Source: Methanobacteriota archaeon (GTDB taxonomy: Archaea; JAADCQ01; Methanopyri; Methanopyrales; Methanopyraceae). Taken from it: 64,000 nucleotides of DNA. Numbering within the stretch: position 1 is the first letter of the stretch; the number at the start of each line of letters is the position of its first letter. The stretch spans positions 1 to 64,000 of the forward strand of contig JAMOPO010000057.1 in assembly GCA_027064425.1 (NCBI GenBank), in the 5' to 3' direction. The notes below the pieces were generated by a model. The model was not told where the DNA came from. It saw only the letters and a list, made by a program, of their open reading frames with translations, and did no database searches. Made by a program: the position numbers and the translations under genes. This document shows, in pieces, positions 1 to 64,000 of the stretch.

Positions 1-702
1 GGAGGTGGCGACCGCGGTCACCGGCGCCCCGGTGCGGTACTTGCCGATGACGACCTCCCGCCCGGTCTCCTTCGAAGCCTCACCCGGGGCCTCGCCACCC
101 CGCTCGCCGGTCTCCGGGTGGTGGGCCGGCGCGGCCCGTCCCCGGGAGAGCTTGACGTAGACGTAGATGGTGTCACCGTCCACCACCCTGGCCACGCGGG
201 CCTTGAACTCCCGCGGGAACCAGGGCGGTAGCGGGTCGGGCTTGGGGTAGCGGCGCCACTCGGCGAGCCCGCGCTCGACGAGGAGCTCGGCGAGGGTCAC
301 GTCCTTGTCGTCCGGGTACACGTCCGCGATGATCCGGCGGTACTTGCCGAGCCCGTAGGCCCGGCACTTGACCCAGCCGCCGGCGCTCCGGATCTCCTCC
401 TCCACGAACCGCTTGGCCCGGAGGCCCAGCTCGCGCTCCCGCTCGCTCCGCGGGTGGAAGATCTCCGGCGCGTTGATCCGGGCGAACCGGATCTTGACCG
501 CCGGCCGCCCGTCGATGTAGATCACCGGGACGCCCAGCTCCTCGAGCTCCCGCAGCTGGTCGGGGGTTAGCGCCAGCTCGGGCACGTCGCCGGGGGCCGG
601 CTCGGGCTCCTCCGGGTTCACCCAGGGTGGGGCGCTGAGCGTGACCTCCGGGAGCGCGAGCAGCGCGACCAGGGCGGCGAGCGCCCCCGCGACCCACCGC
701 AC
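1..702 (-). CDS. Secreted thermonuclease (SNase)-like protein, circularly permuted; partial, runs off left edge
   Basis: Manual translation from GTG 702 (G-rich SD upstream): signal peptide MRWVAGALAALVALLALP, then KIRFARINAPE, GLRAKRFVEEEI, GKYRRIIADVY, LAELLVERGLA, and later ARVARVVDGDTIYV; no stop before position 1. Confidence 0.85.
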   Translation of the reverse strand, partial: MRWVAGALAALVALLALPEVTLSAPPWVNPEEPEPAPGDVPELALTPDQLRELEELGVPVIYIDGRPAVKIRFARINAPEIFHPRSERERELGLRAKRFVEEEIRSAGGWVKCRAYGLGKYRRIIADVYPDDKDVTLAELLVERGLAEWRRYPKPDPLPPWFPREFKARVARVVDGDTIYVYVKLSRGRAAPAHHPETGERGGEAPGEASKETGREVVIGKYRTGAPVTAVATS

Positions 703-1126
703 GCGCCTCTCCCCCCTGAACCGGGACGGCCCACCGCTAGTCATCGCTTTCGTTCACTGTGAGGGAACTCAGCCCGCTACGAGCATGCGGGCCCAGTTGT
801 CGCACGATGCTCACACGTCCATCGTCCTCACCGTGCATGGTCAAGGTATCGAGGTTGCGTGTTGCTCACACCGTCGTGCGGGCCGGCGCCCTATGGACCC
901 CGCCCCCCTTGACCATTGTAATCGGGCGCGAGCGCCCGCAACGGGCCGTGCAGGACCAACCCTGAGGCGCTCCCCCACCCACCGTTACGATCGCGGCGCC
1001 GGCGGTCCGTGAGACCGGAGCGTGTGAGACTCTCGGGCGGCCTTGGGCGGGTCGAGCGTCGGAAACCTTTTATCCTCCCGCCTGATTACAAAACGACGGC
1101 AGGCCCGGGAGCCGGGGTGGCGGGCC

Positions 1127-1711
1127 GTGACCTGGACCGGGGTGCCCCTACCGACCGACCCCGTGGAACGCATTCGATGCCTTCGTGTGCTGCGCGAGGC
1201 GTACCGCCGACAGGTCAAGCCGAAGCTCCAGGAGACATACCGGAAGGTGGGCGGGAGGACGTACGGCCCGTACTACGTCGCGTACTTCAGGCGCACGCGA
1301 GAGTACCGCCACCCACGGCTCATCTACCTGGGCAAGTCCAACCCGAGCGTCGGGTTCGTGGGGTGGCTGGCCGGGCAGCCCGAGGGGAAGGTCCTCGAGC
1401 TGGCGAGACTGGCCGTGCGCCACCTGCGCTCGGCGCTGGAGTACCTGGCTCGTGAGGTCTCCGCGGTCGAGGATAAGCGCCGGTTCATCGCCCGCACGCT
1501 GGCCCTAGCCCTCGACCTCCCACCCGCGGGCTCGACCAGGCTCAAGGACCTACTGAGGCGAGTCCCCCGCTTCACCCGGGTCGTTCTCGGCCCCTGGGAG
1601 GCGTGGTTCGCGGAGAACGTGCTCCGCAGGCTCCTGTATCGCAAGTCCCGGGACGGCAGACACCGGGTCCCCGACGTTCAGCTCGAGCTCGAGCGCTGGA
1701 GGACGAGGTAG
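1127..1711 (+). CDS. Basic hypothetical protein, Methanopyrus DUF1678-like, with GPYY..Y...IYLGK DNA-binding-type motif
   Basis: ORF 1043..1711; GTG 1127 after SD GGGGTGG; DPVERIRCLRVLRE...TYRKVGGRTYGPYYVAYFRR...IYLGKSN. Confidence 0.65.
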   Translation: MTWTGVPLPTDPVERIRCLRVLREAYRRQVKPKLQETYRKVGGRTYGPYYVAYFRRTREYRHPRLIYLGKSNPSVGFVGWLAGQPEGKVLELARLAVRHLRSALEYLAREVSAVEDKRRFIARTLALALDLPPAGSTRLKDLLRRVPRFTRVVLGPWEAWFAENVLRRLLYRKSRDGRHRVPDVQLELERWRTR

Positions 1712-2904
1712 CCCGGCGGCTCCGACCCGAATCGGGCCAAGCCGGGACCGGCACCCGACGGTCGAGGTGATCACCGAGTACTGCGAGTCTGAGGGTGTCA
1801 GGGTTGAGACTCCGGACCAACGCCCAGCCGTCCCCCTGGACGCACTTTCACGGCCACTCCCGCCCGGTAACCGTCCGCGTACCGCCGGGCGCCTCCCCGA
1901 CGGACCACCTCGCTCAGTGACCCGAGCCTTGAGGCTCCGGAGCAGGTGAGGGGGAAATTAGCCGCAGCGATCCCGACCGGCAGTCCGGCGGGCTCGTCGG
2001 GAGCGAGCGGGCTAGGAAGCGTTCAAGGGGGTGGTCTCGCCGCGCCTCCCGGGTCGAGGTGAGGCTGGCGGTCGTGAGGATGCCCTTGCCACGTGTCGTC
2101 AGAGCGTCGACGTGAGGGGAAATCCTGCGAGAGCGCCCCGGGATCCCTGCTTTGGACCCGTGATGCGGTCCCGGTGGCGGGCCGTGGGCCCGGGGAGGGC
2201 TCGAGCGGCCGGGGCGGCGGGTGCTGGGTCGGTGGCCTGCCTGCCGCGTGCGTGATGACGGAAGGCGGCTGAAACTCGGGGAGCTTCTCTGGACGTGTGG
2301 ACGGCTGCCGGGGGTACGTGCGGTGGCGTCGGGGTACGGCCTGGCGGTGACTTGAGGCGGGACGAACGGGGGCGGTACCACGCCGGCGGGGCGCGGGCTC
2401 GGTGTGGGCGCCATCGTCGGCGTGGGAGCGTTTCCGCGGGCCGGTCTGCGTGGTCGGGTACGGGCTCGACCCGGAGGACCCGCGGGTCCGTGGGCGGCCG
2501 GGGGGCTGTTCAGGGGGCCCAGTCGCGCGTGCATCACCTCGTCGGTGCACGACGGCGCCGGCGCCGCGCTCGTGCCGGTACCGCCAACCCGCCGTGGTGG
2601 TGACCGGCCCAACTGCTCGGCGGGGCGCGGTGAGGGCTCCGTTCCCCGCCCGCCGGGTAACGCTCAGCTCCCCCGGCTAGCTTCGGGCCGACGCTCACGC
2701 TCAGTCTCTCGCGCCCGGGCCGAGTCGTTGCGGGTTCGGTCCCCGACCCCACTTCCTGCGTCGTGAGAGCGTTCCAGGAGACCTCTCCCGGCCCGTCGCT
2801 CGGGGCGGTCGCCGGTTCTTGGGTCGGCGACCGCCCGGGGTGGCGGTTGGGTGGTACCGTCGGTGGTCGTCGACGCCCCGTTCCTGGGCTCCCTCCCGTC
2901 GCGA

Positions 2905-3936
2905 TCACGGGATCGTGAGGAGTCTCAGCCGCACCCACGCGGGCCGCGGCAGGCGTGACAGTGCGGCGCCGGTGATCCACCGCCCCTCGAGCACGAGGCG
3001 GCCGGTGCGTCGGTCGGTGTGGCGGAGGGTGAGTCCGAGGAGGACGGCGCGTCTGGCGGTGCGCTCGAGCTCTTCCGGTGTCAGGCGCTCGTAGGCCAGC
3101 AGGGCGTGTAGGGTGAGCGCGTCTCGGGGTGGGGGCCAGTCGTGCGTTGTGATCACCCGGTAGCGGGCCCTTGGGTAGGAGAGCTCGAGCGCGCGCAGTC
3201 CGTGCTTGGGTGGTGGGTACCAGCGCCCGTCGTCGCCGTGCACCCAGCCGGTGGGTGTCCAGAGGCCGGTCACCTCGCGCGTTCCGTGGTCGTAGTGGAG
3301 GGCGGCTCGGACGTGGGGTAGGCGGTTGTAGTTGGAGACGCGTAGGGTCTCCTGGTTCAGGCTCTCGGTGGTGTGTAGGAAGGGTCGGAACAGGGTGGCG
3401 CGGGCGTGCCAGTACGCGCGTTCGAGCTCGGGGGTGGGGTGGAGCTCGTACAGCTCGGTGGGGTTGAGGAGGAGGGTGGCCCAGGTGACGGCGAGGGCGA
3501 GGGGTGGGAGGACGGTGTCCCAGTGGTTGGAGGGGATGCGGGCTAGGGAGAGGCGGATGGAGCGCCACTCGCCGTTCTTTCGGTGCCAGGCGATGGGGAC
3601 GCCCATGGTGGTGAGCGCGTCCTCGAGGCAGTGGAGGAGGGCGCCGAGGGGGATGAGGGCGGCGTTGGGGTGGCCGGTCGTCCAGAGGGTGTAGGCGAGG
3701 GTGGCCCAGGGCCAGGGGCAGTGGAGGGGGCCGCGGTGTCGGAGTCGTCGGGCCAGGGCGTGGCGCAGGTCTCGGCCGGTGAGGAGCTCGAGTGGGTGGA
3801 GGGTGGAGGCGGCGAGGGAGTGGGGGTGGTCGAGGTCGGGGAGGATGGTGGCGAGGGCGGTGACGGTGGCGTGGTGGACGCCGAGGAGGGGGACGGTGAG
3901 GAGGTAGGTGAGGAGGAGGTGGGTCTTGGCCCGCAC
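2905..3936 (-). CDS. Membrane-bound metal-dependent hydrolase (YdjM/DUF457-like) with C-terminal extension
   Basis: KTH, LPDLDHP, HRGPLH, LLHCLEDALT motifs with hydrophobic segments. Confidence 0.8.
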   Translation of the reverse strand: MRAKTHLLLTYLLTVPLLGVHHATVTALATILPDLDHPHSLAASTLHPLELLTGRDLRHALARRLRHRGPLHCPWPWATLAYTLWTTGHPNAALIPLGALLHCLEDALTTMGVPIAWHRKNGEWRSIRLSLARIPSNHWDTVLPPLALAVTWATLLLNPTELYELHPTPELERAYWHARATLFRPFLHTTESLNQETLRVSNYNRLPHVRAALHYDHGTREVTGLWTPTGWVHGDDGRWYPPPKHGLRALELSYPRARYRVITTHDWPPPRDALTLHALLAYERLTPEELERTARRAVLLGLTLRHTDRRTGRLVLEGRWITGAALSRLPRPAWVRLRLLTIP

Positions 3937-3940
3937 GCGC

Positions 3941-4486
3941 TCACCCCAGCTTGGAGGCGGCGATTCCGGCGAGTCCGAGGGCGGTGAGGGTCCAGAAGTC
4001 GGCGGTGCTGTCGGTGGTCGCTCGGAGGATCATGAGGGCGATTCCGGCGGCGGCGAGGGCGCGGAGGAGGGTCTTGGGGTCGTGGACGAGGGTCACGGTG
4101 TCCCCGTCGTCGAGGACGGCGTCCACGTGGACGCCGGGGATCCCGGCGAGCTCGCGGGTCAGGTCGCGGTGGTCGGTGGGCAGGTGTCCGCGGTTGAGGA
4201 CGAGGACGGGCACGTGCTCGGCGAGTCGTTGGAGGGCGCGGAGGGCGTGCTGGTTGACCTGGAAGGCGTCGGAGGCCTGGAGGACGAAGGGCGCGCCGAC
4301 GGTCCTCAGGTAGCGGTCCACGAGGTCGCGGTAGGTGGCGCGGCTGGAGCGCCCCAGCGCGTCGCGGAGGGCGTCGCTGAGGAGGTCGTGCTCGGGGAGT
4401 CCCTCGACGCGGGCGCTGGCGGTGTAGAGGCCGGGCTCGAGGCGGTCGAGGAGCTCGCGCAGCTCGGGCGGTAGTCGGTCGAGCAC
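3941..4486 (-). CDS. Hypothetical protein with two C-terminal TM segments, possibly a degenerate AAA-like domain
   Basis: ORF 3941..4585, likely GTG start 4486; LSDALRDALG..TYRDLVDRYL..FVLQASDAFQV..VPVLVL; hydrophobic C-terminus. Confidence 0.55.
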   Translation of the reverse strand: MLDRLPPELRELLDRLEPGLYTASARVEGLPEHDLLSDALRDALGRSSRATYRDLVDRYLRTVGAPFVLQASDAFQVNQHALRALQRLAEHVPVLVLNRGHLPTDHRDLTRELAGIPGVHVDAVLDDGDTVTLVHDPKTLLRALAAAGIALMILRATTDSTADFWTLTALGLAGIAASKLG

Positions 4487-4628
4487 GTGGCCCGGCCGGG
4501 TCGGCCGGTCTCCGCGGGCTTTCGAGGCTCGGGTTCGGGGCGCGGGGCGCTCCCTTCGCTCAGGTTGGAAACGCCCTCGTCGCATCGGGAAGCGGCGGTC
4601 GCGGGCGTGGCGTCGCGCGCCCGGGGCG

Positions 4629-5825
4629 CTACGGCGCGAGGCGGCGCCATCCGGGGCCGGTCACGACCTCGGTCCCGTCGTCGGTCCTCAGGTAGGCGGC
4701 GCACCCGCACTCGAGGTCGTGATCCTCCCGCACGCGCGCTTCGACCAGCTCGCACGCGCGCCTTAGGACGTCGCGTCTGGCCTCCGGGCTCAGGGACTGC
4801 AGGAACTCGGAGACCATCGTGCCGGGCCCGCGTCGGGCGAGGCGTCGGGCGTCCTCGAGGTGGCCGGTCTCCACGAGGCGGGCGAGGAGGGACTCGTACC
4901 GGGCGTCGGCGACGCGGGCGTGCGTGTTGTACACGCCGGCGGCGAGCTTGAGGAGCTTGCCCGGCATGCCGAGGATGAGGACGCGGTCGAAGCGGCGGGT
5001 GCCGCCGTCGGTCGGGACGCCCTCTCGGAGGATCCGGAGCGCGAGGTCGTAGCGGCCCTGGCAGTTGATCACGTCGGTCTCCGGGAGGCCGAGCTCCTCG
5101 GTGGCGACGCGGAGCGTGCGGTAGCCGGTGACGAGGCAGGGAACGTTCTCAACGTAGCGGAGGTCGTGGCGGATGGTGCCCTCGATCGCCTCCTCCGAGT
5201 TCGGGTCCACGAGTCCCTTGGTCCCCAGGATCGAGATCCCACCGGTGATCCCGTGCCGGTGGGCCAGGGTCCGCTCGGCCAGCTCCTCCCCGTTGACCAC
5301 GCTGATCGTGACGCGCAGTCCCGCCCCGTACCGCTCGATCAGGTAGGCCAGGTTCTCCCGGATCTGCCCCCGCACCGCCTCGGAGATCGCCGGCCTCCCG
5401 TCCGGCAGCCGCCCGACGCCCGGGCCCGCTCGGATCTCGACGCGCGGCTCGTCGAGTGGCTCCGCGCGGGCGCGGATGCGGGCTCCCTCGGTCGCGTCCA
5501 CCCGGTCGTCGTTCCCCGGCTTCCGGGCCTCCGCGACGGGCGGGTCCTCCTCGACCAGGCGCACCCGGACGCCGATTATCGTGCCGATGGGCAGGCGGAC
5601 GCGGACGGTGCTCACCGCGCGCCCCTCGAGGAGGCGGATGGCGGCGGCCTTGGCGGCGGCGGTCGCGCAGGTCCCGGTGGTGGGACCGCGGCGCAGGACG
5701 CGGGCGCCCTCGGTGGTCACGAGCCCGGTGCGGACGAGGTAGCGGGCGGTGGGAAGGTCCACGTTCAGCTCCCGGCGGACGAGCCGGGGGTCGATGGGGA
5801 TGCGGCGGATGGGGTCGCGCTCCAC
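4629..5825 (-). CDS. cbiD: Cobalt-precorrin-5B C1-methyltransferase
   Basis: LRRGPTTGTCATAAAKAA, DATEGA, GPGVG, GITGGISILGTKG, GKLLKLAAG.YNTH. Confidence 0.93.
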   Translation of the reverse strand: MERDPIRRIPIDPRLVRRELNVDLPTARYLVRTGLVTTEGARVLRRGPTTGTCATAAAKAAAIRLLEGRAVSTVRVRLPIGTIIGVRVRLVEEDPPVAEARKPGNDDRVDATEGARIRARAEPLDEPRVEIRAGPGVGRLPDGRPAISEAVRGQIRENLAYLIERYGAGLRVTISVVNGEELAERTLAHRHGITGGISILGTKGLVDPNSEEAIEGTIRHDLRYVENVPCLVTGYRTLRVATEELGLPETDVINCQGRYDLALRILREGVPTDGGTRRFDRVLILGMPGKLLKLAAGVYNTHARVADARYESLLARLVETGHLEDARRLARRGPGTMVSEFLQSLSPEARRDVLRRACELVEARVREDHDLECGCAAYLRTDDGTEVVTGPGWRRLAP

Positions 5826-5829
5826 GCTC

Positions 5830-6792
5830 TCACCTCCTCCGTCGGATCGGTGCGATCGGTGGGATCACCGGGGTCGGGGCGGGCCTCACGCCCCGGGCGG
5901 TCCCCGTGGCGCGCCCCGTCGTCACCGTCGTCTCGCCCCGCTGGAGCGCGGGCTTGATGGGCAGGACGCTCATCACGACGAGCACCGGCAGGTACTGGGT
6001 CAGGCTCAGGAACCGGGCGGCCTCCTCGGTCGGGCCGGGAAGCACGCCGACGCCGTTGGAGCTCACGGTGATCCCGAAGGGTAGGCCCGCGACGTCGATG
6101 ATCGCGGTGCTGCGGGTGGTGGGCTCGAGGTAGTTCCACTGGCCGGGGATGACCCAGCGCCACCGACCGGTCTCCGGGTCGTACACGGCCGCGAACCCGA
6201 CGACCATGCCGCGGACCCGCAGCCGGTACGCCGGGTTGACGCCCGCCGGGATGGGCCAGGCCAGGTACGTTCCCTGGTGGCCCGGGCGCGGTCGGACGGT
6301 GGCGATCACTTCAAGAACACCTAGACGCTCGTCCCGACCGCCCTTGCCCTCCACCGGGACGATGAAGGTCAGCTGGCGCCACCGGATCACCCTGTCCGGG
6401 AACAGGGCCTCGAGCGCGATCATGTACGGCGTGCTCCCGGAGTGCAGACTGCGCGCCACGTGGACGATCTGGTCCACATCGCCCGGCCAGGTTACGGTGG
6501 CGACGGCCGCCGGCTTAACCTCGAGCTCGCTCCCCTGCGCCGGCTTCCACCGGGCGGTCGTGAGCTCGGCGTCCTCGGGCAGGAGGACGTTGATCACCGC
6601 CTGGGCGTCGCCCTTAACCCCGTACCCGAGCACCTCAATGGTCAGGTGGGCCTGGACGGTGTCGGGGTCGGTGAGCGTCAGCTGGGTGACCTCGGTGAGG
6701 TGGATCGTGGAGACGGGGCTCCAGGCGTCGGCGTGCGCGGGCCCGGCCAGGGTGAGGAGGATCGCCGCGAGGGCGGGCCCGAGCACGGTCAT
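5830..6792 (-). CDS. Secreted lineage-specific protein with Pro-rich/poly-Arg C-terminal tail
   Basis: Signal peptide ending AHA; beta-rich body; ends TPVIPPIAPIRRRR. Confidence 0.75.
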   Translation of the reverse strand: MTVLGPALAAILLTLAGPAHADAWSPVSTIHLTEVTQLTLTDPDTVQAHLTIEVLGYGVKGDAQAVINVLLPEDAELTTARWKPAQGSELEVKPAAVATVTWPGDVDQIVHVARSLHSGSTPYMIALEALFPDRVIRWRQLTFIVPVEGKGGRDERLGVLEVIATVRPRPGHQGTYLAWPIPAGVNPAYRLRVRGMVVGFAAVYDPETGRWRWVIPGQWNYLEPTTRSTAIIDVAGLPFGITVSSNGVGVLPGPTEEAARFLSLTQYLPVLVVMSVLPIKPALQRGETTVTTGRATGTARGVRPAPTPVIPPIAPIRRRR

Positions 6793-6887
6793 CCCCTCAA
6801 CCCCCCGTTAACGGTCGCGACGCGGTTGTGAGTCTTAGCCGAGGACCGGTTCACGTAGGTGACGCGGGCGGAGGGGGGAGCTGGAGC

Positions 6888-8165
6888 GTGACCGAGGGCG
6901 AGTACGTGCGGTGCGGCGTCGGTGTCTCCGAGGCGGGCGATCCGGAGGAGGCGCTCGAGGAGGCGATGGACTGGGGCCTAGAGTCCGTCGACTCCGTGTT
7001 CTGCGTGTTTTCTCCCACCGCGAACGATCCGGACGAGGTGCGGCGCGAGCTTAGGCGGGCGGTTCGATCCCGGGTGCCCGTGGGCCATCGGTTTCAGATG
7101 TTCGGGGTCTCGTCCTCGGGGGAGATCGCCACGGACGGGTATCACGAGGGCTCGGTCGTGGTGATGGCGTTCGAGTTCACCCGGCACGTGGCGACCGGGC
7201 TGTCGATTCGGGAGGGGCTGTCCGAGGATCCGGAGCGGACCGGTCGGGCGGGGTTAACGGAGGCCGTTAGGAGCACGGAGGCGAGCCCGCTGATCGCGCT
7301 CTCCGGGCTGGTGCGGGCGCGGGATCACATGGACCTGGCCCGGGCCTCGCCCGTGCGCGTGATCCTGATGCCGGACGGGCTGTGCTGTCTGGAGAACCCG
7401 GACGCGACCGTCGAGATGCTGCGGGGCGTGATACGGGAGGTGGGGGGCCCACTCCCGGTCATTCTGGGCGGGCTCACGGGGGACGACATGCGCCTCGAGC
7501 GGTGCTACGCGTTCGACGAGAACAGGGTTTACTCGGACGCTCTGGTCACGTGGGTCTGGTTCACGTCGGTGAAGTGTGGGCACGCGATCCACCACGGGTT
7601 CGAGCCCACCGGGCACCGGTTCCGGGTCACGAAGGTGGAGGGGACGACGATCCTCGAGCTGGACGGGCAGCCCGCCCTCGAGGCCTACGCGGACGCGGTG
7701 GGGGTGGACCCGGAGGACGTGACCACGGAGGTCCTGTTCACCTACCCGTTCGGGATCCAGCTCCCGACGCCCCACGGCGAGTACGTGCTCCGGACGAGCG
7801 TGGAGGCGGACCCGGAGCGGGGCGCGATCACCGCGCTGAACAAGATTCCGGAGGGCGTGACCCTCGAGGTGATGGAGCCCGGCGACCTGGAGGCCTCGTT
7901 CCGGGAGGCCGCCAAGAGCGCGATCCGGGCGGCCGGCAACCCGGACGAGATCGCGGGCGTGATCGTGTTCAACTGCGTGGCCCGGCACGAGATCGTGAGC
8001 ACGGACAAAGCCGTCAAACTCCTCCGCCGCGAGCTCGGCGACGACGTGCCCATCATCGGGTTCAACTGCTACGGGGAGATCGGGAGCACGAGCAGCGGCG
8101 CGCTGGCCCACCTGAACCAGACCGTCTCGGTCTTCGTCATCGGCAACGAGCTGCTGGGCCAGTAG
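6888..8165 (+). CDS. Stand-alone FIST-domain signal-transduction protein
   Basis: FGVSSSGEI, GGLTGDD, HGFEPTG..VTKVEG..ILELDGQPA, FNCVAR, GFNCYGEIG, HLNQT; GTG 6888 after G-rich SD. Confidence 0.9.
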   Translation: MTEGEYVRCGVGVSEAGDPEEALEEAMDWGLESVDSVFCVFSPTANDPDEVRRELRRAVRSRVPVGHRFQMFGVSSSGEIATDGYHEGSVVVMAFEFTRHVATGLSIREGLSEDPERTGRAGLTEAVRSTEASPLIALSGLVRARDHMDLARASPVRVILMPDGLCCLENPDATVEMLRGVIREVGGPLPVILGGLTGDDMRLERCYAFDENRVYSDALVTWVWFTSVKCGHAIHHGFEPTGHRFRVTKVEGTTILELDGQPALEAYADAVGVDPEDVTTEVLFTYPFGIQLPTPHGEYVLRTSVEADPERGAITALNKIPEGVTLEVMEPGDLEASFREAAKSAIRAAGNPDEIAGVIVFNCVARHEIVSTDKAVKLLRRELGDDVPIIGFNCYGEIGSTSSGALAHLNQTVSVFVIGNELLGQ

Positions 8166-8407
8166 CCAGAGCAGCTCGTCCACCCGCCCCACACCATTCC
8201 CAGGAATTCCACGTCGTTGAGCGACCCCCTCCGGCGGGTCCACCACCTTCCGCACTCGAATCGGCACCACGTCCATGCGGTAAGCGGTGCCCTCCCACTC
8301 AACGCCGACGATGGCCACCGGCACGAACACGCCCGCCAGCTCCGTCGATGGCGGGCGTCGAGGTGTTACTCCGCGGGACGACAGCCCGGGCACGGGGCCG
8401 GGTGGGC

Positions 8408-9502
8408 GTGATCGCCCAGCTCCTACCCACGCTCGCCCTGGCGGTGCTGACCCTCCAGCCGGCTGGAGCGGCGTCCCAGGAGCAGGTGTGGACGGACTGG
8501 GCGATGAGTCACGTCACGGTCTCTTGCTACGGCGGGAGCTGCGTGCTCGCACTGGTGACGGCGGAGCGGATGCTAGGGCTCGGGAGCGAGACCGGAGGGG
8601 AAGTGGCCCGCGGAGGCTTCTCGGTGTACCGCGAGGGCGCGTCGGTGGGCGCGGAGCTGGGGCTGGCGATGATCCCGTTCTTACCCATGACCGGGGTCTC
8701 GATAGGGCTGATCTCGAGCCACCTGGCGTCCGTGGACGAGTGGAGGGAGGTGCTGGGCGAGTGGGCGGAGGTGTCGGCCGGACTGGGTATCGTGGACGCA
8801 TCGATCAAAGGCGCGGTGCTGCTCTCGTTGGTTGACGTGCCGCGAGTGACGGCGCTGGTGCGGAAGCCCGAGGCCATGGAGGTGTACGGGCGTCTCATCC
8901 AGGCCCTGCTAGCCTCCCTGCCGGTCGTGTTCTCGTCGTGGATGTCGGCGTTTTGGGGACCGCTGATCGTGGCGTCCGTGACGGCGCTGAACGTGTGGTA
9001 CGCGGTGAGGGCGCTGATCTTCGGCCCGCGCCTCCTAGCTCCGGTGGCGCTGCTGGAGCCCGGGCTGGCGGTGCTGTGCCTCGTCTACGAGCCCGTGAGG
9101 AGGTGGGTAGCGAGCGTGCCCCGTGTGCTGGCCGACGCGCTGGTGCGCCTGAGCGGCCCCGTCAGGTGGTTCTCGAGGGTCGTCCTGGACGCGATCCTGC
9201 CCCAACCCGCCGGTGGTTCTCTTTCCGAGACGTCACAATCGGGAACGGAGAAGGAGGCGACTCAGCGCCCCCGCACCAGGTCGGCCACCTCGTCGGGCTT
9301 CACGACGCCCTTCTCGGTGATGATCGCGTCGATGAGCTCGGGCGGGGTCACGTCGAAGGCGGGGTTGCGGGCCTCGACCTCCTCCGGGGCGATGGGGCGG
9401 CCCTGGACGGTCTTGACCTCCTCCTCGGGACGCTCCTCGATGGGGATGTCCTCGCCGGTCTCGGCCTCGGGGTCGATCGTGCTGGTCGGGGCGGCGACGT
9501 AG
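8408..9502 (+). CDS. Multi-pass membrane protein, lineage-specific; 3' end overlaps mtnA antisense
   Basis: C-terminal part of ORF 7382..9502; GTG 8408, signal-like VIAQLLPTLALAVLTLQPAGA and several hydrophobic helices. Confidence 0.6.
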   Translation: MIAQLLPTLALAVLTLQPAGAASQEQVWTDWAMSHVTVSCYGGSCVLALVTAERMLGLGSETGGEVARGGFSVYREGASVGAELGLAMIPFLPMTGVSIGLISSHLASVDEWREVLGEWAEVSAGLGIVDASIKGAVLLSLVDVPRVTALVRKPEAMEVYGRLIQALLASLPVVFSSWMSAFWGPLIVASVTALNVWYAVRALIFGPRLLAPVALLEPGLAVLCLVYEPVRRWVASVPRVLADALVRLSGPVRWFSRVVLDAILPQPAGGSLSETSQSGTEKEATQRPRTRSATSSGFTTPFSVMIASMSSGGVTSKAGLRASTSSGAMGRPWTVLTSSSGRSSMGMSSPVSASGSIVLVGAAT

Positions 9503-10248
9503 AAGGGAACGTCGTGCCGGTCGGCGAGGACGGCGATCTGGTACGTCCCGATCTTGTTGGCGACGGAGCCGTCCAGGGCGATGCGGTCGGCGCCGACGAT
9601 CACGGCGTCGACCTCGCCGCTCGCGAGGACGTGCCCGACGGCGGTGTCGGCGATGAGGGTCACGGGGATGCCGTCGCGGGTGAGCTCCCAGCAGGTGAGC
9701 CGGGCGCCCTGTTGGACGGGCCGGGTCTCGGTGGCGATCACGCGGACGTCCTTGTCCTGGTGGAACACGGCGGAGCGGATGACGCCCAGGGCGGTGCCCC
9801 AGTCGACGCAGGCGAGGGCGCCGGCGTTGCAGTGGGTGAGGACGGTGCACTCGTCGGGCAGGAGCTCGGCCCCGTGGTCGCCGAGCCTCCGGTTCGTCTC
9901 AACGTCCTCCTTGAGGATGCGCTCGGCCTCCTCGCGGGGATCGTCGGCGCGCTCCATGCGCTTGAGGGCCCAGAAGAGGTTGTACGCGGTGGGTCGGGTG
10001 CGCCGGAGGCGCTCGATGGCGCGGTCCACGTCCTCGCCGCGCTCGTGGGCGACCCAGACGCCGAGGGCGGCGACGGCGCCGATGAGGGGGGCGCCGCGGA
10101 CGCGCATGTTCTCGATGGCCTCGGCCGCGTCCTCGTGGGTGCGGCACTCGCGCCAGACCTCCTCCTCGGGGAGCCTGGTCTGGTCGAGGATCTCGAAGTA
10201 GCCGTCGTCCCAGTGCACGCGGAGGGTGAGGGTCTCGAAGGTGCTCAC
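9262..10248 (-). CDS. mtnA: Methylthioribose-1-phosphate isomerase (eIF2B alpha family)
   Basis: LDQTRLP, MRVRGAPLIG, TRPTAYNL, LTHCNAGALA, ETRP..QGARLT, ANKIGTY, NPAFDVTP. Confidence 0.93.
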   Translation of the reverse strand: MSTFETLTLRVHWDDGYFEILDQTRLPEEEVWRECRTHEDAAEAIENMRVRGAPLIGAVAALGVWVAHERGEDVDRAIERLRRTRPTAYNLFWALKRMERADDPREEAERILKEDVETNRRLGDHGAELLPDECTVLTHCNAGALACVDWGTALGVIRSAVFHQDKDVRVIATETRPVQQGARLTCWELTRDGIPVTLIADTAVGHVLASGEVDAVIVGADRIALDGSVANKIGTYQIAVLADRHDVPFYVAAPTSTIDPEAETGEDIPIEERPEEEVKTVQGRPIAPEEVEARNPAFDVTPPELIDAIITEKGVVKPDEVADLVRGR

Positions 10249-10297
10249 GGGCCCTCCCCCGCGGGTGGTTTAAGCGGGTGGGGGCGGGCCTCGCTCG

Positions 10298-10359
10298 GCC
10301 CCCGATGACCGGAGCGGGTGGGCTGACTTAGATGAGGAGCGGGTTATGAGGTGAGGGGC
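10298..10359 (+). ncRNA. Box C/D guide sRNA candidate
   Basis: GCCCC stem; C CCGATGA 10302-08; D' CTGA 10323-26; C' TAGATGA 10329-35; D GTGA 10351-54 (or ATGA 10346-49); GGGGC stem; TTTAAG about 25 nt upstream. Confidence 0.75.
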
Positions 10360-11343
10360 TCAGTAGCGCCGGGCGTCCTGGAGGCTTCGGTAGTCGCGGA
10401 GGACGCGGGTCGGGTAGGTTCGGGTGGTGATCCCGCGCTCCTCGAGGAGGGCGACGGGGACGAGCCCGCCGCAGGCGGCGATGCCGAGGCTGCGTGGTGG
10501 GAGCGGGATCCCGAGGACCTCGCCCTCGACGCGGGGCGCGTCGATGATGCCGTGCATGTCGGCGCGCTCGAGCTCGGACTTGATGCGGTCGACCTCGTCC
10601 GCGGCGGCCCAGGGCACGTAGCGGACGTTGGCGGGCAGGAGCCCGGTCCCCTCGTCCAGGATGTCCTCGACGCTGGTCATGCGCTTGGCGACGAAGACGT
10701 GCAGCGGGTCGACGGTGGAGCCCTCGTACTTGATGTACTCCTGGAAGCCCACGGGCTCGTGGTCCTCGAAGTAGAGGAGGCCGCCGCAGACGGGGTTCAC
10801 GGGGATGCCGTGGTTGAGGAGGACGCCGTCGATGGTGACGGAGCAGACGGTGAGGACGGCGACCTCGTCCTCGCGGACGGGGATGTCGGGGGCGGGCGGC
10901 TCCTCCTCGACGGAGATCAGGGGGCTGGGTGAGAGCCCGGCGCGGTAGGTCTCGACGACGGCCTCGATGAAGTCGTCGAGGTGGTCGCGGTGGACGACGG
11001 AGACGTTACACACGACCTTGCCCTCGCCCTTCTCGGGGTCGAACGTGCACTTGTACGCCATCTCCTCGATGATGGAGATGTACATGCTGGAGCGCTCGTA
11101 GGAGGTGGCGAGCCGGAGCATGCGCTCGCCCTTGCGGGTGATGCGGGCGCCGACGTAGCGGCCGCCGCGGCGGACGCGCTCGACGAGGCCCCGCTCCTCG
11201 AGGCGGTTGAGCCGGTAGCGGATGGCCCGGGTGCTGTACTCGACCCCGAAGCGCTCGCGGAGGAGCTCGGAGATGCGGGTGGACCCGATGGGCTCGCCGG
11301 CCTCGGAGAGGACGCGGAGGATCATCACGTCGAGCTCGTCCAT
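10360..11343 (-). CDS. nrpR: Nitrogen regulator NrpR (wHTH plus single DUF128/NRD region)
   Basis: N-terminal wHTH (IGSTRISELL..TRAIRYRLNRLEERGL), TVCSVTIDGVLL..GIP, YEGSTVDPL, GGLVPVA; directly downstream of glnA. Confidence 0.88.
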   Translation of the reverse strand: MDELDVMILRVLSEAGEPIGSTRISELLRERFGVEYSTRAIRYRLNRLEERGLVERVRRGGRYVGARITRKGERMLRLATSYERSSMYISIIEEMAYKCTFDPEKGEGKVVCNVSVVHRDHLDDFIEAVVETYRAGLSPSPLISVEEEPPAPDIPVREDEVAVLTVCSVTIDGVLLNHGIPVNPVCGGLLYFEDHEPVGFQEYIKYEGSTVDPLHVFVAKRMTSVEDILDEGTGLLPANVRYVPWAAADEVDRIKSELERADMHGIIDAPRVEGEVLGIPLPPRSLGIAACGGLVPVALLEERGITTRTYPTRVLRDYRSLQDARRY

Positions 11344-11363
11344 CGTTACACCCTTGTAACGAT
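11342..11363. repeat. Perfect 9-bp inverted repeat ATCGTTACA-CCCT-TGTAACGAT over the nrpR SD/start
   Basis: Read directly from sequence. Confidence 0.85.
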
Positions 11364-11392
11364 TCCCGCGCGGCGAGAAGGAGGTTGCGGGA

Positions 11393-12775
11393 CTAGTACA
11401 CGATGAACCTCCGAACCTCCCACTTGGTGACGCGCTCCCGGTACTGCTTCCACTCCTCCCACTTCAGCTCCAGCCACTGCTCGACGATGTGGTCCGTGAA
11501 CGCGCTCTGCACGACCTCGTCCTCCTCGAAGGCCTCCAGCGCCTCCTTCAGGTTCTCCGGCAGCGTGTCGATGCCCAGCTCCCTCCGCTCCTTCTCGCTC
11601 ATCTCGTACAGGTTCTCGTTCACCGGCTCGCCCGGGTCGATCTCCCGCTTGATCCCGTCCACGCCGGCCACGGCCATCGCCGCGAAGGCCAGGTACGGGT
11701 TGCACGCCGGGTCCGGCGAGCGGTACTCGATCCGCGTCGCCTTGCCCCGCGCGGCCGGCACTCGGATGAACGCGCTCCGGTTCTTCGGGCTCCAGGCGAT
11801 GTACACCGGCGCCTCGTAGCCCGGCACCAGCCGCTTGTACGAGTTCACCAGCGGGTTGCAGATCGCGCACAGCGCGTGCGCGTGCTCCATCAGGCCACCG
11901 ATGTAGTACAGCGCCTCGTCGGACAAGTAGTACTGGTCCTCCGCGTCCGGATCGTAGAACAGGTTCTCCTCCGTCCTCGGGTCCCACAGCGACTGGTGCA
12001 CGTGCATCCCGTTGCCGTTCTCGCCGTAGATCGGCTTCGGCATGAACGTGGCGATCACGCCGTGCTTCCGGGCGATCGCCTTCACGATCTGCTTGAACGA
12101 GATCACGTTGTCCGCCGTGGCGACCGCGTCCGCGAACTTGAAGTCGATCTCGTGCTGGCCCGGGCCGACCTCGTGGTGGCTCATCTCGACCTCCAGGCCG
12201 AACTCCTCCATCGCGAAGATGATCTCGCGCCGGATGTCCTCGGCCCGGTCCAGCGGGTAGAAGTCGAAGTAGCCGCCCTCGTCGTGCGGCTCCACCTCAC
12301 CGGTCTCCGGGTCCTGCTTGAGCAGGTAGAACTCGCACTCCGGACCGCAGTACATCATGTAACCGTCCTCGGCCAGCTCGTTCATCACGCGCTTCAGGTT
12401 CAGGCGCGGGCAGCCCTCGAACGGCCTCCCCTCCGGCCAGTAGACGTCGCAGATCACCCGCGCGACCTTGCCCTCGCGCGGCCGCCAGGGTAGGATGGCG
12501 AACGTGTCCGGGTCCGGCATGGCGATCATGTCCGACTCCTCGATGCTCACGAACCCGTCGATGGACGAGCCGTCGAAGAGCACGCCCTCCGTGAACGCCT
12601 CCTCGACGCGCTCGGCCGGGATCGCGAAGTTCTTCACGAACCCGTGGATGTCGACGAACTGCAGCCGGATGAACTTCACGTCGCGCTTCTCGATCTCGCT
12701 CTTGATCTCCTCCAGCTTCTCCTCGTTCTCCTTTTGTCGCTTCTTAAAGTCAAGCGTGTAAACCTCCTTAACCAT
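11393..12775 (-). CDS. glnA: Glutamine synthetase type I
   Basis: FDGSSIDGF, HHEVGPGQHEI, ATFMPKP..GENGNGMHVHQS, NSYKRLVPGYEAP, RIEYRSPD; ATG 12775. Confidence 0.97.
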   Translation of the reverse strand: MVKEVYTLDFKKRQKENEEKLEEIKSEIEKRDVKFIRLQFVDIHGFVKNFAIPAERVEEAFTEGVLFDGSSIDGFVSIEESDMIAMPDPDTFAILPWRPREGKVARVICDVYWPEGRPFEGCPRLNLKRVMNELAEDGYMMYCGPECEFYLLKQDPETGEVEPHDEGGYFDFYPLDRAEDIRREIIFAMEEFGLEVEMSHHEVGPGQHEIDFKFADAVATADNVISFKQIVKAIARKHGVIATFMPKPIYGENGNGMHVHQSLWDPRTEENLFYDPDAEDQYYLSDEALYYIGGLMEHAHALCAICNPLVNSYKRLVPGYEAPVYIAWSPKNRSAFIRVPAARGKATRIEYRSPDPACNPYLAFAAMAVAGVDGIKREIDPGEPVNENLYEMSEKERRELGIDTLPENLKEALEAFEEDEVVQSAFTDHIVEQWLELKWEEWKQYRERVTKWEVRRFIVY

Positions 12776-12791
12776 GCCGGAGCGCTCCCCC

Positions 12792-12819
12792 GGAGAATAC
12801 CTTCCGGCAACCAACTTCC
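12792..12819. promoter_or_regulatory. Two tandem NrpR-type operators (GGAA-N6-TTCC, one mismatch each)
   Basis: GGAG-AATACC-TTCC 12792-805 and GGCA-ACCAAC-TTCC 12806-819, between TATA and glnA start. Confidence 0.75.
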
Positions 12820-12842
12820 AGCGGCACGGGCCGCCCCTCTGG

Positions 12843-12850
12843 AATTATAA
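12843..12850. promoter_or_regulatory. TATA element AATTATAA between divergent glnA and a secreted-protein gene
   Basis: Only strongly AT-rich stretch in the spacer, about 25 nt from the operators. Confidence 0.6.
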
Positions 12851-12884
12851 GGGTTGCGGAACGCCCGGCCGGGGGGTGATCAAG

Positions 12885-13994
12885 GTGCGAACGCTCGCCC
12901 TGATCCTCCCGCTCCTGACGGTCCTGCTCGCCCCCGCCGCGGCGATGGAGGTCGGCGTCTTCGCCTGGGGCAGCACGATCCGCAAGGTGGGCGTGGAGAA
13001 CTTCGTGAACGACACCATCAGCAGCGGCTACACCAAGGTCGCCGTCCTCATCCGCGGCGTGAGCACGCCGACCCGCATCGACACGCTCCAGCAGGTCTAC
13101 AGGCTGACCAAGGCCAGGAACCCGAACGTCAAGGTCTACGCCTGGCTGGTCGGGTTCGAGCGGAGGCACGGCTGGGACAAGCCGTGGGACCCCGAGGTGC
13201 AGCGCGAGATCCTGGACGCCGTGAGGGCCGCGCTACCCTACTGCGACGGCGTGATCCTCGACGACTCGTTCCGGTACCCGACCAGGGACCCGGAGAAGCG
13301 CCGCCTCGCCATGGAGGCCATCACGGACCTCGTCCGACGCATCTCCGAGCTCGTGCACGCGCAGGGCAAGGAGGTGTACTTCTGCCTCCTACCGGAGAAC
13401 CCGAGGCCGTACTCGATCGACCGGGACGCCATCGCCCAGTACGTGGACAAGTTCATCGTGGAGGCGTACACGCGCGAGTACGGCCGGAGCGACTCGTGGC
13501 CCGTCCACATCTACCACCTGTACGAGTCCCTCTACCCGGGCAAGATCGCCATCGCCCTCCACGAGCCGAACATCAAGCGGCTGCGCCACCAGCTCGAGCT
13601 GCTAAGGGAGGCCGGGTGCCCGGAGGTCTGGATCTTCCGGTACGGTGAGGTCCGCGGCAAGCTGAGGCTGCGGGCGGGCTCGCAGGCGGTGTACGGGACC
13701 ACCGAGGAGGCCCGGGCATCGACCACCGCCGAGGGCTTAACGGGGCTCCTGGAGCTGCTGCTGGCCCTGGGCACCGCCGGGGCGGTCGCCCTCGTCGTCG
13801 CCACGAACCCGGCCGTGCTGCACGAGCTGGCGGCCACCGCCGGGGAGCTGCTGGAGACGATCGTCACCGAGGGCGGCCGGCTGCTGTCCCAGGTGCTGTC
13901 CGGCGGGTCGGACGCCGCGGCGCTGGTGCGGGCCGCGGGCGTCTTCGGGTGGGGGCTGATCCTGGCCCTGCTGCTCGGGCTCCTGCTGGGCTAG
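12885..13994 (+). CDS. Secreted/membrane-anchored TIM-barrel glycoside-hydrolase-like protein
   Basis: GTG 12885 after SD GGGGGTGA; signal peptide; VKVYAWL, DGVILDDSFRYP, YVDKFIVEAY; C-terminal hydrophobic helices. Confidence 0.65.
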   Translation: MRTLALILPLLTVLLAPAAAMEVGVFAWGSTIRKVGVENFVNDTISSGYTKVAVLIRGVSTPTRIDTLQQVYRLTKARNPNVKVYAWLVGFERRHGWDKPWDPEVQREILDAVRAALPYCDGVILDDSFRYPTRDPEKRRLAMEAITDLVRRISELVHAQGKEVYFCLLPENPRPYSIDRDAIAQYVDKFIVEAYTREYGRSDSWPVHIYHLYESLYPGKIAIALHEPNIKRLRHQLELLREAGCPEVWIFRYGEVRGKLRLRAGSQAVYGTTEEARASTTAEGLTGLLELLLALGTAGAVALVVATNPAVLHELAATAGELLETIVTEGGRLLSQVLSGGSDAAALVRAAGVFGWGLILALLLGLLLG

Positions 13995-14962
13995 ACCGCC
14001 AGCAGGCTCCGCCAGACCCGCCGACACCGGCAGCTCAGGCCCTCCAGCTCACCAACGTCCTGGGTGGCGGTGAACCGGCGCAGGGCCCGGGCCACGCGGC
14101 GGGAGCACCGGCGACAGTTGGAGGGGCCCCGGGGCGTCCCGGCGCCGGACGTGTCCACCAGCACGTCCACCCGGTCGCCCAGCAGCTCCTTGATCCTCCG
14201 CGCCACCTCCACGCAGCTCCAGAGCCACGGGGGCCGGTAGAGGCCCGCGCGCCAGGCCCGCTCGAGCGGGGTGTCCCGGTGGATCGTGGTCGGGCAGACG
14301 GACACGCGCTCGCACCCGGCGAGCCAGGCGTCGACGGCGGATCGGACGGTGTCCTCGATGGCCTCCGCCTCGGACAGGGGCGGTAACTTGAGCATCAGGT
14401 AGGCCTTCGGCGTCCCACCGAACTCCTTCACCCGCCGCACGGCCCGGGCGAACTCGCGGAAGGTGAAGCCCTTATTCAGGCTCCGCCGCAGCCGGTCGTC
14501 GCTGGTCTCGAGCCCGATCCCCACCTCGAAGGGCTTCCCGTCGAGCAGCTCGGTGACCAGCTCCAGCCGCTCCTCCGTCACGAACTCGGGGCGGGACTCG
14601 AAGGAGACCTCGGTGACGTTCGGCTCCTCGGCGAGGCGGCCCAGGATCCGCTCGAGGGCCTCGTCGGGGACCTCCTCCGGGTCCAGGAGGCTCCCCGACG
14701 TGAAGATCTTGACCGCGTGCGGCCCGTCGGGTCGGTGCCGGGAGTACGCGCGCTCGAACTGTCGGACGAGGAGGTCGGCGGGCACCTTCTCGCCCGCTCC
14801 CTCGAGCGGGTAGGAGCAGAAGTGGCAGCCGCCGGTCTCGCGGAACCAGCGGCAGCCGCGGGTCGAGAGGATGATCACGACGCTGCGGTCGGCCCCGGTG
14901 ACCCGGTCGGGCTGTACCCAGGCGGCGACGTACCGGTCGGGCCTGCCCCTGTATTCGGGCAA
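13991..14962 (-). CDS. Archaeosine biosynthesis radical SAM protein RaSEA (TIGR01210-like)
   Basis: STRGCRW...GGCHFCSY, KIFTSGSLLD, ESRPEFV, GLET, YRPPWLWS, GPSNCRRC; TTG 14962 preferred because ATG 15004 lies in a sRNA C' box. Confidence 0.85.
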   Translation of the reverse strand: MPEYRGRPDRYVAAWVQPDRVTGADRSVVIILSTRGCRWFRETGGCHFCSYPLEGAGEKVPADLLVRQFERAYSRHRPDGPHAVKIFTSGSLLDPEEVPDEALERILGRLAEEPNVTEVSFESRPEFVTEERLELVTELLDGKPFEVGIGLETSDDRLRRSLNKGFTFREFARAVRRVKEFGGTPKAYLMLKLPPLSEAEAIEDTVRSAVDAWLAGCERVSVCPTTIHRDTPLERAWRAGLYRPPWLWSCVEVARRIKELLGDRVDVLVDTSGAGTPRGPSNCRRCSRRVARALRRFTATQDVGELEGLSCRCRRVWRSLLAV

Positions 14963-14978
14963 CGCGGGTCCGCCCGAA

Positions 14979-15042
14979 ACCTCAGTGCCGGGCTCAGTCT
15001 TCATCCGTGGGGAGGTCAGCGACGCAGGCCTGTCATCACGGG
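14979..15042 (-). ncRNA. Box C/D guide sRNA candidate
   Basis: Minus strand GTGATGA-CAGGCCTGCGTCG-CTGA-CCTCCCCACGG-ATGAAGA-CTGAGCCCGGCA-CTGA; near-canonical boxes and 12-13 nt guides. Confidence 0.85.
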
Positions 15043-15051
15043 GGTGGTCCG

Positions 15052-15561
15052 TTGCCGGTCGCGTGGGTGTTCGAGGGCGGTAGCACGCTGTTCGACGGGT
15101 ACGAGCGGCTGAAAGAAAACCATTTCGGCACGGAGCGCGGCGACTCGCTCGTGCTGAACCCGTTCGAGACGGTGTACCTGGCGGAGGAGGGCGAGATCGA
15201 GCCCCGGTCGACCTCGGGCGAGGAGCTGTCGGTGGAGGAGCTGGTCGAGTTCTTCGAGGAGCGCGTCCCGCGGTTCCGCGCCGGGTACGCCGTTTACCGG
15301 GACCTGGTCGAGCGAGGGTACGTGGTGAAGGCGGGGTTCAAGTACGGGGGCCTGTTCCGGGTTTACGAGGGGGACCCGGACCGGGAACACTCTAAATACG
15401 TGGTCCGGGTGGTCGAGCCGTCCGAGAGCCTGGCTCCGAGGGACATCCTCCGCGCCACGCGGCTGGCGCACTCCGTGCGCAAGGAGTTCATCCTGGCCGT
15501 CGTCGAGGACCCGTCGAAACCCAAGATCCGGTACGTCCGGTGGAGGTGGAGGAGGCTGTAG
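15052..15561 (+). CDS. endA: tRNA-splicing endonuclease, catalytic subunit
   Basis: VYRDLVERGYVVKAGFKYGGLFRVY..HSKY..RLAHSVRK (Tyr/His/Lys triad); TTG 15052. Confidence 0.92.
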   Translation: MPVAWVFEGGSTLFDGYERLKENHFGTERGDSLVLNPFETVYLAEEGEIEPRSTSGEELSVEELVEFFEERVPRFRAGYAVYRDLVERGYVVKAGFKYGGLFRVYEGDPDREHSKYVVRVVEPSESLAPRDILRATRLAHSVRKEFILAVVEDPSKPKIRYVRWRWRRL

Positions 15562-15574
15562 GGGGGTAGCGGCG

Positions 15575-15829
15575 ATGGCGGAGGAGGAGAAGCCGGAGCC
15601 TTACTACGGCGCCTGGCCGTGCCATCCGCGGGACCTCGTCGAGGAGGGCGTGACCACGAGCGCCCGGCGGGCCCGTATCGTCCTCCGCAAGTACGTGCTG
15701 GGGCAGGACGAGGAGGAGATCGCGGAGGAGGAGGGCATCTCGCTGAAGTCGGTGAAGTACCACCTCGAGAAGGCGGAGGAGGAGGGCCTCATCGACTACG
15801 TGAAGGAGAAGTTCGTGGAGGAGGAGTAG
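15575..15829 (+). CDS. Small acidic HTH protein
   Basis: EEEIAEEEGISLKSVKYHLEKAEEEGLI. Confidence 0.7.
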   Translation: MAEEEKPEPYYGAWPCHPRDLVEEGVTTSARRARIVLRKYVLGQDEEEIAEEEGISLKSVKYHLEKAEEEGLIDYVKEKFVEEE

Positions 15830-15838
15830 CGCGGGTGA

Positions 15839-16981
15839 GTGGCCATCCCCGAGGAGGTCCTGATCGACCCCTGGGACGTCGAGGAGGTCGACTACGAGCG
15901 GCTGACCCGTGAGTTCGGGATCGAGCCGATCGACGACGAGGTGCGGGACCTCCTCCCCAAGGACTTCCCGCTGGTCGAGCGGGGGATAGTGTTCGGTCAT
16001 CGGGACTTCGACGCGTTCCTCCGGGACTACGAGGAGGGCGAGCGGGTCTCGGTCCTCAGCGGGATGATGCCCAGCGGGCGCATGCACCTGGGTCACAAGA
16101 CCGTCGTGGACCAGCTCGTCTGGTACCAGCGGGAGCTGGGCGTCAAGGTGTACATCCCCATCGCCGACCTCGAGGCCTACCACGCGCGCGGCATGGACCT
16201 CGAGGAGGCGCAGGACCTGGCCGTCCGCGAGTACATCCTCAACTACGCGGCCCTGGGCCTCGACCTCGACCCGGAGCGCTGCGAGATCTACCTGCAGTCC
16301 GAGCGCAAGACCGTCCAGCGAATGGCCCTGCTCCTGGCCGGCCGCCTGACCTGGAACACGATCAAGAACACGTACGGCTTCTCCGGAGACACCAACATGG
16401 GGCACGCGTTCGCCCCCATCGTCCAGGCGGCCGACATCCTGCACCCGCAGGAGCTCGAGGGCCCGCACCGCGTCCTGGTCCCGGTCGGCGTGGACCAGGA
16501 CCCGCACCTCCGCCTGACCCGAGACGTCGCCGAGAAGGAGGGCCTAGTCAAGCCCGCGAGCACTTACCACCGGTTCATGACGGGGCTGACCGGTGGGAAG
16601 ATGTCCAGCAGCAAGCCGAAGACGGCGATCTTCCTCACGGACTCGCCGAAGGAGGTCGAGGAGAAGGTCTGGGGCGCGAAGACGGGCGGCGGGGCCACGC
16701 TCGAGGAGCACCGGGAGGAGGGCGGGAACCCGGACGAGTGCGTCGTCTACGAGCTGATGGTGTACCACCTCGCGGACCGGCTGGGCGACGGCAAGCTCCG
16801 GGAGATCCGGGAGAAGTGCCGGGAGGGCGAGATCGTCTGCGGTGAGTGCAAGAAGCTGGCCGCTCGGGAGCTGAAGGAGCTGCTGAGCGAGATCCAAAAG
16901 GCCCGCGAGGAGGCGAAGGAGGAGCTCCCCGACCTACTGTCGCAGCACGAGGACGCCCCACCCGCCCCGGAGGACTGGTAG
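15839..16981 (+). CDS. trpS: Tryptophanyl-tRNA synthetase
   Basis: GMMPSGRMHLGH, QAADILHPQ, VPVGVDQDPH, GGKMSSS. Confidence 0.96.
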   Translation: MAIPEEVLIDPWDVEEVDYERLTREFGIEPIDDEVRDLLPKDFPLVERGIVFGHRDFDAFLRDYEEGERVSVLSGMMPSGRMHLGHKTVVDQLVWYQRELGVKVYIPIADLEAYHARGMDLEEAQDLAVREYILNYAALGLDLDPERCEIYLQSERKTVQRMALLLAGRLTWNTIKNTYGFSGDTNMGHAFAPIVQAADILHPQELEGPHRVLVPVGVDQDPHLRLTRDVAEKEGLVKPASTYHRFMTGLTGGKMSSSKPKTAIFLTDSPKEVEEKVWGAKTGGGATLEEHREEGGNPDECVVYELMVYHLADRLGDGKLREIREKCREGEIVCGECKKLAARELKELLSEIQKAREEAKEELPDLLSQHEDAPPAPEDW

Positions 16982-16982
16982 C

Positions 16983-18059
16983 ATGATCCCGCCGTTCCAG
17001 GCCCTCGTAACCTGCCCGGCCGGGTTCGAGTTCAAGTGCATCTCAGAGCTGGAAGGGCTGCTGAGGGAGGAGGACCCGTACGTCGAGGTCGAGCCGACCT
17101 ACTTCAAGGGAGTCGTGGTCGTCCGCTCCGAGCTCGAGCCGGAGGACATCGTCGAGAAGATCCGGGAGGAGGACACGGACTGGGTGGCCCGGGCGGTCCC
17201 CATCCACCGGACCGTGCGCGCCGAGCTGGGCGCGATCGAGCGGGCCGCGGTCGCCCTGGCCCGGCGCAAGCTCGACGAGGACACCTCCTTCGCCGTGCGG
17301 TGCCGCAAGCGCGGCCAGCCGCCCTTCAGCCGCCGGGACGTGGAGGTGGAGGTCGGGGCGGCCGTCAAGGAGGCGACCGGCGCCCCCGTCGACCTGGAGG
17401 AGCCGGACTACGTCGTCCGGGTGGAGGTGCTCCAGGACACGGCCGGCGTTGCCGTGATCCCGCCCGACATGATCGTTCGGAAGGAGGTCAAGCGCGTCCG
17501 CAAGTGGAGCCCCGGAATGCGACCCATCTCCCGCTCCCAGCTGAAGATGCGCGAGCTCCTGAAGAAGCACCCGTACCTGGTCCGAGAGGGCTGGAGCGCG
17601 ATCGACCTCGGCGCGGCCCCGGGCGGCTGGACGTACGAGATCGCCCAGCGCGTCAAGCCGGGGAAGGTGTACGCGGTCGACCCGGGCGACCTCCATCCGA
17701 AGGTCCGCGAGCTGGACAACGTGGTGCACCTCCAGAAGCGCGGCGAGGAGCTCACGGAGGAGGACGTGCCGGAGAAGGTCCGGCTGGTGACGAGCGACCT
17801 GAACCGCGTGCACACGGAGGCGGCCGAGGTCACGCTCGACGTCGCGGACAGGTTCCTCGAGCCCGGCGGGTTCGTGGTGCAGACCGTGAAGCTGGCCGTG
17901 GACCCGGAGACGGGCGAGTACGCGGCCCCGGACGTGGAGACGGCGGTCTCCGAGGTCGAGCTGGAGTACGAGAACCGCGGGTACGAGGTCATGGCCATCG
18001 AGTTCCTGAAGCATAACACGCCGAAGGAGCGCACCATCGTCGCCCGGAAGGAGGGCTGA
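16983..18059 (+). CDS. THUMP plus FtsJ/RrmJ-type RNA 2'-O-methyltransferase (RlmM-like architecture)
   Basis: SFAVRCRKRG..VDLEEPD (THUMP); SRSQLK, DLGAAPGGWT, TSDLN, QTVK, KER (K-D-K-E tetrad). Confidence 0.85.
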   Translation: MIPPFQALVTCPAGFEFKCISELEGLLREEDPYVEVEPTYFKGVVVVRSELEPEDIVEKIREEDTDWVARAVPIHRTVRAELGAIERAAVALARRKLDEDTSFAVRCRKRGQPPFSRRDVEVEVGAAVKEATGAPVDLEEPDYVVRVEVLQDTAGVAVIPPDMIVRKEVKRVRKWSPGMRPISRSQLKMRELLKKHPYLVREGWSAIDLGAAPGGWTYEIAQRVKPGKVYAVDPGDLHPKVRELDNVVHLQKRGEELTEEDVPEKVRLVTSDLNRVHTEAAEVTLDVADRFLEPGGFVVQTVKLAVDPETGEYAAPDVETAVSEVELEYENRGYEVMAIEFLKHNTPKERTIVARKEG

Positions 18060-18061
18060 GC

Positions 18062-18580
18062 GTGCTCCGCACGGGCTCCACCATCGAGTGGGGCCCGTGG
18101 AGGGCCAAGGTGGCCGCCGTGCTCGAGGAGGGTGGCTCCCGGTTCCTGATCACGGGGCTCACGGGCGAGGTTCCGAAGCGGGTGCGCGGTCAGGGAGTGA
18201 CCTGCGAGCTGGCGCTCCGGGACCCCGTGGGCAAGTTCGCCGCGTACTGGGCCGACCCTGAGCGGTCCGAGGTCACGGAGACCGGCTCCCCGAAGCCCGG
18301 CGTGTGCGCGGTGCACCTGGGCGACTCGTGGGTGCTCACCGAGGTGATCGACGTGGGTCGCCGGGAGTTCACGATCAGGCTGCCGAACGCCCGCATCCCG
18401 AGGCCGGAGGATGCCGGGGCGCCGGTGGCTCAGGACGAGCGCGTCGTCGGGATGCTGTACATGTACTTCCTTGAGGATGACTGCGTCGGTCGGGCCGTGA
18501 GGATAGACTTTATTGAATCGAGGCTGAGGGACGCCGCCAGGAAACTCCGGGGGAGCGACCGTGAGCGCGGTGATCTTTGA
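18062..18580 (+). CDS. Hypothetical protein, possible catalytically dead trypsin-like fold
   Basis: EDAGAPVAQDERVVGML resembles GDSGxPV..G.VVG. Confidence 0.6.
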   Translation: MLRTGSTIEWGPWRAKVAAVLEEGGSRFLITGLTGEVPKRVRGQGVTCELALRDPVGKFAAYWADPERSEVTETGSPKPGVCAVHLGDSWVLTEVIDVGRREFTIRLPNARIPRPEDAGAPVAQDERVVGMLYMYFLEDDCVGRAVRIDFIESRLRDAARKLRGSDRERGDL

Positions 18581-19556
18581 CCTGGAGGGACCGCTGTCGC
18601 CGATGGATCACGCTTACGAGGTCATGAAGGAGCACGTGCCGGACGGCGACCGGCTCTTCGAGGTGATCAGCCGGTACGACGACGTCGTGTACTTCGAGGA
18701 GCGGCGGGAGGGGTACGAGCCGGGCACCACCCTGGCGCTGATCGTACCGTTCCTGCTCGCGCACGGTGTCACGGAGGAGGATCTGAGGAAAGTGTCCGAG
18801 CGGGCGGACCTCACGCCCGGCGCGCTGGAGACCGTAAGGGAGCTGACCTGCCCGAAGTTCATCGCGTCGACCAGCTACGAGCAGCACGCGCTGACCGTGG
18901 CCAGCCGGCTGGGGATCCCGGAGGAGAACGTGTACTGCACCCGGCTACCCCTCGACTCCGCCCCGGAGCTCACGGACGAGGAGCGGGAGCTCGTGCGAGA
19001 GATCGAGCGCGAGCTCCTGGACCTGCACCCGCCGGACGAGGTCGACGACCGCGAGCTCGTGGAGACCGTGGACGAGCTGCTGGGGCGGCTGGAGGGGACG
19101 AAGGTGGGCGAGTTCTGCTCCCAGATCAAGGTCGTCGGCGGGACCAGAAAGGCGGAGGCCGTCGAGGACGTCTGCGAGTCGCTCGGGCTCGAGACCTCGG
19201 AGGTCGCGTGCATCGGTGACAGCATCACGGACGTGGAGATGCTGCGCGCGGTCCGCGAAGGGGGCGGGCTCGCCGTCGCCTTCAACGGGAACGAGTACTG
19301 CGTGCCGGAGGCGGACGTGGCCGTGGCGGCCCCCTCCCTGATCGCGGTCCTGCCGATCCTGGAGACCTTCTTCGAGCACGGGAAGGAGGAGGCCCTCGAG
19401 GTCGCCTTCGAGCTGGAGGGTCGGGAGGTCAACCCGGGCGTCGAGGCCGAGGTCCTGGTGGTGAAGGAGGCGACCAAGGACGAGCTGGAGGAGTTCGTGG
19501 AGCGCTCCAAGGAGATGCGCGAGCGGGTCCGCGGTGAGGCCGGGAAGCTAGGCTGA
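18561..19556 (+). CDS. HAD-superfamily hydrolase (COG4030/EhaR-like)
   Basis: FDLEGPLS, STSYEQ, VGGTRK, IGDSITD, AFNGNEY. Confidence 0.85.
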   Translation: MSAVIFDLEGPLSPMDHAYEVMKEHVPDGDRLFEVISRYDDVVYFEERREGYEPGTTLALIVPFLLAHGVTEEDLRKVSERADLTPGALETVRELTCPKFIASTSYEQHALTVASRLGIPEENVYCTRLPLDSAPELTDEERELVREIERELLDLHPPDEVDDRELVETVDELLGRLEGTKVGEFCSQIKVVGGTRKAEAVEDVCESLGLETSEVACIGDSITDVEMLRAVREGGGLAVAFNGNEYCVPEADVAVAAPSLIAVLPILETFFEHGKEEALEVAFELEGREVNPGVEAEVLVVKEATKDELEEFVERSKEMRERVRGEAGKLG

Positions 19557-20954
19557 TTCGCCGGGCGATTCCTCCGCCTCGGAGTACCGCCGGGCCAGCT
19601 CGGCGTGGTGCTTCGCCAGCCGGGCCCGGAACTCCTTGAGGTTCAGCGGCTTGGCCCGGTGGTTCTCCATCACGATGGCCCGATCCGCCGCGGCCGTGAA
19701 GTCGTCCAGGACGCCCGTCGCCGCGATGATCGTGACGCCGCGCGAGGTGATCTCCTCCTTCACCTCCACCAGCGTTCTAATCCCCTCCAGCTTGCGCGTC
19801 AGCACTCCGGGGACGAGCAGGTTCACGGCCGCCTTGTCCTCATCGATGAACAGGATCTTCGCCCCCTCCTCCACCGCCCGCTGGATCTCCGCCGCCATCT
19901 TCATCGAGCCGCTGGCCACGCCGTGCACGTTCTCGGGGCTCCCCTCGTACCCCGGGGGCAGCTCCCGGAAGAACAGGCTGACGTCCTCCCCGCGCATCCG
20001 CCTCACCCCGGCCTCCGCCCGCGCCGTCCGCCGGACCGTGACCACGTACTCCCGACCATCCCCGGGCGCGTGGTCGTCCTTCCCCGCCTCGATCGCGTTG
20101 ATGAGCGTCGTCTTCCCCTGCGCGTTCGCCCCCGCGACCGCGAACATCTCCCCCTCGTAGATGGGCAGGAACCGACGCTTCTCCCCCGTCCACGGGAGCT
20201 TCAGCTCCAGCGGCTCCAGCCCCGCCTCCTCATCCTCCGGGATCTCGAACGGGACGTGCGGGTCCGGCTTCGGACCCGCGATCCGGTAGTGCCTCCTCAC
20301 GTCGGTGAACCGGCGGGCGGGGCGCGTCCCCTCCCCGATCAGCGAGACCACCCGGCGCCCATCGTGCGTCAGCTCCCCCGACTCCAGCCGCTCCCGAAGC
20401 TCCCGCTGGTCCAGCACGACGTGGCACGTCCGCAGTATCTCCTTACGAGGCACGCTCCGCACGACGTCCCGCAGCGCGTCCAGGGCCTCGAAGACGCCGT
20501 CCAGCACCCGCTCGTCGCTCCAGTCCGGTGGGAAGAGCATCTTGACCGACAGCAAGACCTCCCGCGAGCCCCGGAGGACCCTGTTGGATCTCCCCGGCAT
20601 CCACAGCGGCGGCGTCTTGAACCCGTGCAGCCGGACGACGGTGCACGGCTCGGTGAGCTTCTTCGCCTTCTTGTGATCAACCAGCCGGCCTGAGACCGGG
20701 TAGAGGGAGCGCTCCTCCAGGGACTCGCGCTTGATCCGCTCAATGATCGGGTGCGCGGCCGCGTCCTCCGCGCCCCTCGGCACCTTCTTCAGATCGCGCC
20801 GGTACACGCGCACCGGGACGCTGATGCGCACGGCGTCCGAGCCGCGGACCGCGTACCATCGTTTACCCCGGGAGCGCTCCGTCATCCGCTCGGGACACCA
20901 GCGTACGTCGGTCGGTAGGTCCAGCGCCCGGAGCCTCTCCTCGAGCCGCCTCAC
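19548..20954 (-). CDS. Predicted ABC-class ATPase (COG3044-like)
   Basis: Walker A GANAQGKTT, HAPGDGREYVVT, ASGS..MAA, LFIDEDKAAVN. Confidence 0.82.
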   Translation of the reverse strand: MRRLEERLRALDLPTDVRWCPERMTERSRGKRWYAVRGSDAVRISVPVRVYRRDLKKVPRGAEDAAAHPIIERIKRESLEERSLYPVSGRLVDHKKAKKLTEPCTVVRLHGFKTPPLWMPGRSNRVLRGSREVLLSVKMLFPPDWSDERVLDGVFEALDALRDVVRSVPRKEILRTCHVVLDQRELRERLESGELTHDGRRVVSLIGEGTRPARRFTDVRRHYRIAGPKPDPHVPFEIPEDEEAGLEPLELKLPWTGEKRRFLPIYEGEMFAVAGANAQGKTTLINAIEAGKDDHAPGDGREYVVTVRRTARAEAGVRRMRGEDVSLFFRELPPGYEGSPENVHGVASGSMKMAAEIQRAVEEGAKILFIDEDKAAVNLLVPGVLTRKLEGIRTLVEVKEEITSRGVTIIAATGVLDDFTAAADRAIVMENHRAKPLNLKEFRARLAKHHAELARRYSEAEESPGESA

Positions 20955-20960
20955 GGCCCA

Positions 20961-21530
20961 TCATCCCATGAAGAACAGGGTCTTGCTCTCCAGGATCGAC
21001 CGGCCGGAGTTGAGCTCCCGCTCGGCCCCCTTCATCACCCGGTAGGAGGCGTTCACGTGCCTCATCGCCGCGCCGAAGTCGCCCGACTGCGCCGCCTCAA
21101 TGCCGCGCTTAAACTCGCGCAGCGCGCGCCGGTACTTGGCCAGGCCGCGCTTCATCAGCCCGAGAGCCCGCCGGACCTCCGGATCCTGGGTGGCGCCCAC
21201 CAGCCGCAACCCGCGCTCGAGGTGAGCCAGGCTGGCCTCCGCGAGCTCGAGCGCACGGGAGTAGTGCCGGTGCGCCTGGACCATGTCCCGAGTGACCCGG
21301 GGCAGGACCGTGAGGGCGGTGGTGGGGCCGGCGGTGGCCACCGCGCGGGAGGCATCCCGCATGAGCTCGTCGCCCCGCGCCTTCTCGTGGAGCGCCTGCC
21401 GGGAGAGCTCGCCGGCCATCATCAGGTCGTGGACCGCGCTCGGCAGGTTCAGGAGGACGTCCCACTGGATCGAGGCGGCGGAGGCCAGCAGGCAGACTAT
21501 TGAAATCAGGGCGTACTCCCTCGGGCCCAC
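20961..21530 (-). CDS. Secreted/membrane-anchored helical hypothetical protein
   Basis: GTG 21530; N-terminal hydrophobic YALISIVCLLASAA, amphipathic helices. Confidence 0.6.
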   Translation of the reverse strand: MGPREYALISIVCLLASAASIQWDVLLNLPSAVHDLMMAGELSRQALHEKARGDELMRDASRAVATAGPTTALTVLPRVTRDMVQAHRHYSRALELAEASLAHLERGLRLVGATQDPEVRRALGLMKRGLAKYRRALREFKRGIEAAQSGDFGAAMRHVNASYRVMKGAERELNSGRSILESKTLFFMG

Positions 21531-21558
21531 GCTAACCGCCCCGCGCGGGTGGTGAGCG

Positions 21559-21822
21559 TTGGCCGGCGGGTCCGAGCTGCGAGAGATTATAAACAAAATG
21601 CTCCACGACCCGCGCGAGGACCCGTCCCGCTACACCTTCTACGTCGTGGACCGTGGGGAACCATCCCAGCTCCGGGAGGTGCGAGGGGACGAGATCGAGG
21701 GCGTCGAGCGGGGATTTCTCCGCGTCTACGGGGCGGAGATCCCGCTGCACCGCGTCGTCCGCGTGGTCAGGGACGGGGAAGTGATCTGGGAACGCGGGCG
21801 GCGAGCTCCGGGCGGTCGATGA
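21559..21822 (+). CDS. UPF0248/DUF504 (MJ1316-like) RNA-binding protein
   Basis: LREIINKMLHDP..YVVDRG..EIPLHRVVRV..GEVIWER. Confidence 0.85.
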   Translation: MAGGSELREIINKMLHDPREDPSRYTFYVVDRGEPSQLREVRGDEIEGVERGFLRVYGAEIPLHRVVRVVRDGEVIWERGRRAPGGR

Positions 21823-22741
21823 AGGCCAGGGCCGCCACCGCCCCGATCTTGCCCCGCTCGCGCTCCCCGAGCCCGACCACCTCGATCCCCTCCCGCTCGA
21901 TGACCTCCTCGACCTCCTCCAGCTCCACGACCCGCAGCTTGGCAGCGTGCCCCAGGTCGACCACGCTGCGCGGGACCTCGAGCTCCTCCCAGAAGGCGAC
22001 CCAGGTGCAGTCGGAGAAGCAGTACTCGGAGAGCAGGCTCAGGAACTCCTCCTTCGCCTCCTCGACCCGGCCCGGCTCGACGCCGAGCTCGACCGCGACC
22101 GCCGCGCAGTTCTGCGTGCGACCGGGCGTCCCCGGGTACAGCTGCACGATCACGTGCCGAGAGTAGAACAGCTCCCCGTCCCACTCCTCCTCCAGCCTCC
22201 TGCACACCACGTCCACGGCGGACCACGTGGCGCCGCGCTCCCGGGTGTCCGTGTCGTCCACGCCGATCAGCAGCCGGCGGAGCTTGGGCGTGATCACCGT
22301 GCCGCGCCCGAGCCGGGATCCCCCGCCCTCCTCGTGGATCTTGACGCGCAGGACGCCCTCCGCGCACCCTCGGGCCAGGGCCGCCCCCACCCCGGCCCCG
22401 GCCAGCCCCGCGTGGGTGATCCTGACCTCGTCGTCGACGACCTCAACCCGCTCCACCCCGGCGGCGCGGACGCTCGGCTCCAGAGACAGGTCCGCGCGGC
22501 CGACCCGAAGCAGGAAGAAGTGCCGGCGTCCCTCGCGCCACGCGCGCTCGACGAGCGGGCTCGTCGCCGCGTACTGCCGGATCATCCACTCGGCGCCCGT
22601 CGGCGTCGGGTGATCCTCGACGAGCAGCACGCGGTCCTCACGCTTACCCACCATCGTCGCCACGCGCTCGTACTGGGTGACCCATCCCTTCTCTCGGCAC
22701 CGCTCGCGAGCCTCCTCGGGCGTCAGTTCCAACCCGGTCAC
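21767..22741 (-). CDS. Methanogenesis marker protein 11 (TiaS-related domain)
   Basis: HAGLAGAGVGA, GGGSRLG, IGVDDTDT..GATW, QLYP...TQNC, GKIGAVAAL. Confidence 0.85.
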   Translation of the reverse strand: MTGLELTPEEARERCREKGWVTQYERVATMVGKREDRVLLVEDHPTPTGAEWMIRQYAATSPLVERAWREGRRHFFLLRVGRADLSLEPSVRAAGVERVEVVDDEVRITHAGLAGAGVGAALARGCAEGVLRVKIHEEGGGSRLGRGTVITPKLRRLLIGVDDTDTRERGATWSAVDVVCRRLEEEWDGELFYSRHVIVQLYPGTPGRTQNCAAVAVELGVEPGRVEEAKEEFLSLLSEYCFSDCTWVAFWEELEVPRSVVDLGHAAKLRVVELEEVEEVIEREGIEVVGLGERERGKIGAVAALAFIDRPELAARVPRSLPRP

Positions 22742-22749
22742 CCCGGGGA

Positions 22750-23250
22750 GTGGCGGCCTTGTCGGAGACGGTGATGTACGACTTCGACCCGGACAGCTGG
22801 GTGCTGGTGCCCACGCTGCACGCCGTGGAGCGCATCCGAGGTAGGGAGCTGTCCCCCTCCGCGGACGTGCCCGAGGTGGTTGAGCGCCTGCGGGAGCTGG
22901 CGAGAGAGGCGGAGGTGCTCATCAGGAACGACGTGTGGATCGCGGTGGGCTCGGAGCGGGCGCTGGTCATGTCGGAGATGAGGGTGAAGCGCTTCGAGGC
23001 CTACGAGGAAGAGCTCCGGCGCCACCTCGACCGGCTGGACCCCTCCTACTCCGTGTACGTGGTCACGTCGGAGGGGTGCGAGCCGACCACGGTCGGCCAG
23101 CTGGACCTGGACGAGCTGAGCGAGGAGTACGACCGCGTCAGGTTCTCCGGCGAGTCCCGCACGCTCGTGCTGGTGCGGGAGGGGGAGCGGGCGCTGGCGG
23201 TGATCACGGTCCGCCCGCCTAAGAAGAGGGAGAGGAGGCTTCTCGAATGA
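22750..23250 (+). CDS. Hypothetical protein
   Basis: Genome-typical acidic ORF; TLHAVERI motif. Confidence 0.65.
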   Translation: MAALSETVMYDFDPDSWVLVPTLHAVERIRGRELSPSADVPEVVERLRELAREAEVLIRNDVWIAVGSERALVMSEMRVKRFEAYEEELRRHLDRLDPSYSVYVVTSEGCEPTTVGQLDLDELSEEYDRVRFSGESRTLVLVREGERALAVITVRPPKKRERRLLE

Positions 23251-23971
23251 CGCGCTCCACCAGCCGGGCGACCAGGTTGCCCTCCCGAGCGTTCCGGGCC
23301 GTCGTGACCAGGAAGATCTCCTGGGTGGCGGCGCCCTCGGAGAGCAGCAGCTTCAGGTTCCCGTGCTCGTCCGACCGGGTGACCTTGAGCCGAACTCCAC
23401 CACCGCCCCGCGTTCCCTTGGCCCCGATCCGGCCCGGGATCACGCGCTTGATGTAGGGGATGGAGGCCACGCGGAGGATCAGCTCCTTCCCGCGCCGGCC
23501 GCCGATGATCGTCGAGTGACTGCCGCCGAGCTTCCTCTCCGGCGGCTCGTCCACGGTCGGAAGCCGATCGCTGGCCTCCAGCTCCGCCTTAACGTGGTCG
23601 ACCACCTCCTCCAGCTCGGCCCGGTGCAGCTCGCACTCCACGCCCGAGATGCGCTCGACCCGGTCGACGATCCAGGGCGGGGTGTCCGCGCCGATCGCCC
23701 GCTTGGGCCGGGCCGCGTGGATGGTCTCGGCGAGCTCCTCCACGAGGTTGCGGAGGAGGATGCCGTTCGGGTCGCCGGACAGGGCGCGCTCGACCCGGTG
23801 CTCGTCCTCCCGGGAGAGGAACACCGCCTCGTACCGGGGCCGCTCCGGGTCCGGGTCCACCGTGAACACGACGTGGGGGAAGGTGGGGGCGTCGCAGTAG
23901 GGGCAGCGGTAGGGCGGGCGCACCTCGGCGCCGCACTTCCGGCAGCGCACCGGGTGGTGGAGCCCCCTCAC
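23219..23971 (-). CDS. Zn-ribbon plus DUF2103 metal-binding protein (COG4031-like)
   Basis: CRKCG..YRCPYC; KLGGSHSTIIGGRRG, KRVIPGRI; GTGA overlap with hmgA stop. Confidence 0.85.
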   Translation of the reverse strand: MRGLHHPVRCRKCGAEVRPPYRCPYCDAPTFPHVVFTVDPDPERPRYEAVFLSREDEHRVERALSGDPNGILLRNLVEELAETIHAARPKRAIGADTPPWIVDRVERISGVECELHRAELEEVVDHVKAELEASDRLPTVDEPPERKLGGSHSTIIGGRRGKELILRVASIPYIKRVIPGRIGAKGTRGGGGVRLKVTRSDEHGNLKLLLSEGAATQEIFLVTTARNAREGNLVARLVERVIREASSPSS

Positions 23972-25200
23972 CGGCCGAGGAGCCGGTGGGCGCGTCCCAG
24001 GTGACCCGCCGCCAGCGCGGCGACCAGGGAGAGCTCCCCGGCCAGGACCGCGGCCGCCACCACCTCGGCGAACTCCTTCGCGTTCACGCCCGGCGGGTCG
24101 CCGCCACCCGCCACGCCGAGGATCTCGAGGCACTCGCGCTGGGTCTCGACCCCGGTGCCGCCGCCCACGGTGCCCACGTTGAGGCTCGGGATCGTCACGC
24201 TCGCGTACAGGTCGCCGTCCTCGGTCACCTCCATGATCGTGTACCCGGTCGATCCGTCCACGACGTGCGCCTCGTCCTGCCCCGTCGCCAGGAAGATGGC
24301 CGCCACGACGTTCGCGTGGTGCGCGTTGAAGCCGAGGTTACCCGCCGTAGCCGAGCCGACCAGGTTCTTGCGGTAGTTGACCTCGGCCATCGCCTCGGGG
24401 GTCGTCTTCAGCTTCTCCTCGACCACGTCGGCCGGCACCTCTACCTCCGCCACGACCGTCCGACCGCGGCCCAGGACGTTGTTCAGCCAGGAGGGCTTCT
24501 TGTCCACGCACACGTTCCCGCTCACGGACACGCACTTCGCGTCCGGGTAGTTCTCCTCGATCCACTTGACCGCCTCCTCGACGGCGATCGTGACCATGTT
24601 CATGCCCATCGCGTCCTTCGTGTCGAACTCGAACCGCAGGAACACGTGCCGGCCCGTGATGAACTCCTGGATGTCCAGCAGCTCGCCGTGCCGCGTCGTG
24701 CTCTCCGCCACCTCCTTGATCTCGTCGAAGTGCTCCCGCACCCACTCCACGAAGTCGAGCGCCTTCCGAACGTTCGGGAGCTTGAACACGGGGGCCCGCG
24801 TCATCGCGTCCCTCACGATCCGAGCGTGGGCGCCGCCGGACTCGGTGATGACGGAGCAGCCCCGGTTCACCGAGGCGACGAGCGCGCCCTCCGTGGTCGC
24901 CAGCGGGATGTAGTACTCCCCGTCCGCGTACTCCCCGCGCACGCGCAGCGGCCCGGCGATGCCGACCGGGATCTGGACGGCGCCGATCATGTTCTCGATG
25001 TTCTTGTCCATCGCCCGGTTCGCGTCGATCGTGTACTTACCGAGGTGCTCGAGCCTGGCACCCGTGAGCTTCTCCACGGCCCGGCGCCGCACCTCCGTCG
25101 CCAGCTCGCTGTCCCCGTCCGTGTACTCCTCCACCTCGTAGAACTTGATCTCACCCTTCGCGACCTTCTCCGCGAGCTCCTCGATCTTCTCCTCGTCCAC
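23968..25200 (-). CDS. hmgA: HMG-CoA reductase (class I)
   Basis: ENMIG, PLATTEGALVASVNRG, DAMGMNM, SGNVCVDKK, GTVGGGT, GELSL, AHRLLG. Confidence 0.96.
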   Translation of the reverse strand: MDEEKIEELAEKVAKGEIKFYEVEEYTDGDSELATEVRRRAVEKLTGARLEHLGKYTIDANRAMDKNIENMIGAVQIPVGIAGPLRVRGEYADGEYYIPLATTEGALVASVNRGCSVITESGGAHARIVRDAMTRAPVFKLPNVRKALDFVEWVREHFDEIKEVAESTTRHGELLDIQEFITGRHVFLRFEFDTKDAMGMNMVTIAVEEAVKWIEENYPDAKCVSVSGNVCVDKKPSWLNNVLGRGRTVVAEVEVPADVVEEKLKTTPEAMAEVNYRKNLVGSATAGNLGFNAHHANVVAAIFLATGQDEAHVVDGSTGYTIMEVTEDGDLYASVTIPSLNVGTVGGGTGVETQRECLEILGVAGGGDPPGVNAKEFAEVVAAAVLAGELSLVAALAAGHLGRAHRLLGR

Positions 25201-25233
25201 CGAACGACCCCCACCGAACGGTCGCCCGCGGGG

Positions 25234-25791
25234 CTAAAAGCGGCTCGAAGCGCGCCTGGGTCGCGCGCCGATCCGGGCCAGCTCGCCCACGATCCTTCTC
25301 GCGTCCTCCGCGGCCCGGCCGGTCAGGGTCAGGAGGGGCTCCCCGTCGGGACCATCCAGGGCCAGGACCTGCCGGGAGGCGAGCGGGAAGCCGAGCGCCA
25401 GGGCGAAGGGTGCCCGGACGCGCCCCAGCAGCGAGACCACGAGCAGGTCACCGCGCAGCTCGGTGCGCGCCAGAATCCGGGGGCTCTTCGCGACGTGCCC
25501 GGACGCCCTCGCACCGCGCAACAGGTCGACCGCGCGCCGAAGGTGGCGCGCGGCCAGCCTGCGGTACAGGCGGTGGGGACCCTCGCGACCCACCCGGCGA
25601 CTCACCTCGCGCCGCAGCTCCTCGCGCAGGCCGGGGCTGAACCGGCTGGGGACCACCACCCGGGCTTCCCCGGTGCTCGTCACGTGTACGTACGCGAGCA
25701 CCCGGTCCCGGATCACCCGGATGGTGCCGTGGAAGACGGCCCAGCACGCGCCCCGGACGAGGCTTCGGGCGAGCTCGCGGTAGTACCGCAA
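25234..25791 (-). CDS. Basic hypothetical protein
   Basis: 185-aa ORF co-oriented with flanking genes; no recognised motif. Confidence 0.5.
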   Translation of the reverse strand: MRYYRELARSLVRGACWAVFHGTIRVIRDRVLAYVHVTSTGEARVVVPSRFSPGLREELRREVSRRVGREGPHRLYRRLAARHLRRAVDLLRGARASGHVAKSPRILARTELRGDLLVVSLLGRVRAPFALALGFPLASRQVLALDGPDGEPLLTLTGRAAEDARRIVGELARIGARPRRASSRF

Positions 25792-25833
25792 CCCGGCACC
25801 ACTCCGCCGATCGTGCCCGGGGACCGTGGGAGG

Positions 25834-25967
25834 GGGTGTCCCCGGGCGTGGGCCCCCCTCTCATCCCGACGCGGTGCGGCGTCGAGGGGGTCCCGCCGGG
25901 GCCTGTGCCGGGGCGCCGTACCGGGCGATCATCGACGGCTGACGCCGACTCACGCCCGTCCCCGGGG
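25834..25967 (-). ncRNA. Two-hairpin box H/ACA guide RNA candidate
   Basis: Each hairpin has lower stem, pocket, upper stem, GA/GAUGA K-turn and ACA 14-15 nt below the upper stem (ACA at 25904-06 and 25837-39). Confidence 0.75.
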
Positions 25968-25978
25968 ATGAGCGTGAC

Positions 25979-26037
25979 GGCCTCAGTCGGCGCCGCACTC
26001 TTCACCGATCAGGGCCGGGCAAGAGTCGTCATCGGCC
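25979..26037 (-). ncRNA. Box C/D guide sRNA candidate
   Basis: GGCC/CCGATGA-CGACTCTTGCCCGGCC-CTGA-TCG-GTGAAGA-GTGCGGCGCCGA-CTGA-GGCC; C box contains the upstream gene's stop codon. Confidence 0.85.
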
Positions 26038-27192
26038 GGGCTTTAAAATGTCTATTCGCCCCTCCTCAGCGGCCGCGGCGGCCTCTCTCATTAGCTTGCG
26101 GGCCAGGTGGGCGGAGGACTCCCGGGCCACCACCCGGTACCGCCTCCCGTTCACCTCGAGCTCGCCCCTCCGGACCCGGACCGCGGGGCAGAACTCCGCG
26201 CAGTACCCGCAGTGGAAGCAGTCCCCGGACCGCACGTCCGAGTACGGGTAGGGGCAGCGCTCCTCCAGGGCGCAGGTGTCGCAGTTCTCGCACCGCGAGG
26301 GATCCCACTCGACCCGCTCCTGCACCCAGACGTCCGAGTACCGGGCCGAGCCGACGCGGCTGCGATCGGAGAGCCGTGCCACCGGCAGCTCCGCGTCCTC
26401 GTGCCGGCGGTCCAGCCACTCGAGCGTCTCCTCCGTGACCGCGATCGCGGAGGCCACGCCCGCGATGTTCTCCGGCCCGGCCGCCGTCCGGTACTCGCCC
26501 ATGTACTTGGGGTCGCACTCGCGGAGGTCCGCGTGGAGGGTCAGGTTCGGGTGGTCGGGGCTGCTCCGGGTCCCGGTTCCGGTGATCACGGCGGGCGCGC
26601 CGCAGAAGAGCACGCGCCGGCCCGGTTGGTGCAGCTCGAGGTTGGGATCGTGCTCCAACGGGTTGTAGCCGCCGCACCCGCTGAAGGAGGCCTCTCCGGG
26701 CCGGAGGGGGCGCGGGGCGAAGATCGTCCGCTCGGGCTCGGAGCCATCGTTGACGAACGCCGTGTAGTTGCGGAAGCAGGTGCGGGTGGAGGCCAGGAGC
26801 GCGCGGTCGAAGTCCTCGGGCCCGACGGTGGCCTCGTGCTCGGTCCCGTCGTCCGCCACGGCCACCACGTGGATCTCCTCGCCCGCCGCGATCCGGCGGA
26901 GCAGCTCGGCCCCGGAGATCCTACCCTTCAGGGTCGCGGGGACCAGGCACTCGACCAGGCCCAGGCGCTCGTTCGGGCAGGGCCCGACCGGGACCCGGAT
27001 CCCCTCAAGCTCGACCTCCCTGAACCGGTGCACCTCGCCCGGGTCGGCCACGCGGAAGGAGAGGATCCCGTAAACGCCGCTCATCAGGCCGACCGTGGCG
27101 CAGGTGACGGCGTCGACGCCGCGGCGCTCGCCCTCGGTCATGTCCCAGAACTCGTCGATGGGGACGACGGTGGGCACGACCGGCCCCCTCAC
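26029..27192 (-). CDS. Methanogenesis marker 16 metalloprotein (DUF39-like plus ferredoxin-like Cys)
   Basis: DAVTCAT.GLMSG, GPCPNERLG, FRNY.AFVN, SFSGCG.YNPLEHDP, GTRSS, C-terminal CxxCxxC..CP, CxxCGxC. Confidence 0.85.
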   Translation of the reverse strand: MRGPVVPTVVPIDEFWDMTEGERRGVDAVTCATVGLMSGVYGILSFRVADPGEVHRFREVELEGIRVPVGPCPNERLGLVECLVPATLKGRISGAELLRRIAAGEEIHVVAVADDGTEHEATVGPEDFDRALLASTRTCFRNYTAFVNDGSEPERTIFAPRPLRPGEASFSGCGGYNPLEHDPNLELHQPGRRVLFCGAPAVITGTGTRSSPDHPNLTLHADLRECDPKYMGEYRTAAGPENIAGVASAIAVTEETLEWLDRRHEDAELPVARLSDRSRVGSARYSDVWVQERVEWDPSRCENCDTCALEERCPYPYSDVRSGDCFHCGYCAEFCPAVRVRRGELEVNGRRYRVVARESSAHLARKLMREAAAAAEEGRIDILKPGR

Positions 27193-27508
27193 TTGAGCCA
27201 GTGCGCGCGCTCGGCCACGACGTACCCGTCCTCGGACTTGGGCGCGTTCTTGAGCATCTTCTCCTTGTGCTCGGGGTCGCGCTCCGGCTCGTCCTCCTCG
27301 CGGAGCTCGCGCGGCTCGTCGACGATCGACCAGGTCTCCAGGTCCACGTCCACCTCCTTCAGCTTCTCCGCGAACTCGTCCAGGAGGAGCAGGGTCTCCT
27401 CCAGGACCTCCAGCACGTCGAGGTCGTCCCGCTCGGAGGCCATCGACAGGTACGTATCGAGCTCAATCAGCTCGCGCAGCTCCTTGCGGTCCAAGCCTGG
27501 GACCCCCA

Positions 27509-27512
<4 letters not shown>
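27189..27512 (-). CDS. gatC: Asp/Glu-tRNA amidotransferase subunit C
   Basis: LREDEP..EKMLKNAPKSEDGYVVAERAHW. Confidence 0.8.
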
Positions 27513-29906
<2,394 letters not shown>

Positions 29907-29922
29907 CCCGGGGTGGTGAGCG

Positions 29923-30867
29923 GTGTTCGATCCGAAGGAGTTTGTGGAGGAGGCCGTGGAGAAGCTGCGGGAGGAGATCGGGGACCGGAAGGCCATCATC
30001 GCGGTCTCCGGGGGCGTGGACAGCACCACGGCCGCGGTGCTGGCCCACAAGGCGGTCGGCGAGAACCTGGTGTGCGTGTTCGTGGACCACGGGTTCATGA
30101 GGAAGGGGGAGCCGGAGCGGGTTCGGAAGGTGCTCGAGGAGGAGCTGGGGCTGAACCTCCGGTTCGTGGAGGCGGCGGACGAGTTCTTCGAGGCGCTGCG
30201 CGGGGTCACGGACCCGGAGGAGAAGCGGAAGATCATCGGCGAGAAGTTCATCGAGGTGTTCGAGCGGGTGGCGCGGGAGGAGGGAGCGGAGGTCCTGGTG
30301 CAGGGGACCATCGCTCCGGACGTGATCGAGTCGGAGCGGGGGATCAAGTCCCACCACAACGTGGGTGGGCTGCCCGAGCGGCTGGAGCTGGACGTGGTGG
30401 AGCCGCTGCGGGATCTGTACAAGGACGAGGTGCGGGAGGTCGCCCGGTACCTGGGCATTCCGAAGGAGATCGTGGAGCGGATGCCCTTCCCGGGCCCGGG
30501 CCTGGCGGTGCGGGTGCTGGGCGAGGTCACGCCGGAGAAGGTGGAGATCGTGCGGGAGGCGAACGCGATCGTGGAGGAGGAGGTGGAGAAGGCCGTCGAG
30601 CGGGGCGAGATGGAACGGCCCTGGCAGGCGTTCGCCGCGCTCCTGGACTGCAAGGCGACGGGCGTGAAGGGCGACGAGCGGGACTACGGCTGGGTGATCG
30701 CCGTCCGGATCGTCGAGTCGGTCGACGCGATGATCGCGGACGTGCCGAAGGTTCCTTGGAAGGTGCTTCGAAGGATCCAAGACCGGATCACGAGCGAGGT
30801 GCCCGAGGTGACGCGGGTGCTGTTCGACGTCACGCCCAAGCCGCCCGCGACGATCGAGTTCGAGTAG
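29923..30867 (+). CDS. guaAB: GMP synthase subunit B
   Basis: [58 protein letters not shown]. Confidence 0.96.
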
Positions 30868-30881
30868 GGGGGAGGCGCCGC

Positions 30882-31607
30882 TTGTCCTTCGTCGTGATCC
30901 CCTCCGTCGACGTGGTGGAGGGTAAGTGCGTCCAGCTGGAGGGTGGCGACCCGAGCAAGGTCAAGTTCGAGTCGGACGACCCCGTGGAGACCGCGCGCCA
31001 GTGGGCCGAGTTCTTCCCCTGGATCCACGTGGTCGACGTCGACGCGGCCCGCGGCGAGGGGGACAACTCGGAGGTCATCGGGAAGATCTGCGAGGAGGTC
31101 GACGCCAAGGTGCAGGTGGGGGGCGGGATCCGGTCCGCCGAGCGCGCCGAGGAGCTCATCGAGCTGGGGGCCGACCGGCTGATCCTGGGCACCGTGGCGT
31201 TCGCCGACGAGGAGGAGTTCTCGAAGATCGTGGACGTGTGCCGCGATCACGGTGCCGAGGTGTTCGTGGCGTTGGACGTCAACGAGGACCACGAGGTGCT
31301 CGTCAAGGGGTGGAAGGAGGACACCGGGATCGCCCTGGAGGACGCGATGGAGCGGTTCAGCGACTCGGTGGACGGCTTCCTGACCACGGCCGTGCACAGG
31401 GAGGGGAAGGAGCGCGGGATCGACGAGGAGCTGGTTCGAAAGGCGGCCGGGGCCACGGACCTGCCGGTACTCTACGCGGGCGGGGTCTCCACGATCAGCG
31501 ACGTGGAGACGGCCAAGGAGGCGGGAGCGCACGGCGTGGTGATCGGCCTGGCCCTCTACCGCGGCGACATCGACCCGCTGGCGCTGCTGGACATCATGGA
31601 GGAGTGA
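30882..31607 (+). CDS. hisA: ProFAR isomerase
   Basis: TTG 30882; IPSVDVVEGKCVQL, HVVDVDAA, QVGGGIRS, YAGGVS, IGLALY. Confidence 0.93.
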   Translation: MSFVVIPSVDVVEGKCVQLEGGDPSKVKFESDDPVETARQWAEFFPWIHVVDVDAARGEGDNSEVIGKICEEVDAKVQVGGGIRSAERAEELIELGADRLILGTVAFADEEEFSKIVDVCRDHGAEVFVALDVNEDHEVLVKGWKEDTGIALEDAMERFSDSVDGFLTTAVHREGKERGIDEELVRKAAGATDLPVLYAGGVSTISDVETAKEAGAHGVVIGLALYRGDIDPLALLDIMEE

Positions 31608-32462
31608 TCACGGGATCATCCGCTCGATGGGCAGGACGATGATCCCCTCCGCTCCGAGCTCCTTCGCCCTCAGGATGACGTTCGACACCTCCTCCTCGTC
31701 CACCACCGCGTACAGCTCCACCATGTCCTCCCGGCTCAGGATCTTGGAGACCGTGGGCCCGGTCACACCCGGCAGCAGCTCCCGGAACTCGTCCAGCCGG
31801 TCCCTCGGCACGTTCATCATGATCAGTTTCTTGCCCTCCGCGTTGAGCACGCCCTCCAGCGAGAGCTTGATCCGCTGCACCGTCTCGCTCTCCACCGCGT
31901 CCGGGTGAGCGATGAGCCGGGCGGACGTCTCCAGGATCTCGTCCACCACGCGCAGCCGGTTCACGCGCAGCGTCGTACCCGTGCTGCTGAGGTCGACGAC
32001 CGCGTCCGCGACGCCGATCCGAGGCATGACCTCCGTGGCGCCCGTCACCTCGACCACCTCGACCTCCACGCCCACCTCCTCCTCGAAGTAGCGGCGCGTG
32101 ATGTTGGGGAACTCGGTGGCGACGGTGCCCCCCTCCAGGTCCTCCGGCTCCTCCACGTCGGACTCCTCCGGGACCGCCAGCACCATCCTGGCGCGGCCGA
32201 ACCGCAGGTCCAGCAGCTCCTCGACCTCGGCCCCGGACTCCACGACCAGGTCGTGCCCGGTGATCCCCAGCTCCGCCGCACCCTCCTCCACCAACCGCGG
32301 GATGTCGGCCGCCCGGACGAACATGACCTCGACCTCGGGGTCGCTCGTGCCGGCCTTCAGCCGCCGGCCGATCGGCTCCTCGACCTTTATCCCCGCCCGC
32401 TCCAGGAGGTTCAGCGCCGGCTCGTGCAGGCGACCCTTATTCGGCACCGCCACGGTTATCAT
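31608..32462 (-). CDS. hisG: ATP phosphoribosyltransferase
   Basis: MITVAVPNKGRL, VRAADIP, GITGHD, VATEFP, DLSSTGTTLR.N.L, GAEGI. Confidence 0.96.
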   Translation of the reverse strand: MITVAVPNKGRLHEPALNLLERAGIKVEEPIGRRLKAGTSDPEVEVMFVRAADIPRLVEEGAAELGITGHDLVVESGAEVEELLDLRFGRARMVLAVPEESDVEEPEDLEGGTVATEFPNITRRYFEEEVGVEVEVVEVTGATEVMPRIGVADAVVDLSSTGTTLRVNRLRVVDEILETSARLIAHPDAVESETVQRIKLSLEGVLNAEGKKLIMMNVPRDRLDEFRELLPGVTGPTVSKILSREDMVELYAVVDEEEVSNVILRAKELGAEGIIVLPIERMIP

Positions 32463-32523
32463 CCGACCGGCCCTGGCGGAGCCGCGGCGGTCGCTACTAT
32501 TAACGTAGCCGGGGCGGGCGCGC

Positions 32524-33825
32524 ATGCGGACGGCCGTTCTCGGCGGGGTCCTCGTCACCCCGGACGAGGTCATCGAGGACGCGGGGCTGCTGATCGAGGA
32601 CGGGAAGATCGCGTTCGTGGGCACGCGGGAGGAGCTAGAGGAGTCCGAGGACTGGGAGGACGAGCTCACCCTCGACGAGCACGACGTGATCCTGCCGGGC
32701 CTGATCAACACGCACACGCACGGTCCGATGACCATCTTCCGCGGCGTCGCCGACGACCTGCCGCTCATGCAGTGGCTGGAGGAGGAGATCTGGCCGCTGG
32801 AGGAGCGGCTGGACGCCGAGAAGTGCCGATGGGGCGCCGCCCTGGCCGCCGTGGAGGCGCTGAAGTCGGGCACCACCTGCCTCGTGGACATGTACTTCTA
32901 CATGGACGCGGTCGCGGAGGCGTACGCCGAGGCCGGCATCCGGGCCGTCATTTCCCACGGCATGATCGACCTGGGCGACGAGGACAAGCGCGAGGAGGAG
33001 CTCAAGGAGACGCGCCGAATCTACCGCAAGTGCCACGGGCTGGAGGACCTGATCGAGGTCTCGCTGGGCCCGCACGCACCCTACACCTGCTCCGAGGAGC
33101 TCCTGCGCGAGGTCCGACGGCTCGCGGACGAGTGGGGCGTGAAGATCCAGATCCACGTCGCGGAGACGCGGGACGAGGTCAAGCAGGTGAAGGAGGAGAC
33201 GGGGCGCCGGCCCGTCGAGTACCTCGACGAGATCGGGCTCCTGGGTGACGACGTCATCGCCGCCCACTGCGTCTGGCTCACGGACGAGGAGATCGACACC
33301 CTCGCCCGCCGCGAGGTTATCGTCTCCCACAACCCGGCCAGCAACATGAAGCTGGCCTCGGGCGTCAGCCCCGTCCCGGACATGCTCGACAGGGGCGTCA
33401 CCGTCACGATCGGCACCGACGGGTGCGCCAGCAACAACAACCTGGACATGCTGGAGGAGATGAAGCTGGCCGCCCTGCTGCACAAGGTCGACCGCGAGGA
33501 CCCGACCGCGACCAAGGCCCTGAAGATCCTGAAGATGGCCACGAGCTGGGCGGAGGGCGTGTACTCACTGGCGAAAATCGGCAGGATCGAGGAGGGCTAC
33601 GCCGCCGACCTCGTCATCCTGGACGGGAGCTCGCCGAGAATGAGCCCGTGCCACAGCCCGGTGTCGAACATCGTGTACTCGGCGACCGGGGCCGACGTGA
33701 AGCACGTGTTCGTGGGCGGGGAACAGGTGGTCGAGAACGGGCGCGTGACGACCGTGGACGAGGAGGAGGTGCTGGAGCGCGCCAGGGAGTGCGCCGAGCA
33801 GCTCACCGCCAGTAATCGTACCTGA
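32524..33825 (+). CDS. dadD: 5'-deoxyadenosine/methylthioadenosine deaminase (amidohydrolase)
   Basis: PGLINTHTH, GPHAPYTC, IHVAET, AAHCV, HNPASNMKLASG, GTDGCASNNNLD. Confidence 0.88.
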   Translation: MRTAVLGGVLVTPDEVIEDAGLLIEDGKIAFVGTREELEESEDWEDELTLDEHDVILPGLINTHTHGPMTIFRGVADDLPLMQWLEEEIWPLEERLDAEKCRWGAALAAVEALKSGTTCLVDMYFYMDAVAEAYAEAGIRAVISHGMIDLGDEDKREEELKETRRIYRKCHGLEDLIEVSLGPHAPYTCSEELLREVRRLADEWGVKIQIHVAETRDEVKQVKEETGRRPVEYLDEIGLLGDDVIAAHCVWLTDEEIDTLARREVIVSHNPASNMKLASGVSPVPDMLDRGVTVTIGTDGCASNNNLDMLEEMKLAALLHKVDREDPTATKALKILKMATSWAEGVYSLAKIGRIEEGYAADLVILDGSSPRMSPCHSPVSNIVYSATGADVKHVFVGGEQVVENGRVTTVDEEEVLERARECAEQLTASNRT

Positions 33826-34549
33826 ACCCCAGGTACACCCCTGCACCCACGGCGGCCACGGACACGAGGCCCAGCAGGATCCACCCGGTCACGTCCGAGC
33901 GAGCCCCAGCGGCCCGCTTCAGCCCCCGCGCCAGCCGCTCCATGACCTCCTTCACCTTCTTCCCCGCCTTCTCGAAGACCGACTTCACGCCCGACGCGAT
34001 CTTACTCACGGCGTGACCGATCGCCTTACCGACGGCCCTGACGGCCTCACTCACGCCCTTACCGACGCCACCTGATCCACCGCCCTTGCCTCCGCCACCG
34101 CCACCGAACAGGCGGCTCAGGACTCCACCTCCTCCTCCGGAGGATGCGCCTCCCTTACCGCCTCCTCCTCCGCCGCCACCTCCACCGCCGGCGGACGGGT
34201 GCCCGCCGGCTCCGCCACCGCCGCCCTTGCCACCACCGCCTTTCTTCCCGCCACCACCTCCCTTACCGCCTCCTCCCGAGGGCTTGCTGGGCTTGCCGTG
34301 CGCGGCGCCCCCTCCCCCGTGACCTCCCCCGCCCCGGCCCGCGGACTTGGGCGACTTCCCCTTAGGGGCCGGGGCGGGGTGTGAGGCGGGAGGGGGCGCC
34401 GCGTGGCTTCCTCCACCACCCTTTCCTCCGCCTCCGGACGACCCCGACACCGAGGGTGCCGGGGGCGGTGGCGGCAGGACCTGAGCCTCGGCCGGGATCA
34501 GCGCCGCGAGGAGGATCGCGACGATCGCCGCAGCAGCGGCACCGCGCAA
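33803..34549 (-). CDS. Gly/Lys/Pro-rich surface protein with signal peptide and C-terminal TM anchor
   Basis: TTG 34549; signal ending AEA; PPPPP; GGGGK repeats; WILLGLVSVAAVGAGVYLGF. Confidence 0.75.
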   Translation of the reverse strand: MRGAAAAAIVAILLAALIPAEAQVLPPPPPAPSVSGSSGGGGKGGGGSHAAPPPASHPAPAPKGKSPKSAGRGGGGHGGGGAAHGKPSKPSGGGGKGGGGGKKGGGGKGGGGGAGGHPSAGGGGGGGGGGGKGGASSGGGGGVLSRLFGGGGGGKGGGSGGVGKGVSEAVRAVGKAIGHAVSKIASGVKSVFEKAGKKVKEVMERLARGLKRAAGARSDVTGWILLGLVSVAAVGAGVYLGFRYDYWR

Positions 34550-35856
34550 GCTATCAGCCCCGCCAGTGGTGATAGCGCAGTCTTTACGGCTTTTCCGACC
34601 AGGAGGAGGCCGAGCCCGACCCCGAGCGCCATCGACACCAGGTTCCACGGCTCGGGCAGCTCAGGGAGCCACCCACCGAGCCACCCGCCCGACTGCCGCT
34701 GCGCCTCGCCCGCGGTGACGTCGGAGATGCGGACCGGGATCTTCCGGTACCCTTCCAGGTACTCGGTGTACAGCCGCTTGACCTCCTCGTACTCCGGGAG
34801 CAGCTCCTCGCGGACCAGCCTGGCCGCCCTCCTCGTCTGACCGCCCTCCAGCAGTGCCGCGACCCGCTCGCACTCGCCGGACATCTCCCGGAGCAGCGAG
34901 GAGATCCGGCTCGCCAGCCCGGCCAGGTGGCGCAGCAGGTCCGCGTAGTCGGGGTGCCTCCCGGCCGACTCCTCCAGGTACCGCGCCGTCCGGCTCCAGA
35001 CCTCGGCCGCCATCGCGTACCAGTGGGCGAGCTTCCGGTAGCCCTCCGGCGTGGGCGGCACGCGGCCTCCCTCGAGCGCGTACATGTACAGCGCCTCGAG
35101 CAGGGCCTTGTCGAGCTCCGTGCGGTAATTGTCGTAGTTCGGCGGCATCTCCTGGCCGACGAAGTAGTACCCGTTCTCGAAGGTGACCGCCGGGATGCCG
35201 GCTCTGGCCACGGGCGCGGTGACCCACGGTGGTGACGTGCCCGTCTGCCGCGGGTCCACGCGGGCGCCGATCACGCCCGCCAGGGCCTCACAGATCTCCA
35301 GAGCCTTGCGGTACGAGGTGGGGTTGTCGTTCCCGTGGACGGGGCCGGCCGGGATCAGGATGAACTCTGAGACGCCCCACCAGGGCCGGTGCGCGTGCAC
35401 GTCGATGAACAGCTCCGGCCGCCCGGTGATCCCGACGCCCACCTTGCGGCCGAGCTCCTCGGGGTTCAGCACGTAGTGGAGCACGTGGTGGTAGAACGTC
35501 AGCTGGCCCAGGTCGCGGGAGACCTGGTAATCTCGCCGCCGGTCGCCGGTCGTGTAGTACTCCTTCGGTATCCTGATCCATGAGACGACGAGCGTGCCCT
35601 TGAACTCGCCGGAGTACCTCACGAACCACTGCACGGCGTTGAACATGCACTGGTGGGCCTGGTGCTCGAGCGGGTGGACGCCCAGGGAGATCCAGACGAA
35701 GTGCCCGCTCCCGTTCTTCCACACGTAGTACTCGACGGGGACGCGGTAGGTCACGCCGTTCAGCGTGACCTGGTAGACCTCCTTAAGGTGCCCGTACTCC
35801 AGCGCGGTTGCTCCCGCTGGAATCAGGGTGATCGCGAGGAGGAGCGTGGGTAGCAT
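34498..35856 (-). CDS. Secreted M14-like zinc carboxypeptidase domain protein with C-terminal membrane anchor
   Basis: ATG 35856; signal peptide; GVHPLE (HxxE), FIDVHAH, GIPAVTFE; C-terminal TM helices. Confidence 0.72.
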   Translation of the reverse strand: MLPTLLLAITLIPAGATALEYGHLKEVYQVTLNGVTYRVPVEYYVWKNGSGHFVWISLGVHPLEHQAHQCMFNAVQWFVRYSGEFKGTLVVSWIRIPKEYYTTGDRRRDYQVSRDLGQLTFYHHVLHYVLNPEELGRKVGVGITGRPELFIDVHAHRPWWGVSEFILIPAGPVHGNDNPTSYRKALEICEALAGVIGARVDPRQTGTSPPWVTAPVARAGIPAVTFENGYYFVGQEMPPNYDNYRTELDKALLEALYMYALEGGRVPPTPEGYRKLAHWYAMAAEVWSRTARYLEESAGRHPDYADLLRHLAGLASRISSLLREMSGECERVAALLEGGQTRRAARLVREELLPEYEEVKRLYTEYLEGYRKIPVRISDVTAGEAQRQSGGWLGGWLPELPEPWNLVSMALGVGLGLLLVGKAVKTALSPLAGLIACAVPLLRRSSRSSSRR

Positions 35857-35889
35857 CCGCGGTCCCCCGGGCGCGGTGAGGGAGGAAAG

Positions 35890-36030
35890 TAATGTACCCG
35901 GCGGCCAGGTCGCCCGGTCACGGAACGGCGTCACGGCCTACTCCCGGGCGTGACGGGTGGCTGTACCGGGAGCGTGACAGCGGGGTTCATCGCGCGGTGA
36001 ACACCGCCTCACCCCGCCGGGGGCCCCGAC
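35890..36030 (-). ncRNA. Two-hairpin box H/ACA guide RNA candidate
   Basis: Two K-turn hairpins each ending in ACA (35962-64, 35893-95) 14-15 nt below the upper stem; TTATAGAA TATA at 36047-54. Confidence 0.8.
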
Positions 36031-36074
36031 CGGCCGGAGCCTCGCCTTCTATAACTTCTCGGGGGTGCACGTGC

Positions 36075-37349
36075 GTGGTCGTGGTGAAGGAGGGTGAGTA
36101 CGCGATCCGGGACCCCTCCCTGGCGCCCAAGGGTCGGGACATGATCGAGTGGGCCCGCGACCACATGCCCGTGCTGCAGCTCATCCGGGAGCGGTTTGAG
36201 GAGGAGCGGCCGCTGGAGGGCGTCACGATCGGGATGACCCTGCACCTGGAGGCGAAGACGGCGGTCCTCGTGGAGACGCTGATGGCGGGCGGCGCGGAGG
36301 TGGCGATCACGGGCTGCAACCCGCTGTCGACGAAGGACGAGGTGGCGGCGGCGCTGGTGGAGGAAGGCGTGCACGTGTACGCGTGGCGCGGTGAGACTCG
36401 GGAGGAGTACTACGAGAACATCGACCGGGTGCTGAGCCACGAGCCGGACATCGTCGTGGACGATGGGGCGGACTGCATCACGCGGTTGCACCTGAAGTTC
36501 CCGGAGCTGGCCGAGGAGGTCATCGGCGGGACGGAGGAGACGACGACCGGCGTGCAGCGGCTCCGGGCCATGCACCGGGACGGGGAGCTGAAGTTCCCGG
36601 TGATCGCGGTGAACGACGCGAAGACGAAGTACCTCATGGACAACCGGTACGGGACGGGCCAGAGCGCGCTGGACGGGCTGATGCGGGCGACGAACGTGCT
36701 GATCGCCGGGAAGACCGTGGTCGTGGCGGGCTACGGCTGGTGCGGTCGGGGCATCGCGCGGCGGGCGCGGGGCCTGGGCGCGGACGTGATCGTGGTGGAG
36801 GTGGACCCGATCAAGGCGATGGAGGCCGTGTTCGACGGGTTCCGGGTCATGCCGATGGACAAGGCGGCGGAGGAGGGTGACATCTTCATCACGGCGACCG
36901 GCAACCGGGACGTGATCCGCGGCGAGCACATCGAGAAGATGAAGGACGGGGCCATCCTCGCCAACGCCGGCCACTTCGACGTGGAGATTGACAAGGAGTA
37001 CCTGGAGGAGAACTGCGAGGAGAAGATCGAGCGGCGCGGGGGCCTGGTCACGGAGTACCGCATGCCGGACGGGCGTCGGATCTACCTCGTCGCGGAGGGC
37101 CGGCTCGTGAACCTCGCGGCGGGCGAGGGGCACCCCATCGAGATCATGGACATCAGCTTCGCCCTGCAGGCGCTCTCGATCGAGCGGCTCGTGCAGGAGG
37201 GCGAGTCGATGGAGCCCGGCGTGTACGACGTCCCGTCCGAGATCGACCGGAAGGTCGCCGAGCTGAAGCTCGAGTCGATGGGCGTCGAGCTCGAGGAGCT
37301 CACGCCGGAGCAAAAGGAGTACCTGAGGAGCTGGAAGGAGGGCACGTGA
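36075..37349 (+). CDS. ahcY: S-adenosylhomocysteine hydrolase
   Basis: GTG 36075; [62 protein letters not shown]. Confidence 0.97.
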
Positions 37350-37356
37350 TCCGACC

Positions 37357-38334
37357 ATGCGCGTGTTCCTGCCCGAGCCGGACGAGCGGGCCCGCCGCCT
37401 CGCCGAGGAGTACGGCCTGCGCCCCTACATGGTCGCCCGGTACCTCGAGTTCCTGGGCCGCCGAGAGACGCGCGAGATGCTCGAAAGCATCGACGACATC
37501 CGCCCCGCCATTCGCACCAACACCCTCCTCGTTGAGCCCGAGGACCTGCGGCGCCTGCTCGAGGAGGAGCGCGGCTTCAAGCTCAAGCGCTGCCCCGAGC
37601 CCATCGACGAGGGCTTCTGGGTGGTCGAGGACCCGCCCATCTCCCTGGGCGCCACCCTCGAGTACATGCTCGGGTACTACATGCCCCAAGACGCGGCCTC
37701 GATGGTGCCACCCGTCGTCCTCAACCCGCAGCCCGGGGAGCGCGTGCTCGACGCGTGCGCGGCCCCCGGTGGCAAGACCACGCACCTCGCCCAGCTCATG
37801 CGTAACGAGGGCACGCTGATCGCCATCGACGTGGACCCCGACCGGGTCCGCAAGCTCAAGAGCAACCTGCACCGGTGCCACGTGGCGAACTGCCTCGCCC
37901 TCCGCATGAACGCCCTGGACCTCCCGCAGACCAACTGGGAGTTCGACCGCATCCTCCTCGACGTCCCCTGCACCAGCGAGGGGGCCATGCACAAGGACCC
38001 CAGCCGGAAGCGCAGCCGCGATCCCGAGGACATCGAGCACTGCGCCCGCCTTCAGCGCCGGCTCCTCCGCGCCGCCGTCGAGGTGCTCAAGCCGGGCGGC
38101 GTCCTCGTCTACTCCACCTGCACGTTCTCCCCGGAGGAGAACGAGCTCAACGTGCAGTACGCGGTCGAGGAGCTGGGCCTGGAGCCCGAGCCCGTGGACA
38201 TCGACTGGGTCGAGCCCGGGCTCAAGGTGCCAGGCGTGGACCGGGAGGTGCGGCGCGCCTGCGCCCGGCTCTACCCGCACCGGCACGGGATGGAGCTGTT
38301 CTTCGTCGCCAAACTCCGCAAACCCCTCGGCTAA
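37357..38334 (+). CDS. NOL1/NOP2/Fmu RNA m5C methyltransferase
   Basis: QDAASM, DACAAPGGKT, LLDVPCTSEG, VYSTCT..PEENE. Confidence 0.93.
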   Translation: MRVFLPEPDERARRLAEEYGLRPYMVARYLEFLGRRETREMLESIDDIRPAIRTNTLLVEPEDLRRLLEEERGFKLKRCPEPIDEGFWVVEDPPISLGATLEYMLGYYMPQDAASMVPPVVLNPQPGERVLDACAAPGGKTTHLAQLMRNEGTLIAIDVDPDRVRKLKSNLHRCHVANCLALRMNALDLPQTNWEFDRILLDVPCTSEGAMHKDPSRKRSRDPEDIEHCARLQRRLLRAAVEVLKPGGVLVYSTCTFSPEENELNVQYAVEELGLEPEPVDIDWVEPGLKVPGVDREVRRACARLYPHRHGMELFFVAKLRKPLG

Positions 38335-38384
38335 GGCCCCATCGATCATTACATGATCACCAAGGGATTCCCTCGTCATCGGGG
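38323..38384 (-). ncRNA. Box C/D guide sRNA candidate
   Basis: CCCC/CCGATGA-CGAGGGAATCCCTTG-GTGA-TCAT-GTAATGA-TCGATGGGGCCTTAG-CCGA-GGGG. Confidence 0.65.
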
Positions 38385-38389
38385 CCCCG

Positions 38390-38830
38390 TTGGACCCGAC
38401 GCTCGACTTCGAGATCACCCTCACCGAGCTGGACGTGCCCGGTCCGGTGCGGCAGGACGCGGTGGGACTCCTCAGGTGCGTGCTCGACGCCCTCGAGGGC
38501 GCCGACGCCCACATCACCGCCAAGCATCGCCGCGAGGCCCGGGCCGTGGTCGAGGCCGAGGACGTGCGAGCCAGCGTGATCGTCGAGCTGGGATCCAGGC
38601 GCCCGAGGCTCTCCGCCACGGTGGACGACCCGAGGTTCCCGGAGGACGTGCTCGTCCGCGCGTCCGAGACCGGGGTCCGCTCCTTCTCGTTCGACGTCCA
38701 GGGGGAGTCGCTGCGCCTTCAAGGACGGTTCGACGTCGGGTACGTGCAGGTCGAGGTCGTGGGCGGTGAGCTGGGTCGGGAGCTGCTGGACCGGCTGCGG
38801 GAGCGGGGGCTGCACGTCGTCGAGGTCTAG
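38390..38830 (+). CDS. Hypothetical protein
   Basis: 146-aa ORF with genome-typical composition. Confidence 0.6.
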   Translation: MDPTLDFEITLTELDVPGPVRQDAVGLLRCVLDALEGADAHITAKHRREARAVVEAEDVRASVIVELGSRRPRLSATVDDPRFPEDVLVRASETGVRSFSFDVQGESLRLQGRFDVGYVQVEVVGGELGRELLDRLRERGLHVVEV

Positions 38831-38893
38831 GCGTCGGCAAAGGGGGAGCTCCTCATCCCGGCGTCGGCCATGCGGAGACCTCCTCATCCGGCC
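38830..38893 (-). ncRNA. Box C/D guide sRNA candidate
   Basis: CGGATGA-GGAGGTCTCCGCATGG-CCGA-CGCC-GGGATGA-GGAGCTCCCCCTTTG-CCGA; fills the whole convergent spacer. Confidence 0.75.
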
Positions 38894-39951
38894 GCGAGCT
38901 CCTCACAGAGGGTAACGAACCTTTCGCGGGCGTTCCCACCGAACAGCTCCCGTCCCCGCTCGCCCATCTCCCGCAGCCGGTCCTCACCGGCCTCCATGGC
39001 CTCGCTGACCGCCCGCACGACGCTCTCCTCGTCCGCCGCGTCCTCCGCCGCGAAGGCCACCCCCAACCGCTCGAGCTTCTTCGCCGTCACGTACTGGTGG
39101 TCCCGCAGGACGTCCCGGCGCGGCAGGACGACCACCGGCTTCCCGAGGGCGGCCGCCTCGACCGGCGTGGCCCCGCCCAGGCACACGATCAGCCGGGCCG
39201 CCTTGAGCAGGGCGGGGAAGTCGTGGAAGAACCGGCGCGCGACCACCCGCCGGCAGCCGCCCTCGAGCCTCCGTTCCAGTCGCTCCGGGTCCATGGCCCG
39301 GCCCGTGTTCACCACCACGTCCCAGCCCTCGAGGAGCCCCCGCTCGGCGCAGGCGACCAGCGCGCGCAGCGCGGGCTCGTACCCGCCGGAGCCGGTCGTC
39401 CACACCAGGACGCGCTCCCCGAGGTCGTACTTGGAGCGGGCCTCCTCCGGGTCCGCCTCGTCGAAGGCCCGCGGGAGCACGATCCCCACGCTCACGGCCC
39501 GATCACCGTAGTACTCCTTCATGTCCCGGTCCCACACGCCGACGAGGTCCGCGCAGTACTTGGCGACGCGGCCGGAGACCGAGACGACGTCCGTGGGCTC
39601 GTAGTGGGCGACGGGCAGGCCGCGGAGCTTGCCGACGATCATGGGTCCGATGGCCACGCCGGCCCCGGTGGAGAGGACGAGGTCGGGGTCCACCTCGGCC
39701 AGCGCTCGCCGGGCGCGCAGGAGATTGCGCAGACCCCCAAGAGCCGCGCGCCAGACCGGGTCCCCCACGCGGCGCGGTCTCGGCAGGCCGATGCGCTCCT
39801 TGAAGCCGGCGCGGTCCAGCCGCTCCCGGGCCTGCTCGGAGTCCTCGTTCACGGCGAAGACCACCTCGTGACCCCGGTCCTCGAGCTCCTCGGCGAGGGC
39901 CACGGCCCGAGTCAGGTGACCCCCGTCCCCTGAAGCTATTAGCACGCGCAT
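38884..39951 (-). CDS. MurG-like GT28 glycosyltransferase (pseudomurein-related)
   Basis: ATG 39951; SGDGGH, STGAG, TTGSGG, GGAT.VEAAALGKP, DHQ..TAK. Confidence 0.82.
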   Translation of the reverse strand: MRVLIASGDGGHLTRAVALAEELEDRGHEVVFAVNEDSEQARERLDRAGFKERIGLPRPRRVGDPVWRAALGGLRNLLRARRALAEVDPDLVLSTGAGVAIGPMIVGKLRGLPVAHYEPTDVVSVSGRVAKYCADLVGVWDRDMKEYYGDRAVSVGIVLPRAFDEADPEEARSKYDLGERVLVWTTGSGGYEPALRALVACAERGLLEGWDVVVNTGRAMDPERLERRLEGGCRRVVARRFFHDFPALLKAARLIVCLGGATPVEAAALGKPVVVLPRRDVLRDHQYVTAKKLERLGVAFAAEDAADEESVVRAVSEAMEAGEDRLREMGERGRELFGGNARERFVTLCEELAAG

Positions 39952-39976
39952 CGCCGGCCTCCCCCGGGGAGCCGGG

Positions 39977-41185
39977 TTGAGCGTCGAGGTGGGGATCGTC
40001 GGGAAGCCGAACGTGGGGAAGAGCACGTTCTTCGCGGCCGCGACCCTCTCCACGGTGGAGACGGGCGACTACCCGTTCACCACGGTCGACCCCAATAAGG
40101 GCGTGGCGCACGTCGTCTCGGAGTGCCCGTGCCGGGAGTTCGGGGTGGAGTGTGACCCCCGGAACTCCGAGTGCGTGGAGGGGAAGCGGTTCGTCCCGGT
40201 GGAGCTGATCGACGTGGCGGGTCTGGTTCCGGGGGCCCACGAGGGCCGCGGGCTCGGCAATCAGTTCCTGGACGACCTCCGGCAGGCGACGGTGCTGATC
40301 CACGTGGTGGACGCGGCGGGGGCGACGGACGAGGAGGGGCAGCCGTGCGAGCCGTGCTCGCGGGACCCGGTCGAGGACGTGCGGTTCCTGGAGCGCGAGC
40401 TGGACGAGTGGATCGCGGGCATCCTGTCGAGGGACTGGGATCGGACGGTGAAGCGGGCGAGCCTGGAGAAGAAGCCGGCGGCTGAGGTGCTGCGGGAGCG
40501 GCTGGCTGGCATCGGGGTGTCGATGGAGGACGTGGAGAGGGCGCTGGACGAGGCGGAGGTGCCGGACGATCTCGAGGAGTGGTCGGAGGAGGACCTGCGC
40601 CGGTTCGCCCGGGAGATCCGGAGGGTGAACAAGCCGGCGGTGATCGCGGCGAACAAGGCGGACATCGACTGCGCGGAGAAGTACATCAAGCGGCTGAGAA
40701 GGGAGGTCGAGTACCCGGTCGTGCCGACGTGCGCGGAGGCCGAGCTGGCCCTGCGCCGGGCGGCGGAGCAGGGGCTCATCCGCTACCTGCCGGGGGAGGG
40801 CGACTTCGAGGTCCTGAAGGAGGACGAGCTCAGCGACGAGCAGCACGAGGCGCTGGAGTTCATCCGGGAGAAGGTGCTGAAGCGGTGGGGGTCGACGGGC
40901 GTCCAGGAGGCGATCAACAGGGCCGTTTTCGACGTGGCCGGGATGATCCTGGTTTACCCGGTCGAGAACGAGAACAAGCTGACGGACTCGGAGGGGAACG
41001 TGCTCCCGGACGCGTTCCTAGTGAGGGAGGGGACGACGGTCCGGGAGCTGGCCTACAAGATCCACACGGAGATCGGAGAGAGTTTTAATAGAGCGGTGAT
41101 CGTGAGGCCAGACGGGTCCCAGGAGGTCGTGGGTGAGGATTACGAGCTCGAGCACGGTGACGTGGTCAAGATCCAGACCTCTTAG
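39977..41185 (+). CDS. ychF: Translation-associated GTPase/ATPase YchF
   Basis: [44 protein letters not shown] domain. Confidence 0.94.
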
Positions 41186-41203
41186 GTTCGGGGGTGACCC
41201 CCG

Positions 41204-41677
41204 CTGGTCCCCGCCCTGCTCCTGGCCCTGTGCCTGATCGTGGGCGTCGTCGGCCCCGCCGCGTGCGCGGAGGTGAAGCCCGAGCTGCAGCGGGATCAGG
41301 AGCGCGCACTAGCGCAGTCGTCGGAGGAGCAGGTAAACACCCCGCCCAACGAGGCCGTGAAGCCGATGGTTCCAGAGTCGGGCTCGAAGGTGGAGGAGTC
41401 GGTGGCACCGAGCAGCAGGGAGGAGGCCCCGGAGGAGAAGGTCGTGCGGGCCTCGGAGAGGTCGGGTCCGGTCAGGGAGAAGAAGTCTGAGAGCGCGGGC
41501 GGCGGGCGAGTCGCCGAGAACCTGAAGACGAGGCTCCGTCAGCCGGACGTGGCGGAGAGGAACAACGTGAGCGCGCAGCTGCTGGTGGGTGCCCTGATCG
41601 CGGCCCTGGTGGGCGCTTACAGCATCGCGAGCCGGAAAAAGGGTGAGGGAGGCGTGGCGAAGGTCCCAGCGGCCTAG
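41204..41677 (+). CDS. Small secreted/membrane-anchored protein, probable CTG start
   Basis: SD GGGGTGA then CTG restores signal peptide LVPALLLALCLIVGVVGPAACA; C-terminal TM plus RKK. Confidence 0.65.
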   Translation: MVPALLLALCLIVGVVGPAACAEVKPELQRDQERALAQSSEEQVNTPPNEAVKPMVPESGSKVEESVAPSSREEAPEEKVVRASERSGPVREKKSESAGGGRVAENLKTRLRQPDVAERNNVSAQLLVGALIAALVGAYSIASRKKGEGGVAKVPAA

Positions 41678-41687
41678 TCGGACCCGC

Positions 41688-41951
41688 CTAGTCGGACTCG
41701 GACTGCATGATCTCGTCCGCCGCCTTAATCGCCGCCTCCGCGGCCTTCTCCACCGCCTCCTCGATCTCCTCGTCGGACAGCTCGCTCAGAGGGTGGACGG
41801 TGACCTCGACGCGAACGTCCACGTCGTCCCCGTCAACGACCACTCGAACGTCCACGTCCTCCAGGTCACGCTTGGGAATCCGGCGGTAAAGCTCCCTCAA
41901 CGCCACCTCCTGGATTTTTTCCACCTCCTCCACACTCAGCTCCCGGGGCAT
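41688..41951 (-). CDS. DUF3194/UPF0440-like small acidic protein
   Basis: MPRELSVEEVEKIQEVA..DVDVRVEV..EEAVEKAAEAA; follows pfdB. Confidence 0.8.
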   Translation of the reverse strand: MPRELSVEEVEKIQEVALRELYRRIPKRDLEDVDVRVVVDGDDVDVRVEVTVHPLSELSDEEIEEAVEKAAEAAIKAADEIMQSESD

Positions 41952-41958
41952 CGGTACG

Positions 41959-42336
41959 CTAGGCGGCCCCTCCACCTCCTCCAGCCTGCTGCTGTTGCTG
42001 CTGCAGGACCTTCTGGAGGCGCTTCTGGAGGCTCTCGATCTGCTCCTGCACCCGCTTCTCCTGCTTCTCCAGCGTCTTGACTCGGAGCTCCAGCGTCTCC
42101 TTACGGTCCTCCAGCTCCTCCTTGACCTCGTCCTTATCCGCCTCGATGAGCAGACCGCCCACGGTCTTGTAGATCCGCGTCTCCTCCTCGATCTCCTCCA
42201 GCTCCTCGAGCGCGCGCTCGATCTCACGCAGCTGCATCTCGAGCTGCTGCTTCTGAGCGACGATCGAGCTCAACTGCTGCTGGAGCTGCTGAAGCTGAGC
42301 CACCTGCTGCTCAACGTTCTGCTGCTGTTGAGCCAT
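41959..42336 (-). CDS. pfdB: Prefoldin beta subunit
   Basis: ALEELE..IYKTVGGLLIE..ETLELRVKTLEKQE; poly-Gln termini. Confidence 0.95.
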   Translation of the reverse strand: MAQQQQNVEQQVAQLQQLQQQLSSIVAQKQQLEMQLREIERALEELEEIEEETRIYKTVGGLLIEADKDEVKEELEDRKETLELRVKTLEKQEKRVQEQIESLQKRLQKVLQQQQQQAGGGGGAA

Positions 42337-42625
42337 CCTCTCGCCCCCCTTCCAGGAGCTTGAGCACGTTTTCGGACACGGTAAGGAGCCGGAGCGTCCC
42401 GGTAACGGAGGCCCTCAAGGCCGGGATGTCCTCGGCCAGGATGGTTATTTGTATGTTATTACCCCGGCGCTCGGCCCGAACCTCGCTCCTCTTGGTCGGC
42501 ATCGCCTCGAGGTCCGGGAGGACGGCCTCGTAGACGACCCGAGCCGCCCGCTCCGACTCGAACTCCGCCTCGCACTCGAACTCGTGCAGGGGGCGACCCA
42601 CCGAGCCCATCCCCGACTCGAACAC
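42311..42625 (-). CDS. pcc1: KEOPS subunit Pcc1
   Basis: ARVVYEAVLPD, RSEV, ILAEDIPALRASV; start uncertain. Confidence 0.88.
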   Translation of the reverse strand: MFESGMGSVGRPLHEFECEAEFESERAARVVYEAVLPDLEAMPTKRSEVRAERRGNNIQITILAEDIPALRASVTGTLRLLTVSENVLKLLEGGREDGSTAAER

Positions 42626-42675
42626 CGGGTTAAGCCTCGAATTAGATTGAGCCTCGAACTGGATCTCGACTCGGA

Positions 42676-43263
42676 TTAGATCTCGAACTTGCGGTCCCGG
42701 ATCTCGAACCGGCGGTAGAAGATGGAGGGGCCGACCTTCTCGGAGCCTCGGTAGAAGGTGATCGTGCCCAGGTGCGTAGGGTGGCTCTCGATCACCAGGA
42801 GCGCGTCAGCGAAGGCCTCGTCGAGCACGTCCTCAAGGGAGCCCGTGCGGGGAACGAACTCGACTCCGAGGAGGTCGGAGAGGGCCTCCGCCACCTTCAC
42901 GTGGCCGGAGACGGGGCGCTTGGACGTGGTGATCGCGAGCGTGCCCTCCACGTTGATGCGCTTCGCGTCGTGGTGCGAGAACTCGCGCTGGAGCTTAACG
43001 CCTCCCAGGGAGAAGTAGAGGCGCTCGCGCGGCGGGATCTCGGAGATGTCGATGACGGTGATCCGGGCGGGGTTACCCTTCGCCTCTGAGATGTACAGCA
43101 GGGTTTCCGCGTCGTTCTCCAGGGCCTCGAGCACGGTGTCTCGGAGGTTCTTGGTGCCCCGCTGGACGTAGACGGCCTCGGGGATGGCGCACTCGAGGTC
43201 GCGGCAGAGGGATCGCGTGCGGCGGGTGGGGCGCTGGGAGGTGGTGATGGCGACGACTTTCAA
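42676..43263 (-). CDS. Brix/Imp4-domain ribosome biogenesis protein
   Basis: TTG 43263; ITTSQRPTRRTRSLCRDL, RGTKNL, KGNP; second ITTSKRP repeat. Confidence 0.9.
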   Translation of the reverse strand: MKVVAITTSQRPTRRTRSLCRDLECAIPEAVYVQRGTKNLRDTVLEALENDAETLLYISEAKGNPARITVIDISEIPPRERLYFSLGGVKLQREFSHHDAKRINVEGTLAITTSKRPVSGHVKVAEALSDLLGVEFVPRTGSLEDVLDEAFADALLVIESHPTHLGTITFYRGSEKVGPSIFYRRFEIRDRKFEI

Positions 43264-43427
43264 CGGGCCTTGTACCTCCTGGGCACCGGCTGCCGCGGCT
43301 TCATGACGATTCTGAACCCGCAGTGGGTGCACCGGATGGGGTCCTCGTTGATGTTCAGCCGCACCTTCTTGCCGCAGCGCATGCAGACGTACTCGTACTT
43401 CTCCTCCTCTTCCTCGTAGGCGACCAT
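43260..43427 (-). CDS. rpoP: RNA polymerase subunit Rpo12/P (not in ORF track)
   Basis: MVAYEEEEEKYEYVCMRCGKKVRLNINEDPIRCTHCGFRIVMKPRQPVPRRYKAR. Confidence 0.93.
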   Translation of the reverse strand: MVAYEEEEEKYEYVCMRCGKKVRLNINEDPIRCTHCGFRIVMKPRQPVPRRYKAR

Positions 43428-43428
43428 G

Positions 43429-43707
43429 TTACCGCTCCTCCTCTTCCTCTAGGGCCTTTCGAATGGCTCGCTCCACCATTCTCTGGGCCTCGGTCTCCGG
43501 GTAGTACGCGCCGCCCGCGAACTCCGTGCCGCACTTGGTGCACCGCCAGATGCCGGTGCCCACGCGCTTCACGGCCTTCCGGTGGCACACCGGGCACTCG
43601 TGCTTCTGGCGCTGGACGGACTCGATCTCGGCCACCCGACGCCGGATGCGCATTCCGTACCTCGGGCCGAACCGGCCGGCGGGTCCTACCTTCTTGGTCC
43701 GACCCAT
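43429..43707 (-). CDS. rpl37ae: 50S ribosomal protein L37Ae
   Basis: [33 protein letters not shown]. Confidence 0.97.
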
Positions 43708-43725
43708 CGCGCCTCACCCCCGGGC

Positions 43726-44529
43726 TCAGAGCTGCGCCTTGACGACCCCCCTAATTTCTTCCGCCTTTTTCACGGCCAGGTCGATGGCGTCGTCGAGCAG
43801 GTGCTCGGGGAGCGAGCCGCGCTCGCCCTTCTGCACCGCGCAGATTCGGCCCTCCTCGGTCACGGTGACGGTGATGCGGGCGTCCATGACCACCTCCTCG
43901 TCGAGGCAGGGGTCGACCAGGAGGTGCTCGTCCACGAGGGCGATGGTCACGGAGACGGGGAAGTCGCGGACCTCGAGCGGGGTCAGCTCGGTCTCGTCGA
44001 CCTCGACCTCGTCGTCCACCACCTCGGCCTTGGGCACCCTGGTCCGGTGCAGGGCGGTGACGGAGCCCAGCAGTGAGGCGTCGAACAGGTTACCGTCGTG
44101 GTCCAGCACGTGGATGTCCACGAAGGTGACCCAGCAGTGCTCGCCCTCCTCGATGCACAGGGACTTCATGTCGATCATCTCGGACTCCCGGATGCCTCGG
44201 TCCACGACGCGGGAGAGCTCGATGGCGTTCTCGTCGGGCGGGCCGGGCTCGAAGGTCGGGTCGGCGAGGGGTACGAGCTCGGCGTTCACGGCCAGGGCGC
44301 CCTCGTCGGGGGAGTCGGGGTACGGGGTGCCCACCTCCAGCTTGACGCCGACGACGAGCTGGGTGTTGCCCAGGCGGACGAGGGCGGAGCCGTTGGCCTT
44401 CGCGATCACGTCCGGCTGGACCTCGATGGGCCGGAACTCCTCGAAGTCGCGACCGTCCACGCGCTCGCCGGCCTTGATCGCCTCCAGGACCTCGTGCCGC
44501 TTGATCCGGGCGAGCAGGTCCTGGTCCAA
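43726..44529 (-). CDS. rrp42: Exosome subunit Rrp42
   Basis: RVDGR, KANGSALVRLGNT, FEPGPPDENAIELSRVVDRGIRES, DHDGN. Confidence 0.96.
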   Translation of the reverse strand: MDQDLLARIKRHEVLEAIKAGERVDGRDFEEFRPIEVQPDVIAKANGSALVRLGNTQLVVGVKLEVGTPYPDSPDEGALAVNAELVPLADPTFEPGPPDENAIELSRVVDRGIRESEMIDMKSLCIEEGEHCWVTFVDIHVLDHDGNLFDASLLGSVTALHRTRVPKAEVVDDEVEVDETELTPLEVRDFPVSVTIALVDEHLLVDPCLDEEVVMDARITVTVTEEGRICAVQKGERGSLPEHLLDDAIDLAVKKAEEIRGVVKAQL

Positions 44530-44541
44530 GGCGCGCGACCC

Positions 44542-45270
44542 CTACTCCTCTCCGTACTTACGCTTGAGCGCCCTCCGCTGCTCCTTGTAGACGATCTTGC
44601 AGCCCTTCTTGGCCAGCTTGACGGCCTTCTTGAACTCCTCAGGGGTCATGTCGCCGTCCATCTGAAGCAGGGTGATCTCGCCCTCCTTGGGCATCATCGC
44701 GAGCGGGACGTCCGCCTCGCCGTAGCCGTCCTCGTAGTACATCGGGTCGAGCACGATGTGCCCGTCCACCTTGCCCGCGGCGCAGGCGGCGACGAGGTCC
44801 CGCATCTCGATCCCCGCGTCGGCGAGGGCGACCGAGGCCGCAGTGATCCCCGCGCACCGCGTGCCCGCGTCCGCCTGCAGGACCTCGACGAAGATGTCGA
44901 TGGCCGTGCGCGGGTAGTACTCCGTGAAGATCGCCGGCTCCAGCGCCTCCTTGGACAGCTTGGAGATCTCGATCGAGCGCCGGTCGGGCCCCGGCCGCTT
45001 CCGCTCGTCCACGGAGAACGGGGCCATGTTGTACCGGAACCGCACCACGGCCCGGTCCGGCTTCTGCTTGTGCCGCGGGTGCAGCTCCCGGGGCCCGTAC
45101 ACGGCCGCCACGATCCGGTTAGCGCCCAGCTCCACGTACGCGGACCCGTCCGCGCGCTTGAGCACTCCGGCCTTGATCTTGAGCGGGCGCATCTCGTCGG
45201 GCTTCCGACCGTCGAGCCGGAGCCCGTCCTCCGAGATCAGACGCTCCGGCTCCTCCTCCGGCATGCCCAC
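44542..45270 (-). CDS. rrp41: Exosome subunit Rrp41
   Basis: [37 protein letters not shown]. Confidence 0.97.
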
Positions 45271-45990
45271 TCACCACCGCGAGAGCCTCCTGATGTTGGA
45301 CTTCAACCAGTCGGTCAGGCCCTCGAGGTGCGACCGACGCTCGATCTCCCGCAGGGCGCGGGCCGCCAGGGCCTCCCGCTCGCGCTTGGGCTCCTCCCGA
45401 GCCTTGACGTAGATCCGCCCGTTGGCGCCCACGATGATGTCGCACTTGAGCTCCCGCTTGAGCATCTTGATCATGGAGCCCTCGCGGCCGATCACTCGGG
45501 GGACCTTAACCGGGTCGATGTCGACCACGCGCCCCCCTTCCAGCCTGCCCAAGCGCACCGGGGCGTCCTCCTCCAGGATCGAGATCTCGATCCGCTGCAC
45601 CGGGTTGACGTCCTTGACGACCGCCGCGAGCACGTCACCCTCCTTGAAGTACTTCGACAGGTCCGTTTCGATCAGATCCACCTCCTCCTCCAGCGCGTTG
45701 GAGACGTGCAGGATGGCCGGGAGCGGCGCTCGGATATCGACGAGCCAGGTGGAGAACCGGACCTCCTGGACGACGCCGACGACCAGGTCGCCCGGGGTGG
45801 GCCGGTAGGGGCCGGCGAGCGGGATGACGCGGATCGTGCGCCCCTGGACGTCGGCCAGCCCGGTCACCTTGGAGTAGACCTTGTCCTTCTCCATGTAAGT
45901 GCCCTCGCTGGCCACGACCTGCCCCTCCGCCAGCCGCTCGCCCGGGGTGACGACCTCCCGGTCCTTGACGTGCATCTCGTACTCCGACAA
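45271..45990 (-). CDS. rrp4: Exosome RNA-binding subunit Rrp4
   Basis: VVTPGE, IPLAGPY.P..GD, KVPRVIGREGSM, GANGRI. Confidence 0.95.
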   Translation of the reverse strand: MSEYEMHVKDREVVTPGERLAEGQVVASEGTYMEKDKVYSKVTGLADVQGRTIRVIPLAGPYRPTPGDLVVGVVQEVRFSTWLVDIRAPLPAILHVSNALEEEVDLIETDLSKYFKEGDVLAAVVKDVNPVQRIEISILEEDAPVRLGRLEGGRVVDIDPVKVPRVIGREGSMIKMLKRELKCDIIVGANGRIYVKAREEPKREREALAARALREIERRSHLEGLTDWLKSNIRRLSRW

Positions 45991-45997
45991 CGTTCGA

Positions 45998-47059
45998 TCA
46001 CCTCGACACCCGGTCGGGTAGCTTGGGAACGACGTTCGCGGCGAGCTCGAGCGCGTGCTCCGCGTCCTTCAGGTCCAGGACCTCCGCGGGCGAGTGGAGG
46101 TACCTCGTCGGCACGCCGATCACGCCGGCGGGTACGCCGCCGCGGGTGAGGTGGATCGCGGTCGCGTCGGTCGTCCCGCCCTCTCCCACCTCGAGCTGGT
46201 AGGGAATGTCCAGCTCCTTGGCGGTCTCGATGAGGAGCTCCCGGACCTTCGGGTGCGAGATGAGCCCGCGCCCGCTCGCGTCCACGACGGTGATGGCGGG
46301 CCCCTCGCCCAGCTTCAGCTCCGCCTCCTTGACCCCGGGCACGTCCCCGGCGACCGCGGTCTCGAGCACGAGGGCCGCGTGCGGGTAGATCTCGAAGGCC
46401 GACGTCCGGGCCCCTTTCAGCCCGACCTCCTCCTGAACGGTGCCGACGAAGTAGACGGTCGGGTAGTCATCGTCCGCCTCCTCGGCCAGCCGCTCGGCGA
46501 GCGTCAGGAGGAGTGCCACGCCGATCTTGTCGTCCAGGCCGCGCCCGTTCACGCGGTTGGAGGCCAGCTTGGTGAACTCGCCCTGGAGAACGCCCACGTC
46601 CCCAACGCTGACGAGCTCCTCGGCCTCCTCCCTGTCCGACGCGCCGATGTCGATGAACATCTCCCGGTGCTCGGGTACCTTGCGCCGCTCCTTCTTCTTC
46701 TGCACGTGCGGGGGCTTGGTGCCGACGACTCCGGGGACCTTCTCGCCCTCCGAGTTCAGGATCACGACGCGGCTGCCGGGCAGGATCTTGTCGTCCACGC
46801 CGCCCAGCTTGGCGAACTTGAGGAAGCCCTGCTTGGTGATGGACTTGACGATGAACCCGACCTCGTCCATGTGGGCGGCGAGCATTACCTTGTACTTAGA
46901 TCCCTCGAGCGTGCCGATGACGTTGCCCATCACGTCCACGTGGACGTCGTCGCAGCACTCCTCGAGGACCTCGCGGACGTACTCGCGGACCTCGTCCTCG
47001 CGCCCCGGTGGGGCGGGTCGCTCGACCAGCTCGCGCAGGTGCTCCTCGATGCGTTCCAA
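45998..47059 (-). CDS. M42 family (TET) aminopeptidase
   Basis: AAHMDEVG, GLDDKIG, TVQEEVGLKGA, GGTTDA, RYLHSP. Confidence 0.93.
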   Translation of the reverse strand: MERIEEHLRELVERPAPPGREDEVREYVREVLEECCDDVHVDVMGNVIGTLEGSKYKVMLAAHMDEVGFIVKSITKQGFLKFAKLGGVDDKILPGSRVVILNSEGEKVPGVVGTKPPHVQKKKERRKVPEHREMFIDIGASDREEAEELVSVGDVGVLQGEFTKLASNRVNGRGLDDKIGVALLLTLAERLAEEADDDYPTVYFVGTVQEEVGLKGARTSAFEIYPHAALVLETAVAGDVPGVKEAELKLGEGPAITVVDASGRGLISHPKVRELLIETAKELDIPYQLEVGEGGTTDATAIHLTRGGVPAGVIGVPTRYLHSPAEVLDLKDAEHALELAANVVPKLPDRVSR

Positions 47060-47062
47060 GGC

Positions 47063-47785
47063 CTACGGACCCTCCAGCTTCTTGCGCTCGAGGATCTTGC
47101 TCTCGTAGTCGCCCTTCGTGACCTCGTTGAGCTTCTCGAAGAAGTCCTCCTGAACCCCGGCCGGGAGCTTGACCACCGCGATCCAGGAGCCGTCCTCCTG
47201 CCACTCCTCCTGCTCGATGTCACCGTACTCCCGGACGATGCCCATCGCCTGGCCGGTGTACTTCGCGGGGATGCGGATGGCGACCTTCACCTCCTCGAAC
47301 TTCATCGGCAGGTGCGGTCGGAGCTGCTTGATGACCTCCTTGACCTGCTCCTCCGCGCTCTTCATCGGGTCGATGTGGACGCCGGCCTCCTCCATCGCCC
47401 GCTCGATCCGCTCGGGTGGGTGGGGCGCGCCCGTGCGCGGGTCCACGGCCCGCTTGGCGATCATGTGGATGATCTGCTTCTTGACCTCCTCCTGCATCTT
47501 CCGGCGCTGCTCCGCCGTGAGCTGAATCTGGCCCTCCTTGATGATGATCTCCGCGACCTTGGTCGGCTCGGTCGTGCCGAAGACCTCCTCCATCGCCTGC
47601 TCGGAGGCCCGCTCGCCCTTCCTCGCGTCCCGAAACACCTGCTCGACGGCCAGGATCTCCTCCACGTCGACGTCCTCGCCCTCCCGCAGCTTCCGCGCAC
47701 CCTCCGGGTCCACGAGGACCTCGAACCGCTCCCCGCCCTTCTCCAGCCGGGCCACGACGGCCTCCTCAAGGCTGACGCGCGCCAT
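47063..47785 (-). CDS. Ribosome maturation factor SBDS/Sdo1
   Basis: [36 protein letters not shown]. Confidence 0.95.
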
Positions 47786-47787
47786 CG

Positions 47788-48543
47788 CTACCCGGCCCCT
47801 TCGATCTCCTCCGGCTCCTCGCCACCGGTGACCTCGCGGAAGATCTCCTCGATCTTCTCCCGCTCGAGCTTCCGGAACCCGTCCTCATCCACGACGGCGA
47901 TCTCCAGGTTCTCGACCGTGGTCTCCTCCCGGGAGGCCTCGTAGAGGGCCTTCACGGCGAGCTCGACCGCCTCGTCCAGGGACATGTCCTCCCGGTACTC
48001 CTCCTCGAACACGTCCAGCGCCTCCTGACGACCCTCGCCGATGGCCGTCGCCTTGTGCTCGGTCAGCGCACCGCTCGGGTCCGTCTCGAAGAGGCGGCAC
48101 CCCTTCGTGTCCACGCCCGCGATCAGCAGCGCGGTACCGAAGGGTCGGACGCCACCGTGCTGCGTGTACACCTGCTTGAGATCGCAGATGGACTTGACCA
48201 GCACGTCCACGTCGATGGGCTCACCGTACGTGTACCGGTAGGTCTGCGCCTCGACCCGGGCCCGCTCCACCAGCACCCTCGCGTCCGCCACGAGGCCAGC
48301 GGTCGCGGCCCCGATGTGCGTGTCGATCTGGTACACCTTCTCGATGGACTCGGGCTCGATGAGCTTGGAGGTGACCCGCTTGTCGACCCCCAGCACCACG
48401 CCCTCCTCGACCTTGATCCCGAGCGCGGTGGTGCCCCGCTTGACCGCTTCACGCGCGTACTCGACCTGGAACAGCCGGCCGTCCGGGCTGAATACGGTGA
48501 TCGCGCGATCGTACGCGGTCTGGGCCGGCTGCATGGTCAGCAC
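47788..48543 (-). CDS. psmA: Proteasome alpha subunit
   Basis: [39 protein letters not shown]; alternative ATG 48534. Confidence 0.97.
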
Positions 48544-48546
48544 CCC

Positions 48547-49020
48547 TCAATCGGGCAAGGGATCTTCGTAACTCGCGTGAGCGACGATCCTCCCGTCCTC
48601 CACCACGTCCACCTCGCCGTTCTCGTAAATTAAGAACGTCCGACCATCCACCTCCTCGACGTCCCACCGCGGCACCCGGGAGAGGAGCCGCTCCGCCCCT
48701 TTAACCGTTCCGGAGGTGCCCAGCACCTCCAGAAACACCCGACCGAGCTCGGGATCCTCGCGGTACAGGGACAGCGCCGCCCGCGCCGGGGACTCCTGAC
48801 CACGCTCGACCCGAAGGATGCCCGCGCGAAGCTCCTCGTCCCAGCGCATCAGCCACGGGCGGAGCCGGCCCATGCCGACGGGACCGAGCACGTCGGACAG
48901 GGCCCGGATAACGAGCTCCCGGGCCCCGTCGAAGTCCAGCTCCTCGAGCCGCTCGGACCAGACCTTGAACGCGATGTAGCGCCACCGGGGCCGCAGGGTG
49001 GAGGTGATCCTAACCCCCAT
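48547..49020 (-). CDS. rnp2: RNase P protein component 2 (Pop5)
   Basis: TLRPRWRYIAF, GILRV, LGTSGTVK. Confidence 0.9.
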   Translation of the reverse strand: MGVRITSTLRPRWRYIAFKVWSERLEELDFDGARELVIRALSDVLGPVGMGRLRPWLMRWDEELRAGILRVERGQESPARAALSLYREDPELGRVFLEVLGTSGTVKGAERLLSRVPRWDVEEVDGRTFLIYENGEVDVVEDGRIVAHASYEDPLPD

Positions 49021-49714
49021 CCTCCACCACCGCCACCCCGGGGACGACGAACAGGTGCTTGCAGGCCACGTTCCAGCGCAGGAACTCGCGGGGTGACTCC
49101 ACCAGCACCTCCTCGATCTCCTCCTCGGTCAGCCCGATCAGGGACAGCACGTCCTCCAGCTGCTTGGGCGGGATCAGCTCCAGCGGGTCGCGGGAGCCGA
49201 GGGCGACGGTCACGGGGAACCGCTTCCTCCGGCGCATGCGGAGGAGGTCCCGGATCCTCGACACCTGCCAGGCCAGGCGCTCCCCGCTCCGGCGCAGCAG
49301 GCGCGAGAGGTCGATCTCGACGTACGTGTGCTTCTCTCGGGCGAGCTCGATGTCGTGCTTGCCCAGGCCGGCGTGCGGGTTCCCGCGCTCGGGGTGCGAG
49401 AGCGTGTCCACGCGCGTGTCGGAGAGGGCGGTCCGGTTGATGTCCGGCTCGCCGCCGCCCACGGCGAGGTAGTACACCTCGGGCCGGACGCGGGCGATGG
49501 CCCGGCGGAGCTCGCTCGGGGACTCGGCCTCGAGCTTGCACCCGGGGAGAAGCAGCGCGTCGACGCGGTCCTGGATGTCGGCCAGCTCCTCGTTCAGCCA
49601 CTCCAGCTCGCTCAGGTCGAGGTCCTCGGCCCGGAGCTCGAGGGACAGGACGACGACGTCGTAGCCCAGCCGGTCGGTGGCGAGGGCCATGCGGAGGGGG
49701 TCGACCTCGTCCAC
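49010..49714 (-). CDS. rnp3: RNase P protein component 3 (Rpp30); start may lie upstream
   Basis: LAVGGG..INRTA, VDTLSHPE, ELAREKHTYVEI; operon context. Confidence 0.88.
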   Translation of the reverse strand: MDEVDPLRMALATDRLGYDVVVLSLELRAEDLDLSELEWLNEELADIQDRVDALLLPGCKLEAESPSELRRAIARVRPEVYYLAVGGGEPDINRTALSDTRVDTLSHPERGNPHAGLGKHDIELAREKHTYVEIDLSRLLRRSGERLAWQVSRIRDLLRMRRRKRFPVTVALGSRDPLELIPPKQLEDVLSLIGLTEEEIEEVLVESPREFLRWNVACKHLFVVPGVAVVEDGG

Positions 49715-49746
49715 GTGAACGCGGAGGGCGAAGTGCTCGGCGCGCT

Positions 49747-50208
49747 TTAGTCGGTCGAGAAGATACCTAGCCGTTTCAGGGCCTTGATCCCGCCCTCCCG
49801 GCTCGCCGGGTACGCCTCCAGGTTCAGCTTCACCCGAACCACGTCGTCCGTGTCCGATACTCTAAGCTCCCCCAGGTACGCGCTCTGCTTGTCGAACCGG
49901 ATGTAGAAGTTCCCGTGATCGTCCACGCGCCGCTCGACCTCCTCCCAGACCCGTCGCTTCTCCTCCTCCGGCAGGTGCTTGCGCCAGTGCTCGAGCACGC
50001 GCTCGATGTGGGCCTTCCGAGTCAGCCGCACCTGGAAGATGGTGATGGGGTTCCCGTGGTGGCCCTCCGCGTAGAAGGTCTCGACCTCGACGTCGTCCTC
50101 CTCCGTTACGCCCCCGAGAACGTTCGACAGCGCCTCGAGCACCTTGTCCTCGTCCTCCGTCGCGTGCGCGATCACCCGGGCGGAGATGCTGTTGACGGGA
50201 AGGGACAA
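49747..50208 (-). CDS. Exosome-operon RNA-binding protein (COG1325)
   Basis: HATEDEDKV, EGHHGNPI, YIRFDKQSAY. Confidence 0.9.
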   Translation of the reverse strand: MSLPVNSISARVIAHATEDEDKVLEALSNVLGGVTEEDDVEVETFYAEGHHGNPITIFQVRLTRKAHIERVLEHWRKHLPEEEKRRVWEEVERRVDDHGNFYIRFDKQSAYLGELRVSDTDDVVRVKLNLEAYPASREGGIKALKRLGIFSTD

Positions 50209-50226
50209 AGCAAGGGGAGGCCCCCG

Positions 50227-50817
50227 TTACTTCCCGCGCCTCCGGTGCGCGCGGATGCTCGGCCGCACCTTCTCCGCTCCCTTACCGCGCTTCCGCAGGC
50301 CGCGCGACTTCTTGCCCGCGCTCGTCTTACCCCGGAACACGCGGCCCTTCTGGGACTTCTGACAGATCCAGTTGATCCGGTGGTCGCTCTTGATCTGCGG
50401 GTGGTACGGGTCGACCATGATCACCTCGTAGTACTTGTACTGACCGTCCTCGCCGACCCAGTACGAGTTCAGCACCTCCAGGTTCGGGTACTTCCGCTGG
50501 GCCCGCTCCTCGGCGATCCACTGCCGGCTCTTACCGGGCGAGAACTTGTTCTTACCCATGCGCTTGGGTCGGCGGCCCTTCCTCGGCCGGGACTTGCGCC
50601 GGCCTCCCTTCGGCACTCGGACCCGGACGATCACGTAGCCCGGCTTGGCCCGGTACCCGAGCCGGCGGGCCCGCTCGATCCGGGTCGGGCGCTTGACGCG
50701 CTGGACCGCGGGACCCTTCCTCCACTTCGGCAGCCGCTTCTTCAGCAGCTCGCCCACGTACGAGTCCTTGGGGCGCTTCCACGCCTCGCGCTGGTACTTG
50801 TACATGGACATGGCCAC
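50227..50817 (-). CDS. rpl15e: 50S ribosomal protein L15e
   Basis: [40 protein letters not shown]. Confidence 0.97.
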
Positions 50818-50868
50818 TCTCCCCTCCCGCGCCCGCGCCGGTCCGGGCTTAAGTGTTTACCCGAGGGG

Positions 50869-51606
50869 TCACTCCCCGCCCTCTCGCACCTCTTCCAGCG
50901 CCTCGGCGATGAGCTTCCGCACCGCGTCCCGGCCCTCGCGCACCCGGGTCAGGAACACCTCGGTGGGCGTGACGCGCTCGAGGATCGCGTCGACGAGCTC
51001 GTCCGTGGGCTCCTCGCCCAGCTCCTGCAGCCGGGCGCGCACGATCCCGCGCGCCGCCTTGATGACCTCCTCCGCGAACTGGGCGTCGGCGTTGTCGGCG
51101 AGGTGCACGATGAGCGCTTCCGGCGTGTTCGGCGGGACGGGGCTGCCCCGGCCGTGGTGGGCGGCGACCGCGTGGATCAGCTCCATCGGCGCTCCCCGGG
51201 CGTAGAGCTCGGCGGTCAGGGCGGTGAGGTGGTCGAGCCGGCGGGCGAACTCGGAGTACTTGTACCCGCCCTCGCTCTCCTCGTAGGAGACCGCCTTGCC
51301 GAGGTCGTGCAGGATGGCGGCGGCGAGCACGACGTCGCGGTCGACCTGCACGCCGTAAACCTCCTCGAAGACCTCCGCCATGGCGAGGGCCAGCTTGGCG
51401 GTGGCCACGGTGTGCTCCAGGAGCCCGCCCGGGTAGGAGTGGTGTCCCTTGCGGCTGGCGGGCGCCTCCTCGAGCCCGTCGAGCTCGGGCGCCTCCTCGT
51501 GCGAGAGGCCCTCCTCCAAAAGCTTCTTAACGAGGTCTCGGAGCTCGGCGTCCTCGATGTCGTCGACGAGCCGCTCCAGCTCCTTTAGCAGCTCCTCCCG
51601 GGCCAA
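50869..51606 (-). CDS. HD-domain hydrolase (YhaM/Cbf1-like)
   Basis: APAS..HHSYPGGLLEHT, LHDLGK, HAVAAHHG, PEALIVHLAD. Confidence 0.88.
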   Translation of the reverse strand: MAREELLKELERLVDDIEDAELRDLVKKLLEEGLSHEEAPELDGLEEAPASRKGHHSYPGGLLEHTVATAKLALAMAEVFEEVYGVQVDRDVVLAAAILHDLGKAVSYEESEGGYKYSEFARRLDHLTALTAELYARGAPMELIHAVAAHHGRGSPVPPNTPEALIVHLADNADAQFAEEVIKAARGIVRARLQELGEEPTDELVDAILERVTPTEVFLTRVREGRDAVRKLIAEALEEVREGGE

Positions 51607-51670
51607 CGCTGGCTCCCCTCGGGGGTTCTAGTGATGGCTGAGGGGAGGTCCTTTCTGCTGGGAGAGTAGG

Positions 51671-53173
51671 GTGCCGGACCGCGTCCGCATCTTCGACACG
51701 ACGCTGCGGGACGGGGAGCAGACGCCCGGGGTCAGCCTGACGAAGGAGGAGAAGCTCGAGGTCGCGCGGAAGCTGGACGAGTTCGGCGTGGACACGATCG
51801 AGGCCGGGTTCCCGGTGGCGAGCGAGGGCGAGTTCGAGGCGGTCAAGGCGATCGCCGGCGAGGGCCTCGACGCGGAGGTGTGCGGGCTGGCGCGCTGCGT
51901 TAGGGGGGACATTGACGCGGCGATCGAGGCGGACGTGGACTGCGTGCACGTGTTCATCGCCACGTCGGACATTCACCTGAAGCACAAGCTGGAGATGTCT
52001 CGGGAGGAGGCGCTGGAGCGGGCCGTGGAGGGCGTCGAGTACGCGAAGGAGCACGGGGTGACCGTGGAGTTCTCGGCGGAGGACGCGACGAGAACCGACC
52101 CGGACTTCCTGCTGAAGGTTTATAAAGCTACCGTGGAGGCGGGCGCGGACCGGATCAACGTGCCCGACACGGTGGGCGTGATGACGCCGCCGCGGATGTA
52201 CCGGCTGGTTCGACGGATCGTGGACGAGCTCGACGTGCCCGTGAGCGTGCACTGCCACGACGACTTCGGGATGGCCGTGGCGAACTCCCTGGCCGCGGTG
52301 GAGGCGGGCGCGGAGCAGGCTCACGTGACCGTGAACGGGATCGGTGAGCGCGCGGGCAACGCCGCGCTCGAGCAGTTCGTCATGGCACTGAAGGCCCTTT
52401 ACGACGTCGAGCTGGACGTGAAGACGGAGATGCTGGTCGAGCTGTCGCGGCTGGTGGAGCGGCTGACGGGCGTGGTCGTCCCGCCCAACGCGCCGATCGT
52501 TGGCGAGAACGCGTTCGCGCACGAGTCGGGCATCCACTCCCACGGCGTGATCAAGTGCGCGGAGACGTACGAGCCGATCCGGCCGGAGGACGTCGGTCAC
52601 CGGCGCCGGATCGTCCTCGGCAAGCACGCGGGCCGGCACGCGATCAAGAAGAAGCTGGAGGAGCTCGGGATCGAGGTCAACGAGGAGCAGCTGCGGGAGA
52701 TCGTGCGGCGGGTGAAGGAGCTGGGCGACAAGGGCAAGCGGGTGACCGAGGAGGATCTCGAGGCGATCGCCCGGGACGTCGTGGGCGAGGTGCCCGAGTC
52801 CGAGGCGGCGGTCCGGCTGGAGGAGCTGGCCGTCATGACGGGGAACCGGATGACGCCCACCGCCTCCGTGCGCGTGCGGCTGAAGGGTGAGGAGCGGAGC
52901 GCGGCCTCGACCGGCGTGGGCCCCGTGGACGCGGCCCTCAAGGCCCTGCAGGACGCCATCGAGGAGCTGGGCCTGGAGGTCGAGCTCAAGGAGTTCCGGC
53001 TGGAGGCGATCACCGGCGGCTCCGACGCGCTGGCGGAGGTGATCGTGAAGCTGGAGGACGAGCGAGGGCACACGGTGACGGCCCGTGGGGCCTCCGAGGA
53101 CATCGTGATGGCCAGCGTTCGGGCCTTCGTCAGCGGCGTCAACCGGCTGGTCAAGCGGCGCGAGGAGGACTAG
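51671..53173 (+). CDS. leuA: 2-isopropylmalate synthase (LeuA/CimA family)
   Basis: DTTLRDGEQ, HCHDDFG, NGIGERAGN, AFAHESGIH, regulatory domain GVGPVDA; CimA not excluded. Confidence 0.8.
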   Translation: MPDRVRIFDTTLRDGEQTPGVSLTKEEKLEVARKLDEFGVDTIEAGFPVASEGEFEAVKAIAGEGLDAEVCGLARCVRGDIDAAIEADVDCVHVFIATSDIHLKHKLEMSREEALERAVEGVEYAKEHGVTVEFSAEDATRTDPDFLLKVYKATVEAGADRINVPDTVGVMTPPRMYRLVRRIVDELDVPVSVHCHDDFGMAVANSLAAVEAGAEQAHVTVNGIGERAGNAALEQFVMALKALYDVELDVKTEMLVELSRLVERLTGVVVPPNAPIVGENAFAHESGIHSHGVIKCAETYEPIRPEDVGHRRRIVLGKHAGRHAIKKKLEELGIEVNEEQLREIVRRVKELGDKGKRVTEEDLEAIARDVVGEVPESEAAVRLEELAVMTGNRMTPTASVRVRLKGEERSAASTGVGPVDAALKALQDAIEELGLEVELKEFRLEAITGGSDALAEVIVKLEDERGHTVTARGASEDIVMASVRAFVSGVNRLVKRREED

Positions 53174-54192
53174 ACCGGTGGCTCGAGCCCCAACCGGTCC
53201 GCCACCTCACGCAGCGCTCTCACCGACCCCTCCGGCAGCTCCAGTCCCTCCCGAAGCGCCCTCTCGCGGCGCCTGAACTCCGGCTCCCCGGGCAGCAGGA
53301 CGTCCTCCCCCGACTCCTTCACCTCCGCGATCAGCCGCTCCAACCGCTCGAAGTACTCGTGCTCGTTCACCAGCGCCGAGACGTCCAGCGCCGCGAACAG
53401 GTCGCCCTTGTTGCACGGGACCGTGGGGTCCGTCGTCCCGCGCACCTCCCGACCCGCCGCCGCGCCCACGACCGGGCCCGCGAGCACCTCCAGGGCCAGG
53501 CAGAGGGCGTACCCCTTGTGCTCGCCGAACGGCAGCAAGGCGCCCTCGAGCGCCTCCTCCGGGTCCGTAGTGGGCTCGCCGTCCGGCCCCACGGCCCAGC
53601 CCTCCGGGATCTCCCGATCCTCCTTCAGCGCCTGCAGGACCTTCCCCCGGGACACCAGGCTCGTGGCCATGTCCACGACGATCGGCGGCCCGTCCCGGCG
53701 CGGGAACGCGATGGAGAGCGGGTTCGTCCCCAGCACGGCCCGGGAGCCGCCGTACGGGGCGACCGCCGGCTCGGTCCCGCAGGTCGCGAACCCGACCATG
53801 CCCCGCTCGGCGATCAGGGTCGTGTAGTAACCCGCGATCCCGTAGTGAGACGAGTTCCGGACGGCCACCACCCCAACCCCGTGCTCCTCAGCCAGCTCCA
53901 CGGCCTTCAGGGCGGCCCGATGGCCCACAACGTGGCCCAGCGAGTGGTTCGCGTCGTACACGATCGTGGCGCCGCGCTTCGAGACCCGCTTCAGGGTGAT
54001 CTCGGCGCGGATGGCCCCGCGCTCTATCCCTTCCACGTACCCGGGAAGCCGCAGGACGCCGTGCGAGTGGAAGCCGCGAAGGTCCCCCTCCACGATCACC
54101 TGCGCCGCGATCTCGGCGTCCCGGCGGGGCACCCCCACGGCCGTGAAAGCCTCGGTCACGAAGTCCAGCAGCTCGCGCGGGTCGACCCTCAA
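53170..54192 (-). CDS. comC: L-sulfolactate dehydrogenase (Ldh2 family)
   Basis: DLRGFHSHG, HYGIAG, LGTNPL, DMATS, GEHKGY, LPGE; next to comE/comA/comD. Confidence 0.88.
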   Translation of the reverse strand: MRVDPRELLDFVTEAFTAVGVPRRDAEIAAQVIVEGDLRGFHSHGVLRLPGYVEGIERGAIRAEITLKRVSKRGATIVYDANHSLGHVVGHRAALKAVELAEEHGVGVVAVRNSSHYGIAGYYTTLIAERGMVGFATCGTEPAVAPYGGSRAVLGTNPLSIAFPRRDGPPIVVDMATSLVSRGKVLQALKEDREIPEGWAVGPDGEPTTDPEEALEGALLPFGEHKGYALCLALEVLAGPVVGAAAGREVRGTTDPTVPCNKGDLFAALDVSALVNEHEYFERLERLIAEVKESGEDVLLPGEPEFRRRERALREGLELPEGSVRALREVADRLGLEPPV

Positions 54193-54755
54193 CCCTCCTC
54201 CTCCCGGAGCGCTCTGACGAAGCGGACCTTGATCTCCTCCGGGGTGAGGTCGATCAGCGGCACGTCCGCGTTACCGGGCTCCACCTCCAACCGGACCATC
54301 CGGGGCCCGCGGGCGCTGAGGGCCCGCTCCAGAGCGTCCCGGGCCCCCTCCGGATCGTCCGCCTCGTAGTACCTCATCCCGTGCGCCCGGGCGACCCGCT
54401 CCCAGTCGATGAGGCGCGAGGGCGTGGGCTGGTCGCCGGTGGTCGCGTACGTGGAGTTGTCGACCAGGACCAGCGTGTAGTTCTCCGGGGACTCCTGCGC
54501 GATCGTGGGCAGGATCCCCATGTTCATCATGAGGCCGCCGTCGCCCTCGACGGCGAGCACCTCGCGCTCCGTGGTCAGCGCGAGGCCGAGCCCGACGGAG
54601 CAGGACTGGCCCATCGCGCCGAGCATGTAGAAGTTGAGCGGTCGGTCGTGCGCGTGGTACAGCTCCCGGGCGGGGAACCCGAGGTGCACCACGACGATCG
54701 CGCCGTGATCGTCCGCCACCTGGCCCACCACCTTCAGCGCATCGATGCGGCGCAC
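54189..54755 (-). CDS. comE: Sulfopyruvate decarboxylase beta subunit
   Basis: GFPAREL, NFYMLGAMG, GDGGLMMN, DNSTYATTGDQPT. Confidence 0.92.
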   Translation of the reverse strand: MRRIDALKVVGQVADDHGAIVVVHLGFPARELYHAHDRPLNFYMLGAMGQSCSVGLGLALTTEREVLAVEGDGGLMMNMGILPTIAQESPENYTLVLVDNSTYATTGDQPTPSRLIDWERVARAHGMRYYEADDPEGARDALERALSARGPRMVRLEVEPGNADVPLIDLTPEEIKVRFVRALREEEG

Positions 54756-54819
54756 CCCGATCGCCCCCGGTCACGGAACTTACTAAAGCTTGGGCCCGGG
54801 CGACCGCGGAGGGGCGAGG

Positions 54820-55590
54820 ATGAAGGCGTTCGAGCGGTCGATCCGCGTGCCGGAGGTCGACGGTGCCACGGTGATGCTGGACAAGGGGCTGACCCCGGAG
54901 TTCGTGCGCTCGTTCTTGAGAATGGCGGGCGACTACATCACCGGCGTGAAGATGGGCTGGGGTACGGCCCGGCTGATCGACCGGGAGATCGTGGAGGAGA
55001 AGGTGGAGCTGTACACGGACGCGGGGTTGGACGTGTTCCCGGGCGGCACGCTGGCGGAGATCGCCGTGTCTCAGGGGACGTTCGAGGACTTCCTGAGCGA
55101 GCTGGACGAGCTCGGGTTCAACGCGGTGGAGATCTCCGACGGCATGATCCCGATGTCCATCGAGAAGAAGTGCGAGCTGATCGAGCTCGCGCGGGAGCAC
55201 GGGTTCACGGTTTACGCTGAGGAGGGCAAGAAGCGGGACGAGGAGTACTCGGTCCTGTCGCCCTCGGACATGGTGGGCCGGATGGTGAAGTGCGTGGAGG
55301 CGGGCGCGGAGTACGTGATCGTGGAGGCGCGGGAGAGCGGTGAGCACGGGCCGATGGGGGCGGAGAAGCGGGAGCGGGTGAGGATTCTGTCGGAGATCGT
55401 GAAGGGGGTCGGGATCAAGCGCGTGATGTTCGAGGCGCCGGAGAAGGAGCAGCAGTTCGAGCTGATCGTGAAGTTCGGCCCGGAGGTGAACATCGCCAAC
55501 GTGCCGCCGGAGGAGGTCATCCCGCTGGCGACGCTGCGGGCGGGGCTGCGGGCCGAGACCATGGGCCGCGTGGCGCTGGACGGTGAGTAG
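54820..55590 (+). CDS. comA: Phosphosulfolactate synthase
   Basis: TVMLDKG, KMGWGT, PGGTLAE, EISDG, IVEARESG, FEAP, GP.VNIAN, LRAGLRAET. Confidence 0.94.
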   Translation: MKAFERSIRVPEVDGATVMLDKGLTPEFVRSFLRMAGDYITGVKMGWGTARLIDREIVEEKVELYTDAGLDVFPGGTLAEIAVSQGTFEDFLSELDELGFNAVEISDGMIPMSIEKKCELIELAREHGFTVYAEEGKKRDEEYSVLSPSDMVGRMVKCVEAGAEYVIVEARESGEHGPMGAEKRERVRILSEIVKGVGIKRVMFEAPEKEQQFELIVKFGPEVNIANVPPEEVIPLATLRAGLRAETMGRVALDGE

Positions 55591-55592
55591 CC

Positions 55593-56090
55593 TTGAGCGT
55601 GGACGAGAAGATCGTGGAAGCGCTGGAGCGGGCCGGCATCACCTTCGTCTGCTGGCTCCCCTGCTCCCTCCTCGGCGGTGTGATCGAGCTGCTCGAGGAG
55701 CACCCGGACATCAAGACCGTGCGGGTCTCTCGCGAGGAGGAGGGGGTCGGGATCTGCGCCGGGGCGGCGCTGGCCGGGGAGAAGCCGGCGCTGGTCATGC
55801 AGAACTCGGGGCTAGGGAACTCCGTCAACGCCCTCTGCTCCCTGACCCTCACCTACCGGCTCCCGCTGCTCATGCTCATGAGCCATCGCGGGTACCTGCA
55901 CGAGGACATTCCGGCGCAGGTGGGGATGGGCAAGGCCGCGCCCAAGATCCTGGAGGCGCTCAACCTGCACACCTACGTGGTGGAGAGCCCCGACGACCTC
56001 GACGTGATCGAGGGAGCGTGGCGAACGGCGGAGTCCGCCGGAGAGCCCGTGGGCGTGTTCCTGACACCGAGGCTGTGGGAGTCAAAGTGA
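55593..56090 (+). CDS. comD: Sulfopyruvate decarboxylase alpha subunit
   Basis: LPCSLL, REEEGVGICAG, MQNSGLGNSVNAL, SHRG, AQVGMG. Confidence 0.93.
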   Translation: MSVDEKIVEALERAGITFVCWLPCSLLGGVIELLEEHPDIKTVRVSREEEGVGICAGAALAGEKPALVMQNSGLGNSVNALCSLTLTYRLPLLMLMSHRGYLHEDIPAQVGMGKAAPKILEALNLHTYVVESPDDLDVIEGAWRTAESAGEPVGVFLTPRLWESK

Positions 56091-56588
56091 GCCGGTGACG
56101 TCGTCGAACACGTAGTAATTGACGTCGAAGTCGTTGTCCACGACGGCGACGACGAGGTCGAACTCGGTGCCCTGGACGGACCGCACCCACTCCACCACGT
56201 CCTCGGGCGTGAAGTCGTCGGTCTCCTCGTGCAGGACCTTGACCGCGATCCGCTCGTCCTCGCCCCGAAAGGCGCGGAAGTCGGTCCCGAACCGGCGGCC
56301 CGGCTTGGGCTTCCAGCCGCGCTGCCGCAGGTCAGAGTAGACGGCGTACCGGACCAGGAACCGTGGATCCTCTCGCAGGAACTCCTCGATGAGCCGCTCC
56401 AGCGTGAGCTTCTCGCCCCTCTTTTTAACCTCCAGCCGGCCGACCTCGCACAGGAACGTGGCCTCCTCGGGCCAGAGCCAGAGCCCTTCCCGGGACGGCT
56501 TGCCGTACATCGACGAGTAGAACCGGTTGGCCTGGCGCTTGTCGCGGATCAGGACCTTCCCCTCCCGAAGCTCACCGACCACGGTCAT
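56082..56588 (-). CDS. tRNA-splicing endonuclease structural (beta) subunit
   Basis: YGKP..LWPEEATFL, YAVYSDLRQRG, AVVDNDFDVNYY; catalytic Tyr and His absent (GRRFGTDF). Confidence 0.85.
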   Translation of the reverse strand: MTVVGELREGKVLIRDKRQANRFYSSMYGKPSREGLWLWPEEATFLCEVGRLEVKKRGEKLTLERLIEEFLREDPRFLVRYAVYSDLRQRGWKPKPGRRFGTDFRAFRGEDERIAVKVLHEETDDFTPEDVVEWVRSVQGTEFDLVVAVVDNDFDVNYYVFDDVTGSL

Positions 56589-56787
56589 CGATCTCCACCC
56601 GTAAGACGGTGTCTCCGACCTTGACCTCGTCGCCCTCGAACACGAGCCACCAGGGCTTAGTCACCCGCTCCCCGTTGACCTCGACCTTGCCCCGCTCGAT
56701 CAGCCTGCGGGCGCGCCGACGGCTCTCCGCGACGCCCATCGTGACCAGGAACTGGTCGAGCCGCAGGCCGCCGACGGGCGCCCTCAA
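56572..56787 (-). CDS. Stand-alone S4 RNA-binding domain protein
   Basis: RLDQFL..SRRRARRLIERGKVEVNG..KP..GDEV. Confidence 0.88.
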   Translation of the reverse strand: MRAPVGGLRLDQFLVTMGVAESRRRARRLIERGKVEVNGERVTKPWWLVFEGDEVKVGDTVLRVEIDDRGR

Positions 56788-57305
56788 CCCACCTCCTCGC
56801 CCTCTTCGCCCTCCTTCTCCTCATGCTTGGGCACGCGCGGCTTCCTCACCTCGTAAATGGGCTTGCCGTCGATCGTCTCCGGGGCCAGCCAGTCGATCAC
56901 CTTGTCCACGTCGTCCGGGTTCTCCGGGAAGATCTCGACGACGATCGGGCCCAGCGGCGACTCGCCGCCCTCCGAGAAGCTCACCGCCTTGGCGAACGCG
57001 GCCTGCTTGTTGAGGTGGAACAGGATCGAGCCCTCCGCCGTCACGCCCTCCTTCAGCACCCGCCGCGCAGCGTCCAGGATCTCCTGCTCTCGCAGCAGCT
57101 CGTAGATCTTGCCCAGGGAGAGGCGCGCCTGCGGTCCCTTGCACTCGAACTCGATCCGCTTGACGTCGCCCAGCTTCTCCTCGCCCACCTTCTCGAACAG
57201 GTCCATCTCGAAGAGGTTCTCCAGCGCCCTCATGACCTTCTCCTCGTCCTCAGTAGGGTACACGTACGTTGTCAGGACCACCCGGGAGATCATGCGGGTC
57301 CTCAC
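56784..57305 (-). CDS. UPF0201 RNA-binding protein (COG1931)
   Basis: VYPTEDEEKV, EQEILDAAR, LNKQAAF, ESPLGPI, WLAPET.DGKP. Confidence 0.9.
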   Translation of the reverse strand: MRTRMISRVVLTTYVYPTEDEEKVMRALENLFEMDLFEKVGEEKLGDVKRIEFECKGPQARLSLGKIYELLREQEILDAARRVLKEGVTAEGSILFHLNKQAAFAKAVSFSEGGESPLGPIVVEIFPENPDDVDKVIDWLAPETIDGKPIYEVRKPRVPKHEEKEGEEGEEVG

Positions 57306-57852
57306 CCCGCAGCAGGGACCTCAGGACGGACCTGCACTTCTCCCGGAACTCCGGCAGGCTGATCCGCTCGTTCACGATCATCACGTCCGCGCGGGAGATC
57401 ACCTCGCCGATGCCGAACCCCAGCTCCCGCTCGTCCCGCTCCTCGAACTCCCTCCGCGTCTCCGGATCGTCCTCCCGACCGCGCTCTCGCAGCCGCTCGA
57501 ACCGCGTGTCCGGGGACGCGTGGATGGCCACGATGACGACGGAGTCCTCCCCGAACCGGTCCTTGAAGTACTCAACCTCCTCCGGGTTCCTCACCCCGTC
57601 CACGACGACCACGCCCGCCCGACGCAGCTCCCGCTCCACGTCGTCGGCCACCAGCCGGGCCACCGCGTCCATCCCGTGCTCCTCGCGCAGCCGCTCCGCG
57701 GTCTCCCCGACGTCCATGCCCCTCCGCTCCGCCTCGCGCCTCACCGCGTCACCCATCACGACCACCGGGATGCCCTCCTCCCGCGCCACCTTCACGAACT
57801 CTCCCTTGCCCGCGCCCGGCATCCCCACCACGCAGATCAGCAACGCGACCAC
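57250..57852 (-). CDS. UPF0200 P-loop kinase (dephospho-CoA kinase-like)
   Basis: GMPGAGK, MGDAVR, VDGVR, RGREDD, RDEREL.FG. Confidence 0.9.
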   Translation of the reverse strand: MVALLICVVGMPGAGKGEFVKVAREEGIPVVVMGDAVRREAERRGMDVGETAERLREEHGMDAVARLVADDVERELRRAGVVVVDGVRNPEEVEYFKDRFGEDSVVIVAIHASPDTRFERLRERGREDDPETRREFEERDERELGFGIGEVISRADVMIVNERISLPEFREKCRSVLRSLLRGEDPHDLPGGPDNVRVPY

Positions 57853-57882
57853 CCCCGCTTTCCGTCGCGAAACTCCCGTATT

Positions 57883-58944
57883 TTAAGACTGGGCCGCGCG
57901 GAGGAACCTGCGCAGCAGGCGCGAGTCCAGCCGCTCCAGGAGCTCGGAGGCGAGCGACATGAGCTCTCGATCCACGGGGAACGGATCCCCGGACTTGCAT
58001 CCGAACGCGAGCGTGTACTCCGCCGGATCCCGGTAGTCGGGCCCCTCCCCGTGCACCACCTCCGCGATCAGGGCCAGTGCCCGCGTGAGCGAGGGCCCGA
58101 CCCCGCGCGTCCGGAGCAGGTCCGTGAAGCTCTCGGGATCCCGCTCGTACAACCGCTCCAGCACCTCCCGGTCCAGTCGGCGCGGCAGGCGGCGCAGAAC
58201 CTCCTCCGGCACCTCCACCCCCCGGTCCGCGTCGATGAACCGATCCAGCGGCCCGCGGATTGAGGCCCGGACCCGCCTCCACTCGCGCAGGACCCGGTCG
58301 GGCCCCTCGGAGACCAGGTCAAGGATCGCCCGGCGGCACCCGCTCGGCTCGTCCCCCTGCAGGGAGAGCACGTCCGCGGGCGCGCTGGCGGCGACGGGGT
58401 GCCGCTCGGTGAAGCTCTCGGTATCCTCCCAGCTCCAGTGGTAGCGGCGGGCCGTGCGCTCCTCGGTGTTCATCCCCTGCTGAATCACGACCCAGCGACC
58501 CGACTCGTCGAAGGCGATCGTGTGATGGTAGAGCTCGTGCCCGTCCTGCAGGCAGACCGTGTCGGACTTGGCCGCGAGGCGGCTGGCCTCGATCAGGGGC
58601 TCGGGATCGACGCCGAGCTCCTCGGCCCGCTCTCGAACGAGCTCCGGGGTCTTGAGCCCGAGGCGCCCCTTGCCACCGACGAGGGCGAGCCCGTGCTCCT
58701 CGGGGTTCAGGGCCTCGCGGAGGGCGGCCGTGACGACGGTCGTGCTGCCGGAGGTGTCCCGCTCGTAGCCCAGGAGGCAGGCGAGGGACTGGAACCACTT
58801 GGGATCGGAGAGGCGGCGGAGGGCGCCCTCGGTCCTGTACTCGTCGACGATGAGCCGGAAGAGCTCCCGGGAGAGTCGGACCATCTCGGGGAAGTGCTTG
58901 GGTGGTGGGCAGCTAACCAGCCGAAGGTCGGCGGCGCGGGGCAA
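57883..58944 (-). CDS. DUF763 family protein
   Basis: RLSDPKWFQ, SGSTTVVT, GGKG, LQDG..LYHH, VIQQGMN, ARRYHW, GVGP, DPAEY.LAFG.K.G.PFPV. Confidence 0.9.
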   Translation of the reverse strand: MPRAADLRLVSCPPPKHFPEMVRLSRELFRLIVDEYRTEGALRRLSDPKWFQSLACLLGYERDTSGSTTVVTAALREALNPEEHGLALVGGKGRLGLKTPELVRERAEELGVDPEPLIEASRLAAKSDTVCLQDGHELYHHTIAFDESGRWVVIQQGMNTEERTARRYHWSWEDTESFTERHPVAASAPADVLSLQGDEPSGCRRAILDLVSEGPDRVLREWRRVRASIRGPLDRFIDADRGVEVPEEVLRRLPRRLDREVLERLYERDPESFTDLLRTRGVGPSLTRALALIAEVVHGEGPDYRDPAEYTLAFGCKSGDPFPVDRELMSLASELLERLDSRLLRRFLRAAQS

Positions 58945-58959
58945 CGGGGCGGTCCCCGT

Positions 58960-58982
58960 ATCGTTACGAGTTTCGTAACGGT
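58960..58982. repeat. Inverted repeat CGTTACGA-GTT-TCGTAACG 3' of tRNA-Met
   Basis: Read directly; 11 nt beyond the CCA. Confidence 0.8.
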
Positions 58983-58991
58983 TTCCGGTTT

Positions 58992-59107
58992 TGGTGCCGG
59001 GGCCGGGATTTGAACCCGGGACCTCGGGGTATCCCAGGCCCGTGTCACCCTCACGGGGTCATCGGGCCCTATGAGCCCCGCGCTCTACCAGGCTAAGCTG
59101 CCCCGGC
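58992..59107 (-). tRNA. tRNA-Met(CAU), elongator type, with 39-nt intron (59031-59069) at 37/38; C8; encoded CCA
   Basis: GCCGGGG/CCCCGGC acceptor, CGGGG/CCCCG anticodon stem, TTCAAAT loop; BHB: CUCA pairs with intron UGGG, bulges UA|G and AU|A. Confidence 0.95.
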
Positions 59108-59170
59108 CTCACCAGGGCCGTGCGGACGCCTTTTGGGGGTGCTAAAAAAGGTTACGTGGGGTGCGCCGGG

Positions 59171-60133
59171 TTGGAGGTGCTGGTAACGCTGAACCCGGAC
59201 GTGAGCCCGGAGGACACGGAGCGCGTGGCGGAGGCCATCAGCAGGGAGCTGGGCGTGCGGGCCAGGCCGGACCCGCTGAAGCCGGTGCGTCGACTCCGGG
59301 TGGAGCTGGAGGGACTGGAGGACCTGGACGAGCTGAGGCGGAGGTTCCCCGAGGTCTCCCGGATCATCATCATCCGGGACGAGGGCGAATCCACGGGCCT
59401 GGAGGAGCTGGTGGCGCGAGCCCGGGAGGCGGTGCGGGGGGAGGTGCGCGAGGACGAGACCTTCGCCGTGGACGCGCGGCGCCTGGACAAGACGCTGCCC
59501 TACAGCTCCCAGGACATCGCGCGGGAGGTGGGGGACGCCGTCCGGAAGGTGACCGGGGCCTCGGTGGACCTCGATAACCCGGACAAGTACGTCGACGTGC
59601 ACGTGTCGGAGGACGGGTACCTGATCGGCGTGACCCCGGCGACGCTGCGGGAGCCGAGCCGGCGGTGGCTGCCCGCGGACGCGTTCCGGCACGTCTACGT
59701 CTGCTGCGAGCGGCCGGAGCTGGAGTACGAGATCGCGGACCTGATCCGGGTGACGGCGGCGCTGGGGTTGGGCGGGCTGATCCTCGTGGAGCCGCGGGAG
59801 GAGAGCCTGGAGCGGGCGCGCGAGAAGGTGGGGGCGGCGTCCCTGGTGAACCTGAGGGTGGTGGACGACCTGGAGGAGGCGGTGGAGGGGTTCGACGTGG
59901 TGGTGGGGCTGCACCCGACGGGACCGGAGGGTGAGTCGCGGCTGGTCCAGCTGGCGCGGTCGGGCGACCGGGTGTGCCTGCTCGTGGGCTCGGAGCGGGA
60001 GGGGCTCAGCCGGCGCGCGAAGCGGCTGGCGGACGCGCTGGTGCACCTGGGCCCGACGACGGCCGAGCCGATGCGGACGGCGAACGCCGTGGCCTACGCG
60101 CTGGGGGTGCTGGCGGGCGCCGCGAGCGATTAA
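59171..60133 (+). CDS. THUMP plus SPOUT RNA methyltransferase (TrmTS-like architecture)
   Basis: TFAVDARR..VDLDNPDK (THUMP); LLVGSEREGLS..ADALVHL..MRTANAVAYAL (SPOUT); TTG 59171. Confidence 0.82.
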   Translation: MEVLVTLNPDVSPEDTERVAEAISRELGVRARPDPLKPVRRLRVELEGLEDLDELRRRFPEVSRIIIIRDEGESTGLEELVARAREAVRGEVREDETFAVDARRLDKTLPYSSQDIAREVGDAVRKVTGASVDLDNPDKYVDVHVSEDGYLIGVTPATLREPSRRWLPADAFRHVYVCCERPELEYEIADLIRVTAALGLGGLILVEPREESLERAREKVGAASLVNLRVVDDLEEAVEGFDVVVGLHPTGPEGESRLVQLARSGDRVCLLVGSEREGLSRRAKRLADALVHLGPTTAEPMRTANAVAYALGVLAGAASD

Positions 60134-60203
60134 TCCCGTCAGCCACCGCTCCCACTCTTCATCGGCGGCGCCTCGTAGACCCGGTTGACACATCATCCGG
60201 GGG
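60134..60203 (-). ncRNA. Box C/D guide sRNA candidate (long first spacer)
   Basis: GGATGA...CCGA-TGAAGA-GTGGGAGCGGTGG-CTGA-CGGGA. Confidence 0.55.
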
Positions 60204-60210
60204 AACCAGC

Positions 60211-61023
60211 TTGCTCGAGCGGGTCTTCCAGCGGGTGCACCGTGAGGGTCGCGGGGCGCTGATCGGGTACTTAACTTGCGGGTACCCGGGCCTCGAGGAA
60301 ACGGTGGAGCTGGCCCGGGCGATGCGCGACGGAGGGGTCGACATCCTGGAGCTGGGAGTGCCCTTCTCCGAGCCCATCGCGGACGGTCCGACGATCCAGA
60401 AGGCCGTCGATGAAGCGCTGAAGGCGGGGACCACGCCCTGGGACTGCCTGGAGGTCGCGGAGGAGGTCTCGGACTTCGTGCCCGTGGTGCTCCTGTGTTA
60501 CTACAACACGCTGCACGCGAACGGGATCCGGCGGTACCTGGAGGCGGCGGCGGACGCGGGCGTGTCCGGGATCATCGTCGCCGATATGCCCGTGGAGGAG
60601 TCCGACGAGGTGTGGGAGGCGGCCAGGGACGTGGGCATCGACGTGATCTACCTGGTGGCCCCCTCCACGACCGAGGAGCGTCTCGAAATGATCGGTGAGC
60701 GGGCCTCGGGCTTCGTCTACGTGATCTCTCGGTACGGCGTCACGGGGGCCCGGGAGGACCTCTCCGAGGGGACCATCGAGCTGGTGCGGTGGGTCCGGGG
60801 CTACGTGGACGTCCCCATCGCCGTCGGGTTCGGGATCTCGAAGCGGTGGCACGTCCGGGAGGTCGTGGCGGCGGGCGCGGACGGCGCGATCGTGGGCTCC
60901 GCCTTCATCGACCTCATCCACGAGTCCGAGGACCTGGAGGAGGCCAGGGAGCGCGTTCGAGAGCTCGCCGAGCGGCTGGTGGAAGGGGCGAGGGAGGGGT
61001 ACGAGCGGCGCTCATCGGGATAG
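60211..61023 (+). CDS. trpA: Tryptophan synthase alpha chain
   Basis: TTG 60211; ELGVPFSEPIADGPTIQ, YYN, SRYGVTG, VGFGIS, DGAIVGSA. Confidence 0.95.
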   Translation: MLERVFQRVHREGRGALIGYLTCGYPGLEETVELARAMRDGGVDILELGVPFSEPIADGPTIQKAVDEALKAGTTPWDCLEVAEEVSDFVPVVLLCYYNTLHANGIRRYLEAAADAGVSGIIVADMPVEESDEVWEAARDVGIDVIYLVAPSTTEERLEMIGERASGFVYVISRYGVTGAREDLSEGTIELVRWVRGYVDVPIAVGFGISKRWHVREVVAAGADGAIVGSAFIDLIHESEDLEEARERVRELAERLVEGAREGYERRSSG

Positions 61024-61386
61024 GGCGCGCCGGGCCGCGGCCTCCAGCATCGAGGCGGCCCGGCCGGCGGCCCTGTCGATCACCCGCTCCAGCTCCTCCT
61101 CCAGCACCTCGTCGGCGACCTCCAGCACCAGGTCCAGCGTCTCCTCGAGCTCGTCCGGATCCGGTAGGTTGGGGTTGGATCGACTCAGCTCCTCCTCCAG
61201 CGCCTCCTCCAGGTGGGCCTGAGCCCGATCGGCCAGCGCGGGCACGAACCGCTCCTGAAGCTCCGTGCTCAGGGTCTCCCGGATCGAGTCCTCGTCCACC
61301 TCGAGCTTCTCCGCCAGGTAGACCTCGCACCACAGGTTCAGCAGGCGGTCCATGAGCCGCTCCCGGACCTCATCCGTTGACACCAT
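61012..61386 (-). CDS. Acidic helical hypothetical protein
   Basis: ATG 61386 after GGAGG; MVSTDEVRERLMDRLL. Confidence 0.65.
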   Translation of the reverse strand: MVSTDEVRERLMDRLLNLWCEVYLAEKLEVDEDSIRETLSTELQERFVPALADRAQAHLEEALEEELSRSNPNLPDPDELEETLDLVLEVADEVLEEELERVIDRAAGRAASMLEAAARRALSR

Positions 61387-61409
61387 CCTCCGAGCCAACG
61401 GGAAGCCCC

Positions 61410-61727
61410 CTACCCCTCGACGCTCAGGTGCTCGTCCAGGTCCTCGAGGATCCTCTTCGCGCTCCGCTCGGCCACCATCCCCAGGATCCACTCCGTGTCC
61501 TTCATCGCCCGCTCGACGGCCCGGCACACCGCGTCGACGAGGAACCGGCACTCGTCCACGTCCACACCGGCCTCGGAGAGCCGCTCCAGGTAACGATCCC
61601 GGAAGTCCTCGCCGAACCGCTCCAGCTCCTCCCGGATCCCGCTCGACAGCTCCCCGAGGCTCAGCTCCTCACGGACGCGGCTCGCCAGGTTGGGCAGCAC
61701 CTCCTCCAGGGGATCCTCCTCCGCCAT
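61410..61727 (-). CDS. Acidic helical hypothetical protein
   Basis: 105-aa ORF with SD GGGGT. Confidence 0.65.
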   Translation of the reverse strand: MAEEDPLEEVLPNLASRVREELSLGELSSGIREELERFGEDFRDRYLERLSEAGVDVDECRFLVDAVCRAVERAMKDTEWILGMVAERSAKRILEDLDEHLSVEG

Positions 61728-61786
61728 CGGGTGACCCCGCCGGTGTTCACGTTCCGACGTAGGATAAGTCCTTCGAAAAGGGGGAA

Positions 61787-61853
61787 GGGGTCGGGAAGTC
61801 CGCCTTCGCTCATCCCCGGTTCCGGGTCGCCCAAGGCTGAACTCCTCATCCCG
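61787..61853 (-). ncRNA. Box C/D guide sRNA candidate
   Basis: GGGATGA-GGAGTTCAGCCTTGG-GCGA-(CCCGG/CCGGG hairpin)-GATGA-GCGAAGGCGGACTTC-CCGA-CCC. Confidence 0.7.
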
Positions 61854-61896
61854 CGCAAGACTTTTTACGCGAGTGGACGCGGTGGGCCCGGGAGGA

Positions 61897-61974
61897 GGGC
61901 CCGCAGCTCAGTCCGGTCAGAGCGCGGGGCTCATAACCCCGTGGTCCCGGGTTCAAATCCCGGCGGGCCCACCA
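61897..61974 (+). tRNA. tRNA-Ile2 (CAU, agmatidine type); C8; encoded CCA
   Basis: GGGCCCG/CGGGCCC acceptor typical of archaeal Ile, CAT anticodon, TTCAAAT loop; TTTTTA TATA at 61862. Confidence 0.9.
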
Positions 61975-61993
61975 CCCCGAATCGTTATGATGA

Positions 61994-62968
61994 CTATAAC
62001 GTTGTCCCGGCCGAGGCCAGCGCGGGTAGCGGGTAGAGCGGGGCCATCGCCGTCATCGTCACCCAGTCCAGCCTCCCCCTCCGACCCCGGAGGTAGAGCG
62101 CGAGCATCGAGGCCATCGGGACCAGGAGGTACGTCAGGTCCCGGGGCGAGAGGTCCCACCGGGTGAAAACCAGTCCTATCGAGACCGGGAACGTGGCCTG
62201 GAACACCATCGCCCCGGTCACGTTGCCCAGGGCGAGGCGGTCGCGCCCGCGGATGTACCAGATCACGCTGTTCACCTTCTCCGGCAGCTCCGTGGCCACC
62301 GGGGTCAGCAGGGAGGAGACGACCAGCGAGCTCAGCCCCACGCTGAGGGAGATCTCCTCGACCCCGCGGGCAAAGCTCCGGGCGCCGAGGACCATCAGGA
62401 GGACGGAGACGGCGAGCAGCAGGGTGGACAGCGCGGCCGCCAAGGCCGGGTGGGCCAGCTCCACGGGGAGGGAGGGGCGCTCGATCGGCTCGCCGATCCC
62501 GGACAGCCGCTTCAGGTAGTACGCGTACAGTGCGATCAGGAGGGCCGCGACCGCGCACCGCAGGGGCCACGACTTGACGAGGGTGGCGAGGAGCGTGAGC
62601 GCGTAGGCGGCCAGGAAGTGGCGGGCGTCGAATCGGAGCTGGTCGCAGCGCACCTCGGGGGAGCCCCTGTACCCGAGCGCGCTGGCGAGCGCGACCGCGA
62701 TCCCGCCGACGCCCATGGCCAGGGTGGAGAGCATGAGCGGGGCGCCGAGGATGGCCCCCACCGCCACGCCTTCCTGCCGGCCCGTGGCGATGGCGACGAT
62801 GGGCACGAGGGTCTCCGGCAGGGCGGTGGCCACGGCCGCCACGAAGCTGCCCACGAAGCCGGCGGGGAGCTTGAACCGGTAGCTGATCCACTCCACGACG
62901 TTGGTAAATACCCAGGCCCCGAGCAGGACCTCCGCCATGCCCGAGACCAGGTCCACGACCGCGCTCAA
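61994..62968 (-). CDS. Na+/Ca2+ exchanger (CaCA family)
   Basis: Two alpha repeats ATALPET..GAP and ATELPEK..GNVTGA; many TM helices. Confidence 0.9.
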   Translation of the reverse strand: MSAVVDLVSGMAEVLLGAWVFTNVVEWISYRFKLPAGFVGSFVAAVATALPETLVPIVAIATGRQEGVAVGAILGAPLMLSTLAMGVGGIAVALASALGYRGSPEVRCDQLRFDARHFLAAYALTLLATLVKSWPLRCAVAALLIALYAYYLKRLSGIGEPIERPSLPVELAHPALAAALSTLLLAVSVLLMVLGARSFARGVEEISLSVGLSSLVVSSLLTPVATELPEKVNSVIWYIRGRDRLALGNVTGAMVFQATFPVSIGLVFTRWDLSPRDLTYLLVPMASMLALYLRGRRGRLDWVTMTAMAPLYPLPALASAGTTL

Positions 62969-62984
62969 GCGGGGGTCCCCTGGG

Positions 62985-63278
62985 TTGGTTAAGGGTACGA
63001 TCAAGCTGAGCCGGTGCGGGCTCAGGGCGCCCGAGTGCGAGCCGGTCCGGCGGTCCTACTTCGAGCGGCTGCGCCGCTTCCGGGACTATCAGGTACGGAA
63101 GCTGTACGAGGAGGGCGTGCGTATAAACGTATTGGCGAGGCTGTTCGACCTGTCCGAGGGCGAGGTTCGGGAGATTCTGCTTAAGCCGCCGAGGTGCGCC
63201 CGGTGCGGCAGGAAGCTCCGCCGGAACGTGCCGCTGTGTTCCGAGTGCGAGCGGGTGCTGAGGGAGTCCGAGGAATGA
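62985..63278 (+). CDS. HTH plus Zn-ribbon small protein
   Basis: INVLARLFDLSEGEVREIL; CARCG..LCSEC; ATGA overlap with mobA; start uncertain. Confidence 0.65.
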   Translation: MVKGTIKLSRCGLRAPECEPVRRSYFERLRRFRDYQVRKLYEEGVRINVLARLFDLSEGEVREILLKPPRCARCGRKLRRNVPLCSECERVLRESEE

Positions 63279-63805
63279 TCGGGGCGGTGCTGATCGGTGG
63301 GCGCGGGCGGCGGATCGGTGGGGACAAGCCCTGGGTGGTCGTGGAGGGGAGGCCGCTGGTCGAGTGGGCGACGAGGCTTCTGAGGCGGGTCGGGTGCGAG
63401 CGGGTTTACGCGGTCGCCCCCGTCCGCGACGCGCGCTGGGACGGTCCAACGATCCGGGACAGCGGGGGAGGGCCCGCGGACGGTATTCGGGCCGTGCTGG
63501 AGGCGTTTCCGGGCGAGCTCGTCTGCGTGACCGCCTGCGACGTGGTGTTCGACCCGGAGGCCTTCTCCCGGTGCGACCCGGTGCCACGGCACGTCAAGGG
63601 AACGCTGTTCCCGATGCTCCTAAGGGCCGAGGAGGTCCCGCGGGCCGAGTCCGTGCGGGAGCTGCTGGACCGGCTGGGCTCGGTCGGCGTGGAGGTGCCG
63701 GCGGTGGACGCGGACCGGCCGGAGGACCTCCCTCGGTACCGGGCGCTGCTGCGTCGGGTCACCGGACGAAGTGCTCGCGGCGCTTCCGCTGGTACTCCTC
63801 GATGA
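63275..63805 (+). CDS. mobA: Molybdenum cofactor guanylyltransferase-like protein
   Basis: LIGGRGRRIGGDK, GPADGI, TACD, DADRPED. Confidence 0.8.
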   Translation: MIGAVLIGGRGRRIGGDKPWVVVEGRPLVEWATRLLRRVGCERVYAVAPVRDARWDGPTIRDSGGGPADGIRAVLEAFPGELVCVTACDVVFDPEAFSRCDPVPRHVKGTLFPMLLRAEEVPRAESVRELLDRLGSVGVEVPAVDADRPEDLPRYRALLRRVTGRSARGASAGTPR

Positions 63806-64000
63806 TGCGCACGATCTCCTCTCGCTGCTCCTCCCGCTCCTCCTCCTTCCACCGCTCTCGGACGCGCTCGATCGCGCGGCGCAGCTCGTCCGACTCGACG
63901 AGTGCCAGGGTGCCGGCGCGCTTGACGGTCACGTCCCGGCCCTCCTCCAGCAGCGGCAGCTTCAGCTCCCGGAACTTGGCCCGGGCCTGCTCGGGCACGG
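63759..64000 (-). CDS. C-terminus of probable DUF460 (COG2433) protein; partial
   Basis: FRELKLPLL..RWKEEE..IVRIIEEYQRKR. Confidence 0.6.
   Translation of the reverse strand, partial: VPEQARAKFRELKLPLLEEGRDVTVKRAGTLALVESDELRRAIERVRERWKEEEREEQREEIVRIIEEYQRKRREHFVR

Follow-up and report, generated by a model that had tools for sequence, protein, structure and literature searches.

A box C/D sRNA followed by a two-hairpin H/ACA-type guide RNA in a methanogen of the Methanopyrus lineage

Linkage of an archaeal H/ACA guide to a box C/D motif has been described for Pyrococcus abyssi Pab21, which, like P. furiosus Pf1, belongs to Rfam family snoR9 (RF00065; PMC3849170). According to the portion of the report drawn on here, Pab21 occurs in vivo in forms with and without the C/D motif and has a target in 16S rRNA (PMC2377435). 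The citation of Pab21 as a precedent for a composite RNA in our initial annotation of the locus described below was fair in this respect, although the two differ in several others. Pab21 carries one H/ACA hairpin, whereas the present locus carries two; its target in P. abyssi, 16S 891, is not one of the sites predicted here; and no sequence or profile similarity was detected between them. Of the curated Rfam H/ACA families (HgcE, HgcF, HgcG and snoR9), none matched the block; only HgcG gave a score, 10.7 bits, which is far below its gathering score of 77, and RF00065 was absent from the 14 matches obtained at E values up to 10.

A second comparison is provided by Haloferax volcanii sR-h45 and the sole H/ACA sRNA of Nanoarchaeum equitans, which, in the sections of the reports used here, consist of two K-turn hairpins with only an ACA/ANA in the hinge between them and a second ACA at the 3' terminus (PMC7075261, PMC3491384). 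The present locus shares this architecture. In contrast, those RNAs are stand-alone genes, the N. equitans sRNA having its own promoter and T-stretch, whereas a C/D sRNA lies directly upstream here; in addition, hairpin 1 of the present locus is without a 5' guide, and the targets predicted for the present hairpins are in 16S rather than 23S rRNA. The "atypical" guides of Pyrobaculum and S. islandicus (sR148 and sR563) are likewise K-turn hairpins, with a lower stem that is weak or opens for the substrate (PMC11077068, PMC4652768, as far as the excerpts used describe them), and they resemble the present locus in that its lower stems are down to 3 to 4 pairs in two congeners (G001 and G002). 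They differ in being single crenarchaeal hairpins that lack the ACA and the lower stem, whereas the present locus retains ACA/ANA in all six genomes compared, keeps a 6-bp lower stem in the clade of the host genome and belongs to a methanogen of the Methanopyrus lineage.

Finally, small-RNA sequencing of Methanopyrus kandleri, which is probably of the same genus as our host, revealed the same RNA classes, namely, six H/ACA box sRNAs and 126 C/D box sRNAs (Su, Tripp and Randau 2013, PMC3695527), and a congener ortholog of the present locus is expressed. The locus may be one of the six H/ACA sRNAs reported for M. kandleri; the part of the main text of that report used here mentions no H/ACA structures, targets or C/D-H/ACA cluster.

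The window that we analyzed (the whole stretch of DNA, 64,000 nt, from a Methanobacteriota archaeon, genome G000, with a G+C content of 68%) contains a guide RNA block of ~200 nt on its minus strand at positions 25837-26038. The host is a heat-loving methanogen whose habitat approaches the highest temperatures at which life is found. When the letters at 25834-26037 were reread on the minus strand, the sequence matched the initial annotation, and its central claim, that the short gap between two genes is filled by a C/D methylation guide and, head to tail with it on the same strand, two H/ACA-type hairpins, was borne out: the order on the minus strand is a box C/D sRNA and then two K-turn hairpins, with an ACA at the end of each. 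The locus is genuine, but its RNA classes, a C/D methylation guide and a two-hairpin pseudouridine guide, are already known, and it does not overturn current understanding. Its features are as follows.

25978..26038, minus strand: box C/D sRNA (Rfam sR47) with a 5-bp terminal stem
26038-26034 with 25982-25978, minus strand: C/D terminal stem, 5 pairs
26035-26029, minus strand: box C (cCGAUGA); CCGAUGA unchanged in 6/6 genomes
26013..26028, minus strand: D' guide, core CUCUUGCCCG at 26025-26016
26012-26009, minus strand: box D' (CUGA); CCGA in G004
26005-25999, minus strand: box C' (GUGAAGA); GUGAUGA or GUGAGGA in relatives
25987..25998, minus strand: D guide, UGCGGCGCCG at 25997-25988
25986-25983, minus strand: box D (CUGA); CCGA in three relatives and CGGA in two
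25969..25977, minus strand: linker UCACGCUCA between the C/D sRNA and hairpin 1; UCACGC unchanged in 6/6 genomes
25904..25965, minus strand: H/ACA hairpin 1, CCGGGG-A-CGGGCG-UGA...GAUGA-U-CGCCCG-GUACGGCG-CCCCGG-C-ACA
25965-25960 with 25913-25908, minus strand: hairpin 1 lower stem
25959, minus strand: hairpin 1 5' pocket strand, a lone A
25958-25953 with 25927-25922, minus strand: hairpin 1 upper stem
25952-25950 (UGA) and 25933-25928 (GAUGAU), minus strand: hairpin 1 K-turn
25921-25914, minus strand: hairpin 1 3' guide, (G)UACGGCG
25906-25904, minus strand: hairpin 1 ACA, unchanged in 6/6 genomes
25837..25901, minus strand: H/ACA hairpin 2, CCCCGG-CGGGA-CCCCCUC-GA...GAUGA-GAGGGGG-GCCCACGC-CCGGGG-ACA
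25901-25896 with 25845-25840, minus strand: hairpin 2 lower stem
25898-25892, minus strand: hairpin 2 5' guide, CGGCGGG, overlapping the top of the lower stem
25890-25884 with 25860-25854, minus strand: hairpin 2 upper stem
25883-25882 (GA) and 25865-25861 (GAUGA), minus strand: hairpin 2 K-turn
25852-25847, minus strand: hairpin 2 3' guide, CCCACG
25839-25837, minus strand: hairpin 2 ACA; ACA in 5/6 genomes and AUA in one

The ~200-nt block was kept in all six genomes of the genus (six related sequences that represent about three lineages), whereas the flanks diverge, and the edges of conservation fall at box C and at the second ACA. The invariant nucleotides are those of the guide elements and the K-turn cores (CGAUGA and GAUGAG), and an ACA/ANA at 14 to 15 nt was retained in 6/6 genomes. 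Loop lengths vary by 2 and 7 nt, with the apical length varying as K-turn versus K-loop; the indels have lengths that three does not divide (G004 lacks 7 nt, and G001 and G002 have 2 extra nt), which argues against a coding role. Covariation in relatives, whose absence the initial annotation had counted toward a refutation of its reading, was found in part of the structure. Eight of the 41 pairs were altered on both sides, a count that none of 500 shuffles reached and that compares with 0 to 3 when the partners were slid; the changes comprised three of the five pairs of the C/D terminal stem (90% of cells paired), three upper-stem pairs of hairpin 1 (closing layer included) and two upper-stem pairs of hairpin 2. 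The lower stems, in contrast, showed no covariation. They are 6 bp long in the G000 clade but contain mismatched positions in three genomes, G001, G002 and G004, so that 83% of cells are paired, and both are cut to 3 to 4 pairs in G001 and G002.

Outside the genus, a covariance model of the two hairpins (R1) matched 0/144 other archaeal genomes, as opposed to 6/6 genomes within it, although its stricter filters may miss weak matches. The only candidate homolog detected by blastn was rejected: it resembles the C/D part alone, in a single distant genome, and is not followed by hairpins. A metagenome scan returned three contigs, all identical to G003 or G004, and a scan of genome contigs encoding the flanking protein returned two close relatives, both titled Methanobacteriota archaeon.

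In the C/D sRNA, boxes C, D', C' and D are all present in that order. Rfam sR47 matched positions 25981-26036 with 41.4 bits (gathering score, 40), and sR1 matched the same unit with 41.5 bits, which is below its gathering score of 45. The guide spacers are 12 nt (D) and 16 nt (D') long, the latter exceeding the ~12 nt usual for C/D guides. The sRNAs of this class in M. kandleri are 55 to 97 nt long (PMC3695527, in the part of the report used).

Since no rRNA is assembled in G000 (0 matches), targets were derived from the rRNAs of congeners. The D' core CUCUUGCCCG pairs with CGGGCAAGAG in the 23S rRNAs of G001 and G002 through 10 Watson-Crick bp, and GACUCUUGCCCG of this guide is unchanged in 6/6 genomes. 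Position 26017, five nucleotides before D', lies opposite 23S G2663 (G001 numbering; ~E. coli 2464), so the D' guide should direct 2'-O-methylation to this nucleotide at the base of helix 89. Similarly, the D guide UGCGGCGCCG pairs with CGGCGCCGCA in the 16S rRNAs of G001 and G002 through 10 Watson-Crick bp, and its segment UGCGGCGCCGAC is unchanged across the six genomes. Position 25991, five nucleotides before D, lies opposite 16S C511 (G001 numbering; ~E. coli 540), and the D guide should direct 2'-O-methylation to this position in helix 18. In both matches the N+5 nucleotide sits within the 10-bp duplex. We infer from the motifs that the C/D and C'/D' K-turns would bind L7Ae, Nop5 and fibrillarin and that the predicted rRNA modifications would follow.

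Both hairpins also have the geometry of pseudouridine guides. As the initial annotation had pointed out, each obeys the 14- to 16-nt ACA rule, the distance from the upper stem to the ACA being 15 nt in hairpin 1 and 14 nt in hairpin 2 of G000 (13 nt if the closing layer is counted). Above the pocket, each K-turn stem adds up to 10 layers, composed of 6 bp, a U.U, two G.A pairs and a closing layer in hairpin 1 and of 7 bp, two G.A pairs and a closing layer in hairpin 2. For both hairpins, the register that gives the 10-layer GA stem is also the one that gives the best rRNA match. In P. abyssi, a 10-bp GA stem and 14 to 15 nt to the ACA were seen in 14/15 productive folds (PMC4652768, in the section used). 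With 10 stacked layers above the pocket and the ACA 14 to 15 nt below, L7Ae and Cbf5-Nop10-Gar1 would be able to place the target uridine. G000 encodes Cbf5 (TruB_N, 65.7 bits, in a 346-amino-acid frame), Gar1 (31.9 bits) and Nop10 (Nop10p, 84.2 bits), all of which pass the cutoffs.

Each hairpin folds as described when folded alone. Given that the fold energies are unexceptional for a genome with 68% G+C (z scores of -1.1 and -2.3), however, thermodynamics alone proves nothing. Conservation, covariation and a genome-wide scan all indicate that the features exceed chance. A strict descriptor (5' GA and 3' GAUGA, a 7-bp upper stem, an ACA at 13 to 16 nt and five or more bp in the lower stem) matched eight sites in the real genome, both hairpins included, and none in any of eight shuffled genomes; a looser descriptor matched 20 real sites, compared with 5 to 16 in shuffled genomes. 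The other genomic H/ACA hairpins from the descriptor scan have plausible rRNA targets in the same register, and the genome's seven other H/ACA loci matched no Rfam H/ACA family at E values up to 0.01.

Hairpin 2 would be a near-canonical two-sided guide for 16S U569, judging from its complementarity. Its pocket has a 5' strand of 4 to 7 nt and a 3' strand of 6 to 8 nt, and its predicted target is 16S U569-C570 (G001 numbering; ~E. coli U598, helix 21), the 3' side contributing 7 bp and the 5' side 7 to 8 bp. This site scored 43, compared with 24 for the next best, and only 1/300 shuffled guides did as well. The G000 hairpin is short by one nucleotide, which leaves a 6-bp 3' duplex and 13 to 14 nt to the ACA. 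The initial annotation had proposed a search of rRNA for GCGUGGGC-UN-UCCCG. This string is absent from the rRNA, but 16S rRNA contains CCGUGGG-UC-CCCGCCG, which appears once the pocket-closing A and G are omitted. Indeed, the pockets exactly as first drawn gave no convincing rRNA site and matched only after one nucleotide was trimmed from each side. The 16S target segments are identical in all four available 16S genes.

The pocket of hairpin 1 is not a canonical two-sided one, in that the 5' guide strand is all but absent (0 to 1 nt). Its best conserved target is 16S U1185 (G001 numbering; ~E. coli U1205, helix 34), with an 8-bp duplex on the 3' side in G001, G002 and G004; the site scored 30, compared with 16 to 18 for the next best, and 8/300 shuffled guides did as well. 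Three to five extra 5' pairs are possible, but only if the lower stem is melted. In the G000 clade, the 3' guide is altered to UACGGCGCC or UACGGCACC and pairs with GGUCCGUA given one bulged C, with a G-U replacing an A-U. The contiguous 3' duplex in G000 is only 5 bp (8 with the bulge), and the U1185 site ranks second (score of 28) behind a 10-bp match at 23S 2637, which involves a self-complementary 5' strand, CCCCGGGG, and is beyond the reach of the 5' strands of hairpin 1 in the other species. In G001 and G002, the G that occupies position 2n in the K-turn of hairpin 1 is replaced by C or U. We also considered S. islandicus 16S Psi1162 as a possible equivalent of the hairpin 1 target; offset arithmetic places it within ~10 nt (G001 1175 as opposed to 1185), which leaves the equivalence no more than possible.

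The pairing potential suggests that hairpin 1, with its one-sided pocket, most likely guides 16S U1185 through the 3' strand, and opening of its G-rich lower stem would allow a few added pairs. A 3'-strand-only guide has precedent in S. islandicus sR148, which uses a single 3' strand and whose deletion abolishes both of its sites (PMC11077068), and 3'-side pairing weighs more than 5'-side pairing in H/ACA guiding (PMC7075261), at least in the excerpts of these reports used. It is nonetheless possible, if somewhat unlikely, that hairpin 1 does not guide modification at all and that its 16S match arose by chance. It would then be a structural hairpin that binds L7Ae and Cbf5 and aids assembly or stability of the two-hairpin RNP, or else an orphan unit. 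The one-sided pocket, the modest target support (the 8/300 shuffles noted above) and the variation of the 3' strand at two positions between clades would all be expected on that account, and sR666 of S. islandicus is, in the section drawn on, a K-turn hairpin bound by Cbf5 and L7Ae that has no guide strands (PMC11077068). However, UACGG and the next pairing positions are either kept or changed in ways compatible with the same target (A-U to G-U, with the length compensated), the geometry of 10 layers and 14 to 15 nt to the ACA equals that of productive guides (PMC4652768), and sR148 indicates that a lone 3' strand can work; we therefore favor hairpin 1 as a guide for U1185.

The ortholog of the block (numbered as L004 below) in a congener with a complete genome was present in 4/4 size-fractionated small-RNA runs from one study. 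These data are contigs, from which 5' ends and levels are not reliably readable, and parts of L004 without contig cover were not counted as absence; metatranscriptome runs X5 to X12, which contained only 0.04 to 0.13 of the words, were not counted as evidence. Contigs comprising only the C/D part (53 to 59 nt) were found in 4/4 runs at depths from thousands to about 11,000, whereas a contig over the H/ACA part had a depth of 59 to 113, which puts the C/D-only k-mer depth two to three orders of magnitude higher. Poly-T loose ends, which correspond to A-tails on the minus-strand RNA, were located at the C/D 3' end (L004 1648-1651). Another such A-tail end, in 1/4 runs (X3), coincided with the final A of the second ACA (L004 1502), where contig depth was 93 to 113 compared with 0 to 17 downstream. 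In 3/4 runs, contigs from the H/ACA part overlapped the C/D part by 23 nt, but no contig had 31 nt on each side of the C/D-H/ACA junction.

These observations suggest that one precursor is cut into two RNAs, rather than that the locus produces mainly one 200-nt RNA. The single ~200-nt RNA of the initial annotation is thus not supported as the main species. The congener appears to make a separate ~58-nt C/D sRNA that is far more abundant than an H/ACA RNA ending at the ACA, and the 23-nt continuity between the two parts is better accounted for by a common precursor or by a long form present in minor amounts. In all, we consider it likely that the gap encodes two guide RNAs from one minus-strand transcript, with the four rRNA targets proposed above and trimming into two sRNAs. 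Since the stop codon of the upstream HcyBio-family ORF lies within box C, the transcript in the present lineage most likely runs on from the mRNA of that gene. The precursor would be trimmed after RNP assembly into an abundant ~58-nt C/D sRNA and a rarer ~135-nt H/ACA sRNA that would begin 12 to 17 nt downstream of the C/D sRNA and end at the second ACA, while a minor long form carrying both modules may persist. We infer this order of processing, as well as the promoter. A candidate sRNA TATA box (TTTTAAA at 26047-26041) was rejected because it is too close to box C (8 to 14 nt) and lies in coding sequence, and a scan for bacterial-type promoters, which does not cover archaeal ones, returned no match. 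In G001 and G002, a run of five T residues (T5) comes after the second ACA.

Conversely, the functional form could be one stable ~200-nt dual-function RNA that bears one C/D RNP together with two H/ACA RNPs, in the manner of the Pab21 long form or of eukaryotic scaRNAs, and that couples methylation and pseudouridylation of 16S rRNA. Module order and spacing are kept in 6/6 genomes with an invariant linker, three of the four guide elements target 16S rRNA, H/ACA contigs extend into the C/D part in 3/4 runs, and Pab21 is present in vivo in both a long and a short form (PMC2377435, in the portion cited). Nevertheless, we think this unlikely in light of the far deeper C/D-only contigs, the A-tailed 3' ends directly after the C/D terminal stem and the junction that no contig spans with 31 nt on each side. 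Most M. kandleri C/D sRNAs are, moreover, circular according to the part of the report used (PMC3695527), which would preclude a 3' extension. The same adjacency is also impermanent elsewhere: a second C/D adjoins another H/ACA hairpin at C15 371381-371531 and is present in only 3/5 genomes that hold this hairpin (G000, G003 and G005), which indicates that C/D-H/ACA adjacency comes and goes.

That the hairpins are not RNA genes but lie in the 3' untranslated region of the upstream gene as stabilizing or terminator structures, or else fall within coding sequence, is very improbable, since, although the upstream ORF (26029-27192; HcyBio family, Pfam PF01837 at 1.4e-51 in a profile search) terminates within box C (UGA, 26031-26029), spurious long ORFs from the ORF list cross the gap on the plus strand and G+C-rich sequence folds well regardless, the K-turn cores, ACA boxes and guide strands are invariant while the loops vary by 2 and 7 nt, the block is retained in G004 despite a different upstream gene, an RNA 3' end falls at the ACA and the scan found no intrinsic-terminator pattern.

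The four predicted modification sites lie in functionally important rRNA (16S helices 18, 21 and 34 and the base of 23S helix 89), and the locus adds a worked example to the few archaeal H/ACA RNAs with structures, conservation data and predicted targets, while illustrating that linkage between a C/D guide and an H/ACA guide can persist genus-wide. In addition, with its one-sided hairpin 1 pocket and with lower stems that are eroded in two species, the locus is relevant to the spread of "atypical" H/ACA guides outside Crenarchaeota, a question raised in the part of PMC11077068 used here.

The linker between the two modules may have a role of its own. UCACGC is duplicated in G004, the UCACGCU leader recurs by most H/ACA loci of G000, and CACGCU, a motif that we picked post hoc, is enriched beside the H/ACA loci of this genome (7 seen versus 0.41 expected). 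No complement of UCACGCUCA was found in 16S or 23S rRNA, and three scans of G000 found no C/D guide against it, although this result is weak, as the finder used saw only 41 candidate loci. A further linker match, at C57:81313, was discarded because it sits in apparent coding sequence, and at the second (C15) locus the motif is not kept in relatives. We can tentatively envision that hairpin 1 works via its 3' strand alone on a canonical scaffold (K-turn, lower stem and ACA), that the UCACGCU leader acts in cis, as a signal specific to this lineage, in the processing or assembly of H/ACA precursors and that a fraction of the transcript persists as a dual C/D-H/ACA particle on 16S rRNA, a combination that is improbable taken as a whole. 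If true, the 3'-strand-only hairpin 1 would be an intermediate between canonical and "atypical" H/ACA guides and the first such case outside Crenarchaeota.

The two-hairpin model R1 also gave weak second matches (33 to 36 bits) in G002 and G004. Since the one in G002 lies ~10 kb from the ortholog of the block, the same spacing as in the window, it is probably the ortholog of the window's other double hairpin.

The minus strand of the window carries, at 25837-26038, a real and conserved guide-RNA cluster, in which a two-hairpin H/ACA sRNA follows a dual-guide box C/D sRNA. The initial annotation had read this strand as a complete C/D unit followed by two H/ACA hairpins, and its reading matches the sequence exactly. 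The C/D part scored 41.4 bits with the Rfam model sR47 (gathering score, 40) and 41.5 bits with sR1 (gathering score, 45), while no Rfam H/ACA family matched the cluster.

Features of the cluster and its upstream neighbor.
25981-26036, minus strand: box C/D sRNA as placed by Rfam, with the boxes cCGAUGA, CUGA, GUGAAGA, and CUGA, in this order, closed by a 5-bp terminal stem
26029-27192: upstream ORF, matching the Pfam HcyBio family (1.4e-51)

The HcyBio-family gene stops at the UGA within box C (26029-26035), and coding sequence and guide RNA overlap by ~10 nt in the clade of the genome that holds the window (G000); in the congener G002, the gene instead stops 86 nt upstream. The two hairpins start 12 nt past the C/D terminal stem, and both combine lower and upper stems with a 5' GA opposite a 3' GAUGA and with an ACA, which lies 15 nt from the upper stem in hairpin 1 and 14 nt from it in hairpin 2. 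Each hairpin folds in isolation to the drawn structure. Since the fold energies (z = -1.1 and -2.3 for the hairpins and -1.7 for the whole 216 nt) are unexceptional in a genome of 68% G+C, the case for these RNAs rests on comparison rather than on thermodynamics.

When the six genomes of the genus were searched with blastn, the full block was recovered in all of them at 73 to 91% identity. The aligned sequences are conserved from box C through the second ACA, and the flanks diverge. Five of the six genomes share the upstream gene, with G004 having a different one, and the downstream gene lies 1.1 kb farther off in several of the six; given that the neighbors vary while the block stays, the RNA block itself is the conserved unit. 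The alignment is invariant at the boxes, at the two C/D guides, at the K-turn cores (CGAUGA and GAUGAG), and at the pocket strands and ACAs. Length changes in the apical parts, an insertion of 2 nt and a deletion of 7 nt, would be incompatible with a reading frame.

On the proposed structure, 91% of the cells are paired, and both sides have changed in 8 of 41 pairs; neither value was reached by any of 500 shuffles, and slid controls gave 0 to 3 such pairs. These pairs fall in the C/D terminal stem (three), the hairpin 1 upper stem (three, counting the closing layer), and the hairpin 2 upper stem (two). The lower stems showed no covariation among the six genus sequences, are interrupted in G001, G002, and G004, and have 83% of their cells paired. 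As the alignment comprises just six sequences, representing about three lineages, the covariation provides moderate support. A descriptor scan of the whole genome returned 20 sites, compared with 5 to 16 in eight shuffled genomes, but when the K-turn signature (5' GA and 3' GAUGA) was required, 8 real sites remained, both hairpins among them, relative to none in all eight shuffles. R1, a covariance model of the two hairpins, found the family in all six genus genomes and in none of the 144 other archaeal genomes searched.

The G000 assembly spans 1.54 Mb in 57 contigs and encodes Cbf5 (TruB_N), Gar1, and Nop10, with every score above the Pfam cutoff. Its genus, which includes five other genomes, is the sole member of its family and phylum in the collection compared. 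Position 8 is a genomic C in 27 of the 35 predicted tRNA genes of G000. This is the genomic signature of the C8-to-U8 editing known from Methanopyrus. Methanopyrus kandleri edits base 8 from C to U in 30 tRNA species by what has been termed a unique mechanism (PMC3695527). G000 was taken as a Methanopyrus-lineage archaeon. A tRNA match over 113 nt (window 58995-59107, minus strand; 52.3 bits) is probably an intron-containing tRNA gene.

Expression was assessed in the complete 1.7-Mb genome of a congener that carries an ortholog of the cluster (locus L004), using four size-fractionated RNA runs from one 2013 study. The runs contained 57 to 70% of the sampled words of the ortholog, and their contigs were compared with L004:1350-1850. 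The C/D part (about 1649 to 1707) has its own 53- to 59-nt contigs at depths from thousands to about 11,000, and the H/ACA part (1502 to 1648) is covered by contigs of depth 59 to 113; in run X3, the downstream flank had a depth of 0 to 17 and the upstream gene a depth of 4.4. Poly-T loose ends, which we read as A-tails on the minus-strand RNA, occur at 1648 to 1651, where the C/D part has its 3' end, and at 1502, on the final A of the second ACA. Three runs have contigs that cross from the H/ACA part into the C/D part and reach 1673, covering 23 nt of the latter, and one contig of run X4 extends from within the C/D part to 73 nt upstream of it. Although such contigs reveal neither 5' ends nor true levels, and none spans 31 nt on each side of the C/D-H/ACA junction, the fair reading is that junction-crossing molecules exist, that most C/D RNA is a separate species, and that the H/ACA RNA ends at the ACA. 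Taken together, the C/D and H/ACA sRNAs are probably cotranscribed and mostly separated afterwards. TTTTT directly follows the second ACA in G001 and G002, which fits with the transcription unit ending there. Since the C/D part overlaps the end of the upstream ORF in G000, the C/D sRNA of this genome would probably derive from the 3' end of that ORF's mRNA. One RNA contig of run X4 departs from L004 at about 1628, within the hairpin 1 5' strand; beyond this point come ~30 letters unlike the locus, which carry on the RNA strand a GAUGA resembling box C. This contig may be a chimera or may represent a second junction.

No assembled rRNA was found in G000, and targets were sought in the 16S rRNAs of G001 to G004 and the 23S rRNAs of G001 and G002. 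The 16S and 23S genes do not share an operon in G001 and G002, since ~65 to 68 kb of chromosome separates them and they are on opposite strands. Each C/D guide has one perfect 10-bp rRNA match with the N+5 nucleotide within the duplex, the D' guide pairing at 23S G2663 (G001 numbering; about Escherichia coli 2464) and the D guide at 16S C511 (about E. coli 540). With the H/ACA pockets as initially drawn, the target search yielded nothing convincing. In the register used here, the nucleotide adjoining the upper stem on each side stacks as a tenth layer, the "10-bp GA stem" described for 14 of 15 productive Pyrococcus abyssi folds (PMC4652768), and both hairpins then have clear best sites. These target segments are identical across all four 16S genes.

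Hairpin 2 is a good predicted pseudouridylation guide for 16S helix 21. Its target, CCGUGGG-UC-CCCGCCG(A), forms 7 bp with the 3' guide and 7 to 8 bp with the 5' guide, scores 43 relative to 24 for the next best site (a score equaled by 1 of 300 shuffled guides), and places U569/U570 in alignment with E. coli U598. In G000, one nucleotide of the 3' guide is lost, leaving 6 bp. Hairpin 2 departs little from the canonical form. Its 5' guide, 7 nt long, includes nucleotides of the top three lower-stem pairs, so that target pairing either is limited to 4 bp or requires the stem to open, as has been described for some P. abyssi guides (PMC4652768).

Hairpin 1 has an unusual, one-sided architecture, and a target in helix 34 is plausible for it. 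Its 5' pocket strand is a single A, which pairs with the first 3' nucleotide in two species, making it in effect a stem with a 7- to 8-nt 3' bulge. The target, 16S GGUCCGUA-UG-CCC, pairs over 8 bp with the 3' strand in G001, G002, and G004, and the 5' side contributes 3 to 5 bp by drawing on the lower-stem G-run. The score of 30, relative to 16 to 18, was equaled by 8 of 300 shuffles, and E. coli U1205 is the aligned counterpart of U1185/U1186. Members of the G000 clade have UACGGCGCC or UACGGCACC as the 3' strand in place of UACGGACCC; it still pairs with the same target given one bulged C, with A-U becoming G-U and the ACA distance unchanged. The contiguous duplex with the 16S target in G000 is only 5 bp, and the site ranks second behind a 10-bp match of the self-complementary 5' strand at 23S 2637 that is impossible for the 5' strands of other species. 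A 3'-strand-only guide has precedent, since Sulfolobus islandicus sR148 is described as having a single 3' guide whose two sites are both gone upon deletion (PMC11077068) and 3'-side pairing alone is reported to give some activity in vitro (PMC7075261).

The kinds of RNA in this cluster are known, and H/ACA sRNAs have already been reported for the genus. The initial annotation was right about the precedent for their linkage, Pyrococcus Pab21, an H/ACA guide linked to a C/D motif. Double-hairpin H/ACA RNAs with only an ACA in the hinge are likewise known from Haloferax volcanii (sR-h45) and Nanoarchaeum equitans. For M. kandleri, 126 C/D and 6 H/ACA sRNAs have been described, and the C/D target with the best score is reported to lie in an H/ACA sRNA, as its 5' leader (PMC3695527); the present cluster may already be catalogued among these sRNAs.

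About seven more H/ACA loci were found in G000, including the following.

Other H/ACA loci.
35893-36030 of the window, minus strand: second two-hairpin RNA of H/ACA type, detected by the descriptor scan and, in relatives, weakly by R1
35962-36030, minus strand: its hairpin A, with a GA...GAUGA K-turn and the 3' strand UGUCACGCU
35893-35958, minus strand: its hairpin B, with its best match at 16S U993 (G003 numbering, 7+4 bp)
G000 contig C15:371381-371531, minus strand: locus L045, an H/ACA hairpin (371464-371531) with a C/D sRNA 27 nt later

The L045 C/D sRNA scored 33.6 bits with snoPyro_CD, under the gathering score of 45, and the best target of the hairpin is 23S U2695 (G001 numbering, 9+4 bp). 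The hairpin is kept in five genomes, but the C/D sRNA adjoins it in only three of them (G000, G003, and G005), which argues that C/D-H/ACA adjacency arises and decays within the genus. In contrast, the adjacency at 25837-26038 is retained in all six genomes.

The linker between the C/D part and hairpin 1, UCACGCUCA, is invariant. Searches for a partner of its motif turned up neither an rRNA segment complementary to it nor a C/D guide. CACGCU, a motif chosen post hoc, lies within 60 nt and on the same strand of six of eight G000 H/ACA loci (7 copies, relative to 0.41 expected).

Copies of (U)CACGCU(C/G)A on the RNA strand beside H/ACA loci.
25969-25977 of the window, minus strand: linker of the cluster
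C15:165183: copy beside an H/ACA locus
C15:401162: copy beside an H/ACA locus
C15:371459/371444: copies beside the H/ACA hairpin of L045
C52:73767: copy beside an H/ACA locus

Follow-up and report, generated by a model that had tools for sequence, protein, structure and literature searches.

The locus lies on the minus strand of a window of 64,000 nt (the whole stretch of DNA that was analyzed, positions 1 to 64,000 of contig JAMOPO010000057.1, assembly GCA_027064425.1), between a divergently oriented gene for S-adenosyl-L-homocysteine (AdoHcy) hydrolase and a downstream gene without a Pfam family. The minus strand from 36054 to 35890, as read out directly from the window, is letter for letter the sequence written in the original prediction, which had placed a two-hairpin H/ACA guide RNA with its own TATA box at this position. 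The features are as follows, with the two sides of a stem separated by a slash.

36075..37349, plus strand: S-adenosyl-L-homocysteine hydrolase gene, likely start GTG 36075 (or 36081/36084), not ATG 35892
36047..36054, minus strand: TATA-like element TTATAGAA, with a purine-rich GAGAAG (BRE-like) just before it; plus-strand reading TTCTATAA
36024..36027, minus strand: putative transcription start zone, placed by GGGCCCCC, at which the orthologue begins in print; 20-23 nt below the TATA-like element (19-22 nt in a count from the end of the element)
35962..36030, minus strand: whole of hairpin 1 with its ACA box (sequence, pairing, six-species alignment)
36030-36024 / 35971-35965, minus strand: hairpin 1 lower stem, GUCGGGG / UCCCGGU
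36023-36019, minus strand: hairpin 1 5' guide, CCCCC
36018-36011 / 35986-35979, minus strand: hairpin 1 upper stem, GGCGGGGU / ACCCCGCU
36010-36009 and 35991-35987, minus strand: hairpin 1 K-turn, GA and GAUGA (GAU bulge plus GA), with the apical stem-loop between them
35978-35972, minus strand: hairpin 1 3' guide, GUCACGC
35964-35962, minus strand: hairpin 1 ACA box
35893..35958, minus strand: whole of hairpin 2 with its ACA box (sequence, pairing, six-species alignment)
35958-35954 / 35900-35896, minus strand: hairpin 2 lower stem, ACCCG / CGGGU
35955-35952, minus strand: contains the hairpin 2 5' guide (C)GUC, plus the unpaired A 35951; UCA follows ACCCG
35951 / 35910, minus strand: hairpin 2 A.R layer
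35950-35944 / 35917-35911, minus strand: hairpin 2 upper stem, CGCCCGG / CCGGGCG
35943-35942 and 35922-35918, minus strand: hairpin 2 K-turn, GA and CGUGA (CGU bulge plus GA), with the apical stem-loop between them
35910-35901, minus strand: hairpin 2 3' single strand ACCUGGCCGC, including the 3' guide CCUGGCC (35909-35903)
35895-35893, minus strand: hairpin 2 ACA box
35884..35892, minus strand: T-rich tail UUACUUUCC directly after the last ACA, the probable termination site
34498..35856, minus strand: downstream gene without a Pfam family, likely start ATG 35856, not GTG 35934

The succession of stem, pocket, stem, and apical loop followed by an ACA box is thus present twice (ACA at 35964-35962 and 35895-35893). 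The locus was compared with its counterparts in five other Methanopyrus genomes (G001 to G005; the genome of the window is G000). Both hairpins in six out of six species contain eight layers and a tandem G.A that form a 10-layer GA stem with a 3-nt bulge, a count that takes in non-Watson–Crick layers (layers 9-10 of hairpin 1 in G001 and G002, layer 10 of hairpin 2 as A.A or A.G) and that is partly circular for hairpin 2, where the A.R layer 10 was counted as a layer only after the target had been seen. In each of the six species, and for either hairpin, exactly 14 nt separate the GA stem and pocket from the ACA. Canonical archaeal motifs are described with 14-16 nt to the ACA, a lower stem of 7-9 bp and 8-11 layers in the GA stem (every crystal structure shows 10), and “H/ACA-like” RNAs with a lower stem that is shorter or absent (Toffano-Nioche et al. 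2015, PMC4652768). The lower stem of hairpin 1, as encoded in the DNA of the six species, has 7, 7, 7, 6, 5, and 5-of-6 pairs, and that of hairpin 2 has 4-5 bp (7 bp in a changed register in G004); these stems are short compared with the canonical 7-9 bp, yet within the range of the described noncanonical members. The K-turn motif (5' GA, 3' NNN-GA, canonical apical stem) was found in both hairpins of five species and only in hairpin 1 of G004, so that at the level of the motif each hairpin of the window would offer a binding site for L7Ae. The G004 orthologue (L041:1501-1645) carries a degenerate hairpin 2 K-turn, in which AA faces GC where the other species have GA on both sides, with unchanged guide strands, and its hairpin 2 lower stem forms only in a shifted 7-bp register (CCGGCGG/CCGUCGG). 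The proteins of the H/ACA ribonucleoprotein are encoded in the genome of the window, with profile scores of 480.8 bits for Cbf5, 84.2 for Nop10, 31.9 for Gar1 and 102.4 for L7Ae, all above the curated cut-offs.

The claim of an own TATA box stands in part: an element exists at 36054-36047, with hairpin 1 as drawn beginning only 16 nt downstream of it, but it perhaps also serves the divergent AdoHcy hydrolase gene, where GTG 36075, the first in frame, is reached 20 nt past the element. On both strands of the intergenic region (window 36047-36077), TTATAGAA / TTCTATAA is the sole AT-rich element, and it may act as a shared bidirectional promoter from which both the sRNA and an AdoHcy hydrolase mRNA without a leader would be transcribed. 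The element is conserved in G000, G003, and G005 only, is weaker in G001 and G002 and is not recognizable in G004. The published sequence of the orthologue in Methanopyrus kandleri begins GGGCCCCCGAC and ends ...ACACCUUUA (PMC3695527). A 5' end at the published position would leave only three nucleotides of the hairpin 1 lower stem (3-4 bp). Because the TATA element of archaeal promoters is centered near -26/-27, its spacing here also favors a start inside this stem. The RNA may therefore start within the drawn lower stem of hairpin 1 and cut the 7-bp stem; against this, the complementarity of the lower stem is kept between species by G.U, A-U, or G-C at the variable pair next to the ACA (-1). 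A single terminator-like site was identified on the minus strand, formed by the stem 35910-35896 followed by ACATTACTTT.

The RNA had also been said to explain spurious N-terminal extensions of both flanking ORFs, and this was borne out to different degrees on the two sides. For the plus-strand ORF (35892..37349) the extension is supported by the AdoHcyase Pfam domain, which begins at residue 69 of the 485 amino acids. For the minus-strand ORF it is plausible only: ATG 35856 opens a hydrophobic N-terminus (MLPTLLLAITLIPAGATA), and an aligned ATG with an upstream GGGGGA is found in G003 and G005. The RNA lies 37 nt upstream of this ATG, the next one on the same strand. Furthermore, the RNA region contains 1-nt and other nontriplet indels between species that would shift a reading frame, and both long ORFs that cross the RNA are most likely over-extended.

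RNA-seq analysis of M. kandleri reported six H/ACA box sRNAs, one of which is listed in the sheet “Small RNAs” of Supplementary Table S1 as “H/ACA box RNA Nr1” at position 356800 with orientation neg and an RNA-seq coverage of 3000 (Su, Tripp and Randau 2013, NAR 41:6250; PMC3695527). The counterpart of the locus in G002 (356814-356952, minus) is letter-identical to this published sequence from GGGCCCCC to its end (PMC3695527, Supplementary Table S1). For the genome of the window itself, a search of sequencing runs listed six entries of DNA or unknown type, from three studies, and none of RNA. The RNA has thus been reported before, although its only entry in print is in a supplementary table and Rfam has no family for it. 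A search of the whole window at the Rfam gathering thresholds returned no family at this place, and a search of 35600-36400 at E<=10 returned no H/ACA family and only chance matches (E>=0.44).

Thermodynamic folding alone says nothing about the structure in this stretch of 75% GC. The minimum free energy has a z-score of -0.39, 64 out of 200 shuffled sequences fold equally well or better, and the minimum free energy fold differs from the H/ACA fold. RNAalifold kept the upper part of hairpin 1 and redrew hairpin 2. Energy-based folding is of no help at this GC content; the case rests on the comparison of genomes. The drawn structure pairs 88.2% of the cells in the alignment of five species, compared with at most 52.7% for controls in which the pairing partners were slid. 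Two-sided pair changes among the five close species number only two, which is reached by 320 out of 500 shuffles. The G004 orthologue is altered on both sides in layers 9, 8, 7, and 6 of the hairpin 1 upper stem, where different Watson–Crick pairs keep the pairing.

Conservation follows the parts of the drawn structure. Among the columns of the six-species alignment, the hairpin 1 5' guide (5/5), GA (2/2) and most of the 3' guide (5/7) are invariant, as are the hairpin 2 UCA (3/3) and 3' guide (7/7) and both ACA boxes (3/3 each), compared with only 5/45 and 4/40 columns in the flanks. Identity to the window sequence ranges from 84/145 to 127/140 in the RNA body and from 29/94 to 53/92 in the flanks. 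When 41 genomes were searched at the DNA level, four of the five other Methanopyrus genomes gave clear matches and the rest gave only noise. A covariance model of the drawn structure identified one strong copy in each of the six Methanopyrus genomes, at 124-149 bits in five of them, and it recovered the divergent copy of G004 as the sixth (50 bits, E 3e-6); the same model gave zero matches at E<=1 in 55 archaeal genomes outside the genus. Synteny extends to G004 at the level of long ORFs, which lie at the corresponding places and orientations on both sides of its copy. The model also matches G002:720394-720506, which corresponds to the published H/ACA RNA Nr3. A match outside the window at G000:C52:73719-73851 (minus, 35.9 bits, E 0.0013), for which the analogous G002 match is Nr3, is probably another H/ACA sRNA of the genome of the window.

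Overall, with the hallmarks of the family visible in the sequence of both hairpins, an orthologue on the same relative strand that was published as an H/ACA sRNA, and Cbf5, Nop10, Gar1, and L7Ae encoded in the genome, the two-hairpin H/ACA assignment of the original prediction holds. The locus is read here as a two-hairpin box H/ACA guide sRNA of ~135-140 nt on the minus strand, the orthologue of M. kandleri “H/ACA box RNA Nr1”, with a probability of about 0.9.

No target for Nr1 is given in the examined main-text passages and small-RNA table of PMC3695527, and the targets proposed here from guide complementarity would be new. Neither a pseudouridine or modification map of Methanopyrus rRNA nor a target assignment for Methanopyrus H/ACA RNAs was found in the accessible literature. 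No 16S or 23S rRNA gene was found in the assembly of the window (57 contigs, completeness 99.17%), and the targets were therefore tested on congeneric rRNAs (16S of G001, G002, G003, and G004; 23S of G001, G002, G004, and G005). The target proposed in the original prediction for the second pocket, GGCCAGG-UN-GAC(G), was recovered in four out of four 16S sequences as GAUGAAGGCCAGG-UU-GACGACC. All four contain the hairpin 2 target GGCCAGGUUGACG (GGCCAGG-UU-GACG). The CCUGGCC/GGCCAGG duplex has 7 bp (-13.4 kcal/mol) and the CGUC/GACG duplex 4 bp (-2.9 kcal/mol), leaving U991-U992 (G002 numbering) unpaired. In a MAFFT alignment U991 falls at about E. coli 1020 in helix 33, an approximate equivalence in a variable region.

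The candidate sites were scanned with a geometry fixed at 14 nt with an adjacent 5' guide, a setting chosen after matches had been seen; an unconstrained search gave many matches that need an open upper stem, and the fixed geometry was preferred. With this geometry, 16S U991 is the top site for hairpin 2 among 564 U sites in the G002 rRNAs (score 31, next 23), and dinucleotide-shuffled rRNAs reach a score of 31 in 41 out of 500 (G002) and 38 out of 500 (G001) trials. The statistics are modest for the targets of both hairpins. With U991, the guides of five species form 7+4 bp and that of G004 forms 7+3; the site ranks highest among those that all six guides can pair. U991 is thus the predicted pseudouridylation target of hairpin 2. 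Two sites in the 23S rRNA were judged weaker: U2435 (8+5, with at least three wobble pairs and 13 nt from the ACA) and U2787 (8+3, with four wobbles and a GA stem that must open).

The target written out for the first pocket, GCGUGAC-UN-GGGG, fared differently and is absent as an exact match from the congeneric rRNAs that were searched. The best site for hairpin 1 is U1974 of the 23S rRNA (GUGAC-UA-GGGGG, 5+5 bp, near E. coli 1761), which is the clear top match in five species with a score of 28 against 18 for the next site; shuffled rRNAs reach 28 in 24/500 and 20/500 trials. The G004 guide reads GUCUC and its 23S region is unchanged, which places a U.U mismatch in the middle of the duplex (-2.0 kcal/mol). 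None of the rRNA sites is kept by the hairpin 1 guides of all six species, and U1974 is a weak candidate for the target of hairpin 1. Outside the rRNAs, a search of three genomes for the exact complement of GUCACG plus CCCCC returned four matches, the same number as the reversed-pattern control, in nonorthologous contexts and within no Rfam RNA. A genome-wide scan found no hairpin 1 sites among the 35 tRNAs of G000. The strongest match to the hairpin 1 guide in that genome (C29:9916 plus, 8+8, GGCGUGAC-UC-GGGGGCUC) was treated as chance, since it overlaps an opposite-strand ORF of 642 aa and G002 lacks an orthologous site.

In the proposed mechanism the RNA would be transcribed from the TATA element at 36054-36047, with a start probably near 36027-36024, and would end at the T-rich tract just past the second ACA. 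L7Ae would bind to each K-turn, and Cbf5-Nop10-Gar1 to the lower stem and the ACA, binding roles that are established knowledge for archaeal H/ACA ribonucleoproteins. In hairpin 2, CCUGGCC is predicted to pair with GGCCAGG of the 16S rRNA and (C)GUC with GAC(G), so that U991 would be presented to Cbf5 and converted to pseudouridine. Hairpin 1 would work with a like geometry on an uncertain site, possibly 23S U1974. A fuller version of this scheme combines a lineage-specific U991 pseudouridine directed by hairpin 2 with a hairpin 1 whose transcription starts inside the lower stem, which would make it a truncated “H/ACA-like” motif, here in a methanogen, and whose target has drifted among Methanopyrus species (GUCAC becoming GUCUC in G004); it is rather unlikely that the scheme holds in all of these parts.

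It is possible, though the suggestion is a tentative one, that the RNA is an H/ACA sRNA in which hairpin 2 alone is a working rRNA guide and hairpin 1 is an orphan that serves as a scaffold for ribonucleoprotein assembly, guides modification of a non-rRNA or fast-evolving target, or represents a truncated “H/ACA-like” motif. The loss of every rRNA site across the six hairpin 1 guides points in this direction, as do a best site of only 5+5 bp that is broken in G004, the exact-complement search in three genomes with no conserved match, the tRNAs of G000 without a site, and a published 5' end that leaves 3 nt of the lower stem, truncated lower stems being known from Pyrobaculum (PMC4652768). Against it, hairpin 1 keeps CCCCC, its K-turn, its ACA and five of seven 3' guide positions invariant in six species, and the 23S site is the clear top match in five species (28 vs 18). 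Since the 10-layer and 14-nt geometry of hairpin 1 is held in G004 by four compensatory changes, selection on a working pocket can be argued.

It is very improbable that the locus holds no guide RNA and is instead a conserved structured leader or promoter (the 5' UTR of the downstream gene for a putative secreted protein, or a region that controls the divergent AdoHcy hydrolase) that resembles H/ACA hairpins. Such a reading could draw on the short distance to the next same-strand ATG (37 nt), on the position of the only intergenic AT-rich element, 20 nt away from GTG 36075 of the hydrolase gene, and on the ease with which GC-rich sequence makes hairpins. It is contradicted by the published orthologue, a discrete RNA that ends at a T-tract right past the ACA, by conservation that peaks in the single strands of the pockets and in the ACA boxes while the promoter is not conserved in G004, by the exact 10/14 geometry found twice over in six species, and by the recovery of the published Nr3 (G002:720394-720506) with the same covariance model. 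Genuine coding N-terminal extensions of the ORFs 35892..37349 (+) and 34498..35934 (-), both of which are open across the region, are extremely improbable, given the AdoHcyase domain that runs from residue 69 onward, the nontriplet indels between species and the long spurious ORFs that high-GC genomes yield on both strands (27 ORFs in 3 kb here). The two-hairpin H/ACA guide sRNA is thus retained as the reading of the locus.

Other RNAs were noted in the same window. The minus strand at 25845-26036 contains a C/D box sRNA and, immediately after it, another H/ACA-like RNA that has two hairpins and two ACA boxes, and the whole stretch is conserved in six out of six genomes of the genus. Its C/D part (25981-26036) matches Rfam sR47 at 41.4 bits, and in G002 its counterpart encompasses “C/D box sRNA 28”, published at 346543; the H/ACA-like part (25904-25998) matches the covariance model of the present RNA at 30.6 bits (E 4.9e-4). 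This H/ACA-like RNA is absent from the list of six in Su et al. 2013 (PMC3695527) and may be an unlisted seventh Methanopyrus H/ACA RNA. It is presumably the first H/ACA RNA that was implied when the original prediction called the present one the second. Elsewhere in the window, a tRNA match at 58995-59107 (minus, 52.3 bits) extends over 113 nt for a model of 71 positions, which suggests that this tRNA gene contains an intron.

The finding matters little beyond annotation. Because the RNA is missing from Rfam, automated pipelines miss it and stretch both neighboring ORFs over it. What is added here to the published entry is an alignment of six species with a covariance model, the 10-layer and 14-nt geometry in both hairpins, a concrete predicted target for hairpin 2 (16S U991 in helix 33), and caution about the target and the lower stem of hairpin 1.

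The closest known RNA is Nr1 itself. It shares with the window copy the two-hairpin layout, the guide strands, the K-turns, and the two ACA boxes (RNA-body identity of G000 and G002 107/140), as well as a divergent AdoHcy hydrolase gene upstream and an ORF of no known family downstream. The two copies differ in species, in the TATA element, which is stronger in the window, in the hairpin 1 lower stem (7 pairs, three of them wobble, in the window and six G-C/C-G pairs in G002) and in the 3b.3n pair of the hairpin 1 K-turn (U-A in the window and G.U in G002). The predicted targets of a C/D box sRNA in the supplement of PMC3695527 include “H/ACA box sRNA 1-41 (-22.70)”, which would mean a possible 2'-O-methylation of the Nr1 orthologue.

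The Pyrococcus RNAs Pab105/Pf3 and Pab35/Pf6 are alike in their tandem H/ACA motifs, each with a K-turn, in an ACA or ANA located 14-15 nt from the target U and in a bipartite complementarity to rRNA with a dominant 3' guide duplex, a dominance that is stressed by Muller et al. 2008 (PMC2377435). The Methanopyrus RNA shows no detectable sequence homology to them (the Rfam and the 55-genome covariance-model searches were empty), and it differs in its lower stems (4-7 bp compared with 7-9) and in the 3' single strand of hairpin 2 (9 nt compared with the canonical 5-6). In the 16S rRNA, U991 precedes the U in GGUGCAUGG by 32 nt. The latter U is presumably the Pab19 site and, if so, U991 corresponds to neither position 995 nor position 1017 of P. 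abyssi. U991 is likewise absent from the Pyrococcus sites in Table 1 of Muller et al. 2008 (PMC2377435).

Truncated “H/ACA-like” RNAs are so far described from Pyrobaculum, with a few Pyrococcus candidates also proposed, and Methanopyrus is not mentioned in the paper (PMC4652768). The Methanopyrus RNA differs from the Pyrobaculum sRNAs in that the DNA of all six species has 5-7 bp of lower-stem complementarity, the ACA is intact, and the lower stem of hairpin 2 is closed, and it comes from a methanogen of the euryarchaea rather than from a crenarchaeon. Were the published 5' end the true start, hairpin 1 would nevertheless resemble these sRNAs, with 3-4 lower-stem pairs, a 10-layer GA stem and the canonical distance to the ACA, and could be likened to Pae_sR207, an intermediate with a lower stem of 3 bp (PMC4652768).
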